From positions 4,202 to 68,201 of the forward strand of contig JAFDBG010000002.1 in assembly GCA_019313385.1 (NCBI GenBank): a stretch of DNA of 64,000 bases. The letters are read 5' to 3'. Of this stretch, positions 1-64,000 are shown piece after piece. Every line of letters begins with the position of its first letter. Position 1 is the stretch's first letter. The notes under the pieces were generated by a model. The model had not been told where the DNA came from, did no database searches, and worked only from the letters and a program-made list of their open reading frames with translations. The stretch comes from Deltaproteobacteria bacterium. Lineage in GTDB: Bacteria; Desulfobacterota; Syntrophia; Syntrophales; UBA2210. The position numbers and the translations under genes are program-made.

Positions 1-308
1 TTATTGTCTCCTCCTTTAATCATGAATGGTTGCGTGAGGTCCAGGCCAGCAATCCATTTCTTTCAATACAAGCCCTGGCAGGCGAGTCTGAAACCGATTC
101 TCTGGACTGGGGAAATTTGGATTTTGAAACTTATAATGTTCTCAGCACACTGATAGACGAAAAACAGGTGCGTGCATTAACAGAAAAGGGGATATCCGTT
201 AATCTCTTCACAGTGAATGAAGAAGCGGAAATGCTGCGGTTCACGCAAGCAGGCGCTGCCGGGCTGATCACTGATTTTCCTCAGAGAGCGGTCCGGCTGC
301 TGCGGTAG
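1..308 (+). CDS. glpQ: Glycerophosphodiester phosphodiesterase (GDPD family), C-terminal fragment; 5' end lies outside the window
   Basis: The frame is open to the window edge. IVSSFNHEWLREV and FTVNEEAEMLRFTQAGAAGLITDFPQRAV resemble GDPD C-termini (from memory). It sits directly upstream of glpABC. Confidence 0.7.
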   Translation, partial: IVSSFNHEWLREVQASNPFLSIQALAGESETDSLDWGNLDFETYNVLSTLIDEKQVRALTEKGISVNLFTVNEEAEMLRFTQAGAAGLITDFPQRAVRLLR

Positions 309-318
309 ATAGAGGATT

Positions 319-575
319 AAAGGGGTCAAGGGTTCCAGGATTCGAGTGAAGTGCTGAGAGACTACAAAGAAGGAGTCCAGAATTCGGGGGTCCAAGCGAA
401 AGGCTAAAGAATTACAAAGATCGTTTTGTGAAGTGGAAACATAGATATTATTAGCAGGGGATTTAGATTTAATTGAAAAAGGTGTATTTGACAAACTGAA
501 AGAAGACATAGCAGAAAGCGAGGGAATGCTAAAGGCTCTGATAAAGTCTTTAGATAACAAGCCCTTGAACCCTTT
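319..575 (+). repeat. Repeat family A composite element with inverted ends
   Basis: Ends 319-333 and 561-575 are inverted copies (14/15). Two tandem core units lie at 336-423. Confidence 0.7.
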
Positions 576-605
576 TTTTAAGTATTATGAATCTGAAGAG
601 TAATT

Positions 606-2108
606 ATGATCAAAACTGATGTGATTATTATTGGTGGCGGTTCCACGGGCTGCGGTGTAGCGAGGGACCTGGCGTTGCGGGGGATCCCACACTGTCTTAT
701 TGAAAAGGGTGATTTTGCCGCAGGGGCGACGGGCGCGTGCCACGGGCTGCTTCACAGCGGCGGCCGGTACGCGGTGAATGATCCCGAAGCGGCGGCTGAG
801 TGCCTCTCCGAGAACATGATCCTGCGGAAAATAGGCACAAAATGCGTGGAGCAGACAGGCGGATTGTTTGTGCGTCTTCCGGGCGATTCAAAGAGATTCA
901 GAGATATGTTTCTGAAAAGTTGTGAGGAGACGGGTATCTCTACCGAAGTGCTCTCTCCGAGCAGGGCGCTTGAGCTGGTCCCCAGCCTCAACTCGTCTCT
1001 CGAAGAGGCGATAAAGGTGCCTGACTGTTCCATCGATCCATTCAGACTGTGCATGTTGAATATAACCTCATCTCAGAAGAGAGGCGGAGAAATCCTGACC
1101 CATAACAAGGTGATAGACATAATCAGGGAGCATGGCAGATGCGTCGGCGTAAAGGTGCAGGAAGAATCAACATCTGAAGTCAGGGAAATCAGAGGCAAGA
1201 TTATCATAAATGCCGCGGGTGCGTGGGGGAACAAAATAGCGTCTCTGGCCGGAAGCGGTGTGCCGATGACCCTGTCCAAAGGAAGTCTTATCGTCACGAA
1301 TCACCGGCTGACAAATATGGTGATAAACAGGCTGCGGCCTTCATCTGATGGAGATATCATTGTACCCAATGAGGCGGTATGTCTTGCGGGCACTACATCC
1401 ATAACGGTTAACGATCCTGATGAAAGCGAAGTTGATCCGGCCGAAGTAGATATTATAGCGACTCAGGCACAGCAAATGCTCCCGGACTTTGGCACCACAC
1501 GATTGATCAGGACCTACGCGGGCGTCCGGCCTTTGCTTAAGGCGGATGGCGGAGACGACAGAAAAATATCCAGAGGTTTCAGGATAATAGATCACAAGAA
1601 CGGTATGCTCAGTATTATGGGAGGAAAACTCACCACTTACAGACTTATGGCTGAAAAGATATCCGACAGAGTAATGGAGGCGTTTGGTCTTAAGACGAGG
1701 TGCCGGACGGCAGAGGTTCCCCTTGAGGGGCAGGAGGAATTGCATGGGTATCCTCTCTCCAGCCGTCTAAAAATCCTGGAAAACATTGTATGTGAATGTG
1801 AGCTGGTAACAGCGGATGATGTAGAGAAGATTGCCAGAGAAATTGGGACCAGACATATCGGGGACATCCAGCACAGGACACGTCTGGGTATGGGGCCGTG
1901 TCAGGGGGGCTTTTGCACTTACCGGGCACTGGGGATCATGCAGGAAACGGGGAAGATGACCCCGGAGGAATCCATGCAGGTTCTAAGAGAATTTTTGCAG
2001 AGAAGATTCAAGGGGATCAAGCCGGCCCTGTGGGGTGATCAACTCCGGGAAGAACAGCTTATCGAAAGTATATATCTCGGTATTCTGGGTATGGAGCAGG
2101 TGCAATGA
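606..2108 (+). CDS. glpA: Anaerobic glycerol-3-phosphate dehydrogenase subunit A
   Basis: 500-aa ORF with FAD fold DVIIIGGGSTGCGVARDLALRG, GLLHSGGRYA, and C-terminal CECE...RTRLGMGPCQGGFC. It is collinear with E. coli GlpA as I recall it. Confidence 0.95.
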   Translation: MIKTDVIIIGGGSTGCGVARDLALRGIPHCLIEKGDFAAGATGACHGLLHSGGRYAVNDPEAAAECLSENMILRKIGTKCVEQTGGLFVRLPGDSKRFRDMFLKSCEETGISTEVLSPSRALELVPSLNSSLEEAIKVPDCSIDPFRLCMLNITSSQKRGGEILTHNKVIDIIREHGRCVGVKVQEESTSEVREIRGKIIINAAGAWGNKIASLAGSGVPMTLSKGSLIVTNHRLTNMVINRLRPSSDGDIIVPNEAVCLAGTTSITVNDPDESEVDPAEVDIIATQAQQMLPDFGTTRLIRTYAGVRPLLKADGGDDRKISRGFRIIDHKNGMLSIMGGKLTTYRLMAEKISDRVMEAFGLKTRCRTAEVPLEGQEELHGYPLSSRLKILENIVCECELVTADDVEKIAREIGTRHIGDIQHRTRLGMGPCQGGFCTYRALGIMQETGKMTPEESMQVLREFLQRRFKGIKPALWGDQLREEQLIESIYLGILGMEQVQ

Positions 2109-3295
2109 ATGGTACGTACGATGTTGTGATCATAGGCGGAGGGATGTCGGGGATGATGGCGGCGGTCGCGCTTGCGGATATGGGCAGGAAGGTCGCGGTG
2201 GTCTCGAGAGGTGATCCCGTCTGTTGTCTTTCCACGGGCTGTATAGATGTGCTCGCGGCCGGCAATGATCCCCTGGAGGGTATCGGTTCGCTGCCGGACA
2301 ATCACCCTTATCGTCTGGTTGGAGAAGACACTCTCAAGGCATCCCTCGAGATGTTCAGGACTGTTATGTCGGAAGAGCGCGGAGCGTATGTGGGTGATGT
2401 ACATGCGAACAGGAGGATATTGACGCCCTTGGGAAGGCACAAGATTACATGTCTTGTGCCGGTGACAATGGAGTTCGCTGATTTCCATTCTGACGAATAT
2501 ATTCATGTAATATCGTTTAATGAAATGAAAGATTTCTACCCGAATTACATTACATCAAGATACAAAAACTCCGGTTGTTCCATATTTGACGCGGGGGTCT
2601 CTACCACGATGAGTATTGCGGAGCGGTTTGAAAACAGGCAGTTTCTCGAAGAGTTTATATCGTGGTTAAAGGGCCTCGATATTCCGGAGGGGAGAATAGC
2701 CATACCGGCGGTGCTTGGTATGCATTTCGCTGTGAATGTGTATAATGAAATATCGGCCGAACTCGGCAGGAAGGTCTTTGAGATACCCACCCTGCCACCC
2801 TCCATGCCGGGCCTGAGGTTGTTTGACGGCCTGAAAAATGCCCTGCTGAAGAGGGGTGTCAATCTATACTGGGGGAAAGAGATATACAGTGTTGAAAAGT
2901 CGGGCAGTCAGATTGAGGCGGTTACACTTGCCGGCGCCGGGCGATCCGCGCGTGTGCAGGGAAACGCGTTTATCCTGGCCACGGGTTCATTTGTAAGCGG
3001 CGGACTTCACGCATCGATGGACGCAGCCACAGAGACGGCATTTGATCTGCCTGTATATCTCCCAGGGAAAAGGGAATCATGGTTCAACGACGACTTCTTT
3101 GCCCCGGGACACGCGATAGAAAAGTCCGGTATATGTGTGGACCAATCATTCAGACCTGTTGATTCCCGGATTGAAAACCTCTTTGTGTGCGGGAGTATAT
3201 TAGCCTTTTCGGAAGTGATGAAATACGGCTGTGGCCACGGTATGGCCATAGCAACGGGAGTAGCTGCCGCGAATGTGTGTGGGGAGCTGGCATAA
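2105..3295 (+). CDS. glpB: Anaerobic glycerol-3-phosphate dehydrogenase subunit B
   Basis: The start overlaps the glpA stop (ATGA). N-terminal dinucleotide fold YDVVIIGGGMSGMMAA. It lies between glpA and glpC. Confidence 0.9.
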   Translation: MNGTYDVVIIGGGMSGMMAAVALADMGRKVAVVSRGDPVCCLSTGCIDVLAAGNDPLEGIGSLPDNHPYRLVGEDTLKASLEMFRTVMSEERGAYVGDVHANRRILTPLGRHKITCLVPVTMEFADFHSDEYIHVISFNEMKDFYPNYITSRYKNSGCSIFDAGVSTTMSIAERFENRQFLEEFISWLKGLDIPEGRIAIPAVLGMHFAVNVYNEISAELGRKVFEIPTLPPSMPGLRLFDGLKNALLKRGVNLYWGKEIYSVEKSGSQIEAVTLAGAGRSARVQGNAFILATGSFVSGGLHASMDAATETAFDLPVYLPGKRESWFNDDFFAPGHAIEKSGICVDQSFRPVDSRIENLFVCGSILAFSEVMKYGCGHGMAIATGVAAANVCGELA

Positions 3296-4515
3296 TGAAT
3301 CTTGATTTTCAACACTGTATAAGATGTACCATATGTGTGGCAAACTGCCCAGTGTCCCGGGTAAATCCGGATTTCCCCGGCCCCAAACAGGCCGGCCCGG
3401 ATGCGGAACGTTTCCGCTCAGACGATGAAACGTCCATAGACAAATGGATAAGACTCTGCAGCCAGTGCAAGCGATGTGAAGTGTCCTGCCCTTACGGTGT
3501 TAATCCGGCCCAGATCATACTCAGGGAACAGGTGCAATATGGCGGGAAACATTTCAGGCCCCTTGCATCCCGCGTATTCGCCAACAACTACTGGCTTGGA
3601 GCTGTAAATTCTGTAATTGCCCCCATAGTCAACAGGCTGGCCCCGATGAAGTTAACAAAGAGGATATTGAATGTATTCGGGATATCCACATACCTTCCAT
3701 TCCCCCGGTTCCATATTCATACCCTGAGCAGAAGCTGGAGATGGAAGGGCCACCGGAAGAGCCGAAAAAAGGTGGTGTTTTTCTATGGCTGTTTTCTGAA
3801 CTACAACCGTCCCGATCTGGGAAGAGATGTAAGGGATTTCCTTGCGTCTCTCGGGGTTCGGGTAATCATGCCGAGGCAGGTGTGCTGCGGCCTGCCCGCC
3901 CTGGGTAATGGAGACATAGAAACCGCCAGGAAATTCGCGAGGAAAAATGCACGCATTCTTGCCGGGTACATAGACAGGGGATACGATGTGATATACACCT
4001 GCACATCATGCGGTCTGGCTCTCACGCAGGACTATCCGGGCATACTGGAGGTCCCTCACGGCAGGAAAGTATCTGAAAACTCTTATAATCTGCACGAATA
4101 TGTACTTAAACTCATGGAAGAACACTATATAGAGCCGGTCTTTGAACCGTTTCATCGAAGGGTGGCATATCATATCCCCTGCCATCTGCGGGCGTTGGGC
4201 ATTGGTTATCCGGCCGCTGGACTTTTTGAAAAGATCCCCGGCCTTGAGGTTGTTATCCTTGAGGATAATTGTTGCGGACTTTCCGGAAGCTATGGCTTTA
4301 AAAGGAGCAATGAGGATACCGCCGTGAGGCTGGGCATTACCGCGGCGCGGGCGATAAAAGATATTGATCCGGACATGCTCGTATCGGACTGCGGGGCGTG
4401 CAGGATGCAGCTGGCGCATTTTTCAGGCATCCCCGCCGTTGATCCTTCGGAGATACTTATAAAATCCCTGAAAGAAGGGTTAAAGGGGTCGAGGTTTCAA
4501 GGGGGCAAGAATTAG
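3295..4515 (+). CDS. glpC: Anaerobic glycerol-3-phosphate dehydrogenase subunit C (Fe-S / CCG-domain protein)
   Basis: Start moved to ATG 3295, which overlaps the glpB stop, giving MNLDFQHCIRC. Two ferredoxin-type clusters (CIRCTICVANCP, CSQCKRCEVSCP) and CCG motifs (CCGLPALG, CCGLSGSYG). The last ~11 codons lie inside a family-A repeat. Confidence 0.9.
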   Translation: MNLDFQHCIRCTICVANCPVSRVNPDFPGPKQAGPDAERFRSDDETSIDKWIRLCSQCKRCEVSCPYGVNPAQIILREQVQYGGKHFRPLASRVFANNYWLGAVNSVIAPIVNRLAPMKLTKRILNVFGISTYLPFPRFHIHTLSRSWRWKGHRKSRKKVVFFYGCFLNYNRPDLGRDVRDFLASLGVRVIMPRQVCCGLPALGNGDIETARKFARKNARILAGYIDRGYDVIYTCTSCGLALTQDYPGILEVPHGRKVSENSYNLHEYVLKLMEEHYIEPVFEPFHRRVAYHIPCHLRALGIGYPAAGLFEKIPGLEVVILEDNCCGLSGSYGFKRSNEDTAVRLGITAARAIKDIDPDMLVSDCGACRMQLAHFSGIPAVDPSEILIKSLKEGLKGSRFQGGKN

Positions 4516-4680
4516 TCTCTTAATTGTAAAGTCCGTGCAAAAATGGCAAAAGAAAATTGCACCTGCTTGAGCTGATGAGCTTTTTGATTCCGGTTTATCC
4601 AGTTTGGCGCCTGGGAACGAGAGGCGGCAACTGTGAACCGGTAACCGACAACTGTAAACCCTCGAGCACTCGACCCCTCT
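4482..4680. repeat. Nested family A (4482-4515, inverted partner 4659-4680) and family B (4628-4660) repeats
   Basis: AAAGGGGTCGAGG and CTCGACCCCTCT are inverted. GGCAACTGTGAACCGGTAACCGACAACTGTAAACC is a family-B array. Confidence 0.7.
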
Positions 4681-4690
4681 AAGCCTTCTT

Positions 4691-5560
4691 TTATAAATCC
4701 CCCTTTCCAAGTATCTCTATGATCTCAGGTCCAAAGGTCTTTAGCTTTGCGGCAGATATTAAACCGGATTCACTCAGAGATCTGACGGTTTGGCCATTCC
4801 CTTTTGACAGATCCATGATGTTCCTGTCGGAGAGTACAAGAAAAACGGCTGCATTAGTCCTTTTTGCCGCTTCGAACCGCCAGCGGTAGAGGTTTTTCAG
4901 GCGACACCTCTGGAGTCCATCCAGGCTGTCATACCCCTCAATTCTGGAAGACCCTTCCGGATGAAAGGTTTTTTCACTCCACCTCACATTAGCCATCCTA
5001 TGGAAGATCGCTTCAGCCTCCTCCTCCAGTTTGTTGCGTATCAGGCCTTCTTTGAGATGGGAATACAGGTCTGGCAGATAGCGGGTATCAAGCGCCGCGT
5101 AATTCAGCTGCTCATCTGTAAGGGGCCGTATATCCCACCTCGACCGTTGAATTTTCTTCGGCTTTTTAAGTTCCACCCCCAGACATTCACTGACGATCGA
5201 CGTAAGCGAAAGGGCTGTAATTCCCAGGATGGAAGCCGCTCTGTAAGTATCAAAGATATTCCTGAACCTGAAGCCGTAGTCACGATTCAGCAGGCGTATA
5301 TCATTGTCACATGCGTGGATGATCTTAACGGTTGAGGCATTTATGAAGGCATCACCCAGAAAAGAGATATCCATATCCAGAAGCGGGTCAAAGATATATG
5401 CGTGAGATTCTGTGCATATTTGTATCAGGCACAGAATCTCACGAAAGTACCTGAAGGAATCGTATTCTGTATCTATTCCTATATGCCGCGCGTTTAGTAT
5501 GTCGCCTTTTGCCGCTTCAAGTTTTTGCGGATTGTCCACTAATATCCAGTTGATGCCCAA
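4691..5560 (-). CDS. rnd: Ribonuclease D-like 3'-5' exonuclease with C-terminal HRDC-like region
   Basis: DEDD-type motifs HIGIDTEYDSF, IIHACDNDIRLL and NYAALDTRYL; 289 aa. Confidence 0.85.
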   Translation of the reverse strand: MGINWILVDNPQKLEAAKGDILNARHIGIDTEYDSFRYFREILCLIQICTESHAYIFDPLLDMDISFLGDAFINASTVKIIHACDNDIRLLNRDYGFRFRNIFDTYRAASILGITALSLTSIVSECLGVELKKPKKIQRSRWDIRPLTDEQLNYAALDTRYLPDLYSHLKEGLIRNKLEEEAEAIFHRMANVRWSEKTFHPEGSSRIEGYDSLDGLQRCRLKNLYRWRFEAAKRTNAAVFLVLSDRNIMDLSKGNGQTVRSLSESGLISAAKLKTFGPEIIEILGKGDL

Positions 5561-5570
5561 AATATAATCC

Positions 5571-6941
5571 TTATCCGTTATTGTGTGTCCTGTTCCAAAC
5601 GTAGCTTCCGATAAAGAGCAGAACTGCTGAAAGGGGAATGGTGCATAAAAGCAGGCCGCTGTGGCCTGAGAGTTTCAGAAAGAGTCCCGATACGCCCCCT
5701 CCCACGATTGCGAGCATCGCCCCCGCGGCATTCAGGCCGAACCTTTCTGCATGAAATCCGAACAGAATCGGGATGACAAGGCCCGCCGAATAAATAGTGT
5801 ATCCCAGCAGGAGAGAGGCAATTATGCCTTGCAGCCTCAGCGCGATCACGAGAGAAGCAATCCCCGTGACGATTACGCATATCCTGGATATTCCGAGCAG
5901 CCTTTTTTCATCAATCTTGAACAGGGGGCTTAGTATATCCGAAGAGATGATGGCACTTGTGGTGAGCAGGCATGTGTCTGCCGAGGACATTACCGCCGCC
6001 AGGAGAGCGATTATTACGAGACCGTTCAGACCTGTCGGGATTGTGTTCATGATAAGCGCGGGCAATGCGCTCTCCGGCTGGATCTCCGGTAGTAGTACCC
6101 GCGCTGCAATCCCCGCGAATGTTATAAGAAAGGCTGTGGGAATCATAACAGACGCGGCCAGCGCAAGAGACCTTCTGGCAACTTTGGGATCTTTGGAGCA
6201 GAAGATTCTGGAGTATATATCCGGGCCAACAAGGTACGTCGCGCCAACGAAAAAGAGAAACGTCAGAAGATCGATCCATCCGAAATCGGGAGACGTTGGG
6301 AATGAAAAGTACGAGGGGGAAAGATTCTCTGCCATTCCCGACAACCCGCCTGCGGCAGACACACCCACAATCGCGCAGACAATAACACCCGCGATGATAA
6401 ATGCTGATTGTATGAGATCTGTACGCAGGATGGAATACTGGCCGCCGAGAAGGGTGTAAATGATAAAAACAGATCCGGCAATGATCATCAACGGGACGGA
6501 CTGCCCCGGCCATAATACCGACAGGATCTTGCCCGCTGCAATGATCTGCGCCGCGATTATCCCCAGCCACGCGGCGGCGATCAGCACAGAAGCGATAATC
6601 CTTACCGCGTTTCCTCCGTACTGTTTCCTGAGGATTTCGGGAAGGGTATACACTTCATAGTTTCTAACCCGTTCGGCGAACCATACAGAAAGGGATAACA
6701 AGCCTATTGCCCCTACGAGCATCCACCATGCCCCCACAAGCCCCTTTGAATAACCCAGGCCGGCAATGCCGATGGTGCTCGAACCCCCTATTATCGTGGC
6801 AAGCAATGAACCTGTTACTGCCGGAGTATTGGCCTGCCTGTCCGCAACAAAATAACTTGAGGCGCTCTTGATCTTCTTCATGCTCAGGATACCTACAAGT
6901 ATCATCCCCAGGAGGAAGGCTCCTATCATGATATTATTCAT
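5571..6941 (-). CDS. Sodium:solute symporter family (SSF) transporter, substrate unknown
   Basis: Polytopic Gly/Ala/Ile-rich membrane protein with an SSF-like layout. Start set at ATG 6941, preceded by GGAGGAAAACAG, rather than ORF-track 7019. Confidence 0.8.
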   Translation of the reverse strand: MNNIMIGAFLLGMILVGILSMKKIKSASSYFVADRQANTPAVTGSLLATIIGGSSTIGIAGLGYSKGLVGAWWMLVGAIGLLSLSVWFAERVRNYEVYTLPEILRKQYGGNAVRIIASVLIAAAWLGIIAAQIIAAGKILSVLWPGQSVPLMIIAGSVFIIYTLLGGQYSILRTDLIQSAFIIAGVIVCAIVGVSAAGGLSGMAENLSPSYFSFPTSPDFGWIDLLTFLFFVGATYLVGPDIYSRIFCSKDPKVARRSLALAASVMIPTAFLITFAGIAARVLLPEIQPESALPALIMNTIPTGLNGLVIIALLAAVMSSADTCLLTTSAIISSDILSPLFKIDEKRLLGISRICVIVTGIASLVIALRLQGIIASLLLGYTIYSAGLVIPILFGFHAERFGLNAAGAMLAIVGGGVSGLFLKLSGHSGLLLCTIPLSAVLLFIGSYVWNRTHNNG

Positions 6942-7155
6942 CTGTTTTCCTCCTCTCTCCCGCGGGTAACTGCGCCAACGTTGCTGCGCACTGATATCAC
7001 ACTTTTCCGGCACGTACAATCACACGCCCGGCGGGCAGGTTCGTTTGAAACCGCTGGTCTCACACAGTGATCTCACACAAAGGAGGCTCAAAGGTTTTTT
7101 GTTGTGGTCAATCAGAGCAGATCTGGTGTAAGGTCTGCTATTAATTTTGGAAAGG

Positions 7156-7205
7156 CTCAGGGATTCAAGGGGTCGAGTGAACTGCTAAAAACTGCAAAGA
7201 CAGCG
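7156..7205 (+). repeat. Repeat family A copy
   Basis: CTCAGGGATTCAAGGGGTCGAGTGAACTGCTAAAAACTGCAAAGACAGCG aligns to the family-A core. Confidence 0.7.
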
Positions 7206-7349
7206 CTCGTCATTTGTTGAGTGCGTCATGGTTGAGTTGAAGGATTTTTTCCCTCATTTACTCACCGAGGCTTAAATTCAGTGTAATCTGCGAAATCTGT
7301 GGATTAAGGGTATGCGGTATCAATCTGATCTCCAGAGGTACGATAACAA

Positions 7350-8201
7350 ATGAATATTTCACAACTCTTGAAAAAGACAGTGTCCAGGTTTAGCGCTGAA
7401 AGATTGTCCACACCCGGGCTGGACGCGGAAGTTCTGCTTGCATTCTCTATTGACAGAGAGCGACCTTTCCTCTACACGCATCCCGCGAAAGAGATTCCCG
7501 GACTGGAGGTGGAGAAATTCCGCTCACTGGTCGCGAGGAGAATGAAAGGGGAACCGATTGCCTATATCACCGGAAGAAAGGAGTTCTGGTCGCTGATCTT
7601 TGAGGTCACTCCAGATGTGCTGATACCGAGACCGGACACAGAGATTCTGCTCGAGGAGATCCTGAAGCTCTCCAGGCAGGAAAGAGCGGAAAAGATCAGG
7701 ATATTGGAGATCGGTACCGGAAGCGGGGCAATCAGTATCGCGCTTGCGTCCGAATTGAAAAATGCCTCCATTACGGCTACGGATTTTTCCCCGAATGCCC
7801 TTGCGGTTGCGGAGAAAAACGCCGTGAATAATAAAGTGGGGGAGAAGATTTCATTTTTATGCGGGGACATGTTCGAGCCTGTTGAGGGCAAATTTGATAT
7901 AATCGTCTCAAATCCGCCCTATATCTCCGAGTATGAATTTGGATTGCTCGCCCCGGAGGTCAGGGAGTATGAACCTCACCGGGCGCTTGTGGCTGGCCCG
8001 GAGGGCACAGAGTTTCACCGGAAACTCGCGCGTGATGGGGAGCGATTTCTGGAGAAGGGCGGCCGTCTTGTCATGGAAATGGGGGCAGATCAGAGGGTCG
8101 CCATAGAAAAAATGCTGAAAGAAAAAGATTACTGTGATATTGCTTTTCGCTCAGATTATGCTGGGATAGAGCGAGTCGTTCTTGCGAGGAAGAGGAGATA
8201 A
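7350..8201 (+). CDS. prmC: Release-factor glutamine N5-methyltransferase
   Basis: SAM-binding [16 protein letters not shown] and catalytic NPPY (IIVSNPPYI); 283 aa. Confidence 0.9.
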
Positions 8202-8205
8202 CAAG

Positions 8206-9456
8206 TTGGACAGAATTATCATACGTGGCGGGAGAAGGCTTGAAGGTGATGTCCGCGTGAGTGGAGCAAAAAATGCCGCTCTTCCTGTTATAGTGTCTTC
8301 GCTTCTCACAGATGGGTGGAATACCTTCCATAACGTTCCCGATCTTGCGGATATCAGAACAATAAAGCGGCTCCTGGCCGGTTTTGGTGTCGAGATTGAA
8401 GGGGACAAGACGCTCAGGATCAACGCGGGAGAAATCACAAGTTGCGAGGCCCCCTACGATCTTGTCAGAACGATGCGGGCCTCGATTCTTGTTCTCGGAC
8501 CGCTCGTGGCAAGGATGGGCAGGGCGCGCGTTTCTCTTCCGGGTGGATGCGCCATAGGCGCCAGACCTGTGAATCTGCACCTGAAGGCCCTGCAGTCTAT
8601 GGGAGCGGAGATAGATCTTAAGGATGGGTATGTTGAAGCCAGAGCGCCAAAACTAAAGGGAGCCACCATATATTTTGATATATCAACGGTAACCGGCACC
8701 GAAAATATCATGATGGCCGCCTCACTGGCTGAGGGAATAACGATCCTTGAAAATGCGGCAAGGGAACCGGAGATCGTAAATCTTGCCGACGTGCTGAAAG
8801 GCATGGGTGCAAAAATCAGGGGCGCGGGAACCGATATAGTGGAGATTGAGGGAGTAAAGACCCTCCATCCGGTTGAAGCGGATATAATTCCCGACAGGAT
8901 TGAAGCGGGAACATATATGATCGCAGCGGGGCTCACCGGCGGGGATGTAAATATCCTCGGGTGTGTACCGGCTCATCTTGATGCTGTGACAGCCAGATTA
9001 AGAGAGACGGGCATGGAGATTACTCCGATACCCGGAGGCCTCCGGGTTGTGGGTAACCGGAATATAACCAGTGTGGATGCAAAAACCCTCCCCTATCCCG
9101 GCTTTCCCACGGATCTTCAGGCGCAGATGATGGTGCTGATGTCCATGGGTGGAGGTGTCAGCGTTATTAAAGAAACTGTGTTTGAAAACAGATTTATGCA
9201 CGTAAATGAGCTTACAAGAATGGGGGCGGATATAACTGTTGACGGTAACAGCGCCATTGTCAGAGGTGTTTCCGGGCTACGTGGAGCTCCGGTGATGGCG
9301 ACAGACCTGAGAGCTTCCGCTTCTCTCATACTTGCCGGTCTGGTGGCCGAAGACGCGACTGAGATCTTTAGAATCTATCACATAGACAGGGGATATGAAC
9401 ATATCGAAGAAAAGCTTTCTTCGATAGGGGCTGATATAAGGAGGGTTAGAGGCTGA
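8206..9456 (+). CDS. murA: UDP-N-acetylglucosamine 1-carboxyvinyltransferase
   Basis: [27 protein letters not shown] and active-site loop [17 protein letters not shown] 8206 (GGAG about 9 nt upstream) is preferred over TTG 8182. Confidence 0.95.
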
Positions 9457-9457
9457 A

Positions 9458-10771
9458 GTGAAGGTTATAAGCACAGATGAAAGCTCATTCGCGGGGGAAC
9501 TCGATCGCATAAAAAACAGACGGAATTCTGTCCCCCAGGCCGTGGAGGATGTTGTATCCAAAATCCTGGATGACGTGGTGGCAAGGGGAGATGATGCACT
9601 CTTTGAGTACACGGAAAAGTTTGACGGCATTCTCCTCAACCCCCGTACAGTCGAGGTCTCTCCGGACGAGATAGAAACGGCATTTCGTGAAGTCAACGCC
9701 GATGATGTGGATATTCTTAAGTTCTCTGCCGCAAGAATAGAAGATTTTCACAGGAGACAGATTGAAGAGTCATGGTCTTATTCCGATGACGAGGGGATAG
9801 AGCTCGGGCAAATATTGCGCCCCCTTGAACGTGTCGGCATATATGCGCCGGGTGGTCTCGCGACGTATCCCTCCACGGTATTGATGGCTGCGGTGCCTGC
9901 CGGGATCGCGGGTGTCGGAGAAATCATACTTGTCACCCCCGCGAGAAATGGGTACATAAATCCCCTGATGCTCGTTGCCGCGAGACTGTCTGGTGTGGAC
10001 CGGATATTCAAAATAGGCGGCGCTCAGGCTATAGCCGCGCTTGCCTGCGGCACAGAGTCCATTCCGCGGGTGGACAAAATAGTCGGCCCCGGGAATATCT
10101 ACGTGGCCACCGCAAAGAGGATGGTGTATGGGAAAACAGGGATAGACATGATAGCCGGCCCCAGTGAGATAGTTATCATTTCCGATGGCATGATAGAACC
10201 GGAAGTGGTGGCCGCCGATCTCCTGTCTCAGGCCGAGCATGACCCGATGGCCGGCGCTATTCTCCTTACACCAGACAGAGAATTTGCCTGCAAGGTTGCC
10301 GCCGAAGCCCAACTGAAGGCAAAAGAGCTTGAGAGCCCGGTGGCTGCGGAGGCACTGGAAAATTATGGCGCGGCAATTATAACCGCGGATATGGATGAGG
10401 CTGTAGATATCGCGAACAGCCTCGCGCCGGAGCACCTTGAGTTGGCAGTGGAAAAACCCAAAGCTCTCCTGAGCAGGATAACCAACGCGGGAGCGGTATT
10501 CCTCGGGCAAAATACCCCGGAAGTTCTGGGGGATTATATCGCGGGCCCGAACCATATACTCCCCACCGGGGGAACGGCGAGATTTTCTTCACCACTTGGG
10601 GTCTACGATTTCATCAAAAGGATAAATGTAATATCCTTTTCCGGCAAAGCACTCGAGAAACACGGGTTAAAGGCTGCCGGATTTGCAGACATTGAAGGTC
10701 TTGAAGCGCACAAGAGATCAATTATGATACGCTTAAGAGGTAGAACGTCAAACAAAACAAAAAATTCTTGA
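9458..10771 (+). CDS. hisD: Histidinol dehydrogenase
   Basis: GTG start after AAGGAGGG; motifs LLSQAEHDP and GDYIAGPNHILPTGGTARF; 437 aa. Confidence 0.95.
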   Translation: MKVISTDESSFAGELDRIKNRRNSVPQAVEDVVSKILDDVVARGDDALFEYTEKFDGILLNPRTVEVSPDEIETAFREVNADDVDILKFSAARIEDFHRRQIEESWSYSDDEGIELGQILRPLERVGIYAPGGLATYPSTVLMAAVPAGIAGVGEIILVTPARNGYINPLMLVAARLSGVDRIFKIGGAQAIAALACGTESIPRVDKIVGPGNIYVATAKRMVYGKTGIDMIAGPSEIVIISDGMIEPEVVAADLLSQAEHDPMAGAILLTPDREFACKVAAEAQLKAKELESPVAAEALENYGAAIITADMDEAVDIANSLAPEHLELAVEKPKALLSRITNAGAVFLGQNTPEVLGDYIAGPNHILPTGGTARFSSPLGVYDFIKRINVISFSGKALEKHGLKAAGFADIEGLEAHKRSIMIRLRGRTSNKTKNS

Positions 10772-10796
10772 CAAAAAGTGCATGGTCGCCTAAAGG
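10768..10796 (+). promoter_or_regulatory. Candidate sigma70 promoter for tRNA-Gly
   Basis: TTGACA (10768-10773), 17-nt spacer, weak -10 TAAAGG (10791-10796). It lies about 20 nt upstream of the tRNA 5' end. Confidence 0.35.
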
Positions 10797-10815
10797 TCTG
10801 CACAGGAATTATTGA

Positions 10816-10890
10816 GCGGGCGTAATTCAGGGGTAGAATGTCAGCTTCCCAAGCTGAATGTCGTGGGTTCGAATCCCATCGCCCGCTCCA
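10816..10890 (+). tRNA. tRNA-Gly (anticodon CCC), CCA encoded
   Basis: 75-nt cloverleaf folded by hand. Acceptor GCGGGCG/CGCCCGC, D arm ATTC/GAAT, anticodon arm TCAGC-TTCCCAA-GCTGA, T arm GTGGG-TTCGAAT-CCCAT, discriminator T, CCA. Confidence 0.95.
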
Positions 10891-10939
10891 ATTTTTTTGG
10901 TTGCAAAAAAGTTCTTGCTGTGTTATCAGCACTTCAGAA

Positions 10940-10961
10940 GTGGGCTTTGCCCGCTTTTTTT
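10940..10961 (+). terminator. Candidate intrinsic terminator after tRNA-Gly
   Basis: GTGGGC-TTT-GCCCGC stem (one G-U pair) followed by TTTTTTT. Confidence 0.5.
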
Positions 10962-10978
10962 ATTTTTGATGGTGCGGA

Positions 10979-11458
10979 ATGGATCGTTCAACTCAATCAT
11001 ATCGCGAAAAGATAATGGACCTGGTTGAACCGGTCCTTGAGTCCGGAAGAATGGAGCTCGTCGACGTCGAATGCCTCAAGGGAAAAACCCGCTGGATGGT
11101 CAGGATTTATATAGACAAAGAGGGTGGGGTAGGTCTTGATGATTGCGCCATGATAAGCGGTGAGATTGGTGATCTTCTCGATGTAAATGAGACTCCTCCC
11201 GGTTCTTACTCTCTTGAGATATCATCACCGGGCCTTGACCGTCCCCTTGCGCGGGATAAAGATTTTATAAGGTACGCGGGACACAAAATCAGAATTCGCG
11301 TTGCCGAAAAGATAGAGGGAAAAAAGAATTTAAAGGGCCGACTGGTGGAGTTTATTGAGAAAGAAGGAGAAAAGATCGTCGTTATAAATGTGGAGGGAAG
11401 GGTTTATAACATACCGCGCAGTATGATAATAAAGGCAAATCTTCAATACGAATTTTAG
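10979..11458 (+). CDS. rimP: Ribosome maturation factor RimP
   Basis: MELVDVECLKGKTRWMVRIYIDKEGGVGLDDC; canonical position upstream of nusA-infB. Alternative start at ATG 11015. Confidence 0.9.
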   Translation: MDRSTQSYREKIMDLVEPVLESGRMELVDVECLKGKTRWMVRIYIDKEGGVGLDDCAMISGEIGDLLDVNETPPGSYSLEISSPGLDRPLARDKDFIRYAGHKIRIRVAEKIEGKKNLKGRLVEFIEKEGEKIVVINVEGRVYNIPRSMIIKANLQYEF

Positions 11459-11475
11459 CTCGGAGGGTCAGTAGC

Positions 11476-12744
11476 ATGTTGCCAGATCTCAAACGTCTCA
11501 TCGAACAGATGGGTAAGGAAAAGGGCATAGACAGTGAAATAATAATAGACGCACTGGAAACGGCTGTTTTAACCGCTGCAAGGAAGAAACTGGGGCTGGA
11601 TCTGGACCTTGAAGTGGCTTATAACGAGGAAGCGGGGGAAATAGAGACTTTCCTGTTTAAGACGGTGGTGGAACACGTTCTGAGTCCCGACTCGCAGATA
11701 TCCCTGGAAGAGGCGCGTGCAACCATGGATGAAGACGCGGAGCCGGGAGACAGCCTCGGAATAAAGATAGAGACGGATACCTTCGGCAGAATAGCCGTTC
11801 AGACAGCCAAGCAGATTATAATCCAGAAGGTCAAGGATGCCGAGCGCGACAATATTTACGAAGAATACAAAGACAGGAAAGGTGATCTTGTCAATGGTTT
11901 TGTGCAAAGATTTGAAGGGGGAAGTATAATCGTAAGCCTCGGCATGTCGGAAGGAATCATCCCTCCTTCTGAACAGATAAAGAGGGAATCTTTCAGGAGA
12001 GGGGAAAGAATAAGGGCATATATATACGATGTAAAAAGGGTTTCCAAGGGCCCACAGATACTGTTATCCAGAACACACCCCGGTTTTATCCGAACGCTCT
12101 TTGAAATGGAAGTTCCGGAAATATCAGAGGGTCTGATAGATATTGTCAATATAGCAAGAGAGCCGGGAAACAGGACCAAGATTTCTGTAAAATCGGAGGA
12201 CAAGGACATTGATCCGGTCGGAGCCTGTGTGGGAATGAGAGGATCAAGAGTGCAGGGTGTTGTGCAGGAGCTTCGGGGAGAAAAGATAGATATTGTTCCC
12301 TGTTCCGACGATCCTGTGAGATACGTATGCAACGCCCTGTCTCCGGCCAAGGTTGACAGGGTGTACATGGATGAAGATGCCAGGAGGATGGAGGTCATCG
12401 TGCCTGATGATCAGCTTTCTCTGGCTATTGGCAGGGCTGGTCAGAATGTCCGACTGGCAGCCAGGCTTACCGGCTGGAGGATTGATGTCAAAAATGAGGC
12501 TGGTGTGGCAAAAGAGGAAAAAGAAGGATCCGTATCCCTCATGAAGATCACCGGAATTGGTGAGCGTACAGCCGATCTTCTCTATGAAGAAGGATATAAG
12601 GGTATTGCGATGGTGGGTTCGGCGGAACCCGAGGCGTTGAGCTCCATAAAGGGAGTCAGCCAGAAGAAAGCCATCGCCTGGATTGAAGAAGCAAAGAAAA
12701 TTATTGATAACGAAGGCAGCAAAAATCCGTCTGAAGATATTTAA
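11476..12744 (+). CDS. nusA: Transcription termination/antitermination factor NusA
   Basis: S1 plus two KH regions (GACVGMRGSRVQGVVQEL, LAIGRAGQNVRLAARLTGW); 422 aa. Confidence 0.95.
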   Translation: MLPDLKRLIEQMGKEKGIDSEIIIDALETAVLTAARKKLGLDLDLEVAYNEEAGEIETFLFKTVVEHVLSPDSQISLEEARATMDEDAEPGDSLGIKIETDTFGRIAVQTAKQIIIQKVKDAERDNIYEEYKDRKGDLVNGFVQRFEGGSIIVSLGMSEGIIPPSEQIKRESFRRGERIRAYIYDVKRVSKGPQILLSRTHPGFIRTLFEMEVPEISEGLIDIVNIAREPGNRTKISVKSEDKDIDPVGACVGMRGSRVQGVVQELRGEKIDIVPCSDDPVRYVCNALSPAKVDRVYMDEDARRMEVIVPDDQLSLAIGRAGQNVRLAARLTGWRIDVKNEAGVAKEEKEGSVSLMKITGIGERTADLLYEEGYKGIAMVGSAEPEALSSIKGVSQKKAIAWIEEAKKIIDNEGSKNPSEDI

Positions 12745-12788
12745 AAACTGTTCGTATGTTATCAACAAGGCAATCGGGAGTCCCAATA

Positions 12789-15317
12789 ATGTCCAAAACA
12801 AGAGTCTACGAATTGGCGAAAGAGCTTGGCATAGATAACAAAGAGCTTATCGAACGGCTGGAGAAACTCGGGATAGCTGTCAAGGCCCCTTCCAGCTCTC
12901 TGGAAGATAGTGATGCTGAGAGGGTGCGAGGGGAGTTCGCGCTGGGCGATAAGAATGCAGTCGTAGAAAAAAGAGTCAAGAGAACGGTTATTAGAAGAAG
13001 AGCGATTCGGCAGCAAGTTCCCGAAATTGAGGAAACTCCTGATGGACTTCAACCTGAGACAGTACCGGAAGAAACGATAAAGGAAACGGAAAGAGAACCG
13101 GTGGCGGTTTCAGAAAAAGACGTTCCGGCAGAAGACAAGGCGAGGGAAAAGAGGGATGAGAAGAAAGAAAAAATCGCCACACCATTAATAAGACCACGTA
13201 AGTCGCTAATAAAAATCATCCGGGAAGCTCCAAAAAAAGAAATAAAGAAAATACCTCCGAAAGAGAATGTCTCTCCCAGGCCGGAGAAGAGGGCGCCGGT
13301 ACATCAAGAAGTCAAACCCGCGCGCGCGGAGGAGACTAAGAAAGAGGGAAAAGCGCCGGCATCTAAACCTTCATATAAGGGGAAAAAGCCTGTTGAGGTA
13401 CACATAGATAATGAACAAAGACGCAAAAAGGTCTTTGTCAAACAACGTGTCGATAAAAGAGCAGGCCGATCCAAAACCGGTAAAAACAGGGAAGGGCGTC
13501 ATAGCTGGAAAGAGGATAAGGTTTCTGCTTCCCGGATGAAGACGACGGAAATTACAACCCCCAGAGCGATAAAAAGAAGGATGAGAATAGAAGATGTCAT
13601 AAGAATAAGTGACCTCGCGAAGAAAATGGGTATTAAGGCCGGGGAGTTGATCAGCAAGTTTGTTTCTCTGGGCATGATGGTGACGATCAATCAGTCGATA
13701 GACATCGATGCCGCAACCCTCGTTGCCGGTGAATTTGGATATCAGGTGGAATCTGTCGGGGCAGAGTATGAAGATATCATGCACAGGGAGGAACCCCTGT
13801 CCAAAAGCCTTAAGCCGAGGGCTCCTGTAGTGACCATTATGGGTCATGTTGATCATGGCAAAACATCACTTCTGGATGTTGTAAGAAAGACAAATGTTAT
13901 AGAGGGGGAATCGGGCGGAATAACTCAGGCGATAGGGGCGTATCATGTGCGTATCAGGGAAAAGGATATTGTGTTCCTGGATACACCGGGGCACGAGGCC
14001 TTCACGACAATGAGGGCGAGGGGAGCCCAGGTAACCGATATCGTGGTGCTTGTGGTTGCCGCTGACGATGGTGTTATGGATCAGACGGTTGAAGCGATCA
14101 ATCATTCCAGGGCCGCTGGCGTCCCCATCATAGTTGCGGTCAATAAGATCGATAAGCCAAATGCCGACCCGGAAAGGATAAAACAGCAGCTTTCGGACTT
14201 CGACCTTGTGCCAGAGGCGTGGGGGGGGGATACCATCTATGCGGAGGTTTCGGCGAAGGGAAAAACAGGAATAGAGGAATTACTGGAATTGATCCTCCTC
14301 CAGGCAGATGTCATGGAGCTTAAGGCCGATCCGGACAGACTGGCGCGAGGAGTTGTTATTGAGGCGAGACTCGACAGGGGAAGAGGCCCTGTGGCTACTG
14401 TTATCGTTCAGGAAGGCACCCTGAGAGAGGGGGATGCTATTGTTTCCAGGATGGAGTACGGCAGAGTACGAGCCATGACCAATGACAAGGGGTTCAGAGT
14501 TACAGAAGCTGGGCCTTCGATGCCGGTGGAGGTTGTAGGCTTTTCCAGTGTGCCGCAGGCCGGCATGGATTTTGTCTCTGTGGAAGACGACAAAAAGGCG
14601 CGGGCCGCAGGCGAGCACTGGTTGAGAAAAGAACGGGAGAAAGAGCTTTCCAGAACTTCGAAGATTACGCTTGAGCAACTGTATGAGAGGATTAAGGGGG
14701 GCGCCAAGGAGCTGAAAGTTGTTATCAAGGCCGATGTTCAGGGATCGGTGGAGGCACTTTCGGAGGCTCTCGTTAAACTCAGCACGGACGATGTGAAGCT
14801 GAAACTGATCCACAACTCCGCGGGTGCGATCACTGAAACAGACATCATGCTGGCGTCGGCGTCCGATGCGATAGTAATAGGATTCAAGGTCAGGCCTGAC
14901 GCGAGGGTTTCGGAAATTATCGAAAAGGAAGGTGTGAGTGTCAAGCTTTACGATGTCATATACGATGCAATCTCTGATGTAAGAGATGCCATGGAAGGGT
15001 TGCTTGATCCCATTTATAAAGAGGTTGTTGAGGGACGAGCGGATGTTATCCAGGTGTTTAAGGTGTCAAAAATCGGCACTATTGCGGGAACCCGTGTGAC
15101 CGATGGCAAAATGACCCGAAATGCCAGATTGAGGTTGTTGAGGGGCGGAACAGTTATTCATGACGGTAAATTCCTGTCGCTCAAGAGATTCAAGGATGAT
15201 GCAAGGGAGGTGCTCTCCGGTTTCGAATGCGGTATTGGGATAGAAAACTTTAATGATATCAGAGAAGGAGATATCATAGAAACTTATACAAAAGAAGAAA
15301 TGGCCAGGAAATTATAG
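12789..15317 (+). CDS. infB: Translation initiation factor IF-2
   Basis: ATG 12789 after GGGAG gives [14 protein letters not shown]. Lys/Glu-rich linker, then GTPase motifs [20 protein letters not shown] and NKIDK. Confidence 0.95.
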
Positions 15318-15366
15318 GACTCATTTTATTGTGTTTTGAATCATCTCCCGATTAGTTGTGGTTATA

Positions 15367-15438
15367 AAAGGGTTCGAAATGCCAAGGGATCGAGTAAAAG
15401 AAAGTCTCGGACCCTCTTCTCCAACTAAATTGAAGGGC
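15367..15438 (+). repeat. Repeat family A copy (diverged) with 21-nt module shared with 18452-18472
   Basis: AAGGGATCGAGTAAAAG, then CCCTCTTCTCCAACTAAATTG (15412-15432). Confidence 0.7.
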
Positions 15439-15512
15439 TTAATCTGGCTGATATGGTTAATGTCGATACAGAAATTTACAATATATCGGATGCCGGAAAT
15501 GGCCGTGAGAAA

Positions 15513-15869
15513 ATGGATCAGATGAGTTTCAAAAGAGCTGATAAAGTTGCAGATCTCATAAAGACCGAGATTTCAGATATCCTGTTGAGGCGGATAAATG
15601 ATCCGCAGGTAAGGGAAATAACCGTCACCGGCGTCAAAGTGACAGATGACCTCCACCAGGCGAAGGTTTTTTTTGTCCGGACGGGAGAGGATACCTGCAG
15701 CGACGAGACAATGAAGGGCCTGCAGAGGGCTACCGGTTTTCTGAGAAGAGAACTGGGGAAAAGGTTGCGGCTTCGCTATATTCCCGAAATAAAGTTTATA
15801 TTTGATGGATCATTCGGATATGGAGATCGTATTGACAGATTACTGGCGGAAATAAAGAAAAATGTTTGA
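15513..15869 (+). CDS. rbfA: Ribosome-binding factor A
   Basis: KRADKVADLIKTEISDILL and VKVTDDLHQAKVFF. The start is uncertain: 15513 or 15522, versus ORF-track 15453. Confidence 0.88.
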   Translation: MDQMSFKRADKVADLIKTEISDILLRRINDPQVREITVTGVKVTDDLHQAKVFFVRTGEDTCSDETMKGLQRATGFLRRELGKRLRLRYIPEIKFIFDGSFGYGDRIDRLLAEIKKNV

Positions 15870-16824
15870 TAGAGCTATCGAAGTTATAAATTCCTGCTCC
15901 ACCTTTCTCATAGTTTCCCATGTAAGGCCGGATGGGGATGCCTTGGGGTCTGAGCTGGCCATGTATAACGTGTTGCGTGGCATGGGAAAGGATGTCGTTG
16001 TTTATAACCAGGACGAGACACCAGCCATGTATGAATTCCTCCCCGGTTCGCGCAATATTGTACATTCCCTGGATTCTGTAAACGGGTTTGACGCGGTTTT
16101 CGTTCTCGATTGCAGTGATATTGAAAGGGTCGGAGATAAAAATAACAGGATAGGTTCTATAAAAAATATTGTTAACATTGATCATCATGTCTCCGTCGGC
16201 ACATTTTCTGAAATATTGCTGGTGGATTCCACAGCGAGTTCCACGGGAGAGATAATCCACCGTCTTCTGAAGAAGATGGGGATTGCGATAAACGGAGACA
16301 TTGCCACGAATATATATACGGCTATCCTGACAGATACCGGCAGTTTCCACTATTCCAACACTGGAAGCGACACATTCAGGGCCGCGGCTGATCTGGTGGA
16401 CAAAGGAGCAAACTGCCGATACATAGCGGAGAAAATTTATGAGGCCAGACCAGCGACTCAGATCCGGCTGATGGGAAAAGCGCTGGATACCCTGGAGTTT
16501 TATGAAGGTAAAAAGGTGGGCTTCATTTATGTCACGCAGGAAATGCTTCGCAAGGAAGGCGCCTTGCCGGAGCACACAGAAGGATTTGTGGATATAGTCC
16601 GCTCAATACAGGGTGTTGAAATTGCTGCATGTTATTATGAGGTTTCCAGAAACCGCTTTAAGATAAGCCTTCGATCAAAGGGAAAAGCGAATGTGGAAAA
16701 AGTTGCGGGCAAATTGGGAGGGGGAGGACACAAGAATGCCTCCGCCTGCAGGATTGAGGGAAGCATTAAAGCAGTCAAGGGAAAAGTACTCGGCGCTATA
16801 AGGGCGTTGTGCGGCCCTTTATGA
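15862..16824 (+). CDS. nrnA: DHH/DHHA1 phosphoesterase (NrnA-like oligoribonuclease/pAp phosphatase)
   Basis: Motifs SHVRPDGDALGS, NIDHHVS and GGGGHKNASA. Confidence 0.8.
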   Translation: MFDRAIEVINSCSTFLIVSHVRPDGDALGSELAMYNVLRGMGKDVVVYNQDETPAMYEFLPGSRNIVHSLDSVNGFDAVFVLDCSDIERVGDKNNRIGSIKNIVNIDHHVSVGTFSEILLVDSTASSTGEIIHRLLKKMGIAINGDIATNIYTAILTDTGSFHYSNTGSDTFRAAADLVDKGANCRYIAEKIYEARPATQIRLMGKALDTLEFYEGKKVGFIYVTQEMLRKEGALPEHTEGFVDIVRSIQGVEIAACYYEVSRNRFKISLRSKGKANVEKVAGKLGGGGHKNASACRIEGSIKAVKGKVLGAIRALCGPL

Positions 16825-16832
16825 AAAGGGAT

Positions 16833-16976
16833 TTGTAACTACTCACGTAGTCAGGCTGAAGCTATTTAGACTGAAGGCTATTAGCTTTTTGTAACCTAAC
16901 CCCGATAAACGGGATAATTTCTAACTTACTAAATGCCTTCAGCCTACAGTCTAAACAACCGGAGCAGTTACAAGAG
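16833..16976. repeat. Repeat family C element with imperfect inverted ends
   Basis: Left end TTGTAACTACTC..GTCAGGCTGAAGCTATTTAGACTGAAGGC. Right end, reverse complement, TTGTAACTGCTC..TTTAGACTGTAGGCTGAAGGC. Confidence 0.7.
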
Positions 16977-17041
16977 AGTTAGCAAGATGAAGCTGAGCCC
17001 CGAGGTTCCTGGCAAATTTTTAAAAATATGAAGTTTATGAT

Positions 17042-17977
17042 ATGAATGGAGTGCTGATCATTGACAAACCGTCCGGCAGGACATCGTATGATATTGTCCG
17101 CGATGTTAAAAAATTGCTCGGGACAAAAAAAGTAGGTCACGCGGGAACGCTTGATCCACTGGCAACGGGGGTCCTCACCATTTGTGTAAATGAGGCCACC
17201 AAGCTCGCGCAGTTCTTTTCGAATGATGATAAGGACTATCGTGCCACGATGCTTCTGGGCGTCAGGACGGACACCCTTGATATAGAAGGTAAGGTGACAG
17301 AACGCTGTGAACCCCAACCCCATCTCCAGGCAGGAGAGATAAAGGGTGCGGTGGAGGGTTTTGTCGGTCGAATAGAGCAGAGGGTCCCTAAATATTCTGC
17401 CGTCAAGTTCAAGGGCAAGCCTCTCTATAAATGGACAAGACAGGGGGTTGACATTGAACCTCCTTTGAGAAAAGTTGACTTATATCATATAAACGTGGAA
17501 GAGGTAAGGATCCCCTATGTTACTTTTACAGTTTCCTGTTCGAAGGGTACCTATATAAGGTCGCTATGTGCCGATATCGGGGACCGGTTGGGATGCGGCG
17601 CGTGTTTGTCAGCCCTCAGACGAACGAGAAGCGGTTGTTTCAGTGAGAAAGATGCCATATCACTTGAAGGTCTCGCTAACGGGGAACGGGCCGGGATCCT
17701 TGAAAAAAAACTTATTCCCATGGCGGATGCACTGCCCGGTATCTGTAATATTACTGTTGACCAGGACACAGCAGGCAGGATAAGAAAAGGATATCAACCT
17801 GATCGTGGTGTTTTGGATGATAAAAATACTCCTTTGCTTGAGAAGGGAGCTCTGGTAAAATTCGTCCTGCAGGATGGCAGGATCATCGCTGTTGCAAAGA
17901 CGCTTTTTTCTTCGAAGGAAGTTTCTCTGCTGAGTGACGGAGAGCAGGCGGCTAAAATTTTAAGGGTGTTTAATTGA
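17042..17977 (+). CDS. truB: tRNA pseudouridine(55) synthase
   Basis: GVLIIDKPSGRTSYDIV and catalytic-Asp motif GHAGTLDPLATGVL. Confidence 0.93.
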   Translation: MNGVLIIDKPSGRTSYDIVRDVKKLLGTKKVGHAGTLDPLATGVLTICVNEATKLAQFFSNDDKDYRATMLLGVRTDTLDIEGKVTERCEPQPHLQAGEIKGAVEGFVGRIEQRVPKYSAVKFKGKPLYKWTRQGVDIEPPLRKVDLYHINVEEVRIPYVTFTVSCSKGTYIRSLCADIGDRLGCGACLSALRRTRSGCFSEKDAISLEGLANGERAGILEKKLIPMADALPGICNITVDQDTAGRIRKGYQPDRGVLDDKNTPLLEKGALVKFVLQDGRIIAVAKTLFSSKEVSLLSDGEQAAKILRVFN

Positions 17978-18019
17978 GAGAGACAAACAAGATAGATATA
18001 TAAGGGAGGATAAATAACC

Positions 18020-18286
18020 GTGTTAGATGAAGAAAGGAAAAAAGAGATAATAACTGATTTTCAGACCCATGAGGGAGATACAGGGTCTCCGGAAGTCCAG
18101 GTTGCGCTTCTGAGTGGAAGGATAACGTACCTGACAGATCACTTCAAGACACACAAAAAGGACCATCATTCCCGGAGGGGACTTTTGAAGCTTGTCGGGC
18201 AGAGGAGGAATATGCTCGATTATCTCAAGAAGAAAGACATAGAAAGGTATCGAGAACTCATCAAGCGTCTCGGCCTGAGAAGGTAG
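18020..18286 (+). CDS. rpsO: 30S ribosomal protein S15
   Basis: GTG start after GGGAGG; [40 protein letters not shown]. Confidence 0.95.
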
Positions 18287-18360
18287 AGTAAATTGATCAT
18301 CTCCCTATTAGTTTCAGTTAATTAAGGCAAAATAAGTTCGTTATCTATAATTGATGCCAG

Positions 18361-18480
18361 AGGGGTCGTGTGATCAGGGATTCGAGGGGTCGAATGAAAT
18401 GCTGAGATACTACAAGGAAGGGTTCAATCCTTGACCCTTGGAATCCTTGGGCCCTCTTCTCCAACTAAATTGGAGAAGAA
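18361..18480 (+). repeat. Repeat family A full copy forming a long imperfect hairpin, plus an 8-bp stem-loop
   Basis: AGGGATTCGAGGGGTC pairs with GACCCTTGGAATCCT. CTTCTCCA-ACTAAAT-TGGAGAAG lies at 18456-18478. Confidence 0.75.
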
Positions 18481-18519
18481 CCAAACAACAAAATAAAGAA
18501 TAGAGGGGTAAATATTAAT

Positions 18520-20628
18520 ATGAGTGAAGCATTTAAAACAACCTTTGCGGGAAGGGATGTGTCTGTAAAGACGAACTATCTCGCAGGGCAGGCGGATGGA
18601 TCCGCATTGGTTACATATGGCGATACAGTTGTTCTCGTAACAGCGGTATCACTTAAATCCAAAAGAGAGGGGCTGGATTTTCTGCCCCTGACGGTAGACT
18701 ATCAGGAGAAGACCTTTGCCGCGGGGAAGATCCCCGGCGGATTTTTCAAGAGAGAGGCGCGCCAAAACGAGAAGGAGATCCTTACCTCGAGAATTATTGA
18801 CCGGTCGATACGCCCCCTTTTCCCCGAGGGGTATGTTCATGAAACCCAGATAGTCGCAACGGTTCTTTCAGTTGATGCTGAAAATGATTCCGACATCGTG
18901 GCCATGCTTGGAGCCTCCGCAGCCCTTTGTATGTCCGACATACCATTCAAGGGACCTATCGCGGGAGTTAGAGTGGGAAGAGTGGATGGAAAACTGGCGT
19001 GCAATCCTTCTACCGGCGAGATGGGCGAGAGCGATCTGGACCTGTTCCTTGTTGGAAGAAAGGTGCCTTCCGCTGATGGAAAGAGAGACTTTGATGTCAA
19101 TCTCATCATGCTGGAGGGAGGCGCAAGTGAAATTCCTGAAGATGAAATACTCGATGCCATCAGCTTCGGGCTTGAAGCAATGAGGCCCGCCATTGAGCTT
19201 CAGGACACTATCTGCCAGGCAGTGGGCAAGGCTAAGAGAGCGTTCGAACCTGATGAGATCAGTGAGGAACTCCAGCAGAGGGTCAGAGATGTTGCCTATG
19301 ACGGGCTCAAGGAGGCCTACCTCGAGGGGAGAAAACTGGAGAGGTACGCACAGAGGGACGAAGTCAAGAAAAAGATGATTGCAGAGCTGAGCCAGGAGGA
19401 AGCCGGACTTGACCCAAAGGCCAGAGGCGTCTTTGAAGATCTGGAGCGTGAAATCATCCGCAACATGATCATGGTGGAAGGGAGAAGGATAGACGGCAGA
19501 TCCAGCAAGGATATCAGGACGATTACGTCCGAAGTCGGTATCCTTCCCAGGGCGCACGGCTCCGGGCTGTTCACGAGAGGCGAAACTCAGGCCCTTGTTG
19601 CCCTTACGCTGGGGACATCCTCGGATGAGCAGAGGCTGGATTTCATAGGCGGGGAAGAGATGAGGTCTTTCATACTTCACTACAATTTTCCCCCTTACTC
19701 AGTAGGAGAGGCCAAGTTCCTGAGAGGACCCGGAAGAAGAGAGATCGGGCACGGAGCCCTTGCCAGGAGGGCGTTGCTTCCACTCCTTCCGTCACATGAA
19801 GAATTTCCATATACCATCCGGCTTGTTTCCGAGATATTATCCTCAAATGGTTCATCTTCCATGGCAACTGTATGCGGAGGTTGTCTCGCGCTTATGGATG
19901 GTGGCGTTCCGGTCAAAGATACTGTTGCCGGCATCGCGATGGGGCTTTTGAAGGAAGGCGATGAAGTCGTGATCCTTTCGGATATTCTCGGAGATGAGGA
20001 TCACGCGGGAGATATGGACTTTAAGGTATGTGGCACAAAGAAGGGTATAACCGCTCTGCAGATGGATATAAAAGTTGACAGGCTTGCGGAGGATATACTG
20101 AAAAATGCCCTTTATCAGGCCAGAGAGGGCAGAGAATTCATTATTGGCAAACTGAATGAGACTATGACCACCCCCAGGGAAGGCCTTTCCGCGTATTCCC
20201 CGAGGATTACCACTATGACGGTAAAGCAGGAGAAGATAAGAGACGTCATAGGCTCCGGAGGAAAGAATATCAGGGGGATTATAAGCGAAACAGGCGTGTC
20301 TATGAACGTGGATGATGATGGCACAGTCACTATAGCCTCCAGCGATGCACAGTCATCGGAAAGGGCGGTCGCCATGGTCAGGGCACTGACTGAAGAGCCC
20401 GAAATTGGCAGAATTTACGAAGGCACGGTGAAAAAGGTCCTCGATTTCGGAGCCTTTGTGGAGATATTGCCCGGCACGGATGGACTTGTGCACATATCCC
20501 AGTTAGACAACAAAAGGGTGGAAAAGGTTACAGACGTGCTTAATGAAGGCGACACGGTTCGCGTCAAGGTTATCGATATTGACAGAAGTGGAAAGATAAG
20601 GCTGAGCAGGAAGGATGCCCTTGAATAA
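18520..20628 (+). CDS. pnp: Polyribonucleotide nucleotidyltransferase (PNPase)
   Basis: 702 aa with two RNase PH domains, a KH domain ([11 protein letters not shown]) and an S1 domain ([20 protein letters not shown]). Confidence 0.97.
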
Positions 20629-21067
20629 CAAAGTGGCAATTTCTGTTAAAAGACTGCACGGCAAGGATATATCCCTCCCCCGTTATATGACGGAGAACTC
20701 GGCGGGGATGGATATATCCGCGGCGATGGATGGCGAGGAAACCCTGCTGCCCGGCGAGAGAAGACTGATACCCACGGGCATCGCCATTGCGCTGCCCCCC
20801 GGTTATGAAGCCCAGATAAGGCCGAGGAGCGGGCTGGCAGTGGAGGCGGGTATCACCGTGTTGAACTCCCCCGGCACTATAGACGCGGACTATCGGGGAG
20901 AGGTGAAGATCCTGATAATCAATCATGGAGACAAACCCTTTGCCGTGAAAAGGGGTGATCGTATTGCCCAGATGGTTATCCACAAGATATACAGAGCTTC
21001 ATGGAATATGACCGACAACCTGGAGATTACAGAGCGGGGAGATGGTGGATTCGGTCATACAGGATAA
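20615..21067 (+). CDS. dut: dUTP diphosphatase
   Basis: Motifs [25 protein letters not shown] and [10 protein letters not shown]. Confidence 0.93.
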
Positions 21068-21118
21068 ACATGACGATCCGCGTAGTTTTTGAGAGATTCG
21101 GCTGATTTGACGCTAAAA

Positions 21119-21149
21119 CCCCTGTCCGTTGCAATGGCAGGGGTTTTTT
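21119..21149 (+). terminator. Rho-independent terminator after dut
   Basis: CCCCTGTCC-GTTGCAAT-GGCAGGGG stem-loop followed by TTTTTT. Confidence 0.85.
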
Positions 21150-21205
21150 ATTTGTCTTATTTACTTATTTAGTGTATTGCCCAATGCTATATGCGAGGGA
21201 TAACA

Positions 21206-22381
21206 ATGAAGAAACACAAAGTAAATAAAACATACCGGGAAATAAATGAGAAGATAAAAGAAGGCAGGGCCGTAGTTGTCACCGCGGAAGAGATCATAGA
21301 TATTGTGGAGAAGAAGGGAGACATTGCGGCTGCCAGAGAGATAGATGTTGTAACTACCGGAACCTTCAGCCCCATGTGTTCATCGGGTGCATTTCTTAAT
21401 TTCGGTCACACCTCCCCCAAGATAAGGGCCTCAAAGGTATGGATCAACGATGTTCCGGCTTATGGCGGTATTGCCGCAGTGGATTGCTATATCGGAGCCA
21501 CCGAGGTGGTTGAAGGGGATCCGCTCAACAGCATACATCCCGGCGAGTTTAATTACGGCGGAGGGCATGTCCTGGAAGATCTGGTTGCGGGGAAGGTTGT
21601 CCGACTGCGCCTTGAATCCTACGGCACCGACTGCTATCCCGCCCGGAGGCATGAAAAGAACATCACGATACATGATCTCAGGGACGCTGTGCTTTTCAAT
21701 CCCAGAAACGCCTATCAGAATTACAATTGTGCAACGAACATGTCTGACCGGACAATCTACACCTATATGGGTGTGTTGAGACCCGACATGGCAAACGCTA
21801 CCTATGCCACATCAGGACAGTTAAGTCCCCTTCTGAATGATCCTTATTTTAAGACCATCGGCATAGGTACAAGGATATTTCTTGGCGGCGCCCAGGGGTT
21901 TGTGGCCTGGCCGGGCACTCAGCACAATGCGGATGTGCTGAGGGGCGGGAACGGTGTTCCGAAAGAAGGAGCTGGAACACTGGCGACCATAGGAAACCTG
22001 AAGGATATGAGTTCGAAGTGGCTGGTGGGGGCAAGCATGCTCGGTTATGGTGTGTCCCTTTATGTGGGGATAGGAGTGCCAATACCGATACTTAACGAAG
22101 AGATGGTGCGGTATACTGCCGTCAGAGATGAAGATATATACGCGCAGGTCTACGACTATGGGGTTGATTATCCCAACGGAATTTCAAAGAGCATCGGCGA
22201 GACAAACTATAAAGAGCTGAGAAGCGGCAAGATAAAACTTGATGGCAGGGTTATTCCTACCGCGCCCATGTCCAGCTATTATAAGGCAAGAGAAATCGCC
22301 AATATCCTTAAAGACTGGATTGAAAAGGGAGATTTTCTTCTGGGTGAGCCTCAACAGATTCTCCCTTCCAGCGGTTCCTGA
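21206..22381 (+). CDS. COG1900/DUF39 homocysteine-biosynthesis protein (MA1821/MJ0100 type, no CBS domains)
   Basis: KTYREINEKIKEGRAVVVTAEEIIDIV and IDVVTTGTFSPMCSSGAFLNFGH are typical of DUF39 as I recall it. Start set at ATG 21206. Confidence 0.8.
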   Translation: MKKHKVNKTYREINEKIKEGRAVVVTAEEIIDIVEKKGDIAAAREIDVVTTGTFSPMCSSGAFLNFGHTSPKIRASKVWINDVPAYGGIAAVDCYIGATEVVEGDPLNSIHPGEFNYGGGHVLEDLVAGKVVRLRLESYGTDCYPARRHEKNITIHDLRDAVLFNPRNAYQNYNCATNMSDRTIYTYMGVLRPDMANATYATSGQLSPLLNDPYFKTIGIGTRIFLGGAQGFVAWPGTQHNADVLRGGNGVPKEGAGTLATIGNLKDMSSKWLVGASMLGYGVSLYVGIGVPIPILNEEMVRYTAVRDEDIYAQVYDYGVDYPNGISKSIGETNYKELRSGKIKLDGRVIPTAPMSSYYKAREIANILKDWIEKGDFLLGEPQQILPSSGS

Positions 22382-22766
22382 CAACGAAGCATGATGCACC
22401 GATCTTGCAAAGTAGCCGTCAATCATTAATGAAAACAATGTTTTTCCGGTGAAAATGACCATTTTTTACTTGTATAGAAAAACAGAAGCAATGTATAGTG
22501 GGCAAAGGCTTTATCATGCCGAATTGTTATAGTCGACATACCGGACACCGCAATAAAGTATGCCGACTATCGACGGGATATAGACAATTTTCTTTATTGT
22601 TAACGAGTTAGAGATTATATTAGGAATGTTTGTTCTGTTTCTGACAATAGCTGAAGGTTTTCGCAATATTTGTGGCGTGGTATGCATGGACTGAAGATCC
22701 ATGTGGCATGTTTGTTGTTCGTTCAGGGGGAGGAACCGTTGTCCTTTAGGGGAAGGGAGTCTCTGT

Positions 22767-23033
22767 ATGAAGATCGGTAAGTTTCTGCTCGGAATTTTCA
22801 TTATCATAGTGTTTTTTATAATCTTTGGGAACAGAGGATTTACAGATTATCGTATGTTGAAGGAAAAACAGGCGGCGCTGGGCGAGACTAATGAATGTAT
22901 CGCGGCTGAGAATGATGAGCTGAAAAGAAAGATAACGTTGCTCAAGACCGATCTGCGCCACGTTGAGACAGTAGCGAGAAGAGAACTCGGAATGGTGAAA
23001 CAGGGCGATATAGTTTATCAGTTTATTGACTGA
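22767..23033 (+). CDS. ftsB: Septum formation initiator (FtsB/DivIC family)
   Basis: ATG 22767 after GGAAGGGAG. Single TM, a coiled coil, and VETVARRELGMVKQGDIVYQF. Confidence 0.8.
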   Translation: MKIGKFLLGIFIIIVFFIIFGNRGFTDYRMLKEKQAALGETNECIAAENDELKRKITLLKTDLRHVETVARRELGMVKQGDIVYQFID

Positions 23034-23052
23034 TGGAAAGTGGACAAACCGT

Positions 23053-24120
23053 ATGCTCTCAGTAAAAAATCTATTTTCCAGAAGCAGAAAGACCGCCGGA
23101 ATCGATATAGGTTCAAGCCTTATCAAACTTGTTGAGCTGCGGGAAACCTCAGAAGGGTACGTTCTGCACAAGTTTGCGCAGGTGCCTCTGGAGATGGGCG
23201 TCATAGAGGGTGGTTTCGTCAAGGATCACGACACCCTTGTTAAGAAAATAAAGGAGCTTTTTAATGTGTCCCGCTGCGGGGCAAAGAATGTCGTAACCGC
23301 TCTCTCCGGGCATGTCGTCATGATTAAGAAAGCCGGTTTCCGGAAAATGGAAGATGAGGAACTGCGTGAATTTATAATCGATGAAGCCGGGGAATATATG
23401 CCTTTCGACAACATCGGAGATATCAACTTTGATTTTCACATATGCGGGGAGCAAGGCCTGGATCCCAGTCAGATGGAAGTCATCATCGCTGCCGCGAAAA
23501 AGGATGTTACTGAAAGTTATGTCTCCGCGATCGAGAAGACGGGACGAAAAGTGACGATAATAGACGTCGATTCCTTCGCCCTGGAGACAGCCTATGAGGA
23601 AAACTATGAGTTTGATGCCGAGGATACAATTGCCCTGGTGAATATCGGCGCGAGCATGACCAATATCAATATTATCAAGGACGGGGAGTCTGTTTTTACA
23701 AGAAATATCCTGCTGGGCGGGAATTCCCTTACACAGGCCCTTCAAAAAAGACACGATGTTTCTTTTGAAGAAGCTGAACTGATAAAGCTTGAGGGGTCGG
23801 ACGATCCTGATAACATACAGGGAGAAGTTCTCAGCCATCTTGAACCCATTTTTCTGGAAATAGGGCGGTCTTTCGATTATTTCAGTTCAACGGCAACCGA
23901 GCCAAATATCAGTCATATTCTCGTCAGTGGTGGTTGCGCCGGAATTCCGGGCATAGTTGACACCATGAAAGAGAAGTTTCTTTGTGAAGTGGAAATATTC
24001 AATCCCTTTAAAAATATAGCCTTCGATAAAAATGTTTTCAGTCCGTCTTATATAAAGGATATAGGCACTGTCGCTACTGTAGGGATTGGCCTGGCCCTCA
24101 GGGGGGTAGAGAACAGATGA
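23053..24120 (+). CDS. pilM: Type IV pilus assembly protein PilM
   Basis: Actin-like ATPase fold start AGIDIGSSLIKLVEL; first gene of a pilMNOPQ series. Confidence 0.9.
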   Translation: MLSVKNLFSRSRKTAGIDIGSSLIKLVELRETSEGYVLHKFAQVPLEMGVIEGGFVKDHDTLVKKIKELFNVSRCGAKNVVTALSGHVVMIKKAGFRKMEDEELREFIIDEAGEYMPFDNIGDINFDFHICGEQGLDPSQMEVIIAAAKKDVTESYVSAIEKTGRKVTIIDVDSFALETAYEENYEFDAEDTIALVNIGASMTNINIIKDGESVFTRNILLGGNSLTQALQKRHDVSFEEAELIKLEGSDDPDNIQGEVLSHLEPIFLEIGRSFDYFSSTATEPNISHILVSGGCAGIPGIVDTMKEKFLCEVEIFNPFKNIAFDKNVFSPSYIKDIGTVATVGIGLALRGVENR

Positions 24121-24662
24121 TAAGAATCAACCTCCTCCCATATCGTGAAGAAAAAAAGAAGGCTGGCACCCAGCGTCAGGTCATCATCGGGCTGGTTTCT
24201 TTCGGAATCTTCTTCCTGCTGGCGGTCTCCCTCCACATCTATATGGTTATGAATATTGCAAAACTGGAAACCGAGGTCAAATCGGCGCGCGTCCAATTGG
24301 ATGCCCTTACAAAGGTGACTGGAGACCCGGAAAAATTCAAGGCAGATAAAGAAATATTGGAAAAAAAGATAGGGGTAATAAAAGACCTTGAAAAAAACAG
24401 GGCTTACCCGGTGCATCTCATGGATGAACTCGCTTCCAGGATTTCTCCCCAGAGTGCGTGGCTTAACAGCGTTGCGAAGAAGGACAATAACCTGCTAGTG
24501 GAGGGAGTGGCCGTCAATAATCCCGCCATAGCACAGTTTATGAAAAGACTTGAAGGGTCTCCCTATATCAAAACAGTGGACCTCATTTCGTCTAAACAGG
24601 CGGTTATCTCGGGAGTAAAACTGATGGGTTTTGTTCTCTTGTGTACGGCGGAAAAGGGATAA
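24117..24662 (+). CDS. pilN: Type IV pilus assembly protein PilN
   Basis: MIRINLLPYREEKKK followed by a single TM. ATGA overlap with pilM. Confidence 0.85.
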   Translation: MIRINLLPYREEKKKAGTQRQVIIGLVSFGIFFLLAVSLHIYMVMNIAKLETEVKSARVQLDALTKVTGDPEKFKADKEILEKKIGVIKDLEKNRAYPVHLMDELASRISPQSAWLNSVAKKDNNLLVEGVAVNNPAIAQFMKRLEGSPYIKTVDLISSKQAVISGVKLMGFVLLCTAEKG

Positions 24663-24665
24663 TAA

Positions 24666-25265
24666 ATGGCGATAGGCCTGGATGACATAAAGAAACTGTC
24701 TCTCGGGAAAAAGCTGATGATAGGCCTTGGCCTGCTTCTCCTCCTGGGATATTTTTACGGGTTTTACCTTCTGCAACCCGCCTTAGAAAAGAAGGCTAAA
24801 CTGGGTGAAGATCTGGAGAGCATCAATAGACAGATAGTGACAAGCCGGCGGGTAGCAGGGCAGATAAAACAGCATAAAAAAGAAATAGCCAAACTGGAGG
24901 GGACTCTGCAAATAATCCTGGCCAAGCTTCCGGAGCAAAAAGAAATTCCCCACCTTCTCACATCCGTCTCCGAAGCCGGGAGGGATGCGGGACTCGATTT
25001 TGTGCTTTTCGAGCCCATGTCCCCCCTTCCAAAGGAATTTTATGCCGAGATACCGGTAAAAATTGTGGTTGAGGGTAAGTATAATGATATCGCTGTTTTT
25101 TTTGACAGCGTGGCGAATCTTCCGCGCATAGCCAACATAACGGATGTTGAAATCAAAAGGGGAGAGAAAAGCGCCGGAGAAGATATCCTTAAGGCCTACT
25201 GTTCGATGAAGATATACATGTTTCTGGAAGAGACGAATGAAAAAAAAAAAAAAAAAAAGAAATAG
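24666..25265 (+). CDS. pilO: Type IV pilus assembly protein PilO
   Basis: TM plus coiled coil plus a C-terminal domain, in the expected position. The C-terminal KKKKKKK is encoded by the A19 tract. Confidence 0.85.
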   Translation: MAIGLDDIKKLSLGKKLMIGLGLLLLLGYFYGFYLLQPALEKKAKLGEDLESINRQIVTSRRVAGQIKQHKKEIAKLEGTLQIILAKLPEQKEIPHLLTSVSEAGRDAGLDFVLFEPMSPLPKEFYAEIPVKIVVEGKYNDIAVFFDSVANLPRIANITDVEIKRGEKSAGEDILKAYCSMKIYMFLEETNEKKKKKKK

Positions 25266-25755
25266 CCATCCGTTTAAATGGGTTGCGGCAGCGCTTGTTG
25301 TGCTGCTTTTCTTTCCTGTGACCGCCGTGGTGTATTGTGCCGGGCCGGGGGAGGCGAATGCTGAGACCTATAGATACAATCCAGAGGGAAAGGCGGATCC
25401 CTTCAAACCTTTCATCAAGATAGTGAAAAAGGGAAAGCCTGGGGGAAAAGCGCCGGGCACACAACTAATTGAAGGACAGGCCGCTTTCATCCCTCCCCTG
25501 CAGAGATTCGGAACGGGGCAGTTCCGTCTTACCGGTATTGTCCTGACCGGAAACAAAAGGATTGCCATGGTGGAAACCCCCGAAGGAAAACGTTATATCC
25601 TCCGCGAAGGGACCCACATAGGAGTAAATAAAGGCAGAGTGATAAAGATACTTTCTGACAATTTGATGGTATTGGAGAAGATAAAAGATTTTGAGGGAAA
25701 CACAAATATGGAACGTGTCATCCTTACACTTAGAAAAAATGGGGGAAATCCATGA
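25237..25755 (+). CDS. pilP: Type IV pilus assembly lipoprotein PilP
   Basis: Lies between pilO and pilQ. Signal peptide ending VVYCAG and beta-rich FRLTGIVLTGNKRIAMVETPEGKRYILREG. The stop overlaps the pilQ ATG. Confidence 0.75.
   Translation: MKKKKKKRNSHPFKWVAAALVVLLFFPVTAVVYCAGPGEANAETYRYNPEGKADPFKPFIKIVKKGKPGGKAPGTQLIEGQAAFIPPLQRFGTGQFRLTGIVLTGNKRIAMVETPEGKRYILREGTHIGVNKGRVIKILSDNLMVLEKIKDFEGNTNMERVILTLRKNGGNP
25240..25258 (+). repeat. Homopolymer A19 spanning the pilO 3' end and pilP codons 2-8
   Basis: Counted directly: 19 consecutive A starting immediately after the pilP ATG (25237-25239). Confidence 0.95.
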
Positions 25756-27494
25756 AGCCAGAGAGAAGAATCCTTTTCTTCGCCATTTCTTTCCTGACAG
25801 TCCTTCTGGTCCTGTACGGCTGTGCAACCGTCAGCAGTAAAACTCCCGCGGGAGTTTCTTCCGCGCAGGAAAAGGCTGGGGAAAATGCCGGCAGCGCCTA
25901 TATCAAGGGCGTGACCCTTGAAACGATGAAGGGAAAAGAGCAGGTATCCATCCTGCTTTCTGATGCCCCCGATTTTGACATATCAAGGGAATCGGGCAAT
26001 GCCCTGGTGATAAAGCTGCGGGGTGTATCTATCCCAGAGGGGATGGAAAAAGAATACAGCGGGGGAAAGCTGAGAAACCTAAAAGGGGTAACCCTTTATC
26101 AGAATACGACAAAGGGGGGAGACGAGGCATATGCCAGAGTACTCCTGAAAAGGATGGTTCCTTACAGATACAGGAAAGACGGCACAAAGGTAATTGTTGA
26201 TTTTGATGTCTCTACCCTGTCCTACGCAGCACCCCCCGCCGCGGAATATTCCCCGAAAGTCAACCCCGCACATGCGGCCCAGACCATAGAGATCACACCC
26301 GGGGAAGTCGACTTTGAGATCACGCACAGGGAAACCGACGCTCAGCCGGAAGAATGCGGCCAGTACACCGGTGAAAAAATGACTCTCGATTTCCAGGGCG
26401 CCGATATAAACAGCGTGTTCAGGCTGATATCGGAGATAAGCGGGTTCAGTATCATCGCGGGCCCGGGTGTAAAAGCCGAAGTGACGGCGCACATGAAAAA
26501 TGTCCCCTGGGATCAGGCCCTGGATACTATTCTGGAAGTAAACGCCCTCGGGAAGAAACAGTCGGGGAAGGTAATAACCGTTTTGCCTTTTGAGGAACTC
26601 AAGAAGGCCGAAGAGGAACAGCAGAAAAAAGATGTGACCCAGGGCAGTCTCAGGCAGATTGCGATAGAGGCAAAGATAGTAGAGGTAACGACCTCTTTTT
26701 CAAGAAAGCTTGGGGTTCAATGGGGTGCTGGTTTTAAAGGGAGCTGGAATGACAGGGATATTGCCATGGGGATAGGAAATTCATCTTCGGGTACTTTGAC
26801 CCTGCTTCCGCCAAGTGCTCCGAATGAAAAACCCGTGCTGCGCAGGATAGAGGGAATAGGATTGACAGGCAGCAGTGTTGCCGTAAATTTTCCTTCACTC
26901 ACGTCCGTTACCTCGCCGACACTCGGAATGCTGATTGGGACAAGCAAGTTGATTCTTGATGCCCAGCTGCAGGCGATGGAAGTTGGTGGCGATGGTAAGA
27001 TTATTTCATCTCCCAAGATTACAACGCTTGACGGGGAAGAAGCAAAGATATCGCAGGGGAAGGAAGTTCCTTACCTAGTTCCAGCTGCTGGCGACGAACC
27101 GACACATTCGGACTTCAAAGAAGTTGTTTTGGAATTGAAGGTAACCCCCACGATTACCCCCGATGAAAGGATTTCCATGGATATCTATGCCACGAATAAA
27201 GAATTGGATTGGGCAAATGCGGTCCTCGGTATGCCGGCTATAGATAAAAGCGAGGTCGATTCAAAAGTTGTAGTTAAAAATGGGGATACTATAGTGGTTG
27301 GCGGCATTTATAAAACTATAGAAACTGACAATACAGATGGTGTTCCCTGGCTTTCGAAGATACCAGCTCTGGGGTGGTTGTTCAAGACCGAGTCAAAAAT
27401 AAAACAGAAGAGGGAACTTTTGATTTTCATCACCCCAAGGATAATCGAGGCAGCGAATGCCGCCGAAAATTCCGGGAACACGATACTTGATTAA
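25752..27494 (+). CDS. pilQ: Type IV pilus secretin PilQ
   Basis: Signal/lipobox LVLYGCAT, an AMIN-like N-terminal region, and secretin C-terminus DGVPWLSKIPALGWLFK and RELLIFITPRII. Confidence 0.92.
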   Translation: MKPERRILFFAISFLTVLLVLYGCATVSSKTPAGVSSAQEKAGENAGSAYIKGVTLETMKGKEQVSILLSDAPDFDISRESGNALVIKLRGVSIPEGMEKEYSGGKLRNLKGVTLYQNTTKGGDEAYARVLLKRMVPYRYRKDGTKVIVDFDVSTLSYAAPPAAEYSPKVNPAHAAQTIEITPGEVDFEITHRETDAQPEECGQYTGEKMTLDFQGADINSVFRLISEISGFSIIAGPGVKAEVTAHMKNVPWDQALDTILEVNALGKKQSGKVITVLPFEELKKAEEEQQKKDVTQGSLRQIAIEAKIVEVTTSFSRKLGVQWGAGFKGSWNDRDIAMGIGNSSSGTLTLLPPSAPNEKPVLRRIEGIGLTGSSVAVNFPSLTSVTSPTLGMLIGTSKLILDAQLQAMEVGGDGKIISSPKITTLDGEEAKISQGKEVPYLVPAAGDEPTHSDFKEVVLELKVTPTITPDERISMDIYATNKELDWANAVLGMPAIDKSEVDSKVVVKNGDTIVVGGIYKTIETDNTDGVPWLSKIPALGWLFKTESKIKQKRELLIFITPRIIEAANAAENSGNTILD

Positions 27495-27584
27495 TTGTGG
27501 GAAGAAATGCCTTCAATGACCGGATGGGGAAAGTCTAAGATTTTTCAGTCGTAAAAACTCCTCCGGTCAGAGCAGGGGCATTCC

Positions 27585-27926
27585 TTATTCCTGACAGCCG
27601 TCAGGATACCCTGCCCTTACCGTGGTGTGAATCCCGCCCCTTACGTTGAATCTGCCGACAACTTCCACCTTCTTGGGGCATATCTTTTCCACAAAGTCTT
27701 TCAGGATGCTGTTTACCGCCTCTTCGTGAAAGATCCCCCTGTCGCGGTAGGAGTTCAGATATATCTTCAGAGACTTCAGTTCGACCAGAAACTCACCTGG
27801 CACATAGGTGATATTTATCTCCGCGAAGTCCGGTTGAGCGGTCATCGGGCAGAGACATGTAAACTCGGGGAATCGTATATCTACCTCGTAATCATGCTCT
27901 TTGTACTTGTTCTCTATTGCCTCCAT
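27585..27926 (-). CDS. queF: NADPH-dependent 7-cyano-7-deazaguanine (preQ0) reductase, unimodular type
   Basis: 113 aa with catalytic-Cys motif EFTCLCPMTAQPDFA. Confidence 0.92.
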   Translation of the reverse strand: MEAIENKYKEHDYEVDIRFPEFTCLCPMTAQPDFAEINITYVPGEFLVELKSLKIYLNSYRDRGIFHEEAVNSILKDFVEKICPKKVEVVGRFNVRGGIHTTVRAGYPDGCQE

Positions 27927-28524
27927 AAAACCTCACTAATATGTAACAGATCGGTGTGTCAAGAAGGGCTATTCCTATCTTGACAAGGTACTGGCTGAGA
28001 ATCATCACCCCTATTGCCGCCGGAGGGAACAGGCCCCAGAAGGCTATGGTTATGAACAGAACGGAATCGATCAGCTGGGAGCCAATCGTCGAAAGATTGT
28101 TTCTCAGCCACAGGTGCCTTCCACCGGTCTTCTTTCTCCACCAGTGAAACGCCCATACATCGTGCTTCTGGGACACTATATATGCTATCATGGACGCCAT
28201 TACTATCCTCGGCGTTGATCCAAGGATAATGTTGTATGCCTCCTGATGCTTCCAGAACCCGGCCGGCGGAAGCAACCTGCCCGCGAGTATCACAAGTACC
28301 ATGAACAGCGACATGTAAAACCCCATCATGACAAGATTGCCGGCGCTCTTTTTGCCCTCTACCTCCGCCACCACATCGGTGAAAAGGAAGGTAAGAGGAT
28401 AGAGAATGATCGCCGCGGGCAACACCAGCCCCCCCACTGTGATTATCTTGCACGCAAGAATATTTGCCAGAAGCAGGGAGCAGACAAAGAGATATTTTAT
28501 AAATTGAATATTTTGTGAAGTCAT
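27892..28524 (-). CDS. yhhQ: Queuosine-precursor transporter (YhhQ/VUT, DUF165 family)
   Basis: 210-aa, ~6-TM protein of YhhQ-like composition. Its 3' end overlaps the queF start by 35 nt. Confidence 0.82.
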   Translation of the reverse strand: MTSQNIQFIKYLFVCSLLLANILACKIITVGGLVLPAAIILYPLTFLFTDVVAEVEGKKSAGNLVMMGFYMSLFMVLVILAGRLLPPAGFWKHQEAYNIILGSTPRIVMASMIAYIVSQKHDVWAFHWWRKKTGGRHLWLRNNLSTIGSQLIDSVLFITIAFWGLFPPAAIGVMILSQYLVKIGIALLDTPICYILVRFYGGNREQVQRA

Positions 28525-28572
28525 ATAAAATTTCCATTGAAAGATATCTACAAATCAAATAAGGGTAAGAGC

Positions 28573-28600
28573 AATATCACTGCGGCATGAATTATGTCAA
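28573..28600 (-). promoter_or_regulatory. Candidate sigma70 promoter for yhhQ-queF
   Basis: On the minus strand: TTGACA (28600-28595), 16-nt spacer, GATATT (28578-28573). This leaves a ~40-nt leader. Confidence 0.5.
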
Positions 28601-28652
28601 TTGATTTTTCGGAAAATTGCCTGTAATAAGGCCCGGGTTAAAGGCAGAAATT

Positions 28653-29288
28653 ATGGACAGGACATACCTTGAAGGCAGGAAATCTTTTTTGTCGGATATC
28701 AGGGCAAAGATGGATGAAGGATTGTATGATGACGCCATTACCCTCGCGGAGGAAAGATTGAAACTCTTTCCGGGGGACATGGATGCCTGTCTTGCCATAG
28801 CCTCTTGCCAGTCCGAGATGGATAGACCGGTAGAGGCCGGAGAGGTTGTTGAACAGTGGCACGATATCATGCGGGAACAGTCGCGGGTTTATGAAGTCCT
28901 GGGGGACGCGTACAACCGGAAGGAAATGACAAAAGAGGCGATAGATGCCTATATGAGATTTGCGGCGCTGAACACTGACCCGCTGGCATCCGGGCGTGTA
29001 TCTGAAAAGATTGCTTCATTGCAAGGCATTAGCACCAAAGATGAAGATGGGGATGCCGATATGCCGACAGATTTTCATACCGTCACCCTGGCCAGACTGT
29101 ATGCGAAACAGGGCCACTTCAAAATGGCAGGGGATGTGCTCGACAGAATACTGGAAAGCGATCCGGGAAATGTTGAGGCCGTGAAATACGCAAAGCACGT
29201 GAGACGCCTGATGGAAAAGGGGTGGGGGCCGGTCATTGATGAACTGGAGAGGTGGTTGAATGGACTGCAAAAAAAAAGAGGGCAGTGA
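28653..29288 (+). CDS. TPR-like helical repeat protein, function unknown
   Basis: Repeated amphipathic A/Y/L helical-pair patterns (EAIDAYMRFAALN, LARLYAKQGHFKMAGDVLDRILESDPGN). No catalytic motif was recognised. Confidence 0.6.
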   Translation: MDRTYLEGRKSFLSDIRAKMDEGLYDDAITLAEERLKLFPGDMDACLAIASCQSEMDRPVEAGEVVEQWHDIMREQSRVYEVLGDAYNRKEMTKEAIDAYMRFAALNTDPLASGRVSEKIASLQGISTKDEDGDADMPTDFHTVTLARLYAKQGHFKMAGDVLDRILESDPGNVEAVKYAKHVRRLMEKGWGPVIDELERWLNGLQKKRGQ

Positions 29289-30363
29289 ATCTTCCACGCG
29301 GGAAACCCGGATAGAGCGCGTACGATCGATGCTGTCCGGGTTTGATGTAGAGGGCATATTTTTTTTCGAAGAGGCAAATATCAGCTATCTTACAGGTTTT
29401 GCGGGGACGGACGGGGTCCTTTTTGTAGGCGGAGGGAAAACCCTTCTGCTGGTGGATGGAAGGTATATAACGCAGGCGAAGGACGAAGCGACGAGCTGCG
29501 ATATCATTAAATTCGGTGACAGGACGGAGGGCATGGCCGGAGTAGTCTCCGATCTGGGACTGAAAAGAGTGGGCATTGAGTCACCGGCGATTGACCTGAA
29601 CAGTTATCTTAAATTGCGGGACCGGGTGAAAAATGTCTTTCTGAACCCCCTGTCGGAGGAGATAGAACGTATAAGAATAATAAAGGATGGCGGGGAGGCT
29701 TCTCTTCTCAGGGAGGCCGCGATAATGGCGGCCCGCGCCCTTGAGGAAACGCTGGGGCATATCAGGCCCGGTATCACTGAAAGAGATATCGCTTCGATCG
29801 TGGAGATGAAGATGAGGGAGGCCGGAAGTGAGAAACCTTCTTTCGAGACCATCGTGGCCTCCGGCAGCAACGCCGCTCTCCCCCACGCGGTCCCCGGCCC
29901 CCGCGAGATACAAGACGGTGATTTTCTGATAATAGATTATGGAACCATGTACAGGGGTTACCACTCCGATGAGACATGCACCTTTGCCATCCGGAGTGTG
30001 ACTAAAAAACAGGCCGCTGTGTACGCTATCGTAAAAGACGCGCATGATAAAGCAGTGGATGGGGTAAAGGCCGGGATTGCCTGCCAGGATATCGACGGGA
30101 TTGCCAGGAGATATATCGGTGATGCTGGATATGGCGAATATTTTTCACATGGCACAGGACATGGCGTGGGACTTAACGTCCATGAACCACCAAGGCTATC
30201 TGAAGGCTCGAAAGATATTCTGGAGGAGGGGATGGTCATTACAGTTGAACCCGGCATCTATATTCCGGGCCTGTGGGGGGTAAGAATAGAAGACACTGTC
30301 ATGGTCGAAAAGGACGGATGTGAGATCCTGACAAAGATGCCCAAGGCTCTCAGGATACTATAA
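29260..30363 (+). CDS. pepP: Xaa-Pro aminopeptidase / M24 family peptidase
   Basis: Pita-bread metal ligands in IIDYGTMYRGYHSDET, FSHGTGHGVGLNVHE, VITVEPGIY and VRIEDTV. Confidence 0.88.
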   Translation: MDCKKKEGSESSTRETRIERVRSMLSGFDVEGIFFFEEANISYLTGFAGTDGVLFVGGGKTLLLVDGRYITQAKDEATSCDIIKFGDRTEGMAGVVSDLGLKRVGIESPAIDLNSYLKLRDRVKNVFLNPLSEEIERIRIIKDGGEASLLREAAIMAARALEETLGHIRPGITERDIASIVEMKMREAGSEKPSFETIVASGSNAALPHAVPGPREIQDGDFLIIDYGTMYRGYHSDETCTFAIRSVTKKQAAVYAIVKDAHDKAVDGVKAGIACQDIDGIARRYIGDAGYGEYFSHGTGHGVGLNVHEPPRLSEGSKDILEEGMVITVEPGIYIPGLWGVRIEDTVMVEKDGCEILTKMPKALRIL

Positions 30364-30383
30364 CTTCAGGAGGTTGTTGGTTT

Positions 30384-30851
30384 ATGCTGTTTCCGGAGGA
30401 TCTGCTTTACGGTCGTGACCACACATGGGCAGGGATTGATGATAATATCGCGACAGTGGGAATAACGGATTATGCCCAGGATAAACTGGACGAGATACTG
30501 TCTATCGAACTTTTCCCGGTGGACTCCCCTATTGAGCAGGGCGAGCCTTTCGGTATCATAGAATCTCTGAAAGTTACTACCGAATTGATTTCTCCAGTGA
30601 GCGGGTACATCATCAGCGTCAATGAAGACCTTCCCGACGATGTGGGCATCCTCAACAGTGACCCATATGACACAGGGTGGATGATTACCGTTGAAGTAAG
30701 AAATTTAGAAGGGATGGACCATCTGCTGGATGCGGAGGCATACGCGGATTATATTGACGAGGTTGAAGTGACAGATTCGAAAGAGGTGGACCCTCTACTG
30801 GACGTGGAGGAAGACGTGAATTATATTGACGAAAGTGAAGAGGTCGGTTGA
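30384..30851 (+). CDS. gcvH: Glycine-cleavage H-type lipoyl carrier protein with acidic C-terminal extension
   Basis: GITDYAQDKLDEI and lipoyl-lysine context GIIESLKVTTELISPVSG. About 30 extra D/E-rich residues at the C-terminus. Confidence 0.85.
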   Translation: MLFPEDLLYGRDHTWAGIDDNIATVGITDYAQDKLDEILSIELFPVDSPIEQGEPFGIIESLKVTTELISPVSGYIISVNEDLPDDVGILNSDPYDTGWMITVEVRNLEGMDHLLDAEAYADYIDEVEVTDSKEVDPLLDVEEDVNYIDESEEVG

Positions 30852-30857
30852 CATCAA

Positions 30858-31685
30858 GTGGACACGTGGAGGATTATCCCTTTCGAACAGTATGATCCTT
30901 TTGAAAATATAGCCATCGATGAGGCCATATTCAGGGCAGGCAGGCAGAGGGAAATGCCTCCAACCCTCCGGTTCTATGGCTGGAAGAGGCCGGCTGTGTC
31001 ACTGGGATATTTCCAGGATGCCGAAAGGGAGATAAATTGCGAATACTGTCGCGACAGGGGTATAGATATCGTCAGACGACCCACGGGGGGCCGGGCGGTT
31101 CTTCATGGGAATGATCTGACCTATTCTCTCGTGGCAGGAGAGGACAACCCGCACTTTTCCTCCGATATTGTCGAAACGTACAGAACAATAAGCGGGTGCA
31201 TAATAAGAGGCCTTGAAAAATCAGGAGTTGTAGCAAAAATGGTGAAAGAGGGCCGGCCCGGAAGCGGATCCGCGGGAGCCTTCTGCTTTGCTGCCGCGTA
31301 TAAGAATGAACTCCTCGCGAACGGTAAAAAAATCTGCGGGAGCGCTCAGGTAAGGGCAAAGGGCATGTTCCTGCAGCACGGGTCCCTTTTGATGGATTTT
31401 GATCCGGTTGCGGTCTGCGCGGCAATAATAACGAAAATTTCTGCCATGGAAGTGGAAAAGCTCAAGGCATCTGTTACTTCCATCCGTGAGAATGCCGGAG
31501 ATGATATCGGAATAGACACTTTGTGCCGTAACATTGCAGCTGGGTTTGAAGAGGTCTTGGACATACGTCTGATAGTGGGGGAATTGTCTCCCGAAGAGGA
31601 GACGCTCAGAGACAGTCTCCTTGAGAGCAAATATTTGAGTGACCGGTGGAACATGAAAGGTCGAGGGACAAAGAATGGACATTGA
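30858..31685 (+). CDS. Lipoate-protein ligase family protein, LipM-like octanoyltransferase candidate
   Basis: GTG start; RRPTGGRAVLHG and KKICGSAQVRAKG. At 275 aa it lacks the LplA C-terminal accessory domain. Confidence 0.75.
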   Translation: MDTWRIIPFEQYDPFENIAIDEAIFRAGRQREMPPTLRFYGWKRPAVSLGYFQDAEREINCEYCRDRGIDIVRRPTGGRAVLHGNDLTYSLVAGEDNPHFSSDIVETYRTISGCIIRGLEKSGVVAKMVKEGRPGSGSAGAFCFAAAYKNELLANGKKICGSAQVRAKGMFLQHGSLLMDFDPVAVCAAIITKISAMEVEKLKASVTSIRENAGDDIGIDTLCRNIAAGFEEVLDIRLIVGELSPEEETLRDSLLESKYLSDRWNMKGRGTKNGH

Positions 31686-32745
31686 AAAGATTATAAAAAA
31701 CGCTGTGCTTTTGCAGGAGGCCTATCCCATGGAAGAAAACTTGTGCAGGATCAAGCTTGACGCCAACGAAAATCCCTATCCCCTGCCCCCCGGTCTCAAA
31801 CGCATAATTTCAGAACGTCTGGAGGCTGTGTCCCTCAACCGCTATCCGGCGCCCGGTTCCCCTGGCCTGAAAGCGGATTTCGCGCGGTATTACGGGGTGG
31901 ACGAAGATACGATCCTTATCGGGAACGGATCGGATGAGCTTATCCATATATTGCTGACGGCCGTTAACGCCTCCACATCAGGCAGCGTCATGTTTCCAAC
32001 CCCCACCTTTGCCATGTATAGAATCATCGCCCTGAACACAGGACACGATATTATTGAAGTGCCCCTGAACGACCGCCTGGGTCTCGATATAGACGAGATG
32101 CTCGGCGTGATATCCGATAAAAAGCCGACCCTCATATTTCTCAGTTATCCCAACAACCCCACTGGCAAGTGCTTTAACAGAGACGATATTGAAAAGATTC
32201 TGGAGGCATCCAGCGGTCTTGTGGTACTCGATGAGGCCTATTTTAATTTTTCGGGAAAGACATTTTTGCGCGATCTTGACCGGTGGGATAATCTTGTAAT
32301 ATTGAGAACCCTTTCCAAGGTAGGACTGGCGGCCCTGAGGCTGGGCATTCTCATAGGGCATCCTTCGCTGGTTCACCACTTGAATAAGGTGAGACTGCCC
32401 TATAATGTGAATATCTTTTCACAGGTAATCGGGAGTTTATTTGTTGAACACAGCGAAAAGTTTCTGGACCTGACTGACAGGATCATTTCCGACAGGAAAT
32501 GGCTTTTTGATGAGTTGATGGCAATTGCAGGGATTATTCCCTACCCTTCAGACGCGAATTTTGTCCTTTTTAGTTGTCTTATGGAAAAAGATGATGTATA
32601 TGCGCAACTAGTTGACAGAGGTGTGCTGGTGAAAAGCTTTACATCCCCTGACATCCTCAAAAGCTGCATGAGGGTAACAGTCGGGACGGAAGATGAAAAC
32701 AGGGAGTTTATAGAGACCCTGAAGGTCGTTATGCATGGAGAGTAA
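31675..32745 (+). CDS. hisC: Histidinol-phosphate aminotransferase
   Basis: IKLDANENPYPLP and PLP-lysine context RTLSKVGLAALRLG. Confidence 0.9.
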   Translation: MDIEKIIKNAVLLQEAYPMEENLCRIKLDANENPYPLPPGLKRIISERLEAVSLNRYPAPGSPGLKADFARYYGVDEDTILIGNGSDELIHILLTAVNASTSGSVMFPTPTFAMYRIIALNTGHDIIEVPLNDRLGLDIDEMLGVISDKKPTLIFLSYPNNPTGKCFNRDDIEKILEASSGLVVLDEAYFNFSGKTFLRDLDRWDNLVILRTLSKVGLAALRLGILIGHPSLVHHLNKVRLPYNVNIFSQVIGSLFVEHSEKFLDLTDRIISDRKWLFDELMAIAGIIPYPSDANFVLFSCLMEKDDVYAQLVDRGVLVKSFTSPDILKSCMRVTVGTEDENREFIETLKVVMHGE

Positions 32746-32840
32746 TAATAAAATATAGGTAAAAATAGGGGGCGGAAGGCGACGTTGTTGCGGAGTTGTT
32801 CTGCCCCTTTTCTTGTCTTTAAAGAGGGAGGTGATCGTTT

Positions 32841-33038
32841 TTGGAAGTAAAGGTGTTTGATAACGATGTTGAAAGAGCCCTGAAAATACTGAAAAACAAA
32901 CTTTCAAAGAACGGGTTTTTTAAGGAGCTCAAGCTGCGCAGGGCTTACGAGAAACCATCTGTAAAGAAGAAGAGGAAGGCCCTGGAAGCGCGAAGAAGAG
33001 TAGTCAAGGCAGCGAGACGAAAGTGGTCGCCAAGATAG
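32841..33038 (+). CDS. rpsU: 30S ribosomal protein S21
   Basis: TTG start 6-7 nt after GGGAGGTG; EVKVFDNDVERALKILKNKL and a basic C-terminus. Confidence 0.92.
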   Translation: MEVKVFDNDVERALKILKNKLSKNGFFKELKLRRAYEKPSVKKKRKALEARRRVVKAARRKWSPR

Positions 33039-33254
33039 AGATAGAGATAGATAGCGATGGTGGTTTAGTGTCGTGTCCATCAAGAAGTGCCATTTCGACC
33101 GAAGGGAGCTATAATGCCCGTCAGGGTGAAATCCAGGATTTCTCAGTCGAGAAGACTTATTCAAAATGGCAGACCATCGTTGACATGACATTGATGGGGA
33201 ATTGTACTGTGCGAATATTGTTCCCCTGACCACCGCGCATTTTCTGAGGAGGTT

Positions 33255-33908
33255 ATGGAAGAGAAACAGTATATTGTTGATTCCCTGTCTGTTGATGAAT
33301 CGTGGCGTGTCTTCCGGATCATGGCGGAATTTGTGGATGCCATTGAGGAGCTTTCAAAGGTTGGACATGCAGTGAGCATATTCGGGTCGGCCAGAGATGC
33401 CCCCGGAGACGAATATTATGATAAGGCGCGGGAAGTTGCCCGTCTCCTCGGAGAAGAGGGTTTCGGTGTGATTACCGGAGGAGGGCCTGGCATCATGGAG
33501 GCTGCCAACCGGGGTGCCAGTGAGGCCGACGCCGTGTCGGTCGGTATGAACATACAGCTTCCCTTTGAACAAAACCCAAACCCCTACGCCAATGTAAGTA
33601 TTGCCTACAAATATTTCTTTATCCGAAAGGTGATGTTTGTCAAATATGCCATGGCCTATGTTATCCTTCCCGGAGGGTTCGGCACAATGGATGAACTCTT
33701 TGAGGCCCTCACCCTTATTCAGACTAAGAGGATAAGGAGTTTCCCCGTGGTTCTTATGGGAAGCGAATACTGGAAGGGGCTTGTGGACTGGATGAAGGCG
33801 ACCATGCTGCCGGAGGGAAAGATATCTGAAGAGGATCTTGAGCGTATTCAGGTAATCGATGAGCCCGAACAGGTGGTAAGGCATATAAAAAAGTTCGTAA
33901 TCCTCTGA
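33255..33908 (+). CDS. LOG family / TIGR00730 Rossmann-fold nucleotide-binding protein
   Basis: VITGGGPGIMEAANRGA and ILPGGFGTMDELFEALTL (PGGxGTxxE). Confidence 0.88.
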   Translation: MEEKQYIVDSLSVDESWRVFRIMAEFVDAIEELSKVGHAVSIFGSARDAPGDEYYDKAREVARLLGEEGFGVITGGGPGIMEAANRGASEADAVSVGMNIQLPFEQNPNPYANVSIAYKYFFIRKVMFVKYAMAYVILPGGFGTMDELFEALTLIQTKRIRSFPVVLMGSEYWKGLVDWMKATMLPEGKISEEDLERIQVIDEPEQVVRHIKKFVIL

Positions 33909-33909
33909 C

Positions 33910-35268
33910 ATGAAAGGAACATTGAAGACAGCCCTTGGCGATATCGGCAGGGGCAAAACGGCTCCCTGTTACCTCATATACGGGGATGAGGATTACCTGG
34001 TAGAGGATGCCACGAATCGGATCATAGACGGCATTCTCCCCCCAAACCAGAAAGACCTCAATCTCTTTCATCTGGAGGGGGAGGATGAGGATATAGATGC
34101 CATATGTAATTCCCTTCTCACACCACCTCTCATACCCGGTAAAAAAGTTGTACTTGTAAGGAACACCCGTCTCTTTCACTCAAAGGCCTCGTCGGCCGAC
34201 GTTATAAAAGAAATCACCTCAAATATTGAGAAGGAACCCAGCAGGGCCGCGAGGGCGTTTACCTCCCTTCTGAAAATGGCGGGCTGGTCCATTGAAGACC
34301 TGAAGGATGGGCAGTGGAAGAAGATCTCCGATGCCGACTGGAAGAGCGCGACTGGTGGCGCGGCAGAGACGGACAGAGAAAAATGGCTTCCAAGGATGAT
34401 AGACCTGTGCGACAGGCTCAAGATTACAGGGGGAGGAAAACGGAAGGATACAGACAGGCTTGAAAATGTGTTGAAAGATGGTATCCCCGATGGCAACTGC
34501 CTGATAATGACCGCTGGCGCGGCTGATAAAAGAAAGAGGCTTTTTAAGACCATAACCGACGTGGGAGTCGTCCTTTCCTTCTCAAAATCCAGGAATGAAT
34601 CAGGCCAAAAGGGTCTTTTCATGGACACAGTGAAAGCCTCTCTTGTAAAAAAAGGAAAAAAGCTTACGCCGGATGCCCTTCTCGCGCTGGGCGAAAAGAC
34701 GGGACGAGATCTCCGGGATTCCCTGAAAGAGATTGAAAAACTGATTGCCTACGTGGGAGACAGAGAAACCATTGACAGAAATGACATAGATGCGGTTGTA
34801 AAAAAGACCGCGGAAGATTCGGTCTTCGATCTCACATCAGCCATTGTGGAAAAAAATGCCGGCAAGGCGCTTCAGACACTCCAGCAGCTTTTTGATCAGG
34901 AAGTCAACCACATCCTTATACTCGCGATGATAGCCAGAGAAGTGAGACTTCTGCTTCAGGGAAACACAATCATTGAGTCGGGGGAAATTCCCGCTTTCCG
35001 CTCCGGTATCGATTACGGGACATTTCAGGCCAGGATCTATCCCTCGGTGAAAAATCTGGTGGACAAATATGGCCGGAAGGGTAAATGGCTTGCAACCCAG
35101 CATCCCTATGTGATCTATAAGACCTTTAGAAGTGCTGGCAGATTTTCCCGGGAGGAACTTATCGGTTACATGAAACGCCTTGCCGATCTGGATCTTGCCC
35201 TGAAGTCCTCCGGCATAGACTCGGAGCTTGCGCTGAAACGCCTGATTATAGGGATGTGCCGGCAGTGA
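33910..35268 (+). CDS. holA: DNA polymerase III delta subunit (long form)
   Basis: N-terminal APCYLIYGDEDYLVEDA and a helical C-terminal half typical of HolA. 452 aa. Confidence 0.7.
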   Translation: MKGTLKTALGDIGRGKTAPCYLIYGDEDYLVEDATNRIIDGILPPNQKDLNLFHLEGEDEDIDAICNSLLTPPLIPGKKVVLVRNTRLFHSKASSADVIKEITSNIEKEPSRAARAFTSLLKMAGWSIEDLKDGQWKKISDADWKSATGGAAETDREKWLPRMIDLCDRLKITGGGKRKDTDRLENVLKDGIPDGNCLIMTAGAADKRKRLFKTITDVGVVLSFSKSRNESGQKGLFMDTVKASLVKKGKKLTPDALLALGEKTGRDLRDSLKEIEKLIAYVGDRETIDRNDIDAVVKKTAEDSVFDLTSAIVEKNAGKALQTLQQLFDQEVNHILILAMIAREVRLLLQGNTIIESGEIPAFRSGIDYGTFQARIYPSVKNLVDKYGRKGKWLATQHPYVIYKTFRSAGRFSREELIGYMKRLADLDLALKSSGIDSELALKRLIIGMCRQ

Positions 35269-35304
35269 TGAAGTGCAATGTTAAATGTTCTCGTAAAAAG
35301 GTCC

Positions 35305-35835
35305 TCACAGCTTGTTCAATCTTCTCTGCGCCTGTCTCTCTCTTTTGGGTTTTCTCTTTGCGGTGCCTTTCTTTATGGCTCTGGATTCCGGGATATCGTA
35401 ATCATCATCTTTACAGGGTTCACCGCCCTGCATCACAGCCATCATCTCCTCTTCCTTCATTCTCGCCTCGAAGTCAGGTGAAGATATTGCCACGCCGCCT
35501 GCTTTCACAACCGAATCCGCCACGTCTCTGTCGGATGTAACAACGATGATTTCTCCACCCCTTCCCGCCATTGCCATCCTTTTTATGACCTCATCCGCTG
35601 TTTCACCCCTCCTGGAATATACAATATGGACGCCGTCCTCCCTGAGCCGTTCCTCTCTGGCAGATCCATTTGCCCACCCGTCAAAGACCACTGTTATCTT
35701 GTGATCCTTCAGCTTTTTGTACCCGGCGACTCTCTTCATCAACCCACTGCGGCCCGCCTCCAGGCTGAACCTTTCGAGACGTTTCAGAGAATCTGATTGT
35801 CTGATTAGATTATATCCGTCTATGATGATGTGCAT
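35305..35835 (-). CDS. NYN/YacP-like (Rae1 family) predicted ribonuclease
   Basis: MHIIIDGYNLIRQ, ITVVFDG and VVTSDRDV follow the layout of B. subtilis YacP as I recall it. Confidence 0.8.
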   Translation of the reverse strand: MHIIIDGYNLIRQSDSLKRLERFSLEAGRSGLMKRVAGYKKLKDHKITVVFDGWANGSAREERLREDGVHIVYSRRGETADEVIKRMAMAGRGGEIIVVTSDRDVADSVVKAGGVAISSPDFEARMKEEEMMAVMQGGEPCKDDDYDIPESRAIKKGTAKRKPKRERQAQRRLNKL

Positions 35836-35856
35836 AATTCGAGTTGCGGGTCTCGA

Positions 35857-36513
35857 TCAATCGCCCAGGATTGTCCTCATATCCTTTATTGTCTGCCCAT
35901 AATCCTCGCTGAGGAATATGCTGGAACCAGCGACGAAGATATCGACACCGGCCTCCTTCACTGCACCTATGTTATGAAGTGTGATTCCCCCGTCCACCTC
36001 AAGAAGGATATCGGGCGAGATGCGGTCAATCATATCCCGTGCCGTCCGTATTTTGGGCAACATGCTCTCTATGAATTTCTGTCCCCCAAATCCGGGGTTC
36101 ACCGTCATGACAAGCAACAGGTCAATGTCGCCGATAACCTGTTCAATATCGACTAATGGGGTTGCGGGGTTGATCGAAACGCCGGCTTTTGCACCTGCCT
36201 CCCTGATCAGGTGAACTGTCCGGTGAAGGTGAGCAGTCGCTTCGGCATGCACGGTAATGATGTCACTGCCCGCATCAGCGAAGCTTTGAATATATCTGTC
36301 GGGGTCATCTATCATCAGGTGAACATCAAGAGGGACGCGCGCGGTTTTCTTTATGGATGCCACGACAGGAGGGCCTATGGTTATATTAGGAACAAAATGT
36401 CCATCCATAACGTCCACATGAATCAGATCCGCCCCGGCGTCTTCGACTGCGAGGATTTCCTCACCGAGTCTGTTGAAATCGGCAGATAATATTGATGGCG
36501 CGATCTTTTTCAT
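35857..36513 (-). CDS. rpe: Ribulose-phosphate 3-epimerase
   Basis: IAPSILSADF, HVDVMDGHFVPN, MTVNPGFGGQKF and VDGGI. Confidence 0.95.
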   Translation of the reverse strand: MKKIAPSILSADFNRLGEEILAVEDAGADLIHVDVMDGHFVPNITIGPPVVASIKKTARVPLDVHLMIDDPDRYIQSFADAGSDIITVHAEATAHLHRTVHLIREAGAKAGVSINPATPLVDIEQVIGDIDLLLVMTVNPGFGGQKFIESMLPKIRTARDMIDRISPDILLEVDGGITLHNIGAVKEAGVDIFVAGSSIFLSEDYGQTIKDMRTILGD

Positions 36514-36514
36514 A

Positions 36515-37252
36515 TCAAAATCTCATAATGAGGGAATGTGTCACACCGGTGTCAACTTCTTTTACAGTCAACCGAAGCTCTTTTGCCTGCTCTTTTGCCT
36601 CTCCCGGAAAAAATATAAAGCCGTGAGATATGTCATCCGGGGGTACAGGCCTGTCTTCCAGAGATCTGTCATGCAGATCTTCGCCTATCTGGTGAGGCGC
36701 CTTTTCATCTGCCAATCCCTTGGTCCCGCCCATGGTAAGCCCCGCGGCAGCTCCGATAGCTGCGCCCTTGCCCGCCGCCTCGCCAATGCTGGTCCCGGTC
36801 ACTATCCCTATCGCCGCGCCGATAACAGCGCCCGCCGCGCCCGCCAGCAGACCGGTTTTTGAGCCTTCCGGGAGAATTTCTCCATATTCCGATTCCTTTG
36901 CTATACGGTCGTAGGCTATTTTCTGATCAAGGATCGGCCACAGGTTGTTCTGGATGTCCACCAGATAAGTCCTGCCCGCGACAATTTTCAGGGGATGATT
37001 CCCCCTGTTGTCAAAGATCACCTGGACGGGAAGCACTCCCGAACCTAACATATCAAATCCGAAAGCGGCCTTCGCCTCTTCCCGGGTGTATGCCTTGGCC
37101 GCTATAGTGGCTCCCGCCACTTCCGTCGCATTCGAGTAGGCACTCGGCATTTTAAAGGGCACAACTTTTCTCTCATACCTTGCGCATCCCACAATCGTAA
37201 TAAGGACAAAAAGAATGGCCCCCAGCATACAAGCCCTGTTTGTTCGTGTCAT
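36515..37252 (-). CDS. Lipoprotein with central glycine-zipper segment, function unknown
   Basis: Lipobox LITIVGCARY and a 40-aa Gly/Ala zipper GLLAGAAGAVIGAAIGIVTGTSIGEAAGKGAAIGAAAGLTMGG. Confidence 0.6.
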   Translation of the reverse strand: MTRTNRACMLGAILFVLITIVGCARYERKVVPFKMPSAYSNATEVAGATIAAKAYTREEAKAAFGFDMLGSGVLPVQVIFDNRGNHPLKIVAGRTYLVDIQNNLWPILDQKIAYDRIAKESEYGEILPEGSKTGLLAGAAGAVIGAAIGIVTGTSIGEAAGKGAAIGAAAGLTMGGTKGLADEKAPHQIGEDLHDRSLEDRPVPPDDISHGFIFFPGEAKEQAKELRLTVKEVDTGVTHSLIMRF

Positions 37253-37342
37253 GATCGATTCTCCTCTCTGCTGATTTTACGTGCGTCGAATTGGTGGATT
37301 CTATTATTTTTTGCTGTGCCTGTCAATCCGTTTTGTGAAGAC

Positions 37343-37371
37343 TTGACAGAAGGCTAAAAGATCACTATGTT
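37343..37371 (+). promoter_or_regulatory. Candidate sigma70 promoter for waaA (near-leaderless)
   Basis: TTGACA (37343-37348), 17-nt spacer, TATGTT (37366-37371). The ATG lies only 9 nt downstream of the -10. Confidence 0.45.
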
Positions 37372-37380
37372 CCACCAACT

Positions 37381-38679
37381 ATGAACTGTTTACTTTATAA
37401 TGTATTACTGTTTATCGCAGCCTTCTTCCTCATCCCATTTTTTGCGGTGAAAATCGTGTTTGCTGGAAAATACAGAAAGAGTATCGGCCCCAAGTTCGGG
37501 CTCATTCCGCGGGGCGTCTTCGAAGAAATGAAAGGTTCGCCCCGGATATGGGTGCATGCGGTGTCGGTGGGAGAGGTTACCGCTGCCGCTCCCATAGTTT
37601 CATCGCTGAGAGAGATGTATCCCGAGGCATGCATTGTCCTCTCCACAAGCACGGAGACCGGCCAGGAGATGGCGCGGAGCCTGATCACGGACGCCACATC
37701 ACATATCTACTACCCCCTCGACATCCCCATTGTTGTCAGACGGGTCATGGACAGGGTGAACCCGGATATATTTGTTCCAGTCGAGACAGAGATATGGCCC
37801 AACTTCATACGCATCTGCAGTGAGAGAGAAATTAAAATAGCGATGGTAAATGGCCGGATTTCTCCCCGCTCCTTCAGGCGGTACAGAAGGACAAAATTTT
37901 TCTGGAAGCGGATTATGAATATGATCGGCATGATAGGGTCCATATCCGCGATTGACGCCTCCAGGTTGGAGACCCTGGGAGTGAAACCATCCAGGATCCA
38001 TGTTTTGGGAAACGCGAAATATGACAGCCTTGCCGCAAGGGCGGATGACTCTCTGAGGAACGAAATGGAGGCAAAACTGGATATACCTCACGGAACAAAG
38101 GTCTTCGTAGCGGGCAGTACGCATGAGGGCGAGGACGATGTGGTTCTTAGAGTCTACCGGGGCCTGCTTGAAAGATATCCTGATATGCTTATGGTTATTG
38201 TCCCGCGGCATCCAGAGAGGGGCAACGCGGTATTTTCTCTTGCGAAGGATGCGGGTTTTGATGACTGCATTACGATGGCAGTGATAAACAGCGGCGAGAG
38301 ACGTTCCGGCCAGCGGATTATCATTGTTGACGTTATAGGAGAGCTCTTCAAGGTTTACAGCCTCGCCACCCTGGTCTTCTGCGGCGGGAGCCTGGTTCCC
38401 AAGGGAGGACAGAACATCCTGGAGCCCGCTGCGTGGGGAAAGGTCGTTCTCTATGGCCCCTCAATGGAAGATTTTATGGATGAGCGAGAAAGGCTGGAGA
38501 TGGCAGGGGGGGGTATTACCATCAGGGACGGCAATGAACTGCTGGGCGAGGCACTGAAACTGATGGAAGATCCCGAGACCCTCCGCAGGAAAGGAGAAGC
38601 GGGACGTGAGATAGTTGCCTCCAACAAGGGGGCAGCGCGAAGATACGCCGAAATGATAAGGAACCACCTGAAAGGATAG
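37381..38679 (+). CDS. waaA: 3-deoxy-D-manno-octulosonic acid (Kdo) transferase
   Basis: IWVHAVSVGEV and CGGSLVPKGGQNILEPAAWG. Confidence 0.9.
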   Translation: MNCLLYNVLLFIAAFFLIPFFAVKIVFAGKYRKSIGPKFGLIPRGVFEEMKGSPRIWVHAVSVGEVTAAAPIVSSLREMYPEACIVLSTSTETGQEMARSLITDATSHIYYPLDIPIVVRRVMDRVNPDIFVPVETEIWPNFIRICSEREIKIAMVNGRISPRSFRRYRRTKFFWKRIMNMIGMIGSISAIDASRLETLGVKPSRIHVLGNAKYDSLAARADDSLRNEMEAKLDIPHGTKVFVAGSTHEGEDDVVLRVYRGLLERYPDMLMVIVPRHPERGNAVFSLAKDAGFDDCITMAVINSGERRSGQRIIIVDVIGELFKVYSLATLVFCGGSLVPKGGQNILEPAAWGKVVLYGPSMEDFMDERERLEMAGGGITIRDGNELLGEALKLMEDPETLRRKGEAGREIVASNKGAARRYAEMIRNHLKG

Positions 38680-38710
38680 TTTACAGCTGTCGGTTCACAG
38701 TTGTCGGTTG
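38679..38710 (+). repeat. Repeat family B solo array (ACNGTT hexamer array)
   Basis: GTTTACAGCTGTCGGTTCACAGTTGTCGGTTG. It overlaps the last base of the waaA stop codon and matches the reverse complement of 4628-4660. Confidence 0.75.
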
Positions 38711-38813
38711 AAATTGTGAGAGAAGCGCTGCTTGGACAAAAAGATGGTTGTGCTTATCTTAGAAATGTTTAAAAGTCAAACGGGAAACTTTCTCAATCAG
38801 GTGATCCGACCAG

Positions 38814-39884
38814 TCATACATCGGACGTCTTCAGGGTTTCTGTTTGATAATGGGTATTCAGGGCATCAATAATGGCGCTGATATCTCCATCAAGAATACT
38901 TTCCAGACTATACATGGTAAGCCCGATCCGGTGGTCTGTCATCCGCCCCTGAGGGAAATTATAGGTTCGTATCCTCTGGCTCCTGTCTCCGCTCCCCACC
39001 TGTTGTTTTCTTGCCGCAGAGATCGAGGCATCCTGTTCCTCTTTTACCTGTTCAAAAAGTCTTGCCCGGAGTACATTTAAAGCCTTTGCCTTGTTCTTAT
39101 GCTGCGATTTTTCGTCCTGACAGGTTACCACAAGGCCTGATGGAAGATGAGTAATTCTTACCGCGGAATCTGTGGTGTTGACGCTCTGTCCCCCATGGCC
39201 TGTGGAACGATAGACATCTATCCTCAGGTCATTCGGATCAATATTCACTTCCGCTTCTTCCACCTCAGGAAGAACCGCCACAGACACAGCGGATGTATGG
39301 ATTCTCCCCTGTGTCTCGGTAACTGGAACCCTCTGTACACGGTGAACACCGCTTTCGTATTTCAATCTGCTGTACGCGCCACCTCCCTCAACAAGGAGTA
39401 TGACTTCCTTAAATCCTCCCACGCCTCCAGATATACTGGAGCTCATAATTTCCACTTTCCAGTTACATTTTTCCGCGTACCTGGTATACATCCTGAAAAG
39501 ATCCCCGGCAAAAAGTCCTGCCTCATCTCCTCCTGTGCCAGCTCTTATTTCCAGAAAGACATTTCTCTCGTCATTTGGATCTTTTGGAAGCAAAAGAATT
39601 TTCAACTTTTCTTCCAGAACCTGCAGTTTTTTCCGCAACTGGGGGATCTCATCTTTTGCCATCTCCCGCAGCTCCTCATCTCCATCTTTGAGAAGATCTT
39701 TATTGTCCTCAATTTGAGAGGTTATATCTTCATACTCTCTGTAGGCCTGCACAATATCGGAAATGCCGGCATGTTCCCTGGCGTACTTCCGGTATTCACC
39801 ATAATTGCCGATTACGGCGGGATCGCTCAACAATCCTTCCAGATCTTGATATCTTTTCTCAATTTCACTAAGCTTTGTCAGCAT
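38814..39884 (-). CDS. prfA: Peptide chain release factor 1
   Basis: RF1 tripeptide context [14 protein letters not shown] and GGQ motif [17 protein letters not shown]. Confidence 0.97.
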
Positions 39885-39994
39885 ACTGTTCTTCCCGGAT
39901 TGATGACGATTTTCTTCAGAAGGGGATGACTCTAGACGGACAGCCCTTACGGGCCGGAAGATACCTGATAAAAAGCAACTGTTCAGGGTTACAA

Positions 39995-40062
39995 AGGCAC
40001 AAAGAAAGAATAGAAGAAAACATCTTGCAAAAGATTGTCAACAGAAAACCCTCTTTGTGCCT
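39995..40062 (-). other. Long-loop hairpin in the rpmE-prfA spacer
   Basis: Perfect 11-bp arms AGGCACAAAGA (39995-40005) and TCTTTGTGCCT (40052-40062). The 46-nt loop contains an inner ATCTT/AAGAT stem. Confidence 0.6.
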
Positions 40063-40077
40063 GATCAGCTATACCTG

Positions 40078-40287
40078 TTACTTCTGCTCAAGATTGGCAT
40101 ATCTGCGATTGAACTTCTCGATCCTTCCAGCAGTATCCATTATTTTCTGTTTTCCAGTAAAAAACGGGTGACATTTTGAGCATATCTCAACCTTGGTATC
40201 ACCTTTGGTGGATCTCGTCTCAATAACATTCCCGCAGACGCATGTTATCTTTGCTTCCTTATATTCCGGATGAATATTCTTCTTCAT
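40078..40287 (-). CDS. rpmE: 50S ribosomal protein L31 (Cys-containing type)
   Basis: MKKNIHPEY with Cys pairs CVC and CSKC; 69 aa. Confidence 0.95.
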
Positions 40288-40369
40288 AATTTCTGTCAGC
40301 CTCCCTCGGCATTTAAAAAATCACCATTATATCCATATCAAAATGAATTTCAAGAAAATAATTTCAAAC

Positions 40370-41617
40370 TCACCGATTCATGGACTTAAAGAATTCCTCG
40401 TTGGTGCTTGTTCGTTTTACCTTATCAATTATAAATTCCATGGCATCCACAGGACTCATCTCCTGCAGGAGCCTTCTCAGTATCCACAATCTGTTCAGAT
40501 TGTCCTTGTCGATCAGCATTTCCTCTTTTCTTGTACCGGAACGGACAACATCAAACGAGGGAAAGATTCTCCTGTCTGAGATTCTTCTATCGAGATGCAG
40601 CTCCATATTCCCTGTTCCCTTGAATTCTTCAAAGATAACATCGTCCATCCGGCTTCCAGTATCGATAAGGGCCGTCGAGATTATTGTGAGACTGCCACCT
40701 TCTTCAATATTCCTCGCGGCGCCGAAAAACCTCTTCGGCTTGTGCAGGGCGTTGGAATCAACACCACCGGAGAGCACCTTTCCGCTTGGCGGTACAACGG
40801 AGTTATAGGCCCTGGCAAGCCGGGTAATACTGTCCAGAAGTATAACAACATCCCGGTTGTGTTCTACCAGGCGTTTGGCTTTTTCGATAACCATCTCCGC
40901 AATCTGGACATGCCGTGTGGCAGTTTCATCAAAGGTTGAAGAAATAACCTCTCCGGAAACGCTTCTCTCCATATCCGTCACTTCTTCAGGACGTTCATCT
41001 ATCAGGAGAACCATAAGGATGGCATCTTTGTGATTCGCTGTAATACTGTTGGCAATATCTTTCAAAAGGACTGTTTTCCCTGTTCTGGGTGGAGAAACGA
41101 TAAGGCCTCTCTGCCCTTTGCCTATCGGTGTAAAAATATCCATAATCCTTGTCGAGTAGTTCTCCGGATCCGATTCCAGCATCCATTTTTCTTCGGGGTA
41201 CAGCGGTGTCAAATTATCAAAGAGTATCTTACCCCTGGCCGCCTCCGGAGCCTCAAAATTTATGGATTCTACCTTCAGGAGGGCAAAATATTTCTCTCCC
41301 TCTTTCGGAGGCCGCACCTCCCCGTATATCGTATCCCCCGTTCTCATCCCGAATCTGCGTATCTGAGAGGGGGAAACATAGATATCATCGGGCCCCGGAA
41401 AATAGTTATAACTTACCGACCTGAGAAAGCCGAATCCATCCGGAAGTGTTTCCAAAACTCCCTCTCCCGTGATGACGCCATTTTTCTCTGTCTGGTACTG
41501 GAGAATTGCGAAGATAAGATCCTGCCTTTTCATCCCGCTCGTACCAGCTATTTTAAGCCCCTTAGCCAATTCATTAAGCTCACTTATGGATTTGTTTTTG
41601 ACCTCTGAAATGTTCAT
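40370..41617 (-). CDS. rho: Transcription termination factor Rho
   Basis: N-terminal RNA-binding domain ([10 protein letters not shown]) and Walker [16 protein letters not shown]; 415 aa. Confidence 0.97.
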
Positions 41618-42065
41618 ATATCTTTCCTTTATTGTATGGTTATGATGCCGGGTTTTAATATTTATTCTTCAGGGGATGCACATAGATGCCTTCCCCCCAA
41701 TTCAGGCAGGTAGTGTATTATATTTGTTTATCTCCTTGAAAACTTATGAAAAGCATAAAAACAGATCCTGGAAATGAAGCAGAATTTCTTTGAAGTGTAA
41801 ACTTTTTTAAAATCTAAACATTGCGAATCCGGTTGATTGCGCCAGAGAACAAATCCTGAGGTGTACAGTGAAACATACTTGGAATTGCTAAAAGACTTCC
41901 GGCATCAATGATGCACGTTACAATGCTCTTTTATTTCCGGTAGCTAATCTGGTCTCCTGAAATACTTCGGAAGGAAGGATTTAGCACACAACCTTAATGA
42001 AAGCCCGTCTATACTAAACCGGCGGACATGTCAAGGATTTTTTAACTTTATGCCAAGCGGGCAGT

Positions 42066-42905
42066 CTATCGTAACATTATAAAGTTAATTTGTCTTCCCG
42101 TTCCGCCATGCTCCCCCCTGTGCGAGAAGAAGGTGCCCCTGTTACAGGACGTGCAGATATCAGCAGAAAATATATTGTCCGAGGGAACACCCTTGCCAAG
42201 CAACTGGGATCTGTTGGCGGCGGGAAGGTCAAGCATCCATTTCCCCTCTTTTTTACCTTCGGTGAAGAAAGACTCTCTGTTCGGGTTGTTATCAAAGTGA
42301 TGAAAAACAGTTTCATCAACCTCATAGCAGCAGGGGCCTATGGCGGGACCTATGACAGCCAGGATATCTGACGGCCTGGAGACAAATTCTTTCATGAAAG
42401 TGTCTATGGCCTTAGCGACAATTCCCAGAGATGTTCCCTTCCATCCCGCGTGCACCGCCCCGACCACCCGCTTTGCGCGATCGGCAAGAAGCACCGGAAC
42501 GCAGTCGGCCGTCTTTATGCCGACAGACACGCCGGGCATCGAAGAAATAATGCCGTCATATTCGAGCTTTTTACCATGCCGCCAATCCTGCGTCTTTTCA
42601 TCAACAATCAGAAGCCTGTCTCCATGAACCTGATTGACCGTAATGAGATTTTGTTCCGGGAGGTCGAAGGCGGAGCGGAGGACCCCCCTGTTTTTCAAGA
42701 GATGTCCTTCGGTGTCACCCGAACGCGTGCCAAAGTTGAGGTTGGACAACTTTCCCCCGCTTGTGCCGCCCCATCTGGTACAAAACGCGTGGGTTATAAA
42801 ATCGCACCCACCAAGCGCCAGACACTCCAGATACCGCACATCATCTCTCCTGGAAAATCTGAACGCGTCCGATGTGCCGTATCTATGATCCGGGTTTTTA
42901 AACAT
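42066..42905 (-). CDS. pgeF: YfiH/PgeF family (laccase-domain, peptidoglycan editing factor)
   Basis: GAVHAGWKGT motif. It lies downstream of rluD, as in E. coli. Confidence 0.88.
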   Translation of the reverse strand: MFKNPDHRYGTSDAFRFSRRDDVRYLECLALGGCDFITHAFCTRWGGTSGGKLSNLNFGTRSGDTEGHLLKNRGVLRSAFDLPEQNLITVNQVHGDRLLIVDEKTQDWRHGKKLEYDGIISSMPGVSVGIKTADCVPVLLADRAKRVVGAVHAGWKGTSLGIVAKAIDTFMKEFVSRPSDILAVIGPAIGPCCYEVDETVFHHFDNNPNRESFFTEGKKEGKWMLDLPAANRSQLLGKGVPSDNIFSADICTSCNRGTFFSHRGEHGGTGRQINFIMLR

Positions 42906-42907
42906 TA

Positions 42908-43120
42908 GTTGTAACCGTTCACGGTTGTCGGTTCACAGTTCACAGTTCTTTCAAGTAAACTATGCAACAATTGAAGCACGTTAGATGGTGATCCCATCTC
43001 TTGTATTAATTCTTTCGCATCTAAATCAGAGAGCATGTTAACCTCTCGCGAACCATCTGTGTTCTCATTTCACCAGTCGAACCAAATGTTTTTACAACTG
43101 TAAACCGTAAACTGCTACAG
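42908..43120 (+). repeat. Repeat family B full element (~213 bp) with inverted ACNGTT arrays
   Basis: The left array (42908-42948) and right array (43094-43120) are inverted. Internal words TAAACTATGCAA and ATTGAAGCA are shared with 47566-47717. Confidence 0.8.
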
Positions 43121-43122
43121 TA

Positions 43123-44106
43123 TTACCCTCTATTCCTCAAATCATGACAGACCTGCGCCATATCATCTGGAAGCGGAGATGAAAAATCCATAAGGTCGCC
43201 TGTGATCGGATGATGGAAGCACAATTTGCTCGAATGGAGAGCCTGCCTGCGAATCTTCCTCAACACCACCTGCCGGATATTATCTTTTACCGCCTCGATT
43301 CTTTTTTTCGAATTACCATAAACAGCGTCCCCGACAACAGGATATCCTGTGGCGTTCAGGTGCACCCGGATCTGATGTGTCCTTCCTGTCTCAATCTGGA
43401 CAGCAAGGAGTGTGGCGATATTGTAGCGTTCCTCTACACTCCAGCGGGTCAGAGATTCTTTGCCTCTTCTGCTGTTAGTGGACATCTTCTTCCTGTCCAC
43501 AGGATGCCTCCCTATGGACAGATCGATTACCCCCTCTTCTTCTTTCATATCGCCATGTACAAGAACCCTGTAGGTTTTTTTCACGAGATGTTTTTTGAAC
43601 TGTTTTGCCAGCCCGGTGTGGGCCTCATCCGACTTCGCGACCACCATAAGCCCCGATGTGTCTTTGTCCAGTCGATGTACTATACCGGGCCGTTTAACAC
43701 CGCCAATGCCGGAAAGATCCCCGCAATGAAACAAAAGGGCATTGACAAGTGTGCCGCTGCGGTTTCCCGCCGCAGGATGGACGACCATACCATAGGGTTT
43801 GTTCAACACAAGGATGTGCGCATCTTCGTAGATGATATCAAGGGGTATTTCTTCCGGAGCAAGGTCACATTCCTTCGGTTCTTCCCTCCGGACAATGACC
43901 ATATCGCCCATCTTCAGACGACAGGCCGGTTTTGATTCAGCTCCGTTTACCCGCACCTGCCCTTCATCAATCGCCCTCTTAACCCGCGAACGCGTAACGA
44001 AAACGCCTTTTTTAGACAAAAAAATGTCAAGGCGCTCTCCACTCTCAGAGGGAGATACACTGAGCTTGAATTCTCTGTCATCTCCAGATGTCATTTTCTC
44101 TTTCAT
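43123..44106 (-). CDS. rluD: 23S rRNA pseudouridine synthase RluD (RluA family)
   Basis: N-terminal S4 domain and catalytic GIVHRLDKDTSGLMVVAK. Confidence 0.92.
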   Translation of the reverse strand: MKEKMTSGDDREFKLSVSPSESGERLDIFLSKKGVFVTRSRVKRAIDEGQVRVNGAESKPACRLKMGDMVIVRREEPKECDLAPEEIPLDIIYEDAHILVLNKPYGMVVHPAAGNRSGTLVNALLFHCGDLSGIGGVKRPGIVHRLDKDTSGLMVVAKSDEAHTGLAKQFKKHLVKKTYRVLVHGDMKEEEGVIDLSIGRHPVDRKKMSTNSRRGKESLTRWSVEERYNIATLLAVQIETGRTHQIRVHLNATGYPVVGDAVYGNSKKRIEAVKDNIRQVVLRKIRRQALHSSKLCFHHPITGDLMDFSSPLPDDMAQVCHDLRNRG

Positions 44107-44164
44107 CGGGAAACCGGTCGGAAAACATAAAAATCGAAAGAATTAAAAGCCAAGGTCATGAAAA

Positions 44165-45586
44165 TCACGCAAGCCCCGCTATGTGTTTCATTCCTTCCTC
44201 TATAAAAACAAATTCTTCCTCAGTTATCGTCCTCAGATCGAGGAGGACTTGGTCTTCGAATATCCTCGCAATTATGGGAACTTCCAGCTTCCTTAATCTT
44301 CTTTCCATCCTGCTAGTCGGGATGCCGCGAGAGCTTACAGTCACGACAACGGTGGGAATCTCCTGCGTGGGAAGCGATCCGCCACCGGCCATGGAATGTT
44401 CTTTCATAATGGAGAAAGTCAGGTCCTTAAGGGATAATTTCTCCAGCAGATCCAACAGCCTGCGCGCCCTTTTTTCGACATCGGCGACCGGTTCCGTCAG
44501 CGAGCGTAAGACCCTTACATCGCACACCGCCCTGTCGAGATCCAGATAATGCATCATAGTTGCCTCAAGGGCCGCAAGGGTCAATTTATCTATTCTCAGG
44601 GCACGATTGAGAGGGTTTTTCTTTATCCTGTCCAGTATCGTCTTTTTGCCTAGGATTATCCCGGCCTGCGGCCCCCCGAGGAGCTTGTCGCCGCTGAATG
44701 TCACCACATCCACACCCGTCTTCAAAACCTCCTGAACCGTCGGTTCCCTTTCAAAACCATATTTATCCAGCTGCACAAAGCATCCGCTCCCCAGATCATT
44801 CATTACAGGAATGTCTTTCTTTTTGCCAAGTGCCACCAGCTCGTCCAGGCCTATCTCATCAGTAAAGCCAAGCACCTTGAAGTTACTTGTATGAACCTTA
44901 AGAATCAACCCGGTATTGCCGCACACCGCATTATCGTAGTCCGAAAAATGCGTGCGGTTGGTGGTACCCACCTCTCTGAGAATGGCTCCGCTTTTTTCCA
45001 TAACCTCGGGAATACGAAACGCTCCCCCTATCTCAATAAGCTCTCCCCTCGAAACGATCGCCTCTTTTCCCTCCGACAGGGCATTGAGGGTAAGGAGGAC
45101 AGCGGCGGCGTTATTGTTGACGATTATGGCATCTTCCGCTCCCGATACGCAGCAGAGTATGTCCTTCACATGATCGTATCTTATCCCGCGTTCCCCCTTG
45201 TCAAGGTTGAACTCAAGGTTTGAATAGCCTTCGCTGACATCAATAATCCTTTTCAGGGCCTCCCCGCAGAGAGGGGCCCTCCCCAGATTGGTATGCAGGA
45301 TGATTCCGGTGGCATTCACCACACGGCGGAGGCTGTAGTCATGAAGGGCAAGCAACCTTTTTTGCACCTCCCTCGCAGCCCTGTCAGGGGAAAGAGGACC
45401 GGGAGTTTTTCCACCGCCTTTTTCCGAATCCAATATATCCTTCCTCATCTCTTCTACAACCTGGCGGCATTTTTCCACCACGATATCCCTTGAAACACCT
45501 TTAAACGCGTCATCATTTTCGAGAATGAGGAGCACCTCGTCAATCTTCGGAAGGGTTTTCAGTAACTCTCTGATCTTGTCATCCAT
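44165..45586 (-). CDS. selA: L-seryl-tRNA(Sec) selenium transferase
   Basis: Start moved to ATG 45586 (MDDKIRELLKTLPKIDEVL). PLP-lysine context TFSGDKLLGGPQAGII. Confidence 0.92.
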   Translation of the reverse strand: MDDKIRELLKTLPKIDEVLLILENDDAFKGVSRDIVVEKCRQVVEEMRKDILDSEKGGGKTPGPLSPDRAAREVQKRLLALHDYSLRRVVNATGIILHTNLGRAPLCGEALKRIIDVSEGYSNLEFNLDKGERGIRYDHVKDILCCVSGAEDAIIVNNNAAAVLLTLNALSEGKEAIVSRGELIEIGGAFRIPEVMEKSGAILREVGTTNRTHFSDYDNAVCGNTGLILKVHTSNFKVLGFTDEIGLDELVALGKKKDIPVMNDLGSGCFVQLDKYGFEREPTVQEVLKTGVDVVTFSGDKLLGGPQAGIILGKKTILDRIKKNPLNRALRIDKLTLAALEATMMHYLDLDRAVCDVRVLRSLTEPVADVEKRARRLLDLLEKLSLKDLTFSIMKEHSMAGGGSLPTQEIPTVVVTVSSRGIPTSRMERRLRKLEVPIIARIFEDQVLLDLRTITEEEFVFIEEGMKHIAGLA

Positions 45587-45594
45587 TTTATTCC

Positions 45595-46833
45595 CTATCT
45601 CCCCAGACAGAAGTCGCGGAAATTGTTGACTGCGGTAAAGAATTCCCGCATCATTATGACCCAATAATATCTGCCACGGTCCGTAAGGTAAAAAGTGCCG
45701 CGCTTGTAGCGCAACCCTCCGACCAGCATAAAGGCGGCTATCTCTCTCCAGAGATAGCCGATGCTCCCGCCACCATATTTCTTCCTCAAGAAGGAGACAT
45801 CCAGTTTAAGACCAAACAGCTTCATCAGAAAGTCGTAGCGCGCCTGTTGCTGGAGTGTAAAATCACGCGCCGCCATCAATGGAAGTTCTCCCCTGTCCAG
45901 CATCTCAATATATCGAGGTATGTCGAAGGTGTTCGCGTAACTTCTACCATCCATGTATCCGATAGAACCGCTGCCCAGACCGGCATATTCGTCATAATCC
46001 ACTATATACTCATCAACCATAGTTCCTCTCCGGGAAAAACACCACGCCGAGGAAAAACGGTAGTAAGGGGCAAGTTTTTTGGAAATCAGTTGATAAAACC
46101 TCTTTTCCTTCCTGTAATCAACTATCCCCAGCGTTCCCTCCACCTTGCTGCGCGTGGATTCCGAGACCATCAGGGGATAATAGGTCACTTGATCAACACC
46201 TGTATCGATCAGAATATCCAGGTCTCTAACCAGAATTTCTTCGGTCTGGACAGGAAAGTTAAAGATCATATCGGCATTCAAGGTATCGAACTGCCCCGAT
46301 ATCTCTGCAATTCTTCCGGCAATTGTGTCGCCGCTCCCATATTTCTCATATCTGCCCATTGCCTTCAAAAGCCCGTCATCGAAACTCTGTACCCCAACCG
46401 AAAGCCTGTTAACACCGATTTTCCTGAGGATATCAACATTCTCCTGTGTGAGATGGTTGGGATTGGTCTCCACTGAAATCTCCCGGATGTTGAAACAATC
46501 CGCTGCCAGTAGCAGGGTTTTCTCCAGTTCATCCATCATTATTGTCGGTGTTCCCCCGCCCACATACACACTGGTGAAGTTATAATCTTTATCCCTGTAA
46601 AACCGTATCTCTTTTCTGAGGGCGGCGTGATACCTTCGACAGAGATCTTTATCGAGCACAATCCTGTTAAATGAGCAGTATGGACACAGGCTTTCACAGA
46701 ATGGAATATGGAGATAAAGAAGCCTTCCATGATTTGCATTCCCCTGTGGGAGAAATGCACCCATCCTTTCCTCAAACCGCATGGCCCGGGAGAATTCCCG
46801 TTTTGTCGCTGCTGTTATAATCCTGTCTATCAA
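45595..46833 (-). CDS. Radical SAM protein of the HemN/HemW (oxygen-independent coproporphyrinogen oxidase-like) family
   Basis: CxxxCxxC in LYLHIPFCESLCPYCSFN; 412 aa. Its stop lies 8 nt before the selA start. Confidence 0.85.
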   Translation of the reverse strand: MIDRIITAATKREFSRAMRFEERMGAFLPQGNANHGRLLYLHIPFCESLCPYCSFNRIVLDKDLCRRYHAALRKEIRFYRDKDYNFTSVYVGGGTPTIMMDELEKTLLLAADCFNIREISVETNPNHLTQENVDILRKIGVNRLSVGVQSFDDGLLKAMGRYEKYGSGDTIAGRIAEISGQFDTLNADMIFNFPVQTEEILVRDLDILIDTGVDQVTYYPLMVSESTRSKVEGTLGIVDYRKEKRFYQLISKKLAPYYRFSSAWCFSRRGTMVDEYIVDYDEYAGLGSGSIGYMDGRSYANTFDIPRYIEMLDRGELPLMAARDFTLQQQARYDFLMKLFGLKLDVSFLRKKYGGGSIGYLWREIAAFMLVGGLRYKRGTFYLTDRGRYYWVIMMREFFTAVNNFRDFCLGR

Positions 46834-46886
46834 TTCAACCCACCCCCTCTATTTACATTGCTACGTTGTGATTATCAGGATTCTCG

Positions 46887-46913
46887 TATTATTTCAATAC
46901 TATTGAAATAATA
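46887..46913. promoter_or_regulatory. Perfect 27-bp palindrome (candidate operator / paired divergent -35 boxes)
   Basis: TATTATTTCAATA-C-TATTGAAATAATA. It is centred 67 nt from the radical-SAM start and 70 nt from the def start. Confidence 0.55.
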
Positions 46914-46969
46914 ATCCCATGGTGTTATAGAATAGAAAATCGAAGACAGAAAGGCCCTGTGTAAGAAAA

Positions 46970-47527
46970 ATGAAGACCTGGAAATTATGGGAAGATGAAA
47001 AGATCAATGAAGAGGAGGCAAGGCTTCTGAGGAGGCATGCCGATGAGATTCCGATTCCCTTTGATGAAGAGGGAAAGAGCGACATCGAAATCCTTGTCGA
47101 CGCATTTACCGGAAGGGATGACGCCGCGGGGCTTGCCGCTCCGCAGATAGGGATAAGCAAACGGGTCGTGGTATTCAAAAATGGGAACTTCGACGACAAA
47201 GCACCTATAAAAAAAGGCGGGGACCATTATGATGTTCTTGTAAACCCGAGAATCACACAGATAAGGGGGGACATGGAAAAGGCGCAGGAGGCCTGCCTGT
47301 CCTGCCCCGATATAAGCGCCGATGTCGTAAGGGCCACTTCAATAAAGGTTAAGGCGTACGATGAAAAGGGAAACAAGGTAAACAAACGCTACACGGGATT
47401 TCTCGCCCGCGTTGTTCAGCATGAGCTTGATCACCTTGATGGAAAACTCATTGTTGATCGTGGAACAACAATCTACTTTCCCAAAGAGAAGTCTAATTTT
47501 TTCGGCAAGATCTTCAAGGATGAATGA
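46970..47527 (+). CDS. def: Peptide deformylase
   Basis: GLAAPQIGISKRVVV, EACLSCPD (a variant of EGCLS) and QHELDHLDG. Confidence 0.9.
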   Translation: MKTWKLWEDEKINEEEARLLRRHADEIPIPFDEEGKSDIEILVDAFTGRDDAAGLAAPQIGISKRVVVFKNGNFDDKAPIKKGGDHYDVLVNPRITQIRGDMEKAQEACLSCPDISADVVRATSIKVKAYDEKGNKVNKRYTGFLARVVQHELDHLDGKLIVDRGTTIYFPKEKSNFFGKIFKDE

Positions 47528-47565
47528 AGCCACAGCATTCCATTTGTGTAGCTGTCATATCTGGT

Positions 47566-47717
47566 ACCCGTTCACGGTTTACTGTTATCGGTTCACGGTT
47601 AAAAAGCAGAAAGTTGAAATAAATATCCAAAATGCTTCAATCGTTCGGTTTCGTTCATGATTGCATAGTTTATTGGAAAAACTGTGAACTGTGAACCGGC
47701 AACCGTAAACTGTTATC
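47566..47717 (-). repeat. Repeat family B full element (~152 bp), inverted relative to 42908-43120
   Basis: Arrays ACCCGTTCACGGTTTACTGTTATCGGTTCACGGTT (47566-47600) and AACTGTGAACTGTGAACCGGCAACCGTAAACTGTTATC (47680-47717). Confidence 0.8.
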
Positions 47718-47738
47718 ATATTGTAAAGAGAGGTTCGT

Positions 47739-48941
47739 ATGCCACTAACCAGAGATCATCTGAACAGATACACCGACGCCCTGTTGTGGGGACTGCTAAA
47801 GGCCAGGACGGGACGGTTCAAACGGGGAGACATCGTTTTAATTCGATACGAATTGCCCGCCTTGAGCCTTGCCGAATGTCTTTACGATAAGTTGCTCGTC
47901 ATGGGGATGAATCCCATTCCCCGCGCCGGTCTTACCGCAAATATGGAACGCGGTTTCTTTGACAGCGCGAACCAGCGGCAACTCGTCTTTCATCCCCCAG
48001 GGGAAAAAGAGCTATATGAATCGCTCAATGGGAGCATCTTTATCTGTGCCCCCGAATCCCTTACCCACTTAAAAGACGCAGATCCCAAAAAGATAGCAAA
48101 GTCACTGATCGCGAGAAAAAAGTTGCGGGAGATTCTGGACAAGAGAGAAGAGATCGGCGAGTTCGGCTGGACACTGTGCACATTTCCAACATCGGAACTC
48201 GCAAAAAACGCAAACCTTACCCTTACGGAATATACCGACCAGATAATAAAGGCATGTTTTCTGGATAGCAATGACCCGGCCTCCAGATGGGAAACAGTAT
48301 ACAGGGAGGCCGACACGATAAAAAAATGGTTGAACGGCATGGCAGTTTCTTACTATCACATCCAGTCTGAAAATATCGACCTTCGTATAAGACCGGGAGA
48401 AAAAAGAAAGTGGATAGGTGTTTCAGGTCATAATATACCCAGTTTCGAGCTTTTCCTCTCTCCCGACTGGAGAGGGACAGAGGGCCGCTACTTCGCCAAC
48501 CAGCCCTCTTTCAGAAGCGGAAATTACGTGGAGAACATAAGCCTTGTCTTTGAAAAGGGCCACGCCGTCAAAATTGAGGCGAAAGCCGGCGAAGACTTTA
48601 CAATACAACAACTGTCCATGGACAGAGGGGCAGGCAGGGTCGGAGAATTTTCCCTTACCGACAGGCGTTTTTCCAGGATCGACAGATTCATGGCAGACAC
48701 CCTCTTCGACGAAAATTACGGGGGCCAATGGGGAAACTGTCATATAGCCCTCGGGGCGTCTTTCTCCGAAACATACACTGGAGATCCCGCCGAATTGACG
48801 AAGGACATGAAAAAAAAGCTTGGGCTTAACGACTCGGCCCTGCACTGGGATATGGTAAGCACCGAGAAGAAAACAGTAAAAGCACATCTATCAGACGGGA
48901 AGACCGTTACAATTTATGAAAACGGCACCTTTTGTTGCTAG
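47739..48941 (+). CDS. Aminopeptidase, M29 (AmpS/PepS) family
   Basis: 400 aa. The overall layout and C-terminal GNCHIALG and ALHWDMV resemble the thermophilic metalloprotease M29 family (from memory). Confidence 0.75.
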   Translation: MPLTRDHLNRYTDALLWGLLKARTGRFKRGDIVLIRYELPALSLAECLYDKLLVMGMNPIPRAGLTANMERGFFDSANQRQLVFHPPGEKELYESLNGSIFICAPESLTHLKDADPKKIAKSLIARKKLREILDKREEIGEFGWTLCTFPTSELAKNANLTLTEYTDQIIKACFLDSNDPASRWETVYREADTIKKWLNGMAVSYYHIQSENIDLRIRPGEKRKWIGVSGHNIPSFELFLSPDWRGTEGRYFANQPSFRSGNYVENISLVFEKGHAVKIEAKAGEDFTIQQLSMDRGAGRVGEFSLTDRRFSRIDRFMADTLFDENYGGQWGNCHIALGASFSETYTGDPAELTKDMKKKLGLNDSALHWDMVSTEKKTVKAHLSDGKTVTIYENGTFCC

Positions 48942-49052
48942 TCCCTTAGTTGTGAATGTTTTTTCGGTTTTCATAATCCCGTGCTTTCGTGATAAAAGAT
49001 ATCTTGTTTGGTTCCGACTTGTCCGGGTGAGGTTGCATAGAGAGGAAAGCCG

Positions 49053-49994
49053 ATGCTAAAGACTGTCTTTGAAAGCTCTCCGATACCGACGTTTGTTATA
49101 GGCAGAGATCATAAAATACTATACTGGAACAGGGCGATGGAGCAGCTGAGCGGCATTAAGGCTGAAGAAGCTGTTGGTTCTAAAGATCCCTGGAGGGGAT
49201 TCTACCATAAATACAGACCTGTCATGGCTGATCTTATTGTAGATGAACGCGAAAGCGAAATCCCGTTTTGGTACCCGGATAAGCAAAGTAAATCCAAATT
49301 AATAGACGGTGCCTATGAGGCAACTGATTTTTTCCCGGAACTGGGAGGGGGAAGCAAGTGGCTGCGGTTTACCGTCTCCGCGCTGAGGGACTCAGCAGGG
49401 ACCATTTTAGGGGCAGTGGAAACCCTTGAAGATGTAACAGGCCGAAGGCTTGCCGAGGATACGCTGAAGGAAAGTGAAAAAATGTACAGGGCATTGAGCA
49501 TCACCGATGCGCTTACCGGGCTTTATAACTCGAGGTATTTCTACGACCAGTTAAGATTAGAAATAGAGCGGGCCGAACGGTATCGTCATCCACTCTCTCT
49601 TCTGTTCCTTGATATTGACGATTTTAAAGATTTCAACGACACATACGGACACCTTGAAGGGGACTCAATCCTTGCCAGGCTGGGAAAGGTAATCTTGAAA
49701 AGCCTGAGAAGGACAGACTCCGCATACCGATACGGGGGAGAAGAATTCATTGTTGCCCTGTCCGAAACAACTGGAGACGCGGCAGTCATTCTCGCAGAAA
49801 GAATAAGGGAGGAATTCGAGAATGAAGGCTTTTATCCCCTGGGCGGAGGGAAAGCAGTGTTCAAGACCGTGAGCATTGGGGTGGCCCAGTATATATTTCA
49901 AGAGGCGTCGAGGATTTTTTTAAAACGGGCAGACGCCAACATGTACCACGCCAAGGGGCAGGGGAAAAACCGGGTATTCTACCGGAACGAATAG
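49053..49994 (+). CDS. PAS-domain diguanylate cyclase (GGDEF)
   Basis: N-terminal PAS-like region. A-site RYGGEEF, with I-site RRTD five residues upstream. Confidence 0.9.
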   Translation: MLKTVFESSPIPTFVIGRDHKILYWNRAMEQLSGIKAEEAVGSKDPWRGFYHKYRPVMADLIVDERESEIPFWYPDKQSKSKLIDGAYEATDFFPELGGGSKWLRFTVSALRDSAGTILGAVETLEDVTGRRLAEDTLKESEKMYRALSITDALTGLYNSRYFYDQLRLEIERAERYRHPLSLLFLDIDDFKDFNDTYGHLEGDSILARLGKVILKSLRRTDSAYRYGGEEFIVALSETTGDAAVILAERIREEFENEGFYPLGGGKAVFKTVSIGVAQYIFQEASRIFLKRADANMYHAKGQGKNRVFYRNE

Positions 49995-50100
49995 GACAGC
50001 TTGAAAAATCGGAAACCCTGCAATACTGACCTTAAATTCTTGACAATTGGGTTATTATTTATTATTTCCCCGCCTTTTGTGCCGGTTCATCGGATATAGT

Positions 50101-51399
50101 ATGTCGATTATTCTAAACACTTCTCCCATCCTTAGGATACTTATTGTCTTCGTTCTCGTCCTCATCGCTATCAGAAAAAATGTCTCTCTGGGAAATGCAT
50201 TCCTCCTGGGGGCTATCCTTACAGGTGTGCTCTTCGGATTGACGCCGGGCGCGATGCTTTTCTCAGCCACCGGCTCGATCTTGATGCCCAAAACCCTTTC
50301 CCTTGCCGCTGTAGTCACGCTCATCCTCGTCCTCAGCAGCAGCATGGAGCAAGGGGGACATATGGATAGGCTCCTCAGCAATTTTCGCGGTCTCGTGGCA
50401 AACCCCAGGCTAAACCTCGCCATATTCCCGGCCCTTATCGGCCTTCTACCCATGCCCGGGGGCGCGGTATTTTCCGCCCCCATGGTAAAAGAGCTGGGAA
50501 ATAAAAGTCAGCTCAGGCCGGATCAACTCAGCTTCATCAACTACTGGTACCGCCATATCTGGGAATACTGGTGGCCCCTCTATCCTGGGATACTCCTTGC
50601 TGCGACACTGGCGGACATGGATCTCGGGATAATTATGATGGTTATGTGGCCATTCACCATTGTGGCCGTTTCTCTCGGCTCTCTTTCCATAAAAGGGGTT
50701 GACCTTAAACACGCAACGGGAAAAAGAGATAAGAGCCGTTCCGTGGGACCATTTTTAAAAGAACTTATCCCCATCCTCATGGTGATATTTATTGGTCTCG
50801 GCGCCAGCATATTTCTCTCGCGCGTCTTTCCCGGACTTTACATTGCGAAGGAAGTGGGACTGATTATAGCGCTTATTCTGTCTATTGCTTATGTCTGGTT
50901 CCGAAACGGAATGGATGGTGGCAAGATTCGGAGGGTTGTCATAGACCCCCACCTTTTGAAGGTGTTCTACATGATTATCGCCATACTGATCTTCAAGGGA
51001 ATGCTTGAGGACAGTCATGCCGTCACCGCCATAAGCAGAGAGCTTATAGAATTTTCTGTTCCCCTCACCCTGATTGTTATTGCGCTCCCCTTTATGGTAG
51101 GAGGAATCACGGGGATAACAATAGCCTTCGTGGGGAGTACCTTTCCCATTATCGTCCCGCTCGTTCATTCCATGGGTGAAGGTTCCTTTATGCTGGCCTA
51201 TGTCATGTTAGCGCTTGTCAGCGGTATCGCGGGGGTTCTTCTCTCACCCCTCCACCTCTGTCTCCTGCTCTCAAACCAGTATTTCGAAGCTCTCTTCGGA
51301 CGCGTATACAGGCACCTTCTCCCGCCCTGCGTATTCCTCTTTGCAACAGGCTGCGTGTATTTTTTCTTTGTACGATGGATTATGGCTCGATTTTCATGA
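50101..51399 (+). CDS. Polytopic membrane protein, possibly DUF401 family; function unknown
   Basis: About 12 hydrophobic segments. The family assignment is from memory only. Start set at ATG 50101. Confidence 0.5.
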   Translation: MSIILNTSPILRILIVFVLVLIAIRKNVSLGNAFLLGAILTGVLFGLTPGAMLFSATGSILMPKTLSLAAVVTLILVLSSSMEQGGHMDRLLSNFRGLVANPRLNLAIFPALIGLLPMPGGAVFSAPMVKELGNKSQLRPDQLSFINYWYRHIWEYWWPLYPGILLAATLADMDLGIIMMVMWPFTIVAVSLGSLSIKGVDLKHATGKRDKSRSVGPFLKELIPILMVIFIGLGASIFLSRVFPGLYIAKEVGLIIALILSIAYVWFRNGMDGGKIRRVVIDPHLLKVFYMIIAILIFKGMLEDSHAVTAISRELIEFSVPLTLIVIALPFMVGGITGITIAFVGSTFPIIVPLVHSMGEGSFMLAYVMLALVSGIAGVLLSPLHLCLLLSNQYFEALFGRVYRHLLPPCVFLFATGCVYFFFVRWIMARFS

Positions 51400-51431
51400 G
51401 GTTCATCTACCATTTAGTTGAAGAAAAGGGA

Positions 51432-51492
51432 CCAATCCCGACAAGTCGGGATTAAGGAAGATGTTTATTTTTTATTCGCTCGCTAACCCCGC
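51432..51492 (+). repeat. Repeat family D, left copy
   Basis: Hairpin AATCCCGACAAGTCGGGATT, then TAAGGAAGATGTTTATTTTTTATTCGCTCGCTAACCCCGC. The 19-nt ATTCGCTCGCTAACCCCGC is identical to the reverse complement of 53810-53828. Confidence 0.8.
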
Positions 51493-51500
51493 TACATTAT

Positions 51501-52100
51501 TCAGGCGGTCTGCTTTCCGCTGGCCGCGCGCACCTTTCCGAGGTCATCGGGCGAGTTGACATTGAAAAACATCCTGTCATCCGGATCGAAAGTTGCGATC
51601 ACATCGGCCGGAATTTCCAGCACCCTCGCATTTCTGTAGAAGCCGGTTATCTTCAGCCTGTCTTCATCGATGAGTTTCTTTATGGAAGGCATGCATTTTC
51701 TGGAATATATCGCGTGAAGGGGCTGGAGCCCATCGGGGGGGGCCGGGACCACAATATCGTGGCCCTTTGTCCTTCCTGTCATGTACCTTATAAAATCAGC
51801 GTTCAGAAAGGGCAGGTCACAGGGGCATACGAAAGCATAGTCACCAGATGAGTGAAAAAGGCCTGTATAGATGCCACCCAGAGCGGCCTTTCCCTTTACA
51901 ATATCTGTTACGATCCGGATATCCAGGTCCAGATACTCAAGGGGTGAATTGGTAACCAGAACTATCTCCTGAAAAATTCCTCTGAAGATCCTTATCGTCC
52001 TGTCAATGATCCTCTCCCCGTCTATTTCTATAAACGCCTTGTTTGTACCCATTCTGGTGTTCTTACCACCCGATAGTATGATGCCCGTCATCCGGTTCAC
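51501..52100 (-). CDS. mobA: Molybdenum cofactor guanylyltransferase
   Basis: GIILSGGKNTRMGTNKAFIEIDG; 199 aa. Confidence 0.9.
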   Translation of the reverse strand: MNRMTGIILSGGKNTRMGTNKAFIEIDGERIIDRTIRIFRGIFQEIVLVTNSPLEYLDLDIRIVTDIVKGKAALGGIYTGLFHSSGDYAFVCPCDLPFLNADFIRYMTGRTKGHDIVVPAPPDGLQPLHAIYSRKCMPSIKKLIDEDRLKITGFYRNARVLEIPADVIATFDPDDRMFFNVNSPDDLGKVRAASGKQTA

Positions 52101-52112
52101 AGCTTTCCTGTT

Positions 52113-53276
52113 TTACTTGCAGAGTCTGAGGATATCCACAATGACCTCTTCGGTATAATTCCGAAGCCCCCAGGCCTGTGCAAGAACATGCGCGTTTTCC
52201 GCAATCTTTCCTATGCCTTCCCCGGGAATATCTGCCTCTCTCAGCGACACGGGGCTCCCGATGGACGCAAACCACTCTTTAATACGGTTTATTCCTTCCA
52301 TTCCCGCCTTCAGGTTGTCATTTTCCTCAATGCCGAAAATCTCCCGGCCTAACCGCGCAAATTTTACTGGATCTTGTTCGACAGCGTAAAACATCCATCC
52401 CGGAAAAACGATTGAAAGCCCGGCGCCATGCGCTATATCGTAAATCGCGCTCAGCGAATGTTCTATCATATGGGCGGGAAGACTTGTCATCCCCATTCCC
52501 GCGGCAGTAAGGCCATTGAAGGCAAGCGTGGCGGCCCACATCATGTTTGCCCTCGCGTCATAATCTGCCGGATCTCTCAGTATAACTTCAGTGCTTTCCA
52601 TAATGGTCTTTATCATGCCTTCCACAAGCCTGTCCTGCAGAGGGCTGTGCGGTTCTTTGTTGTTGAAATAACCCTCCAGCATGTGGGTTATCGCGTCAAC
52701 GGCGCTGTATGCGCTGTACGCTGGGCTGAGTGTAAAGAGCGCCGTGGGATCAAGGATGGACGTCTTCGGCTGGACAAAGGGGGATCTGAAACTGAATTTT
52801 CTGGCCCCTTCCTCTTTTGTAATGACTGCCGCCGGATTCATCTCCGACGCGCTGGCGGAAATCGTTACAACGGTAAGAATGGGGAGGGCATCCTGTATCG
52901 TCTTTGCGCGCATAAAATAATCCCATACATCATCATCCGTTTTTGCCCCCACCGCTATTGTCTTTGCCGTATCAATGACACTTCCGCCTCCGACAGCGAG
53001 CACTACATCAACTCCCTCTCTTCTGGCAAGGTCTATACCTTTCAAGACATGGGACAGTACCGGGTTTGACTTGACGCCCGGAAACTCGACAATTTCGATG
53101 TCCGATTCCTGAAGTGACGCAATAACCTGGTCGTAAACGCCACTCTTCTTTACGCTGCCCTGGCCATACACCATCAAAACCTTTTTGCCGAATTTTGCTG
53201 TTTCGCAGCCGATTTTCTTTATCTGGCCCCTGCCGAAAACTATTTTAGTCGGATTTTCGAATACAAAATTTCGCAT
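52113..53276 (-). CDS. Iron-containing (group III) alcohol dehydrogenase
   Basis: LAVGGGSVIDTAKTIA and His-rich metal-site regions; 387 aa. Confidence 0.9.
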   Translation of the reverse strand: MRNFVFENPTKIVFGRGQIKKIGCETAKFGKKVLMVYGQGSVKKSGVYDQVIASLQESDIEIVEFPGVKSNPVLSHVLKGIDLARREGVDVVLAVGGGSVIDTAKTIAVGAKTDDDVWDYFMRAKTIQDALPILTVVTISASASEMNPAAVITKEEGARKFSFRSPFVQPKTSILDPTALFTLSPAYSAYSAVDAITHMLEGYFNNKEPHSPLQDRLVEGMIKTIMESTEVILRDPADYDARANMMWAATLAFNGLTAAGMGMTSLPAHMIEHSLSAIYDIAHGAGLSIVFPGWMFYAVEQDPVKFARLGREIFGIEENDNLKAGMEGINRIKEWFASIGSPVSLREADIPGEGIGKIAENAHVLAQAWGLRNYTEEVIVDILRLCK

Positions 53277-53318
53277 ACACTAACTCCTGTGGAAAATGTT
53301 TTATCGTCGTCGGAGAGG

Positions 53319-53347
53319 CATATACATGAGCCTTTATAGTATGTCAA
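53319..53347 (-). promoter_or_regulatory. Candidate sigma70 promoter for adh-mobA
   Basis: On the minus strand: TTGACA (53347-53342), 17-nt spacer, TATATG (53324-53319). Confidence 0.5.
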
Positions 53348-53780
53348 TACGGCTTTCCAGGCCCTGATTCACCATCAAAATCGGAGGACCCTTAAGAAAC
53401 TGTGGATTTGGTCCAAGTCGTGTTATTCGTACATCCCATATCCGGACAGACCGACCACCGTCCAGACAAAATTACATCATCCGATTAACCGGATTTTTCT
53501 ATACATACACGCCATATATGTCAAGTTGTTCCCTGCTTCTGTTAATGTAATATGATTATGTCATCCCCACTTATCTTATCTTTCCGCCGTATGTGAATAA
53601 CAAAATTTCTCGCAGCATAATGTTTTCGCCTCGTTGATGATAGATTTTGTCTGATAAAATCATTTTTGCCGGTGGCCCACCGCAGACCATTACTCTTGCC
53701 ATTGTCAATACCTTTTTGACTTACTGTTTGTGTTATAGTAGGTTTCTGCGCTGATGTTAATATCTTCGGGGGTTGAATTG

Positions 53781-53884
53781 AACAGCGAGCGCATTCCCCG
53801 CTGCTTGCGGCGGGGTTAGCGAGCGAATATAAAATAATATTTTCCTTAACAATCGGAGATTCCCCGCAACTTGTTGCGGGGAGC
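53781..53884 (-). repeat. Repeat family D, right copy (inverted, expanded)
   Basis: Contains the reverse complement of the family-D core and two CCCCGC..GCGGGG hairpins. It runs into the azlC 5' coding region. Confidence 0.8.
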
Positions 53885-53977
53885 TTCACCGTCAGCTGGC
53901 TGGCAATAATAAAGGACGGGGTTGTCGGCGCGTGGCCCATCTGTCTCGGCTACCTTGCCATCGGCCTGGCCTTCGGG

Positions 53978-54595
53978 GTGATCGCGCAAAAGGCGGGATT
54001 CAGCCCGATGGAAATCGGTCTCATGTCTCTCCTCGTTTATGCGGGCAGCGCCCAGTTTATTGGCATATCCATGCTGAGCGCAGGCGCCGGCATTATTCCC
54101 ATAATCATAACCACATTTACCATAAACCTGCGCCATATGCTGATGAGTTCATCCCTCTCAACCTTCATGCGCAATCTCGGAATAGGCAAGCTTTCCCTCT
54201 TTGCCTATGGAGTAACCGATGAGAGTTTTGCCCTCAATACAGCCAGGTTCAGGGATGGCAACTGGGACTGGAGACGCGCCCTCGTCCTCAATCACACATC
54301 AAATCTAGCCTGGATTATAAGCACAGTTGCAGGCGGATTCAGCGGTCGGTTTATACCCGCCGGGGCTCTCGGGATCGACTACGCCCTGATCGCCATGTTT
54401 GTATGTCTTCTTGTTTTTCAGTTGAGGGGAAGACTTTACGTGATAGTGGCAATCATCTCCGGGATACTGGCCGTTACCTTATCTCTGTTTCTCCCCGGAA
54501 ACGCATACATAGTGGCAGCCTCGGTAATCGCGGCGACGCTGGGAGTTTTTCTCAAAAGATCGAAGCAGTTCGCATCGACGGAGCAGAAATCATGA
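53978..54595 (+). CDS. azlC: Branched-chain amino acid exporter subunit AzlC; true 5' end unresolved
   Basis: MSLLVYAGSAQFIG. AzlC-like sequence (WPICLGYLAIGLAFG) continues in frame upstream of GTG 53978, with no ATG/GTG/TTG back to the stop at 53774. Confidence 0.78.
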   Translation: MIAQKAGFSPMEIGLMSLLVYAGSAQFIGISMLSAGAGIIPIIITTFTINLRHMLMSSSLSTFMRNLGIGKLSLFAYGVTDESFALNTARFRDGNWDWRRALVLNHTSNLAWIISTVAGGFSGRFIPAGALGIDYALIAMFVCLLVFQLRGRLYVIVAIISGILAVTLSLFLPGNAYIVAASVIAATLGVFLKRSKQFASTEQKS

Positions 54596-54915
54596 TACAT
54601 GACAATTACCTGTATGTCATTCTCGGGATGGGAGTTGTCACCTATATACCTCGGTGGCTCCCACTCGTATTTCTGTCCCGCCGAAGACTGCCGGATTGGT
54701 TTGAACAGTGGCTCGACCTTATTCCCGCCGCGATATTAAGCGCCCTGATACTCCCAATACTCATAACAACGGGAGCCCCCCGGCATCTTGATCTTTTTCG
54801 GCCCGAGCTTATCGTGGCAGTGCCGACCCTTGCCTTCGCGGTGAAAACAAGGTCTCTCGCGGGAACGGTAATCTTAGGAATGTTTCTATTCTGGCTCGCG
54901 GGGAAATTTTTTTAA
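54592..54915 (+). CDS. azlD: Branched-chain amino acid exporter subunit AzlD
   Basis: ATGA overlap with azlC. 107-aa hydrophobic protein starting MIHDNYLYVILGMGVVTYIPRWLP. Confidence 0.8.
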   Translation: MIHDNYLYVILGMGVVTYIPRWLPLVFLSRRRLPDWFEQWLDLIPAAILSALILPILITTGAPRHLDLFRPELIVAVPTLAFAVKTRSLAGTVILGMFLFWLAGKFF

Positions 54916-54923
54916 GGAAAGAA

Positions 54924-55058
54924 TGATGGTGTCGTAAAAAATCCCAAAACTGTCATACCGGGCTTGATCCGGTATCCAGAAACTGTTGAATTTACTGGAT
55001 TCCGGCTTCCGCCGGGATGACGAAAAGTGGCGTTTTCTGACTTTCTACGAATGCGTCA
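54924..55058 (+). repeat. Repeat family E (double-hairpin element)
   Basis: GTCATACCGGGCTTGATCCGGTATCCAG and CTGGATTCCGGCTTCCGCCGGGATGACG are inverted halves. Translation gives LDSGFRRDDEKWRFLTFYE. Confidence 0.75.
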
Positions 55059-55075
55059 GGAATGGTAGTTTTGAA

Positions 55076-55954
55076 TTGATTATTTATGTCAAGCTCCTGC
55101 TAACCGCTATTTTCTGGGGTGGAACCTTTATAGCCGCGCGGGTCGTCGCGCAAACTGTCGGCCCTTTCAGCGCCTCTTTCCTGAGATTCGCTATTGCATC
55201 CCTTTTTCTTGTCTTTATCACTATAAGAATGGAAGGCAAAATTCCCTGGCTGAAAAAACACCAGATATTGCCTGTCATACTTCTCGGACTGACGGGTGTA
55301 TTCGCATATAATTTCTTCTTTTTCTCCGGACTGAAAACGATTACGGCAAGCCGCGCTTCTATTATTATAGCAATGAACCCGATTTTTATATCTATTTTTG
55401 CTTACACCTTTTTCAAGGAAAAACTGACCGGGATAAATGTGGTCGGGATTTTACTCTGCGTATCCGGCGCGATTATCGTCATCTCAAGGGGAAACCCCCT
55501 GGGAATAATTCAAGGGGGCCTTGGGGCGGGAGAACTTCACATTCTTGGATGCGTCGCGAGCTGGGTCTTATATTCCCTGATTGGGAAAAGCGCCATGAAG
55601 GACATGTCTCCCCTGGTGACCGTCACATACTCCTGCCTTGCCGGAGGTATCCTGCTTTTATTTCCTGCCTGGATAGAGGGGATGCCCCGGGATATCACGG
55701 GATACAGCGTGGCGGACTGGGCAGGCATCTTTTATCTCGGATTTTTCGGCTCTGTTCTCGGGTTTACCTGGTATTATCAGGGAATAAAGAAGATCGGAGC
55801 ATCGAAGGCATCTGTGTTTATCAACTTTGTTCCGGTAAGCGCGGTCATACTCGCCTGTCTGCTCCTGAAGGAAAAACTCGACCTGTCCCTCATCACAGGC
55901 GCCATCATGGTAATCTGCGGGGCATATCTGGCTAACAAGAAACATAGGACATGA
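55076..55954 (+). CDS. EamA/DMT-family transporter
   Basis: Ten hydrophobic segments forming two EamA-like halves. Start provisionally TTG 55076, because ORF-track ATG 54986 lies inside repeat E. Confidence 0.78.
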   Translation: MIIYVKLLLTAIFWGGTFIAARVVAQTVGPFSASFLRFAIASLFLVFITIRMEGKIPWLKKHQILPVILLGLTGVFAYNFFFFSGLKTITASRASIIIAMNPIFISIFAYTFFKEKLTGINVVGILLCVSGAIIVISRGNPLGIIQGGLGAGELHILGCVASWVLYSLIGKSAMKDMSPLVTVTYSCLAGGILLLFPAWIEGMPRDITGYSVADWAGIFYLGFFGSVLGFTWYYQGIKKIGASKASVFINFVPVSAVILACLLLKEKLDLSLITGAIMVICGAYLANKKHRT

Positions 55955-56049
55955 CCGGCGCCGATAACCACAGAACTGTTATATCCATTTCCATTAACTA
56001 CCCGGCCGTTTTTCATATCAAGACATAGCGTGATTTTTTCAGGCAAAAT

Positions 56050-56133
56050 CAGGGTCAGGTCTTGCAATGACACATTATGGGTAAACCGGTTAATACAGGC
56101 TGATTAAATGTTGCATTGCAAGACCTGATCCCT
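56050..56133. repeat. Repeat family F hairpin between convergent eamA and isf-like genes
   Basis: GGGTCAGGTCTTGCAATG and CATTGCAAGACCTGA(T)CCC arms around a ~40-nt loop. Confidence 0.7.
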
Positions 56134-56164
56134 ATGATTCTATGGTTGCTATGATTGCCTCTGG

Positions 56165-56812
56165 CTATGCTTCCGCGATAGATTTAGCAAACCTTCTTCC
56201 CAATTCCGAAGCCTTCATCAGTATCTCTTCCTCTTTTTTGACCGCGCCCCTGTCAAAGATTTTTAATACCGGAAGCTCTTCAAAAATCTCGTAGCCCAAT
56301 GCCTGCAATGGAAGACGCATGGCTTCGATCGTAAATCCCATGTCTTTTTTATCTTGTTGCTCGCATACGGCCACAATAACCGCTTTTCTATTTTGACCGG
56401 CCAGACGACTCGTCCAGCCTCTCGGGCGGTTATCATCAAATTCATACAGGCAGTACAGACGATCGATAAATGCCTTCATCCACGCGGTGATATTATAGTT
56501 ATGGGTTGGAGACAGGAGGATGAGTCCCCGGGCCTGTATAATTTTCGGATAGAGAAGATTCATGCCGTCATTCAGGCCCGTACATATTTTATCTTTTCTA
56601 CATCTTTCACATCCGATACACGGTTGGAAATAATAGTCTCGCAGGTGTACGCTTTCTGTAGGAACATCCTCTCCTTGAACGCCCTTGAGAATATGTTTCA
56701 AAAGCACGTCGGAGTTCCCGTTAATTCTTGGGCTGCCGCTGATTCCCAGAATTTTCTGTTCCGGCAATATATCCACCGGCACTTTTTTCAACAAATTATC
56801 ATTTGCAGTCAT
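56165..56812 (-). CDS. Iron-sulfur flavoprotein (Isf-like NADPH-dependent FMN reductase family)
   Basis: GISGSPRINGNSD flavodoxin-like start and compact Cys motif CIGCERCRKDKIC (CX2CX2CX5C). Confidence 0.8.
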   Translation of the reverse strand: MTANDNLLKKVPVDILPEQKILGISGSPRINGNSDVLLKHILKGVQGEDVPTESVHLRDYYFQPCIGCERCRKDKICTGLNDGMNLLYPKIIQARGLILLSPTHNYNITAWMKAFIDRLYCLYEFDDNRPRGWTSRLAGQNRKAVIVAVCEQQDKKDMGFTIEAMRLPLQALGYEIFEELPVLKIFDRGAVKKEEEILMKASELGRRFAKSIAEA

Positions 56813-57197
56813 TTATCAACCTTTCACTAAACATTTTTTTATGCAGCTAACGGGGCCTTGACTTGCGCTGGCGCGAAGCAAAAGCGTTAAGTGCACTGGC
56901 CTGGTTTGCTGTTTTCATGCAACTTCGAGATCGAGTTGCTTACCTGCGGCTTGCGCATAATTTACCAATGTGGAGAGGCGGATTTCCTGGTACATACCTA
57001 CTATAAATCTAATGTAAATAAGGCTGCCTGGCGCACTCGTCCTTTTTTTGCGGAGAAAGAGTTGTAACTGGTAACTCACTAACCCCATTATAGTTTTTTG
57101 TCAAGTAGTATTGTGTATAACGAAGAATCCAGGGAATAACTACGATCTTTAACTGAAATGAATAATTTGAATCCGTACCCAATTTTCAAAATTTTAG

Positions 57198-57226
57198 TTG
57201 ACAATGGCAAACCCAGTCGCTATATT
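57198..57226 (+). promoter_or_regulatory. Candidate sigma70 promoter of the arsR operon
   Basis: TTGACA (57198-57203), 17-nt spacer, TATATT (57221-57226). It lies 28 nt upstream of the arsR ATG. Confidence 0.6.
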
Positions 57227-57254
57227 CCCAAAATGCGATATGGAGGTAGTGATT

Positions 57255-57599
57255 ATGAAGATATTTCTGAAGGTGATGAAGGCCCTGTCCGATCCGAGTC
57301 GTGTCAAAATAATGAAAATGTTGCAAGAACGGGTCATGTGCGTTTGTGAAATCAAGGAGGCACTTGGCATTGCCCAGTCCACCGCCAGCAAGCATTTGAA
57401 AATTCTTGAAGCCGCCGGACTGATTACCTTTCATAAAGAAGGACTGTGGGTTAATTACACATTGTCAGACGGTGGCAATAGTCCCTATGCGGCCAGTCTG
57501 ATCGGCAACCTGAAACACTGGCTGGATGATGATCCTGAGGTTATTGAGTTGGTAAAACTACTGCCGCAAATCCGGAGGGAAAATATCTGCGGAGGTTAG
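57255..57599 (+). CDS. arsR: ArsR/SmtB-family metalloregulator
   Basis: ATG 57255 after GGAGG. VMCVCEIKEALGIAQSTASKHLKILEAAGLI gives a CVC metalloid site followed by a wHTH. Confidence 0.9.
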   Translation: MKIFLKVMKALSDPSRVKIMKMLQERVMCVCEIKEALGIAQSTASKHLKILEAAGLITFHKEGLWVNYTLSDGGNSPYAASLIGNLKHWLDDDPEVIELVKLLPQIRRENICGG

Positions 57600-57715
57600 T
57601 GTAATTTTTTTTGCCATTCATAAATCGCTATATCGCTAAGCAGGAAATCAAAGGACGGCACTCACTACCTGGAGAGTTTCCAGCAGATCGAAACAGATAT
57701 TAAAGGATATTGTCA

Positions 57716-58888
57716 ATGAAAGAACGAATCAAACTATTGCTGATCGCCGGTGTTTTTTTAGCGGCCTATTACATCCCATGGAGCCATCCATTAATACGCC
57801 AGTCAGGTCTTGAGGCATTCATGATGCTTCAGGAATACGCACGGCAACATGTGCTGACCTGCCTGATTCCGGCCTTCTTCATTGCCGGAGCCATCGCGGT
57901 CTTTGTGTCGCAGGGATCAGTCCTTAAATATTTTGGTGCCCGGGCCAGCAAGATCCTGTCCTATTCCGTGGCCTCCGTGTCCGGTTCAATTCTAGCGGTA
58001 TGCTCCTGCACTGTGCTGCCGCTTTTTGCCGGCATTTACACGCGGGGCGCCGGTATCGGCCCGGCAACGGCTTTTCTTTATTCCGGACCCGCCATCAACA
58101 TCCTGGCCATCACACTCACGGCAAAGGTCCTGGGCTGGCAGATGGGACTTGCCCGAGCTATCGGCGCGATATTCTTTGCCATCGTTACCGGTCTGCTTAT
58201 GGCCCTGATTTTCCGGAAAGACGACGCGGCGCGTACTTCAGGACAGATATATGTGCCGGAGGCCAACGCCGATCATCGCTCCCTGCTGCAAGACAGTCTG
58301 TATCTCTTGACTATGGTGCTGATTCTGGTGTTCGCCGCCTTTGCCAGGCCTGCTTCCGATGCGACCGGTTTATGGCCGATGATCTTTGCGTATAAATGGT
58401 ACATCACCACCGCTCTGCTGGGTATCCTGGCTTTCATGCTCAAGGCCTGGTTTACAAAGAATGAATGTGTCAATTGGGTGGAATCTACCTGGGGTTTCAT
58501 GAAACAGATATTTCCGCTTTTAATCGGAGGTGTGCTGGTGGCCGGCTTTTTGCTGGGGAGACCGGGACATCCGGCCCTGATACCGGAACAGTATGTCCAA
58601 TCACTATTGGGTGGAAACTCGATATGGGCCAATCTGTTTGCCTCGGTCGCGGGCGCGCTGATGTATTTTGCCACCCTGACTGAAATTCCGATCCTCCAGG
58701 GGCTAATAGGCTCAGGCATGGGCAAGGGGCCTGCTCTGGCCCTGCTCCTGGCCGGTCCCGCCCTGTCACTGCCGAACATGCTGGTGATCGGGAGCGTGAT
58801 GGGCGTCAAAAAAACGGTTACCTTCTGCGGTATCATTATTATTATGTCCACGATTGCGGGTCTAATTTACGGCAGTTTTGCCGGATAA
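57716..58888 (+). CDS. COG0701/PF03773 permease (ArsP-related family)
   Basis: Polytopic, with ILAVCSCTVLPLFAG (CSC motif). This type commonly follows arsR. Confidence 0.8.
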   Translation: MKERIKLLLIAGVFLAAYYIPWSHPLIRQSGLEAFMMLQEYARQHVLTCLIPAFFIAGAIAVFVSQGSVLKYFGARASKILSYSVASVSGSILAVCSCTVLPLFAGIYTRGAGIGPATAFLYSGPAINILAITLTAKVLGWQMGLARAIGAIFFAIVTGLLMALIFRKDDAARTSGQIYVPEANADHRSLLQDSLYLLTMVLILVFAAFARPASDATGLWPMIFAYKWYITTALLGILAFMLKAWFTKNECVNWVESTWGFMKQIFPLLIGGVLVAGFLLGRPGHPALIPEQYVQSLLGGNSIWANLFASVAGALMYFATLTEIPILQGLIGSGMGKGPALALLLAGPALSLPNMLVIGSVMGVKKTVTFCGIIIIMSTIAGLIYGSFAG

Positions 58889-58926
58889 AAGTAACCGAAA
58901 AACTTTTTGAAAAGGAGATAAAAAGA

Positions 58927-59160
58927 ATGGAGATCAAAGTATTAGGACCTGGTTGTGCACGGTGTCAACAGACGGAACAAATCGTCAGGGAGGCGGTAGC
59001 GGAGGCCGGTGTGGAAGCTCAGATTGAGAAGATCACCGATATCATGAAGATCGCCGGTTACGGAGTATTCGGCACGCCGGCGGTGGTTATCGATGGCGAG
59101 GTAAAGAGCGTCGGCAAAATCCCGGGTAAAGAAGAAATCAAAACCTGGATTGGGAAATAG
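58927..59160 (+). CDS. Thioredoxin-fold protein (redox-active disulfide protein 2 type)
   Basis: 77 aa; MEIKVLGPGCARCQ (CxxC). Confidence 0.85.
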   Translation: MEIKVLGPGCARCQQTEQIVREAVAEAGVEAQIEKITDIMKIAGYGVFGTPAVVIDGEVKSVGKIPGKEEIKTWIGK

Positions 59161-59188
59161 GGAACAAGACAAAAAGAAGGATATCCAT

Positions 59189-59584
59189 ATGAAATATCGT
59201 TTATTATTGGCACTGGTTGGAGGCGTCCTGTTACTGGCACTGACCACGGGGACCCTCCCGGCTGCTGAGCAGACTACGGACTTTGGCAGTGTGCCCGTCA
59301 AAGGAATGGTCACCATGATCGACTTGGGCGCTGACAAATGCATCCCCTGCAAGATGATGGCCCCGATCCTGGAAAAGATGGGGAAAGTTTATGAAGGAAG
59401 AGCTGCCATCGTTTTCATCGATGTGTGGAAAAACCGGGAGCAGGCCGAGCGGTTCGGCATACGGCTCATCCCCACGCAGATTTTTTTCAACTCCGAGGGG
59501 CAAGAGGTCTATCGCCACGTGGGGTTTATGGGGGAAGAGGATATCATCGCGCAGCTTGAAAAAATGGGAGTAAAAAGAGGATAG
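59189..59584 (+). CDS. Secreted/periplasmic thioredoxin
   Basis: Signal peptide MKYRLLLALVGGVLLLALTTGTLPAAE and active site GADKCIPCKMMAP. Confidence 0.85.
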   Translation: MKYRLLLALVGGVLLLALTTGTLPAAEQTTDFGSVPVKGMVTMIDLGADKCIPCKMMAPILEKMGKVYEGRAAIVFIDVWKNREQAERFGIRLIPTQIFFNSEGQEVYRHVGFMGEEDIIAQLEKMGVKRG

Positions 59585-59591
59585 ATTTCAG

Positions 59592-60317
59592 GTGTTTGAT
59601 ACAGTTTTCTTAACGATTAATCAGTGGATCGTTGGCGGGACGGCTATTGCCGCGCTGGGTTGTTTTTTGTGGGGGATGGTAAGCGTCCTTTTCAGTCCAT
59701 GCCATCTGGCATCGATTCCCCTCGTTGTCGCCTACGTAGGCGGTCAGGAAAGGGCTATCCATCCAAAACAGGCCGCCGTGTATTCGGTATCGTTTACCGC
59801 CGGCCTGTTTATCACCATCGCACTGATCGGGATCATTTGCGCCTTGCTGGGCCGGATGCTGGGAGACGTGGGTAACTACTGGCAGATCCTGATCGGCGCC
59901 ATATTGATCTGGGTGGCCCTGGGCATGCTCGGTGTGGAAAAATGCTCCATGTCGGGAAGTCTGCTTTACCGCCTCAATTTAGGAGGGATATTCGGCGCGT
60001 TTGTGCTGGGTCTGGCTTACGGCGTGCTCTCCGGATCATGCACATTCGGATTCATCGCTCCGATGCTTGCTATCATTATTGTCCAGCAGAAAGTCGCGAC
60101 AGGAATACTGTTTATCCTGCTTTTTGCGGTGGGACATTGTCTGCCAATCGCGGTTGCCGGAAGCTCGGCGGCCGCCGTCAGAAAACTGATGGAGAACAGC
60201 ACGTGGCAGGGGACGGGCACCTGGTTCCGCAAGGGCGCGGGGGTGCTGATCGGCCTGCTGGGGCTCTACTTTATAATCAACCCGCTCGCGGGCTTAATCA
60301 ATGCAATCGTATCGTAG
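59592..60317 (+). CDS. ccdA: CcdA/DsbD-family transmembrane thiol:disulfide electron transporter
   Basis: GTG start. Membrane-embedded Cys in [12 protein letters not shown] and [14 protein letters not shown]. Confidence 0.88.
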
Positions 60318-60325
60318 GAGGTAAG

Positions 60326-61414
60326 GTGACGTCTCAAACAAAACAACTTTCATTTCTGGACCGCTTTTTGACCCTGTGGATCTTTATGGCCATGTTCGTC
60401 GGCGTCGGGGGCGGATACTTCTACCCGGACATCCGCAGTGTGATTAACCAGTTTCAAGTTGGCACCACCAATATCCCCATTGCCATCGGTCTGATACTGA
60501 TGATGTACCCACCCCTTGCTAAGGTCAAATATGAGCAACTGGGACAGGTTTTTCGTAATTTTAAAGTTCTGTTGCTTTCCCTGGTCCAGAACTGGATTAT
60601 CGGTCCCATCCTGATGTTTCTTCTGGCGATTACCTTTCTCTCGGGTCATCATGAATATATGGTTGGCCTGATTCTGATCGGGCTGGCCCGTTGCATTGCA
60701 ATGGTGATCGTCTGGAACGACCTGGCCGACGGCGATACGGAATACTGCGCGGGGCTGGTGGCGTTTAATTCCATCTTTCAGGTCCTCTTCTTTTCTATCT
60801 ATGCTTACATATTCATTACCGTCATCCCTCAATGGCTTGGACTAAAAGGCGCGGTGGTAAACATCTCCATCGGTCAGATTGCTGAGAGCGTTTTTATCTA
60901 TCTGGGCATCCCCTTTATTGCCGGCATCATCTCCCGGGTGATCGGCCTGAAGATAAAGGGCAGGCAGTGGTATGAAAAAAAGTTTATTCCCATGATCAGC
61001 CCGATTACATTGATCGCGCTGTTGTTTACTATTCTGGTGATGTTTTCACTTAAAGGCGAATATATCGTCCAGTTGCCGCTGGATGTCATTCGGGTGGCAA
61101 TCCCGCTTTGTGTCTATTTTGTGGTCATGTTCTTTGTGTCATTCTTTCTGTCGATGAAAGCTGGGGCCACTTACGAACAATCTGCAACACTGAGTTTTAC
61201 TGCGGCGTCCAACAATTTCGAGCTGGCTATCGCCGTGGCGGTGGCGGTGTTCGGCATCGATTCGGGGGTGGCATTTGCCGCAGTAATCGGCCCTCTGGTA
61301 GAAGTGCCTGTTTTAATTGGTCTGGTAAACGTGGCACTGTGGTTCAGAAAAAAATATTTTTCATATGCAGTGGAAACTCCCACAGGAATTTGCCATGTGT
61401 CCTGCAAGCCCTGA
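60326..61414 (+). CDS. acr3: Arsenite efflux permease Acr3
   Basis: GTG 60326 after AGGAGG gives [19 protein letters not shown]. Conserved [13 protein letters not shown]. The ORF-track start at 59942 is a spurious extension across ccdA. Confidence 0.93.
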
Positions 61415-61483
61415 AAGGTAATGAGGTGTTTCAGATATTATTTGATATATACACCTTGAAGTATAAAAAGGATTTATGAGATT

Positions 61484-62002
61484 ATGCCTATCCGAGACCG
61501 ATCACATTGGCGACATGCCTTCTGGCAAATACCTGCAATTATTTTATTGGCCGGTCTTGTTGGAATCTGTGTCAATTATCTCCGCCCTGATTCTATCCCG
61601 ATAGTCGGCGACTGGTCTGCTAAAACAAGTATGGCTGCGGCCACTCAAGATAAGCTGTCTATACCACTTGCAGGGGCCGCAAATCTGTTTTCAGAGCAGC
61701 TCGCGGTGTTCATTGATGCCCGTGACGAACAGGAGTATGCGGACGGTCATATCAGGGGGGCGTTAAGCCTGGCATGGGACGACGCAAGCGAGCGCTTTCC
61801 GGAAATTGCCGGGGATATCCCCTCCGGTACGATGATTATCACTTATTGTGATGGAGAAGGATGTCACATGAGCTACGACCTGGCGGTCTTCCTGCGGGAT
61901 AAGGGGTTCGAAAATGTCTGGGAACTGGCAAACGGCTGGACGGTCTGGCAGGACGCCAATTTGCCTGTTGAAGAAGGAAATGCTGTCTCCCCCCGAGGAT
62001 AA
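61484..62002 (+). CDS. Membrane-anchored rhodanese-domain protein
   Basis: Basic N-terminus plus one TM, then IDARDEQEYADGHIRGA and active-site loop ITYCDGEGCHMS. Confidence 0.85.
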   Translation: MPIRDRSHWRHAFWQIPAIILLAGLVGICVNYLRPDSIPIVGDWSAKTSMAAATQDKLSIPLAGAANLFSEQLAVFIDARDEQEYADGHIRGALSLAWDDASERFPEIAGDIPSGTMIITYCDGEGCHMSYDLAVFLRDKGFENVWELANGWTVWQDANLPVEEGNAVSPRG

Positions 62003-62008
62003 AAACCC

Positions 62009-62497
62009 ATGGAAGAAAAAAGCTGCTCTTATAGCCAAGATGCGAAACAGCATCCCCAAATAATGTATGCAGGCATTTTATACCATGCCGCACGATGGAT
62101 ACTCGGGATTGTATTCATTTATGCCAGCCTCCATAAAATCCTCTACCCGGCGGCTTTTGCGGAGGCAGTCTATCGCTATCAGATCCTGCCGGACTGGCTG
62201 GTAAACCTTACCGCCCTTGTGTTGCCCTGGCTGGAGCTTTTCCTGGGCGTCTTTCTCATCATCGGACTCTGGATGCCCGGAGCGGTTGTAATAAGCAATC
62301 TCCTCTTTATAATATTCATGAGCGCCCTGTCGTATAATATGGCGCGGGGACTGGATATAAGTTGCGGGTGTTTTTCCACCTCGCCCACGGCAGGTGCGGC
62401 AGACATCTGGACTGTTTTGCGAGATGGGATGCTTCTGATCGTTTCTCTTTACCTTTTGTTTGCTACTTTTGCACGAACTGTGCGCGTAAGGGATTAA
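62009..62497 (+). CDS. MauE/DoxX-family membrane protein
   Basis: Four hydrophobic segments. ARWILGIVFIYASLHKI and a CGC pair (ISCGCF) fit the MauE type as I recall it. Confidence 0.72.
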   Translation: MEEKSCSYSQDAKQHPQIMYAGILYHAARWILGIVFIYASLHKILYPAAFAEAVYRYQILPDWLVNLTALVLPWLELFLGVFLIIGLWMPGAVVISNLLFIIFMSALSYNMARGLDISCGCFSTSPTAGAADIWTVLRDGMLLIVSLYLLFATFARTVRVRD

Positions 62498-62629
62498 TAT
62501 AAGAGCAATGGCAAGTCCATATCATCCATTCTGAAGAACCGTATTTTTTTGTGTGATGTTGCCTATGCGGCCTCCTTGAATTTCCTCTGGTTGAGTCTTT
62601 TTTCCGATTTCGATGAACGATCCTTCTAT

Positions 62630-63745
62630 TTAATATAAAAACAGATCCACAAGATAGCCTGCCACGATAGCCACCAGAAAAACATTCAGAATGAAGGCGA
62701 AGATCAGTTTCTTCTTGAGCATGGAAGTGAGTATAATGATCTCCGGGATGCTCGCCCCCGCCCCGCCTATGATGAGGGCCAGAACCGTTCCCAGCCCCAT
62801 CCCTTTTCCAACGAGCGCGGCACTGATCGGGATAATGGTTTCCGCCCGGATGTACATCGGCACCCCGATGACCGCCGCGATCGGGATGGACCAGGGGTTG
62901 CCCGGCCCCGCTAGTTGTACGACTAGGTCCTGTGGAAAAAACCCGTAGATTAAGGCTCCGATTGCGGCGCCGAGGAGAAGGTACCAGAAGACTCCCTTGA
63001 ATGTGTCGACGGCGGACAGGGATGCCCTTTTGATTTTTGTTTTGAAAGGAATCCGCGCCGCGCCGCCTCCTTCGTCTACATCGAAGTTGACAGAACAGCA
63101 GGGCGATTGAACCGCCGGTTGATCGGTTGTCCCTGTTTCCACGGGACAGCAACCTCCTGCGGCCTGAAGGGTCGGAAACGTGATCAAGGTCACGGGCGGA
63201 GCAACTTCGGAGGCGCAGCAACCGGTCTCTGCAAAGCCTGTGTTCACGGGACCAATCCCCGGCTTCGCCTTCTGGTCGCAGCAGGAAACCTCCAGACCGA
63301 CCAAGGCCTTAATCTGGTTTTGCAGTCCCATTTGCGACAACAGGGCTGCCGTCGCCATGGAGCCGAAGAAGGTGATAACGACATAAAAGGCCGTCACTTT
63401 GTAGCCAAAAAGCGAGAGTAGCAACGCGATGATGACCGGGTTCAAGACCGGCGAGGAAAAGAGAAACGCCATCACGGGGCCGAAAGGAACACCCCCCTTG
63501 AGCAGGCCGGCAGTGATTGGAACGGTGGAACAGGAGCAGAAAGGTGTGAGCGCCCCCAGGCCCGAACCCAGGAGATATTGCACCACGGTCAGCTTGTTGG
63601 ACAGAAAATCCCGGATGCGAGACGGCGGGAGATATTCCGTTAGCAGTCCGATGAGAAAGGAAACTGCGACAAAGATCAGAATGAGTTCACCGGCAATGAT
63701 CAGAAAAAATTTACCGGCGACCAAGACACTATTCAGTTCAAACAT
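62630..63745 (-). CDS. COG0701/PF03773 permease with Cys-Cys-rich central loop
   Basis: LTPFCSCSTVPITAG motif. The ~85-aa central loop contains SCC, GCC, GCC and PCC. Confidence 0.8.
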   Translation of the reverse strand: MFELNSVLVAGKFFLIIAGELILIFVAVSFLIGLLTEYLPPSRIRDFLSNKLTVVQYLLGSGLGALTPFCSCSTVPITAGLLKGGVPFGPVMAFLFSSPVLNPVIIALLLSLFGYKVTAFYVVITFFGSMATAALLSQMGLQNQIKALVGLEVSCCDQKAKPGIGPVNTGFAETGCCASEVAPPVTLITFPTLQAAGGCCPVETGTTDQPAVQSPCCSVNFDVDEGGGAARIPFKTKIKRASLSAVDTFKGVFWYLLLGAAIGALIYGFFPQDLVVQLAGPGNPWSIPIAAVIGVPMYIRAETIIPISAALVGKGMGLGTVLALIIGGAGASIPEIIILTSMLKKKLIFAFILNVFLVAIVAGYLVDLFLY

Positions 63746-63757
63746 AGTTTGACCTCT

Positions 63758-64000
63758 TTATTTGTTGACTATGTCAACATTATATCCGTTTATAATCTTT
63801 TTATCCTGTGCCGTCTGAAGAAAAGATTTAAGGCTGATGATCAGAATTTTCCGCATGGCCGGATCCATTGCCGCGAGTATCACCAGCATCTTATTTTTGA
63901 GCTGGTCCTCAATCCGGTGTAAAAGAGATTGGCCGTCTTCAGTTAAAGTAACACAACACACTCTTCCGTCTTGTTGATCCTGTTCGCGATGAGCCAGGCC
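63758..64000 (-). CDS. MarR-family transcriptional regulator, C-terminal part (5' end outside the window)
   Basis: The frame is open to the window edge. REQDQQDGRVCCVTLTEDGQSLL matches the MarR wing/helix region. Confidence 0.65.
   Translation of the reverse strand, partial: GLAHREQDQQDGRVCCVTLTEDGQSLLHRIEDQLKNKMLVILAAMDPAMRKILIISLKSFLQTAQDKKIINGYNVDIVNK

Follow-up and report, generated by a model that had tools for sequence, protein, structure and literature searches.

A recently derived A19 run in the pilO/pilP overlap of an uncultured Syntrophales bacterium: a candidate leaky, three-state slippery site for type IV pili

The overlap between the type IV pilus genes pilO and pilP of an uncultured Syntrophales bacterium contains an uninterrupted run of 19 A residues (A19), situated immediately after the pilP ATG and within the last codons of pilO. 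Alignment with relatives indicates that this run is a recent, derived state of a single lineage, not a conserved switch. The explanation that we favour, and whose chances we judge to be evenly balanced, is that the run is real, very recent and slippery, and that PilP expression is in consequence noisy and heritably variable, with possible adaptive value.

The window, by which we mean the whole 64,000-nucleotide stretch of DNA analysed, groups with MAGs of uncultured Syntrophales/Syntrophaceae in PilQ-based retrieval and has a GC content of 48.9%. On its + strand, where the A19 run, the Shine-Dalgarno sequences and the third-frame stop codon described below also lie, it carries consecutively and in this order the genes for PilM (23026-24120; Pfam PilM_2, PF11104, E=4.7e-71), PilN (24117-24662; Pfam PilN, PF05137, E=1.4e-15), PilO (24666-25265; 199 aa; PF04350, E=1.8e-38), PilP (25237-25755; 172 aa; PF04351, E=1e-12) and the secretin PilQ (25752-27494; 580 aa; Pfam Secretin, PF00263, E=4.9e-50), all above the Pfam gathering thresholds. 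The first gene of the cluster, pilM, overlaps the start of pilN by 4 nt; the last 29 nt of pilO overlap pilP, which is read in the +1 frame relative to pilO, and this 29-nt overlap is kept throughout the clade; and the pilP TGA overlaps the pilQ ATG in the sequence ATGA at 25752-25755, as an earlier, sequence-only reading of this DNA had stated. In addition, pilQ has a Shine-Dalgarno sequence of its own, GGGGGA at 25741-25746, 5 nt 5' of its ATG. Housekeeping genes flank the cluster: nusA-infB-rbfA-truB-pnp-dut upstream, and queF, a TPR gene and an M24 peptidase gene downstream. The cluster matches the PilMNOP and PilQ of type IVa pili in the succession of its genes, in their Pfam domains and in its tight, overlapping junctions, and set against such PilMNOPQ modules the A19 run is its sole oddity.

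The sequence at 25237-25265 is ATG-A19-GAAATAG. The run itself occupies 25240-25258 and is followed by G at 25259, so that the first description of it, as an unbroken A19 starting right after the pilP ATG and shared with the end of pilO, is confirmed. Read in the pilP frame, which opens with the ATG at 25237-25239, it provides six AAA lysine codons (codons 2-7) and the first base of an AGA; read in the pilO frame, which closes with the TAG at 25263-25265, it begins with the AA of a GAA codon, continues through five AAA codons and ends with the AA of an AAG. The PilO C-terminus is ...EETNEKKKKKKK*, with the tail NEKKKKKKK in place of the NEKPDEKKK of relatives. PilP begins with MKKKKKKRNSHPFKW, after which come a hydrophobic segment and then a Cys (VVYC); since a Lys/Arg-rich n-region, a hydrophobic segment and this conserved Cys are all present, PilP is probably a lipoprotein. 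Poly-A is the sole sequence giving Lys in two overlapping frames, and because of this the run can be tolerated both as the tail of PilO and as the positively charged n-region of PilP. A Shine-Dalgarno-like GGAAGAG (25226-25232), which alignment shows to be kept in close relatives, lies 4 nt 5' of the pilP ATG. The earliest alternative in-frame start for pilP is a GTG at codon 22 (25300-25302), and because this codon is inside the hydrophobic core, the statement in the sequence-only reading that no alternative start precedes the hydrophobic segment holds. PilO and PilP of the window are identical to NCBI MBW2557303.1 and MBW2557304.1, respectively, both from a 75,296-nt contig of a 'Deltaproteobacteria bacterium' MAG; the K-run is thus also in public NCBI MAG proteins and not confined to the copy analysed here.

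We simulated tract variants from A13 to A25 and derived the PilO product and the product of the pilP ATG for each. Full-length PilP was obtained only at lengths of 13, 16, 19, 22 and 25, and pilP was OFF at all others; at the assembled length of 19 both genes are in frame. Lengths equal to 1 mod 3 yield separate PilO and PilP (199 and 172 aa at A19) and keep the coupling to pilQ. Gain of one A (e.g. A20) lengthens PilO to 218 aa with a 19-aa out-of-frame tail, reaching 25321, the end of a third-frame stop codon at 25319-25321; it reduces the product of the pilP ATG to nine residues, Met and eight Lys, before a stop; and the coupling to pilQ is lost. Loss of one A (e.g. A18) produces a 362-aa PilO-PilP fusion that ends on the pilQ ATGA and so keeps the coupling, together with a 27-aa peptide from the pilP ATG that ends at the same third-frame stop. 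From what is known of Sec and lipoprotein biology this fusion is probably non-functional, because it would put a periplasmic domain ahead of the PilP signal peptide and lipobox Cys. These products alter in part what the sequence-only reading had foreseen. Its proposal that a one-base slip in either direction changes only the tail of PilO is contradicted by A18, in which PilO is joined to the whole of PilP; that PilP goes out of frame on slippage is correct for translation from the pilP ATG, as simulated, but not for A18, where PilP is read as part of the fusion. The predicted drop in pilQ translation is likewise supported only in part: coupling is lost in the +1 state alone, since ribosomes in the -1 state still stop on the pilQ ATGA, and pilQ has its own Shine-Dalgarno sequence.

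Two other ways in which the tract or its surroundings might act on expression were discarded. An effect of A19 in unfolding the translation-initiation region of pilP was rejected on finding that the predicted mRNA fold and its MFE (-12.3 kcal/mol) are the same for A19 and for the ancestral sequence. A terminator-like hairpin at 25287-25307, 3' of the tract, which might have added polarity in states where pilP goes untranslated, was dropped because hairpins of this kind are no commoner than chance predicts (7 found against 6.6 expected).

A run of this length is exceptional in its setting. The second-longest homopolymers of the 64-kb window measure 9 nt (one A9 at 29269-29277, one G9 at 14221-14229), no further run above 9 nt was found within it, and a first-order model of the window gives an expected A19 count of ~7e-6. 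Related Syntrophales loci totalling 228 kb have no A/T run above 9 nt, and the sole homopolymer of at least 10 nt among them is a G10 inside pilO of L005, another Syntrophales genome. Since the window has no other long tract, it gives no sign of a genome-wide contingency-locus lifestyle.

At the position of A19 the relatives have an interrupted linker. When 241 million metagenome records were scanned with a gapped pattern that allowed 5-35 nt of any sequence between the conserved flanks, two contigs matched, L028 and L029, each from a different metagenome and both with the ancestral allele only. These contigs are 100% identical to each other across their overlap, and the population that they represent is 93.7% identical to the window at the nucleotide level over 8.2 kb. 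Their junction reads ATG AAAAACCGGACGAAGAAAA GAAATAG, with a linker of 19 nt, the length seen in the window, and with flanks that match those of the window exactly over ~70 nt to the left and 37 nt to the right. L003 has AAAAACCGGACGAAAAAAA at the A19 position, also 19 nt and in register. The linkers of L003 and L001 follow the pattern A5 (or CA4)-CCGGACG-A7, and in another 13 loci the Lys-rich linker is again interrupted and its A-runs measure 4-8, 8 being the longest junction A-run in any relative examined. The proteins tell the same story: the best 25 of 41 PilP homologues have an interrupted Lys/Arg-rich N-terminus, usually MKNR[TI]KKRN, the best 15 of 140 PilO homologues have an interrupted tail, usually NEKPDEKKK, and among these retrieved sequences the K-run is confined to the window's own proteins. 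A dnaX-type heptamer, A_AAA_AAG, present in the PilO frame of the window and of L001 and L003, was considered as a conserved recoding signal and set aside, L028/L029 (GAAGAAAAG) being without it.

Nor did the collections yield variants of the run. Exact-protein look-ups with PilQ and PilP of the window returned no other encoding contig, and the collections searched hold a single assembly of this lineage (cluster size 1). Neither a tract-length variant nor a 218-aa PilO appeared in the protein and metagenome collections searched; the few PilO homologues that exceed 206 aa, at 213 and 216 aa, are remote proteins whose tails are unrelated, and none is the frameshifted 218-aa form. No protein of the length of a PilO-PilP fusion (~362 aa) occurs among ~180 homologues, which range from 138 to 216 aa. 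The comparison with related genomes that the sequence-only reading had looked to thus went against it: L028/L029, L001, L003 and the 13 further loci all have an interrupted linker, and with the tract absent from relatives the comparison offers nothing in favour of an evolved switch.

Because the relatives' linker is interrupted and of equal length, and its flanks are identical, we regard A19 as a recent in-register change, in which the clade's interrupted, Lys-rich linker would have been replaced base by base over its 19 nt. Within these 19 nt the window differs from L028/L029 at seven positions, with length unchanged, and all seven differences are to A in the window, whereas elsewhere only 31% of substitutions between the window and L028 go to A. 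This bias points to a homopolymer-generating process, rather than random substitution, behind the run, and was the reason for rejecting independent point substitutions as its origin. Such a process may have consisted of deletion and slippage expansion, filtered by frame; an alternative route would be misalignment-templated substitution at the edges of the existing runs. The equality of length weighs against the explanation that we favour: a frame-selected slippage walk would hit the exact ancestral length only a minority of the time.

According to this favoured explanation, A19 would act at two levels. In the DNA, replication slippage would create heritable length variants of the three kinds described above: those of 1 mod 3 would be ON, with separate PilO and PilP; a +1 slip would leave a junk-tailed PilO and the 9-residue PilP remnant, with no ribosomes crossing pilP and pilQ uncoupled; and a -1 slip would make the fusion, with its internal PilP signal peptide, while ribosomes would still reach the pilQ ATGA. 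In the RNA, slippage of RNA polymerase on a 19-nt rA:dT hybrid and sliding of ribosomes on AAA codons would spread the output of each genotype over three frames, lowering PilP in the ON state and partially rescuing the OFF states. Published work on shorter runs is consistent with such behaviour. A/T runs in coding DNA are selected against from ~9 nt, owing to RNA-polymerase (RNAP) slippage and replication hypermutability (PMC1088944), and insertions during transcription climb exponentially with the length of an A/T run (PMC5574713). The A11 tract of tssM1 gives rise to mRNAs with 10-15 A (PMC4256274); with A11, ribosomes already slide robustly and terminate prematurely (PMC4363877); coding runs of at least 11 A are associated with heterogeneous mRNAs and proteins and with lower output (PMC4363877, PMC5574713); and 'OFF' repeat frames can stay partly expressed (bioRxiv 10.64898/2026.04.01.715767). 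We infer that the site is hypermutable, leaky and three-state rather than cleanly ON/OFF, because A19 is far above the thresholds for RNAP slippage (~A9) and ribosome sliding (A11), thresholds which derive from E. coli, Buchnera and Citrobacter and may not hold in Syntrophales. The run may be an incidental slippery mutation, or it may be the beginning of a contingency locus for type IV pili; the favoured explanation accommodates both.

Among known systems, the closest functional analogue of A19 is the tract of Neisseria pilC, the closest poly-A tracts are those of Vibrio cholerae wbeL and manA, and the closest case of slippage is the A11 of tssM1. The pilC tract (G9-20, genic) is phase-variable, and is conserved and length-polymorphic across many strains, in 145/205 alleles (PMC5953494); frameshifts in the poly-G tracts of pilC1 and pilC2 alter piliation in N. 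gonorrhoeae and N. meningitidis, according to Jonsson et al. 1991 as that paper cites it. The likeness to pilC lies in a homopolymer situated towards the 5' end of the coding sequence of a gene for type IV pilus biogenesis; the differences are that the Neisseria tract is of G and in a single gene (pilC/PilY1), whereas ours is of A, in pilP and in a two-gene overlap, and that the pilC case is experimentally proven and its tract present in many strains, whereas here the run is a candidate in one genome. In V. cholerae O1, wbeL (A8) and manA (A9) are poly-A contingency loci that are selected on by phage, and the tracts are present in all 37 O1 strains, unchanged in wbeL and shortened to A8 in two strains in manA (PMC3441752). 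They lie within ORFs of a surface/phage-receptor pathway, where deletion of a single A truncates the protein, and are conserved at 8-9 nt, in contrast to the 19-nt, lineage-specific run described here. Type IV pili are common phage receptors. In point of length, the view of the sequence-only reading that the run suits phase variation is sound: 19 nt is well above wbeL and manA, and pilC tracts run from G9 to G20. As with the A11 of tssM1 (Citrobacter rodentium/Yersinia), the poly-A ends the ORF of a membrane-complex component of an envelope-spanning machine. In tssM1, RNAP slippage joins the ORF to the downstream frame; the frame in the genome is broken, neither product can be dispensed with, and a second genus has kept the site (PMC4256274). 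Here, unlike tssM, separate in-frame PilO and PilP are the ancestral condition and the fusion is probably without function. Ribosome sliding and poly(A) rescue, the latter reportedly described for frameshifted genes of endosymbionts by Tamas et al. in 2008, are general error phenomena that belong to no gene family, and they are applied to Syntrophales by analogy.

The pilus genes as a group have evolved faster than their neighbours, with dN/dS of 0.31-0.47 against 0.07-0.24 in the adjoining housekeeping genes; the values are 0.47 for pilN, 0.44 for pilO, 0.39 for pilP and 0.33 for pilQ. pilP is still under purifying selection. Its decay under relaxed selection was considered and rejected, as its dN/dS is like that of the other pil genes and PilP has no excess of lineage-specific changes (13 residues in the window, 4-11 in relatives). 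In pilQ there is a sharp mosaic breakpoint near 26650, at which identity falls from ~93% to ~67%. Together, the faster evolution of the pil genes, the mosaic pilQ and the G10 in pilO of L005 offer a weak hint, as context, of selection on the pilus machine. Clusters of substitutions as dense as that at the junction do occur elsewhere in fast-evolving segments of pilP and pilQ.

These observations bear differently on the other explanations that we considered. In a classical contingency locus maintained by selection, slipped-strand mispairing would toggle PilP, and by polarity PilQ, cleanly ON and OFF, generating piliated and non-piliated subpopulations, for example under pressure from pilus phage or in the alternation of attachment and dispersal. 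The length and position of the tract suit such a locus, pilC, wbeL and manA are precedents, and diversifying pressure on the machine would fit the raised pil dN/dS, the pilQ breakpoint and the pilO G10 of L005. Against this, the run is missing from every relative examined, even the population at 94% identity, where established tracts are conserved across strains and vary in length, and the collections searched have no length variant on record; RNAP has a strong tendency to slip on A-tracts that it lacks on G-tracts, which makes binary behaviour unlikely; and pilQ has its own Shine-Dalgarno sequence and retains coupling in the -1 state. We consider a locus of this kind decidedly unlikely. The slipped-strand switch put forward by the sequence-only reading therefore stands as regards length and switching geometry and falls short in conservation, in the lack of variants in collections and in the leakiness to be expected. 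Besides length differences among reads or isolates and the presence of several such loci per genome, contingency loci are recognized by a threshold length (about 8-9 nt or more), a switching geometry and conservation at the same site in relatives, and of these last three A19 shows the first two and not the third; it plausibly works like a hypermutable homopolymer site, but since it has length and geometry without conservation we do not class it as an established phase-variation locus. Still further from the evidence is a programmed transcriptional-slippage (recoding) site, making a PilO-PilP fusion deliberately beside the separate proteins in the manner of tssM1. Transcripts with a net change of -1 (or +2) would indeed read PilO into full-length PilP with no stop between, A19 exceeds the ~9-nt threshold for coding runs (PMC1088944), and tssM1 sets a precedent in a gene for an envelope-spanning machine, with both products needed (PMC4256274). 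A coding A run of at least ~9 nt is thus present, but conservation among orthologues, another mark of programmed slippage, is absent, the slippery run being found in no relative examined; the ~180 homologues include no natural fusion; and fused PilP would, as Sec/Lol biology suggests, fail normal export and lipidation. We hold deliberate recoding to be extremely unlikely.

The run could, on the other hand, be an artefact of assembly, consensus or sequencing that conceals an ancestral interrupted linker or a poly-A of another length, including one off by a base or two. A19 coincides with the ancestral linker position for position, 19 in all, between perfectly conserved flanks, and an error made in place would always give the ancestral length; the run is known from one MAG assembly; and the closest named relatives, L001 and L003 (AB_3033 bins, from Guaymas Basin sediment), are short-read MAGs from Illumina HiSeq 4000 data assembled with IDBA-UD (PMC10290634), a kind of data in which coverage can be low and PCR stutter affects long homopolymers; the window's MAG may stem from that project too. 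The caution of the sequence-only reading that such runs are sites of sequencing error is retained. The state of the genes speaks for a sound sequence. Coding indels between the window and L028 are all multiples of 3, none frame-breaking, and 63 long ORFs tile the window with genes intact, which argues that the assembly is not prone to homopolymer errors; at A19 both genes are in frame, for which a random length has a one-in-three chance, and the peptides so formed, a tail and an n-region of Lys, make functional sense. Moreover, no short-read error is known to us by which CCGGACG..G would become A's in a consensus with register kept. An artefact is in our judgement unlikely. If the run is real, it might yet be a neutral Lys run, effectively stable because polymerases and mismatch repair tolerate it, and devoid of regulatory or phenotypic effect. 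The changes that A19 makes to PilP (N3K, R4K, T5K) are conservative for the n-region of a signal peptide, as is the Lys-rich end that it gives PilO for a disordered tail, and the predicted mRNA fold at the start is unchanged. Some bacteria tolerate many long A/T runs, which are abundant in them and not counter-selected, apparently by suppressing slippage (PMC1088944). The clade in question, however, avoids long runs, both in the 228 kb of relatives and in the rest of the window, which suggests that they are costly there, and A19 is about twice every published threshold; stable neutrality is in our view very unlikely.

Returning to a real and slippery A19, a more ambitious form of this reading sees in it a newly evolved three-state 'rheostat' within a two-gene overlap, in which heritable DNA states combined with non-heritable noise from RNAP and ribosomes would diversify the pilus machines of each cell. 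We give this form only a slim chance. Were it true, the number of pilus machines per cell would be varied under predation by pilus phage or in switching between pilus-dependent and pilus-independent lifestyles, and the same pressure would show in the pilO G10 of L005 and in the mosaic pilQ. Should the run simply be real and variable, it would extend homopolymer phase variation of type IV pili, so far known mainly from host-adapted pathogens such as Neisseria, to uncultured, free-living anaerobic Syntrophales, and the gene overlap would turn one slippery tract into three protein outcomes instead of two. Because the relatives show the run to be a very recent change, a switch at this site could be claimed only from read-level data. 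For MAGs in general the tract carries a caution, in that one long homopolymer at the start of a gene decides whether its annotation is intact or broken.

The window has another gene overlap of 29 nt in the +1 frame, at 29260-29288, in which an A9 run gives Lys in both frames; it is a shorter second case of the design seen in A19.

Two signal-like sequences lie at or near the A19 run (window 25240-25258) inside the 29-nt pilO/pilP overlap. The dnaX-type -1 frameshift heptamer A_AAA_AAG is found at 25251-25259, in the PilO zero frame just upstream of the stop; it is present at the pilO/pilP junction in the window and in the related Guaymas Basin MAGs L001 and L003, and is absent from L028/L029, the two metagenome contigs of the nearest population. 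About 30 nt 3' of the run, within the signal-peptide coding region of pilP, a terminator-like hairpin (25287-25307; GGCAGCGCTTGTTGTGCTGCT) is followed by a T-rich tail; its sequence is found in relatives too, and terminator-like hairpins, this match included, occurred in our scan at the frequency expected by chance.

The architecture of the pilO/pilP junction recurs downstream, where a TPR gene (28617-29288; protein tail ...LQKKRGQ*) and an M24 peptidase gene (29260-30363; protein start MDCKKKEG...) share 29 nt in the +1 frame at 29260-29288. An A9 run at 29269-29277 encodes lysine in both frames of this overlap, and its length equals the published threshold for RNA polymerase slippage, about 9 A/T (PMC1088944).

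Among 228 kb of related loci the only homopolymer of at least 10 nt is a G10 run in pilO of a Syntrophales MAG (L005:3452-3461; CAXXKT010000001.1, a 2.79-Mb contig), which is in frame (...EQRGGGDIL...) about 80 nt upstream of the stop. This run may represent a separate slippery site that arose independently within the pil operon, or else a long-read homopolymer error. In the window itself the longest G/C run is a G9 at 14221-14229, within the essential gene infB (IF-2; 12756-15317).

PilP residues 41-132 (25357-25632) carry the substitutions D41N, E64K, E80G, E94G, E95Q and E132K, which are specific to the window lineage and all remove negative charge, so that PilP is turning more basic in this lineage, on top of the lysines encoded by the A19 run.

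In the 3' part of pilQ (~26650-27453), within the secretin domain region, identity to L029 drops abruptly from 90-98% to 67-80%, a pattern suggestive of either a recombination breakpoint or a secretin of mosaic structure.

Further downstream, a holA-like ORF (DNA polymerase III delta; 33910-35268) has a 452-aa product that matches Pfam families only in places and is apparently longer than typical delta subunits.

Follow-up and report, generated by a model that had tools for sequence, protein, structure and literature searches.

An ArsR-headed operon combines an arsenite efflux permease with a predicted periplasmic thiol-redox relay

In the 64,000-nucleotide stretch of DNA analyzed here (the window), eight co-directional open reading frames (ORFs) of the window's ORF list form one compact unit on the forward strand, from 57255 to 62497. 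This unit is probably a single ArsR-controlled resistance operon directed at arsenite, and probably at other thiol-seeking metal(loid)s, in which efflux is joined by a dedicated thiol-redox relay at the external side of the cytoplasmic membrane. Gene content and order, motifs, conservation of linkage, and natural fusions were established directly. The features of the locus are as follows, with gene coordinates refined by means of ribosome-binding sites and start codons:

57198-57226, + strand, sigma-70-type promoter TTGACA-17-TATATT (11/12 match)
57221-57245, + strand, putative ArsR operator, imperfect dyad ATATTCC-N6-GCGATAT
57255-57599, + strand, arsR
57716-58888, + strand, ArsP_1 permease
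58927-59160, + strand, Trx_3 (ArsE-type) protein
59189-59584, + strand, secreted thioredoxin (Trx)
59592-60317, + strand, CcdA
60326-61414, + strand, Acr3 (GTG start)
61484-62002, + strand, rhodanese
62009-62497, + strand, MauE
62630-63745, − strand, second ArsP_1 permease, convergent, with a Cys-rich (4x CC) loop

The gaps between successive genes from arsR to MauE are 116, 38, 28, 7, 8, 69, and 6 nt, and a sequence scan of them found no terminator-like sites. The first-pass annotation had described eight co-directional genes with gaps of 6 to 116 nt behind a near-consensus promoter, a layout that the refined coordinates bear out. Its placement of arsR at the head of the operon also stands, but its start at 57198 does not: that position belongs to the −35 hexamer, where a TTG lies in frame upstream of the gene, and the refined start is 57255. 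The promoter is the top hit of the scanned region, across which promoter-like hits show no excess (8 found versus 8.5 expected from shuffles); its placement directly before arsR is nonetheless exact, and distant genomes show this TTGACA-17-TATATT architecture in front of their cluster-head arsR genes. The dyad overlaps both the −10 element and the start of transcription and is the candidate ArsR binding site. Many related loci carry equivalent dyads there, such as CTATATTC-N8-GAATATAG in L084 and TATATTCC-N7-CGATATA in L016. The convergent ArsP_1 gene (PF03773, 189 bits) is a neighbor outside the operon. After it comes a MarR-type regulator gene with its start at 63758, whose ORF is incomplete near the window edge; the same convergent ArsP_1 and MarR pair also follows MauE in L001, L003, L010, L067, and L088.

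Searches with Pfam and NCBIfam confirmed all eight family identities that had been proposed from the sequence letters, and the motifs named with them (CVC, CIPC, the CxxC of the 77-amino-acid protein, which reads CARC, and the N terminus MPIRDRSHWRH) were all found. The ArsR/SmtB metalloregulator (114 amino acids; HTH_5, 65 bits; NF033788, 88 bits versus a cutoff of 55) carries its CVC pair, C29 and C31, in the alpha-3 helix and has a C-terminal C112; among cluster-associated ArsRs, 73/78 retain C29 and 69/78 retain C31. The ArsP_1 (COG0701) permease (PF03773, 254 bits) has a membrane CSC motif (C96, C98) that is kept as CxC in 50 of 55 homologs, and it scored under the equivalog cutoffs of both SO_0444 and SaoE in NCBIfam. 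The 77-amino-acid protein matches Thioredoxin_3 in Pfam and TIGR00412 'MTH895/ArsE' (106 bits versus a cutoff of 62), with 1ILO (MTH895) as its nearest solved structure (E = 1.7e-16); it has no hydrophobic segment and is cytoplasmic. Acr3 (362 amino acids) is an arsenite efflux permease by TIGR00832 (461 bits versus a cutoff of 283), and its membrane Cys123 (RCIAMV) is kept in 37 of 42 homologs.

The remaining four genes encode the candidate relay, each component of which has invariant redox cysteines in homolog alignments. The secreted thioredoxin (131 amino acids) begins with a hydrophobic N-terminal segment, the signal peptide MKYR-LLLALVGGVLLLALTTGTLPA before AEQ, and has the active site CIPC (C51, C54); it matches Pfam Thioredoxin as well as the C-terminal thioredoxin domains of the DsbD and TsoB profiles. 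Its neighbor, a CcdA-like DsbD_TM protein (PF02683, 55.7 bits), has the canonical cysteine pair C37/C150 and the extra invariant cysteines C83, C118, and C183, each present in 59 to 60 of 60 homologs, and it found no sequence-level match among solved structures, CcdA included. Given the three extra cysteines and this divergence, the protein might itself bind or move metal. The rhodanese (Pfam Rhodanese, 60 bits) is single-domain and signal-anchored, with an active-site loop, C122-D-G-E-x-C127, that is invariant in a 35-sequence alignment. An AlphaFold2 model places the domain at residues ∼60 to 160 (pLDDT mostly 89 to 96) and both cysteines in the loop that connects strand 117-121 to helix 129-139; among the structural neighbors are PspE, a periplasmic rhodanese, and Sud, a polysulfide-sulfur transferase. 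The loop differs from those of known sulfurtransferases: it is acidic and lacks the basic residues seen in rhodanese folds that handle thiosulfate or arsenate, which argues against a classic anion-binding rhodanese activity, as judged from sequence. The MauE/DoxX-type membrane protein (PF07291, 101 bits) has a CGC motif (C119, C121) in the loop before its last transmembrane helix, kept as CxC in 60 of 61 homologs.

Sequence features place the rhodanese domain and the CxC loop of MauE outside the cytoplasm, together with the secreted thioredoxin. An external rhodanese domain had been proposed in the first-pass annotation from the basic N terminus, and the charges flanking the anchor agree with a periplasmic prediction: the N-flank carries +1.7 versus −0.5 for the C-flank, and it is the more basic of the two in 30 of 35 homologs. 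For MauE, the topology heuristic draws on the C-terminal tail, RTVRVRD.

The neighborhood census covered the 80 species-representative loci closest to the window's rhodanese, on contigs of metagenome-assembled genomes (MAGs), scored with home-made profiles. The rhodanese is encoded in at least 457 species-representative genomes, mostly Desulfobacterota. MauE lies within 3 kb of it, adjacent, in 53 of 55 loci; its upstream neighbors include CcdA in 45/60 loci and the secreted thioredoxin in 44/57. The cluster head also lies upstream, on the same strand, with ArsR in 34/44 loci, ArsP_1 in 29/44, and ArsE (Trx_3) in 36/44, and a DGC protein follows this head in 18 of 44 related loci. The eight-gene order is also found in genomes whose rhodanese is only 64 to 85% identical. 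Acr3 occurs within 10 kb of the rhodanese in 22 of 35 fully flanked loci, or 63%, versus a chance proximity that we estimate at <2% (for a 20-kb span and one to three copies per multimegabase genome); by this census the acr3-ccdA-rhodanese linkage is conserved elsewhere. However, only 5 of 60 loci have Acr3 between CcdA and the rhodanese, and a CDF metal pump occurs at a frequency similar to that of Acr3 (17/35 loci, within 10 kb), so the relay is not Acr3 specific. Acr3 or CDF is present in 24 of the 26 loci having CcdA. Acr3 is not the organizing element; the core is Trx-CcdA-rhodanese-MauE, headed by ArsR-ArsP_1-ArsE. An earlier proposal that coupled Acr3 to thiol chemistry is thus retained in part: the relay appears to share its regulation with the efflux of thiophilic metal(loid)s, without being tied to Acr3.

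Parts of this cluster already have names. TsoB (NF045694), described as a 'rhodanese/DsbD fusion-like selenoprotein' of the Tso operon with the regulator TsoR (Haft and Tolstoy 2025, as cited in PMC13188914), joins in one chain a rhodanese, a DsbD-type membrane domain, and a thioredoxin. The window's three proteins are collinear with it, matching profile positions 61-160 (rhodanese), 183-395 (CcdA), and 477-571 (thioredoxin) in NCBIfam; the U-x4-U spacing of TsoB equals the invariant C-x4-C, and TsoR is also of the ArsR/SmtB type. In contrast to TsoB, the window has three separate genes and cysteines instead of selenocysteines, and its proteins score far under the TsoB (805) and TsoR (115) cutoffs. 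To our knowledge, MauE, ArsP_1, ArsE, and Acr3 are not Tso components. Natural fusions join a signal peptide and thioredoxin to DsbD_TM (P0271-P0274) and MauE to rhodanese (P0167, P0170, P0290, P0291, and P0294). Together with the U-x4-U of TsoB, they support the order CcdA to thioredoxin to rhodanese/MauE, and the conserved core would be a periplasmic relay ending in the C-x4-C rhodanese and MauE.

Other systems resemble the locus piecewise. Scs (suppressor of copper sensitivity; ScsB, ScsC, and ScsD) is a copper-induced accessory envelope thiol system in which a DsbD-family protein gives electrons to dedicated, periplasmic or membrane-linked, metal-binding partners of the thioredoxin fold (PMC10907172, PMC3322552). 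The window likewise has the marks of a metal-stress envelope thiol system, with a DsbD-family membrane protein and dedicated partners, but the metal(loid) differs, the sensor is ArsR rather than the copper-responsive envelope-stress regulation of scs, the terminal partner is rhodanese plus MauE rather than ScsC/ScsD, the DsbD_TM protein is CcdA-sized with three extra invariant cysteines and without the ScsB periplasmic domains, and efflux pumps share the operon. CcdA/ResA, DsbD/CcmG, and SoxV/SoxW also pair a DsbD_TM protein having one cysteine per half with a secreted CxxC thioredoxin from an adjacent gene; unlike them, the window's pair is not near cytochrome c maturation or sox genes in the loci examined, its CcdA diverges from the solved CcdA, and its conserved neighbor is the C-x4-C rhodanese. 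The DoxX-SseA-SodA membrane-associated oxidoreductase complex of Mycobacterium tuberculosis (PMC6930017) combines a DoxX/MauE-superfamily membrane protein with a rhodanese-family thiol protein in stress defense, but SseA is a cytoplasmic two-domain sulfurtransferase, whereas the window's rhodanese has one domain and a membrane anchor, with a predicted external location; here no SodA was seen, and MauE has an invariant CxC.

The head of the cluster (ArsR, PF03773 permease, PF13192 thioredoxin; an organoarsenical-type operon) is shared with 'operon C' of Pseudodesulfovibrio mercurii ND132, which consists only of ArsR5, ArsP, ArsE, and a DGC-motif protein and for which both As(III) and As(V) act as inducers (bioRxiv 10.1101/2022.10.17.512643); the window's operon lacks DGC. 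With canonical arsR-acr3-arsC operons it shares a CVC-pair ArsR and a bona fide Acr3, but it has no arsenate reductase and five extra thiol-redox or membrane genes. The first-pass claim that arsC, arsA, arsD, and arsM are missing is correct for the eight-gene operon, which has none of these domains, but it describes this lineage only, as LMWP-type arsC lies in the cluster in 10 of 35 relatives. Over the whole 64-kb window the LMWPc-ArsC profile gave no match, and a Pfam scan of 20 of the ∼25 upstream ORFs (33 to 56 kb) and ten of the small ORFs within the first 31 kb returned housekeeping families only.

On this basis we propose the following scheme, in which the inducer, topology, direction of electron flow, substrate, and final chemistry are inferred. 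The CVC pair of ArsR would bind As(III) or a comparable soft metal(loid), and ArsR would then leave the −10 dyad and allow transcription of the eight genes. Arsenite would exit via Acr3, and the ArsP_1 permease with the small cytoplasmic ArsE thioredoxin would export a second thiol-reactive species. Reducing equivalents would cross the membrane from cytoplasmic thioredoxin through the CcdA-like protein to the secreted CIPC thioredoxin, which would hold the C122/C127 pair of the rhodanese reduced. The anchored rhodanese and the CxC membrane protein MauE would act as one working unit, the business end of the system, either keeping envelope cysteines functional or binding, or modifying with sulfur, the periplasmic metal(loid) delivered by the pumps.

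In relatives, the position of Acr3 is highly variable, mostly in an ArsR-Acr3 unit with its own promoter, so its co-localization could stem from a common regulon or island instead of a mechanistic link. Accordingly, the locus could be an island of separate modules (ArsR-ArsP-ArsE, Trx-CcdA, Acr3, and rhodanese-MauE) merged here behind one promoter by rearrangement, the relay then serving general envelope disulfide reduction or isomerization with no specific tie to exported arsenite. The rarity of Acr3 inside the core fits such an island, as do DsbC in 8/35 loci and rhodanese-MauE standing alone in several (e.g., L055, L058, L062, L064, L083, and L086); in 9 of the 35 fully flanked loci, no CcdA accompanies rhodanese-MauE. 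We nevertheless consider it unlikely. The acr3 association far exceeds the chance estimate, a CVC-bearing ArsR heads most of the clusters, and the annotated loci have no ResB/CcsA (cytochrome c maturation) beside CcdA. Moreover, the clusters have recruited CDF, which is fused to MauE in 9/55 loci, and two unrelated Acr3 clades, 78 to 92% and ∼33% identical to the window's Acr3, both of which pass TIGR00832.

Doubtful, too, is a sulfane-sulfur route, in which C122 of the periplasmic rhodanese would take up sulfane sulfur from polysulfide or thiosulfate, forming a persulfide, and C127 or the secreted thioredoxin, with electrons from CcdA, would release sulfide or sulfurate As(III), yielding extracellular thioarsenic species or metal sulfides. 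That single-domain rhodaneses can release sulfide with the help of thioredoxin (GlpE, 3-MST) is established chemistry, and the fold is confirmed here, with a cysteine at the catalytic position and PspE and Sud as neighbors. The habitat of the host lineage, judged by record titles, is sulfidic and anoxic, and P. mercurii converted As(III) and As(V) into putative thioarsenicals (bioRxiv 10.1101/2022.10.17.512643). However, the invariant acidic loop offers no Arg, Lys, or Thr for anionic sulfur donors, the module is partnered by a CDF cation pump as often as by Acr3, and no genes generating a sulfur donor were seen in the cluster.

It is highly improbable that the C-x4-C rhodanese is the missing arsenate (or thioarsenate) reductase, a thioredoxin-recycled enzyme of the Acr2/Cdc25 fold replacing ArsC here: Acr2-type arsenate reductases do have the rhodanese/Cdc25 fold, a nucleophile and a resolving cysteine recycled by thioredoxin follow the logic of thioredoxin-coupled ArsC, and arsC was not found in the checked parts of the window, but the HC(X)5R signature is absent from the acidic loop, the predicted location of the domain is the periplasm, where arsenate reduction would bring no detoxification gain, the rhodanese also occurs in loci without any Acr3, and its co-occurrence with LMWP ArsC in the relatives noted above indicates that it is not an ArsC replacement.

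We therefore favor the ArsR-controlled resistance operon, whose relay, by analogy, may be an uncharacterized variant of the kind of metal-stress envelope thiol system that Scs exemplifies. In such an operon, an arsenite pump and a chain of cysteine proteins predicted to face the periplasm would share one metal-sensing switch, an arrangement of which variants occur in hundreds of sulfate-reducer-type genomes.

The operon runs from 57255 to 62497 as eight genes, all on the + strand, in keeping with the co-directional arrangement that the first-pass annotation had claimed for this interval. Gene starts were assigned from ribosome-binding sites and start codons:

57255-57599, + strand, arsR
57716-58888, + strand, ArsP_1 permease
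58927-59160, + strand, Trx_3 protein of 77 amino acids
59189-59584, + strand, secreted thioredoxin
59592-60317, + strand, CcdA-like protein
60326-61414, + strand, Acr3, with a GTG start
61484-62002, + strand, rhodanese
62009-62497, + strand, MauE

From arsR to MauE the intergenic gaps measure 116, 38, 28, 7, 8, 69, and 6 nt; no terminator-like hairpin was found in any of them, and an Rfam scan detected no RNA element in the operon. The near-consensus promoter claimed earlier was confirmed as TTGACA-17-TATATT, which matches the consensus at 11 of 12 positions and is the top-scoring site of the scanned region. Position 57198, earlier taken as the start of the gene set, is the −35 hexamer of this promoter and not a gene start. 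Pfam and NCBIfam bore out the family assignments of all operon genes, and the sequence shows all three motifs, CVC, CARC, and CIPC, as well as the basic N terminus of the rhodanese.

On balance, we favor the reading that this ArsR-controlled operon links the export of thiol-seeking metal(loid)s with a dedicated thiol relay in the envelope, with the functional steps throughout inferred from sequence. The efflux arm would consist of Acr3, plus the ArsP_1 permease with ArsE (the Trx_3 protein). Electrons would pass from cytoplasmic thioredoxin to CcdA (C37/C150), then to the secreted thioredoxin (C51/C54), and finally to the rhodanese (C122/C127), an order proposed because of fusion proteins and by analogy with DsbD and with TsoB, the selenoprotein of the Tso operon that joins a rhodanese, a DsbD-type membrane domain, and a thioredoxin in one chain (NCBIfam NF045694). 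The relay would end at the C-x4-C rhodanese and MauE, where the pair may protect or repair envelope cysteines, chaperone exported metal(loid)s, or carry out sulfur chemistry on them.

ArsR carries the motif VMCVCEI (NF033788, 88 bits; cutoff, 55), and both residues of its alpha-3 CVC pair are widely kept in cluster-associated homologs (C29 in 73 of 78, C31 in 69 of 78), features that identify it by sequence as an ArsR/SmtB repressor predicted to bind As(III). A BigR/SqrR-type persulfide sensor was rejected on the BigR score (34.5 bits; cutoff, 155) and on the identity of the cysteines as the alpha-3 pair. Acr3 matches its equivalog model (TIGR00832) at 460.6 bits, with the cutoff at 282.8, and the 77-residue protein, with its CARC site, belongs to the MTH895/ArsE family (TIGR00412, 106 bits; cutoff, 62) and matches solved structure 1ILO (E = 1.7e-16). 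The ArsP_1 permease falls in PF03773 and has the membrane CSC motif; among NCBIfam models, it matched no ArsP equivalog and scored below the SO_0444 Cu/Zn and SaoE equivalog cutoffs. Compared with an arsR-acr3-arsC operon, the cluster shares ArsR and the arsenite permease and lacks ArsC. The claimed absence of arsC, arsA, arsD, and arsM was upheld, none of these domains occurring in the operon. The LMWPc profile had no match in the whole 64-kb window, and no ArsC-family Pfam match was found in the operon or the scanned neighbors (20 of the ∼25 upstream ORFs at 33 to 56 kb and ten small ORFs in the first 31 kb). The scanned upstream ORFs are housekeeping genes (rho, prfA, kdtA, selA, def, rimP, rbfA, and pil genes). 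An LMWP-type arsC (LMWPc) is present in 10 of 35 related loci.

The rhodanese has 470 database relatives, carried by at least 457 species-representative genomes. By record title, the carriers among the matches listed are almost all Syntrophales, Desulfobacterales, Desulfobulbales, and related Desulfobacterota, and the closest genome among them, a Syntrophaceae MAG, encodes a rhodanese 85% identical to that of the window; one related protein, P0001, is 99% identical. The eight-gene order is kept in loci whose rhodanese identity is merely 64 to 66%, and these also keep a downstream convergent ArsP_1 and MarR pair. For a census, we took the 80 best loci by rhodanese, on fragmentary MAG contigs, and scored them by domain envelopes and per-ORF best matches with home-made profiles built from window and locus ORFs. 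MauE lies within 3 kb of the rhodanese in 53 of 55 loci, and CcdA (45/60) and the secreted thioredoxin (44/57) lie upstream of it, as do ArsR (34/44), ArsP_1 (29/44), and Trx_3 (36/44) on the same strand. Within 10 kb of the rhodanese, a cation diffusion facilitator (CDF) pump occurs in 17 of 35 loci. DsbC was found in 8 of 35. Either Acr3 or CDF is present in 24 of the 26 fully flanked CcdA-bearing loci.

The linkage of acr3, ccdA, and the rhodanese gene noted at first pass recurs elsewhere: Acr3 lies within 10 kb of the rhodanese in 22 of 35 loci, for which we put chance proximity below 2% (our own estimate rather than a computed control), but its position directly between CcdA and the rhodanese is seen in only 5 of 60. 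The Acr3 genes form two clades, 78 to 92% and ∼33% identical to that of the window, both of which pass TIGR00832. Embedded genes and genes next to ArsR are intermingled. Given these two clades, the intermixed positions, and the variable placement, Acr3 is a passenger that is frequent and repeatedly recruited but able to move. What stays fixed is the core, Trx-CcdA-rhodanese-MauE behind ArsR-ArsP_1-ArsE. We regard as unlikely the alternative that the locus is a mere island of independent modules.

Several variants were seen among the related loci. CDF is fused to MauE in 9 of 55 loci (carriers include L018, L019, L023, L027, L028, L050, and L054), and L008 encodes a 502-residue protein with Cation_efflux, ZT_dimer, and MauE domains (8492-10000); such fusions physically link metal efflux to the MauE/rhodanese pair. 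A small Cys-rich DGC-domain protein (PF08859) occurs in 18 of 44 loci, and a Cys-rich protein of ∼175 residues assigned to PF04060 (“putative Fe-S cluster”) occurs in 16 of 44, often just before the rhodanese; L006 3493-3891 and L007 4176-4703 are example positions for the two jointly, and neither is present in the window. The module also appears in a few bins beyond Desulfobacterota, labeled Ignavibacteriota (L059), Lentimicrobiaceae (L022), and Alphaproteobacteria (L035), which could reflect horizontal transfer or binning error. In L059, MauE and the rhodanese are fused, and Acr3 shares 84.5% identity with that of the window.

Topology was predicted from hydropathy and charge heuristics together with fusion logic. 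The secreted thioredoxin has a type I signal peptide (MKYR, an h-region, and LPA|AEQ) ahead of its CIPC site and is predicted to be exported. AlphaFold2 places a single N-terminal helix at residues 7 to 33 of the rhodanese. Across 35 homologs, the net charge flanking this anchor is +1.7 (N side) versus −0.5 (C side), and in 30 of them the N flank is the more basic. The CcdA-like protein (PF02683, 55.7 bits; cutoff, 27.1) keeps the canonical TM1/TM4 pair, with C37 (SPC) in 59 and C150 in all 60 of 60 homologs, and three further cysteines, C83, C118, and C183, in 59 to 60 of the 60 cluster-associated homologs; against solved structures, CcdA included, it gave no sequence-level match. It may represent a distinct, possibly metal-binding, five-cysteine DsbD_TM subfamily. 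A housekeeping role for it in cytochrome c maturation was rejected, as no ccs/res genes are adjacent in annotated loci. MauE (PF07291, 101 bits; cutoff, 27) has an invariant CGC in the loop preceding its last helix and the tail RTVRVRD. It shares its domain with MauE of methylamine metabolism, whose cluster is missing here: no mauA, mauB, or mauD was found near MauE in the window or in annotated related loci.

Fusion proteins agree with these predictions. In fusions of a signal-peptide thioredoxin to DsbD_TM (P0271 to P0274), the thioredoxin would be joined to the first helix of CcdA at its outer end, and MauE-rhodanese fusions such as P0290, with five hydrophobic segments ahead of the rhodanese domain, are predicted to have the CxC loop on the same side of the membrane as the rhodanese. 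The earlier placement of the rhodanese catalytic domain outside the membrane therefore stands as predicted topology, in agreement with the charge counts and the fusions. As in CcdA/DsbD pathways, the operon has both a membrane cysteine pair and a CxxC thioredoxin-fold partner predicted to be exported.

The fold and active site of the rhodanese bear on what the relay might do. The protein matches PF00581 (60 bits) and rhodaneses in Foldseek (probability, 1.0), its top structural neighbors being YgaP, PspE, Sud, and single-domain rhodaneses that are uncharacterized, none of them more than 29% identical. In the AlphaFold2 model (pLDDT mostly 89 to 96 over residues ∼60 to 160), C122 directly follows central strand 117-121 and both cysteines lie between that strand and helix 129-139, so that the modeled C122/C127 loop occupies the canonical rhodanese cradle. 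All of 35 homologs have Y121-C122-D123-G124 and C127, and no fewer than 90% have E125. The first-pass annotation had coupled Acr3 efflux to periplasmic thiol or sulfane-sulfur chemistry, for example on thioarsenic species. However, the C-D-G-E-x-C loop is acidic and has none of the basic or polar side chains found in thiosulfate sulfurtransferases, and thus differs from a cationic or polar loop for anionic sulfur donors; this weakens the case for classic sulfane-sulfur transfer, and we consider the sulfane-sulfur or thioarsenic route improbable. A loop of Cys2-Asp/Glu type would also be a fitting site for binding cations or neutral As(OH)3, a prediction that agrees with the CDF-MauE fusions. 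The HC(X)5R signature of Acr2/Cdc25-type arsenate reductases is absent from the window's sequence, Y-C-D-G-E-G-C-H-M-S, and none of the 35 homologs has Arg at +6 of the loop; its acidic character and the missing Arg of CX5R arsenate reductases and phosphatases speak against a periplasmic arsenate reductase standing in for ArsC, a highly improbable reading that we rejected on motif, predicted topology, and co-occurrence of the module with arsC.

Regulation by ArsR is suggested by the promoter region. A near-consensus promoter was found in 35 of 66 arsR upstream regions, and TTGACA-17-TATATT recurs upstream of the cluster-head arsR in many distant loci, followed by a dyad that overlaps the −10 element (ATATTCC-N6-GCGATAT in the window; CTATATTC-N8-GAATATAG in L084, for example). 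This phylogenetic footprint is consistent with a putative autoregulated operator to which ArsR would bind. Separate ArsR-Acr3 units (in L027, L031, L041, L059, L066, and L072) have near-consensus promoters of their own with a different, highly conserved dyad, TATATTTCGCCATAYAACGAAATGG, a sign that one neighborhood may hold two ArsR paralogs, each with its own operator. For the head of the window's cluster there is a published precedent: As(III) as well as As(V) switches on ArsR5-ArsP-ArsE-DGC in Pseudodesulfovibrio mercurii (bioRxiv 10.1101/2022.10.17.512643).

Convergent with the operon is a second ArsP_1 permease (62630-63745, − strand), whose loop has four CC pairs (…SCCDQ…GCCAS…GCCPV…PCCSV…) and which lies behind a MarR-type regulator gene from 63758. 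The same pair follows MauE in five other loci (L001, L003, L010, L067, and L088) and so is a conserved neighbor with its own regulator. A gene that points away from the operon promoter (56165-56812, − strand) encodes a flavoprotein of the FMN_red family, which is also represented at the edge of L007. The CxxCxxCxxxxxC cluster of the window's protein resembles that of iron-sulfur flavoproteins; ArsH was rejected for it, with no ArsH model matched in the NCBIfam scan. An EamA transporter lies at 54986-55954; its longest ORF opens with MNLLDSGFRRDDEKWRFLTFYECV…, which looks like read-through of a noncoding or repeat element; translation probably begins further downstream.

TsoB mirrors the layout of DsbD, in which an acceptor domain in the periplasm is combined with a domain in the membrane and a thioredoxin domain. 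Rhodanese, CcdA, and thioredoxin of the window match the 572-position TsoB model collinearly, at 61-160, 183-395, and 477-571, scoring 37, 47, and 21 bits where the model's cutoff is 805. The window has three separate genes, with Cys instead of Sec, and what these share with TsoB is limited to the order of the domains and the spacing of the motif. In one listing, TsoB appears as a “rhodanese/DsbD fusion-like selenoprotein” with the motif U-x4-U (PMC13188914). By analogy, Sec at both TsoB positions suggests that the C122/C127-type pair is redox-active. SelA (44165-45664, − strand, 515 bits) is encoded in the window, so the host uses selenocysteine; the relay version it carries is nonetheless the cysteine form of a counterpart that, when fused, is a selenoprotein. 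A search with an artificial concatenate returned two-domain fusions only and no triple fusion of rhodanese, CcdA, and Trx, a result on which truncation of Sec-containing ORFs in gene calls probably bears. The nearest functional analogue would be the Cu-induced ScsB/ScsC/ScsD (PMC10907172, PMC3322552), and the cluster is akin to such metal-stress-linked accessory DsbD/CcdA pathways; Pfam and NCBIfam scans of the operon proteins returned no Scs-named family. The DoxX-SseA complex of Mycobacterium tuberculosis offers a precedent for cooperation between a membrane protein of the DoxX superfamily and a rhodanese (PMC6930017). All component families are already known, and the subassemblies ArsR-ArsP-ArsE and (fused) TsoB are already named. 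A full-text literature search, with the primary Tso/SAO accounts outside its scope, found neither the unfused ArsR-ArsP-ArsE-Trx-CcdA-(Acr3)-rhodanese-MauE cluster nor a function for it; matches for Fusibacter and Thioalkalivibrio were unrelated mentions of rhodaneses.

Arsenic and soft-metal resistance is usually framed as “reduce and pump out,” and to our knowledge the fate of the toxic species in the Cys-rich periplasm of anaerobes has been largely ignored. A bolder version of the relay, which we hold only as a long shot, is that the rhodanese and MauE together form a novel type of periplasmic enzyme that converts just-exported arsenite or soft metals and is recycled by the private CcdA-thioredoxin line; thiolation to thioarsenic species and local sulfide release would be examples of such a conversion. 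If true, this would give anaerobes an enzymatic “export-and-neutralize” pathway and would be a biological source of thioarsenate. The locus is a candidate for the unexplained production of thioarsenic by sulfate reducers, and a cultured carrier, Desulfobacter vibrioformis DSM 8776 (L063), makes experiments feasible. Its interest rests on the cluster being widespread, coherent, and experimentally tractable. The relay, a predicted cysteine-only counterpart of the TsoB selenoprotein, offers a testable function for three families about which little is understood: MauE outside methylamine metabolism, C-x4-C membrane rhodaneses, and the five-cysteine CcdA subfamily. Found in several hundred species-level genomes or more, from Syntrophales, Desulfobacterales, and Desulfobulbales, the cluster would indicate a dedicated, metal(loid)-regulated thiol system outside the membrane, tied to Acr3, CDF, and ArsP-type pumps.
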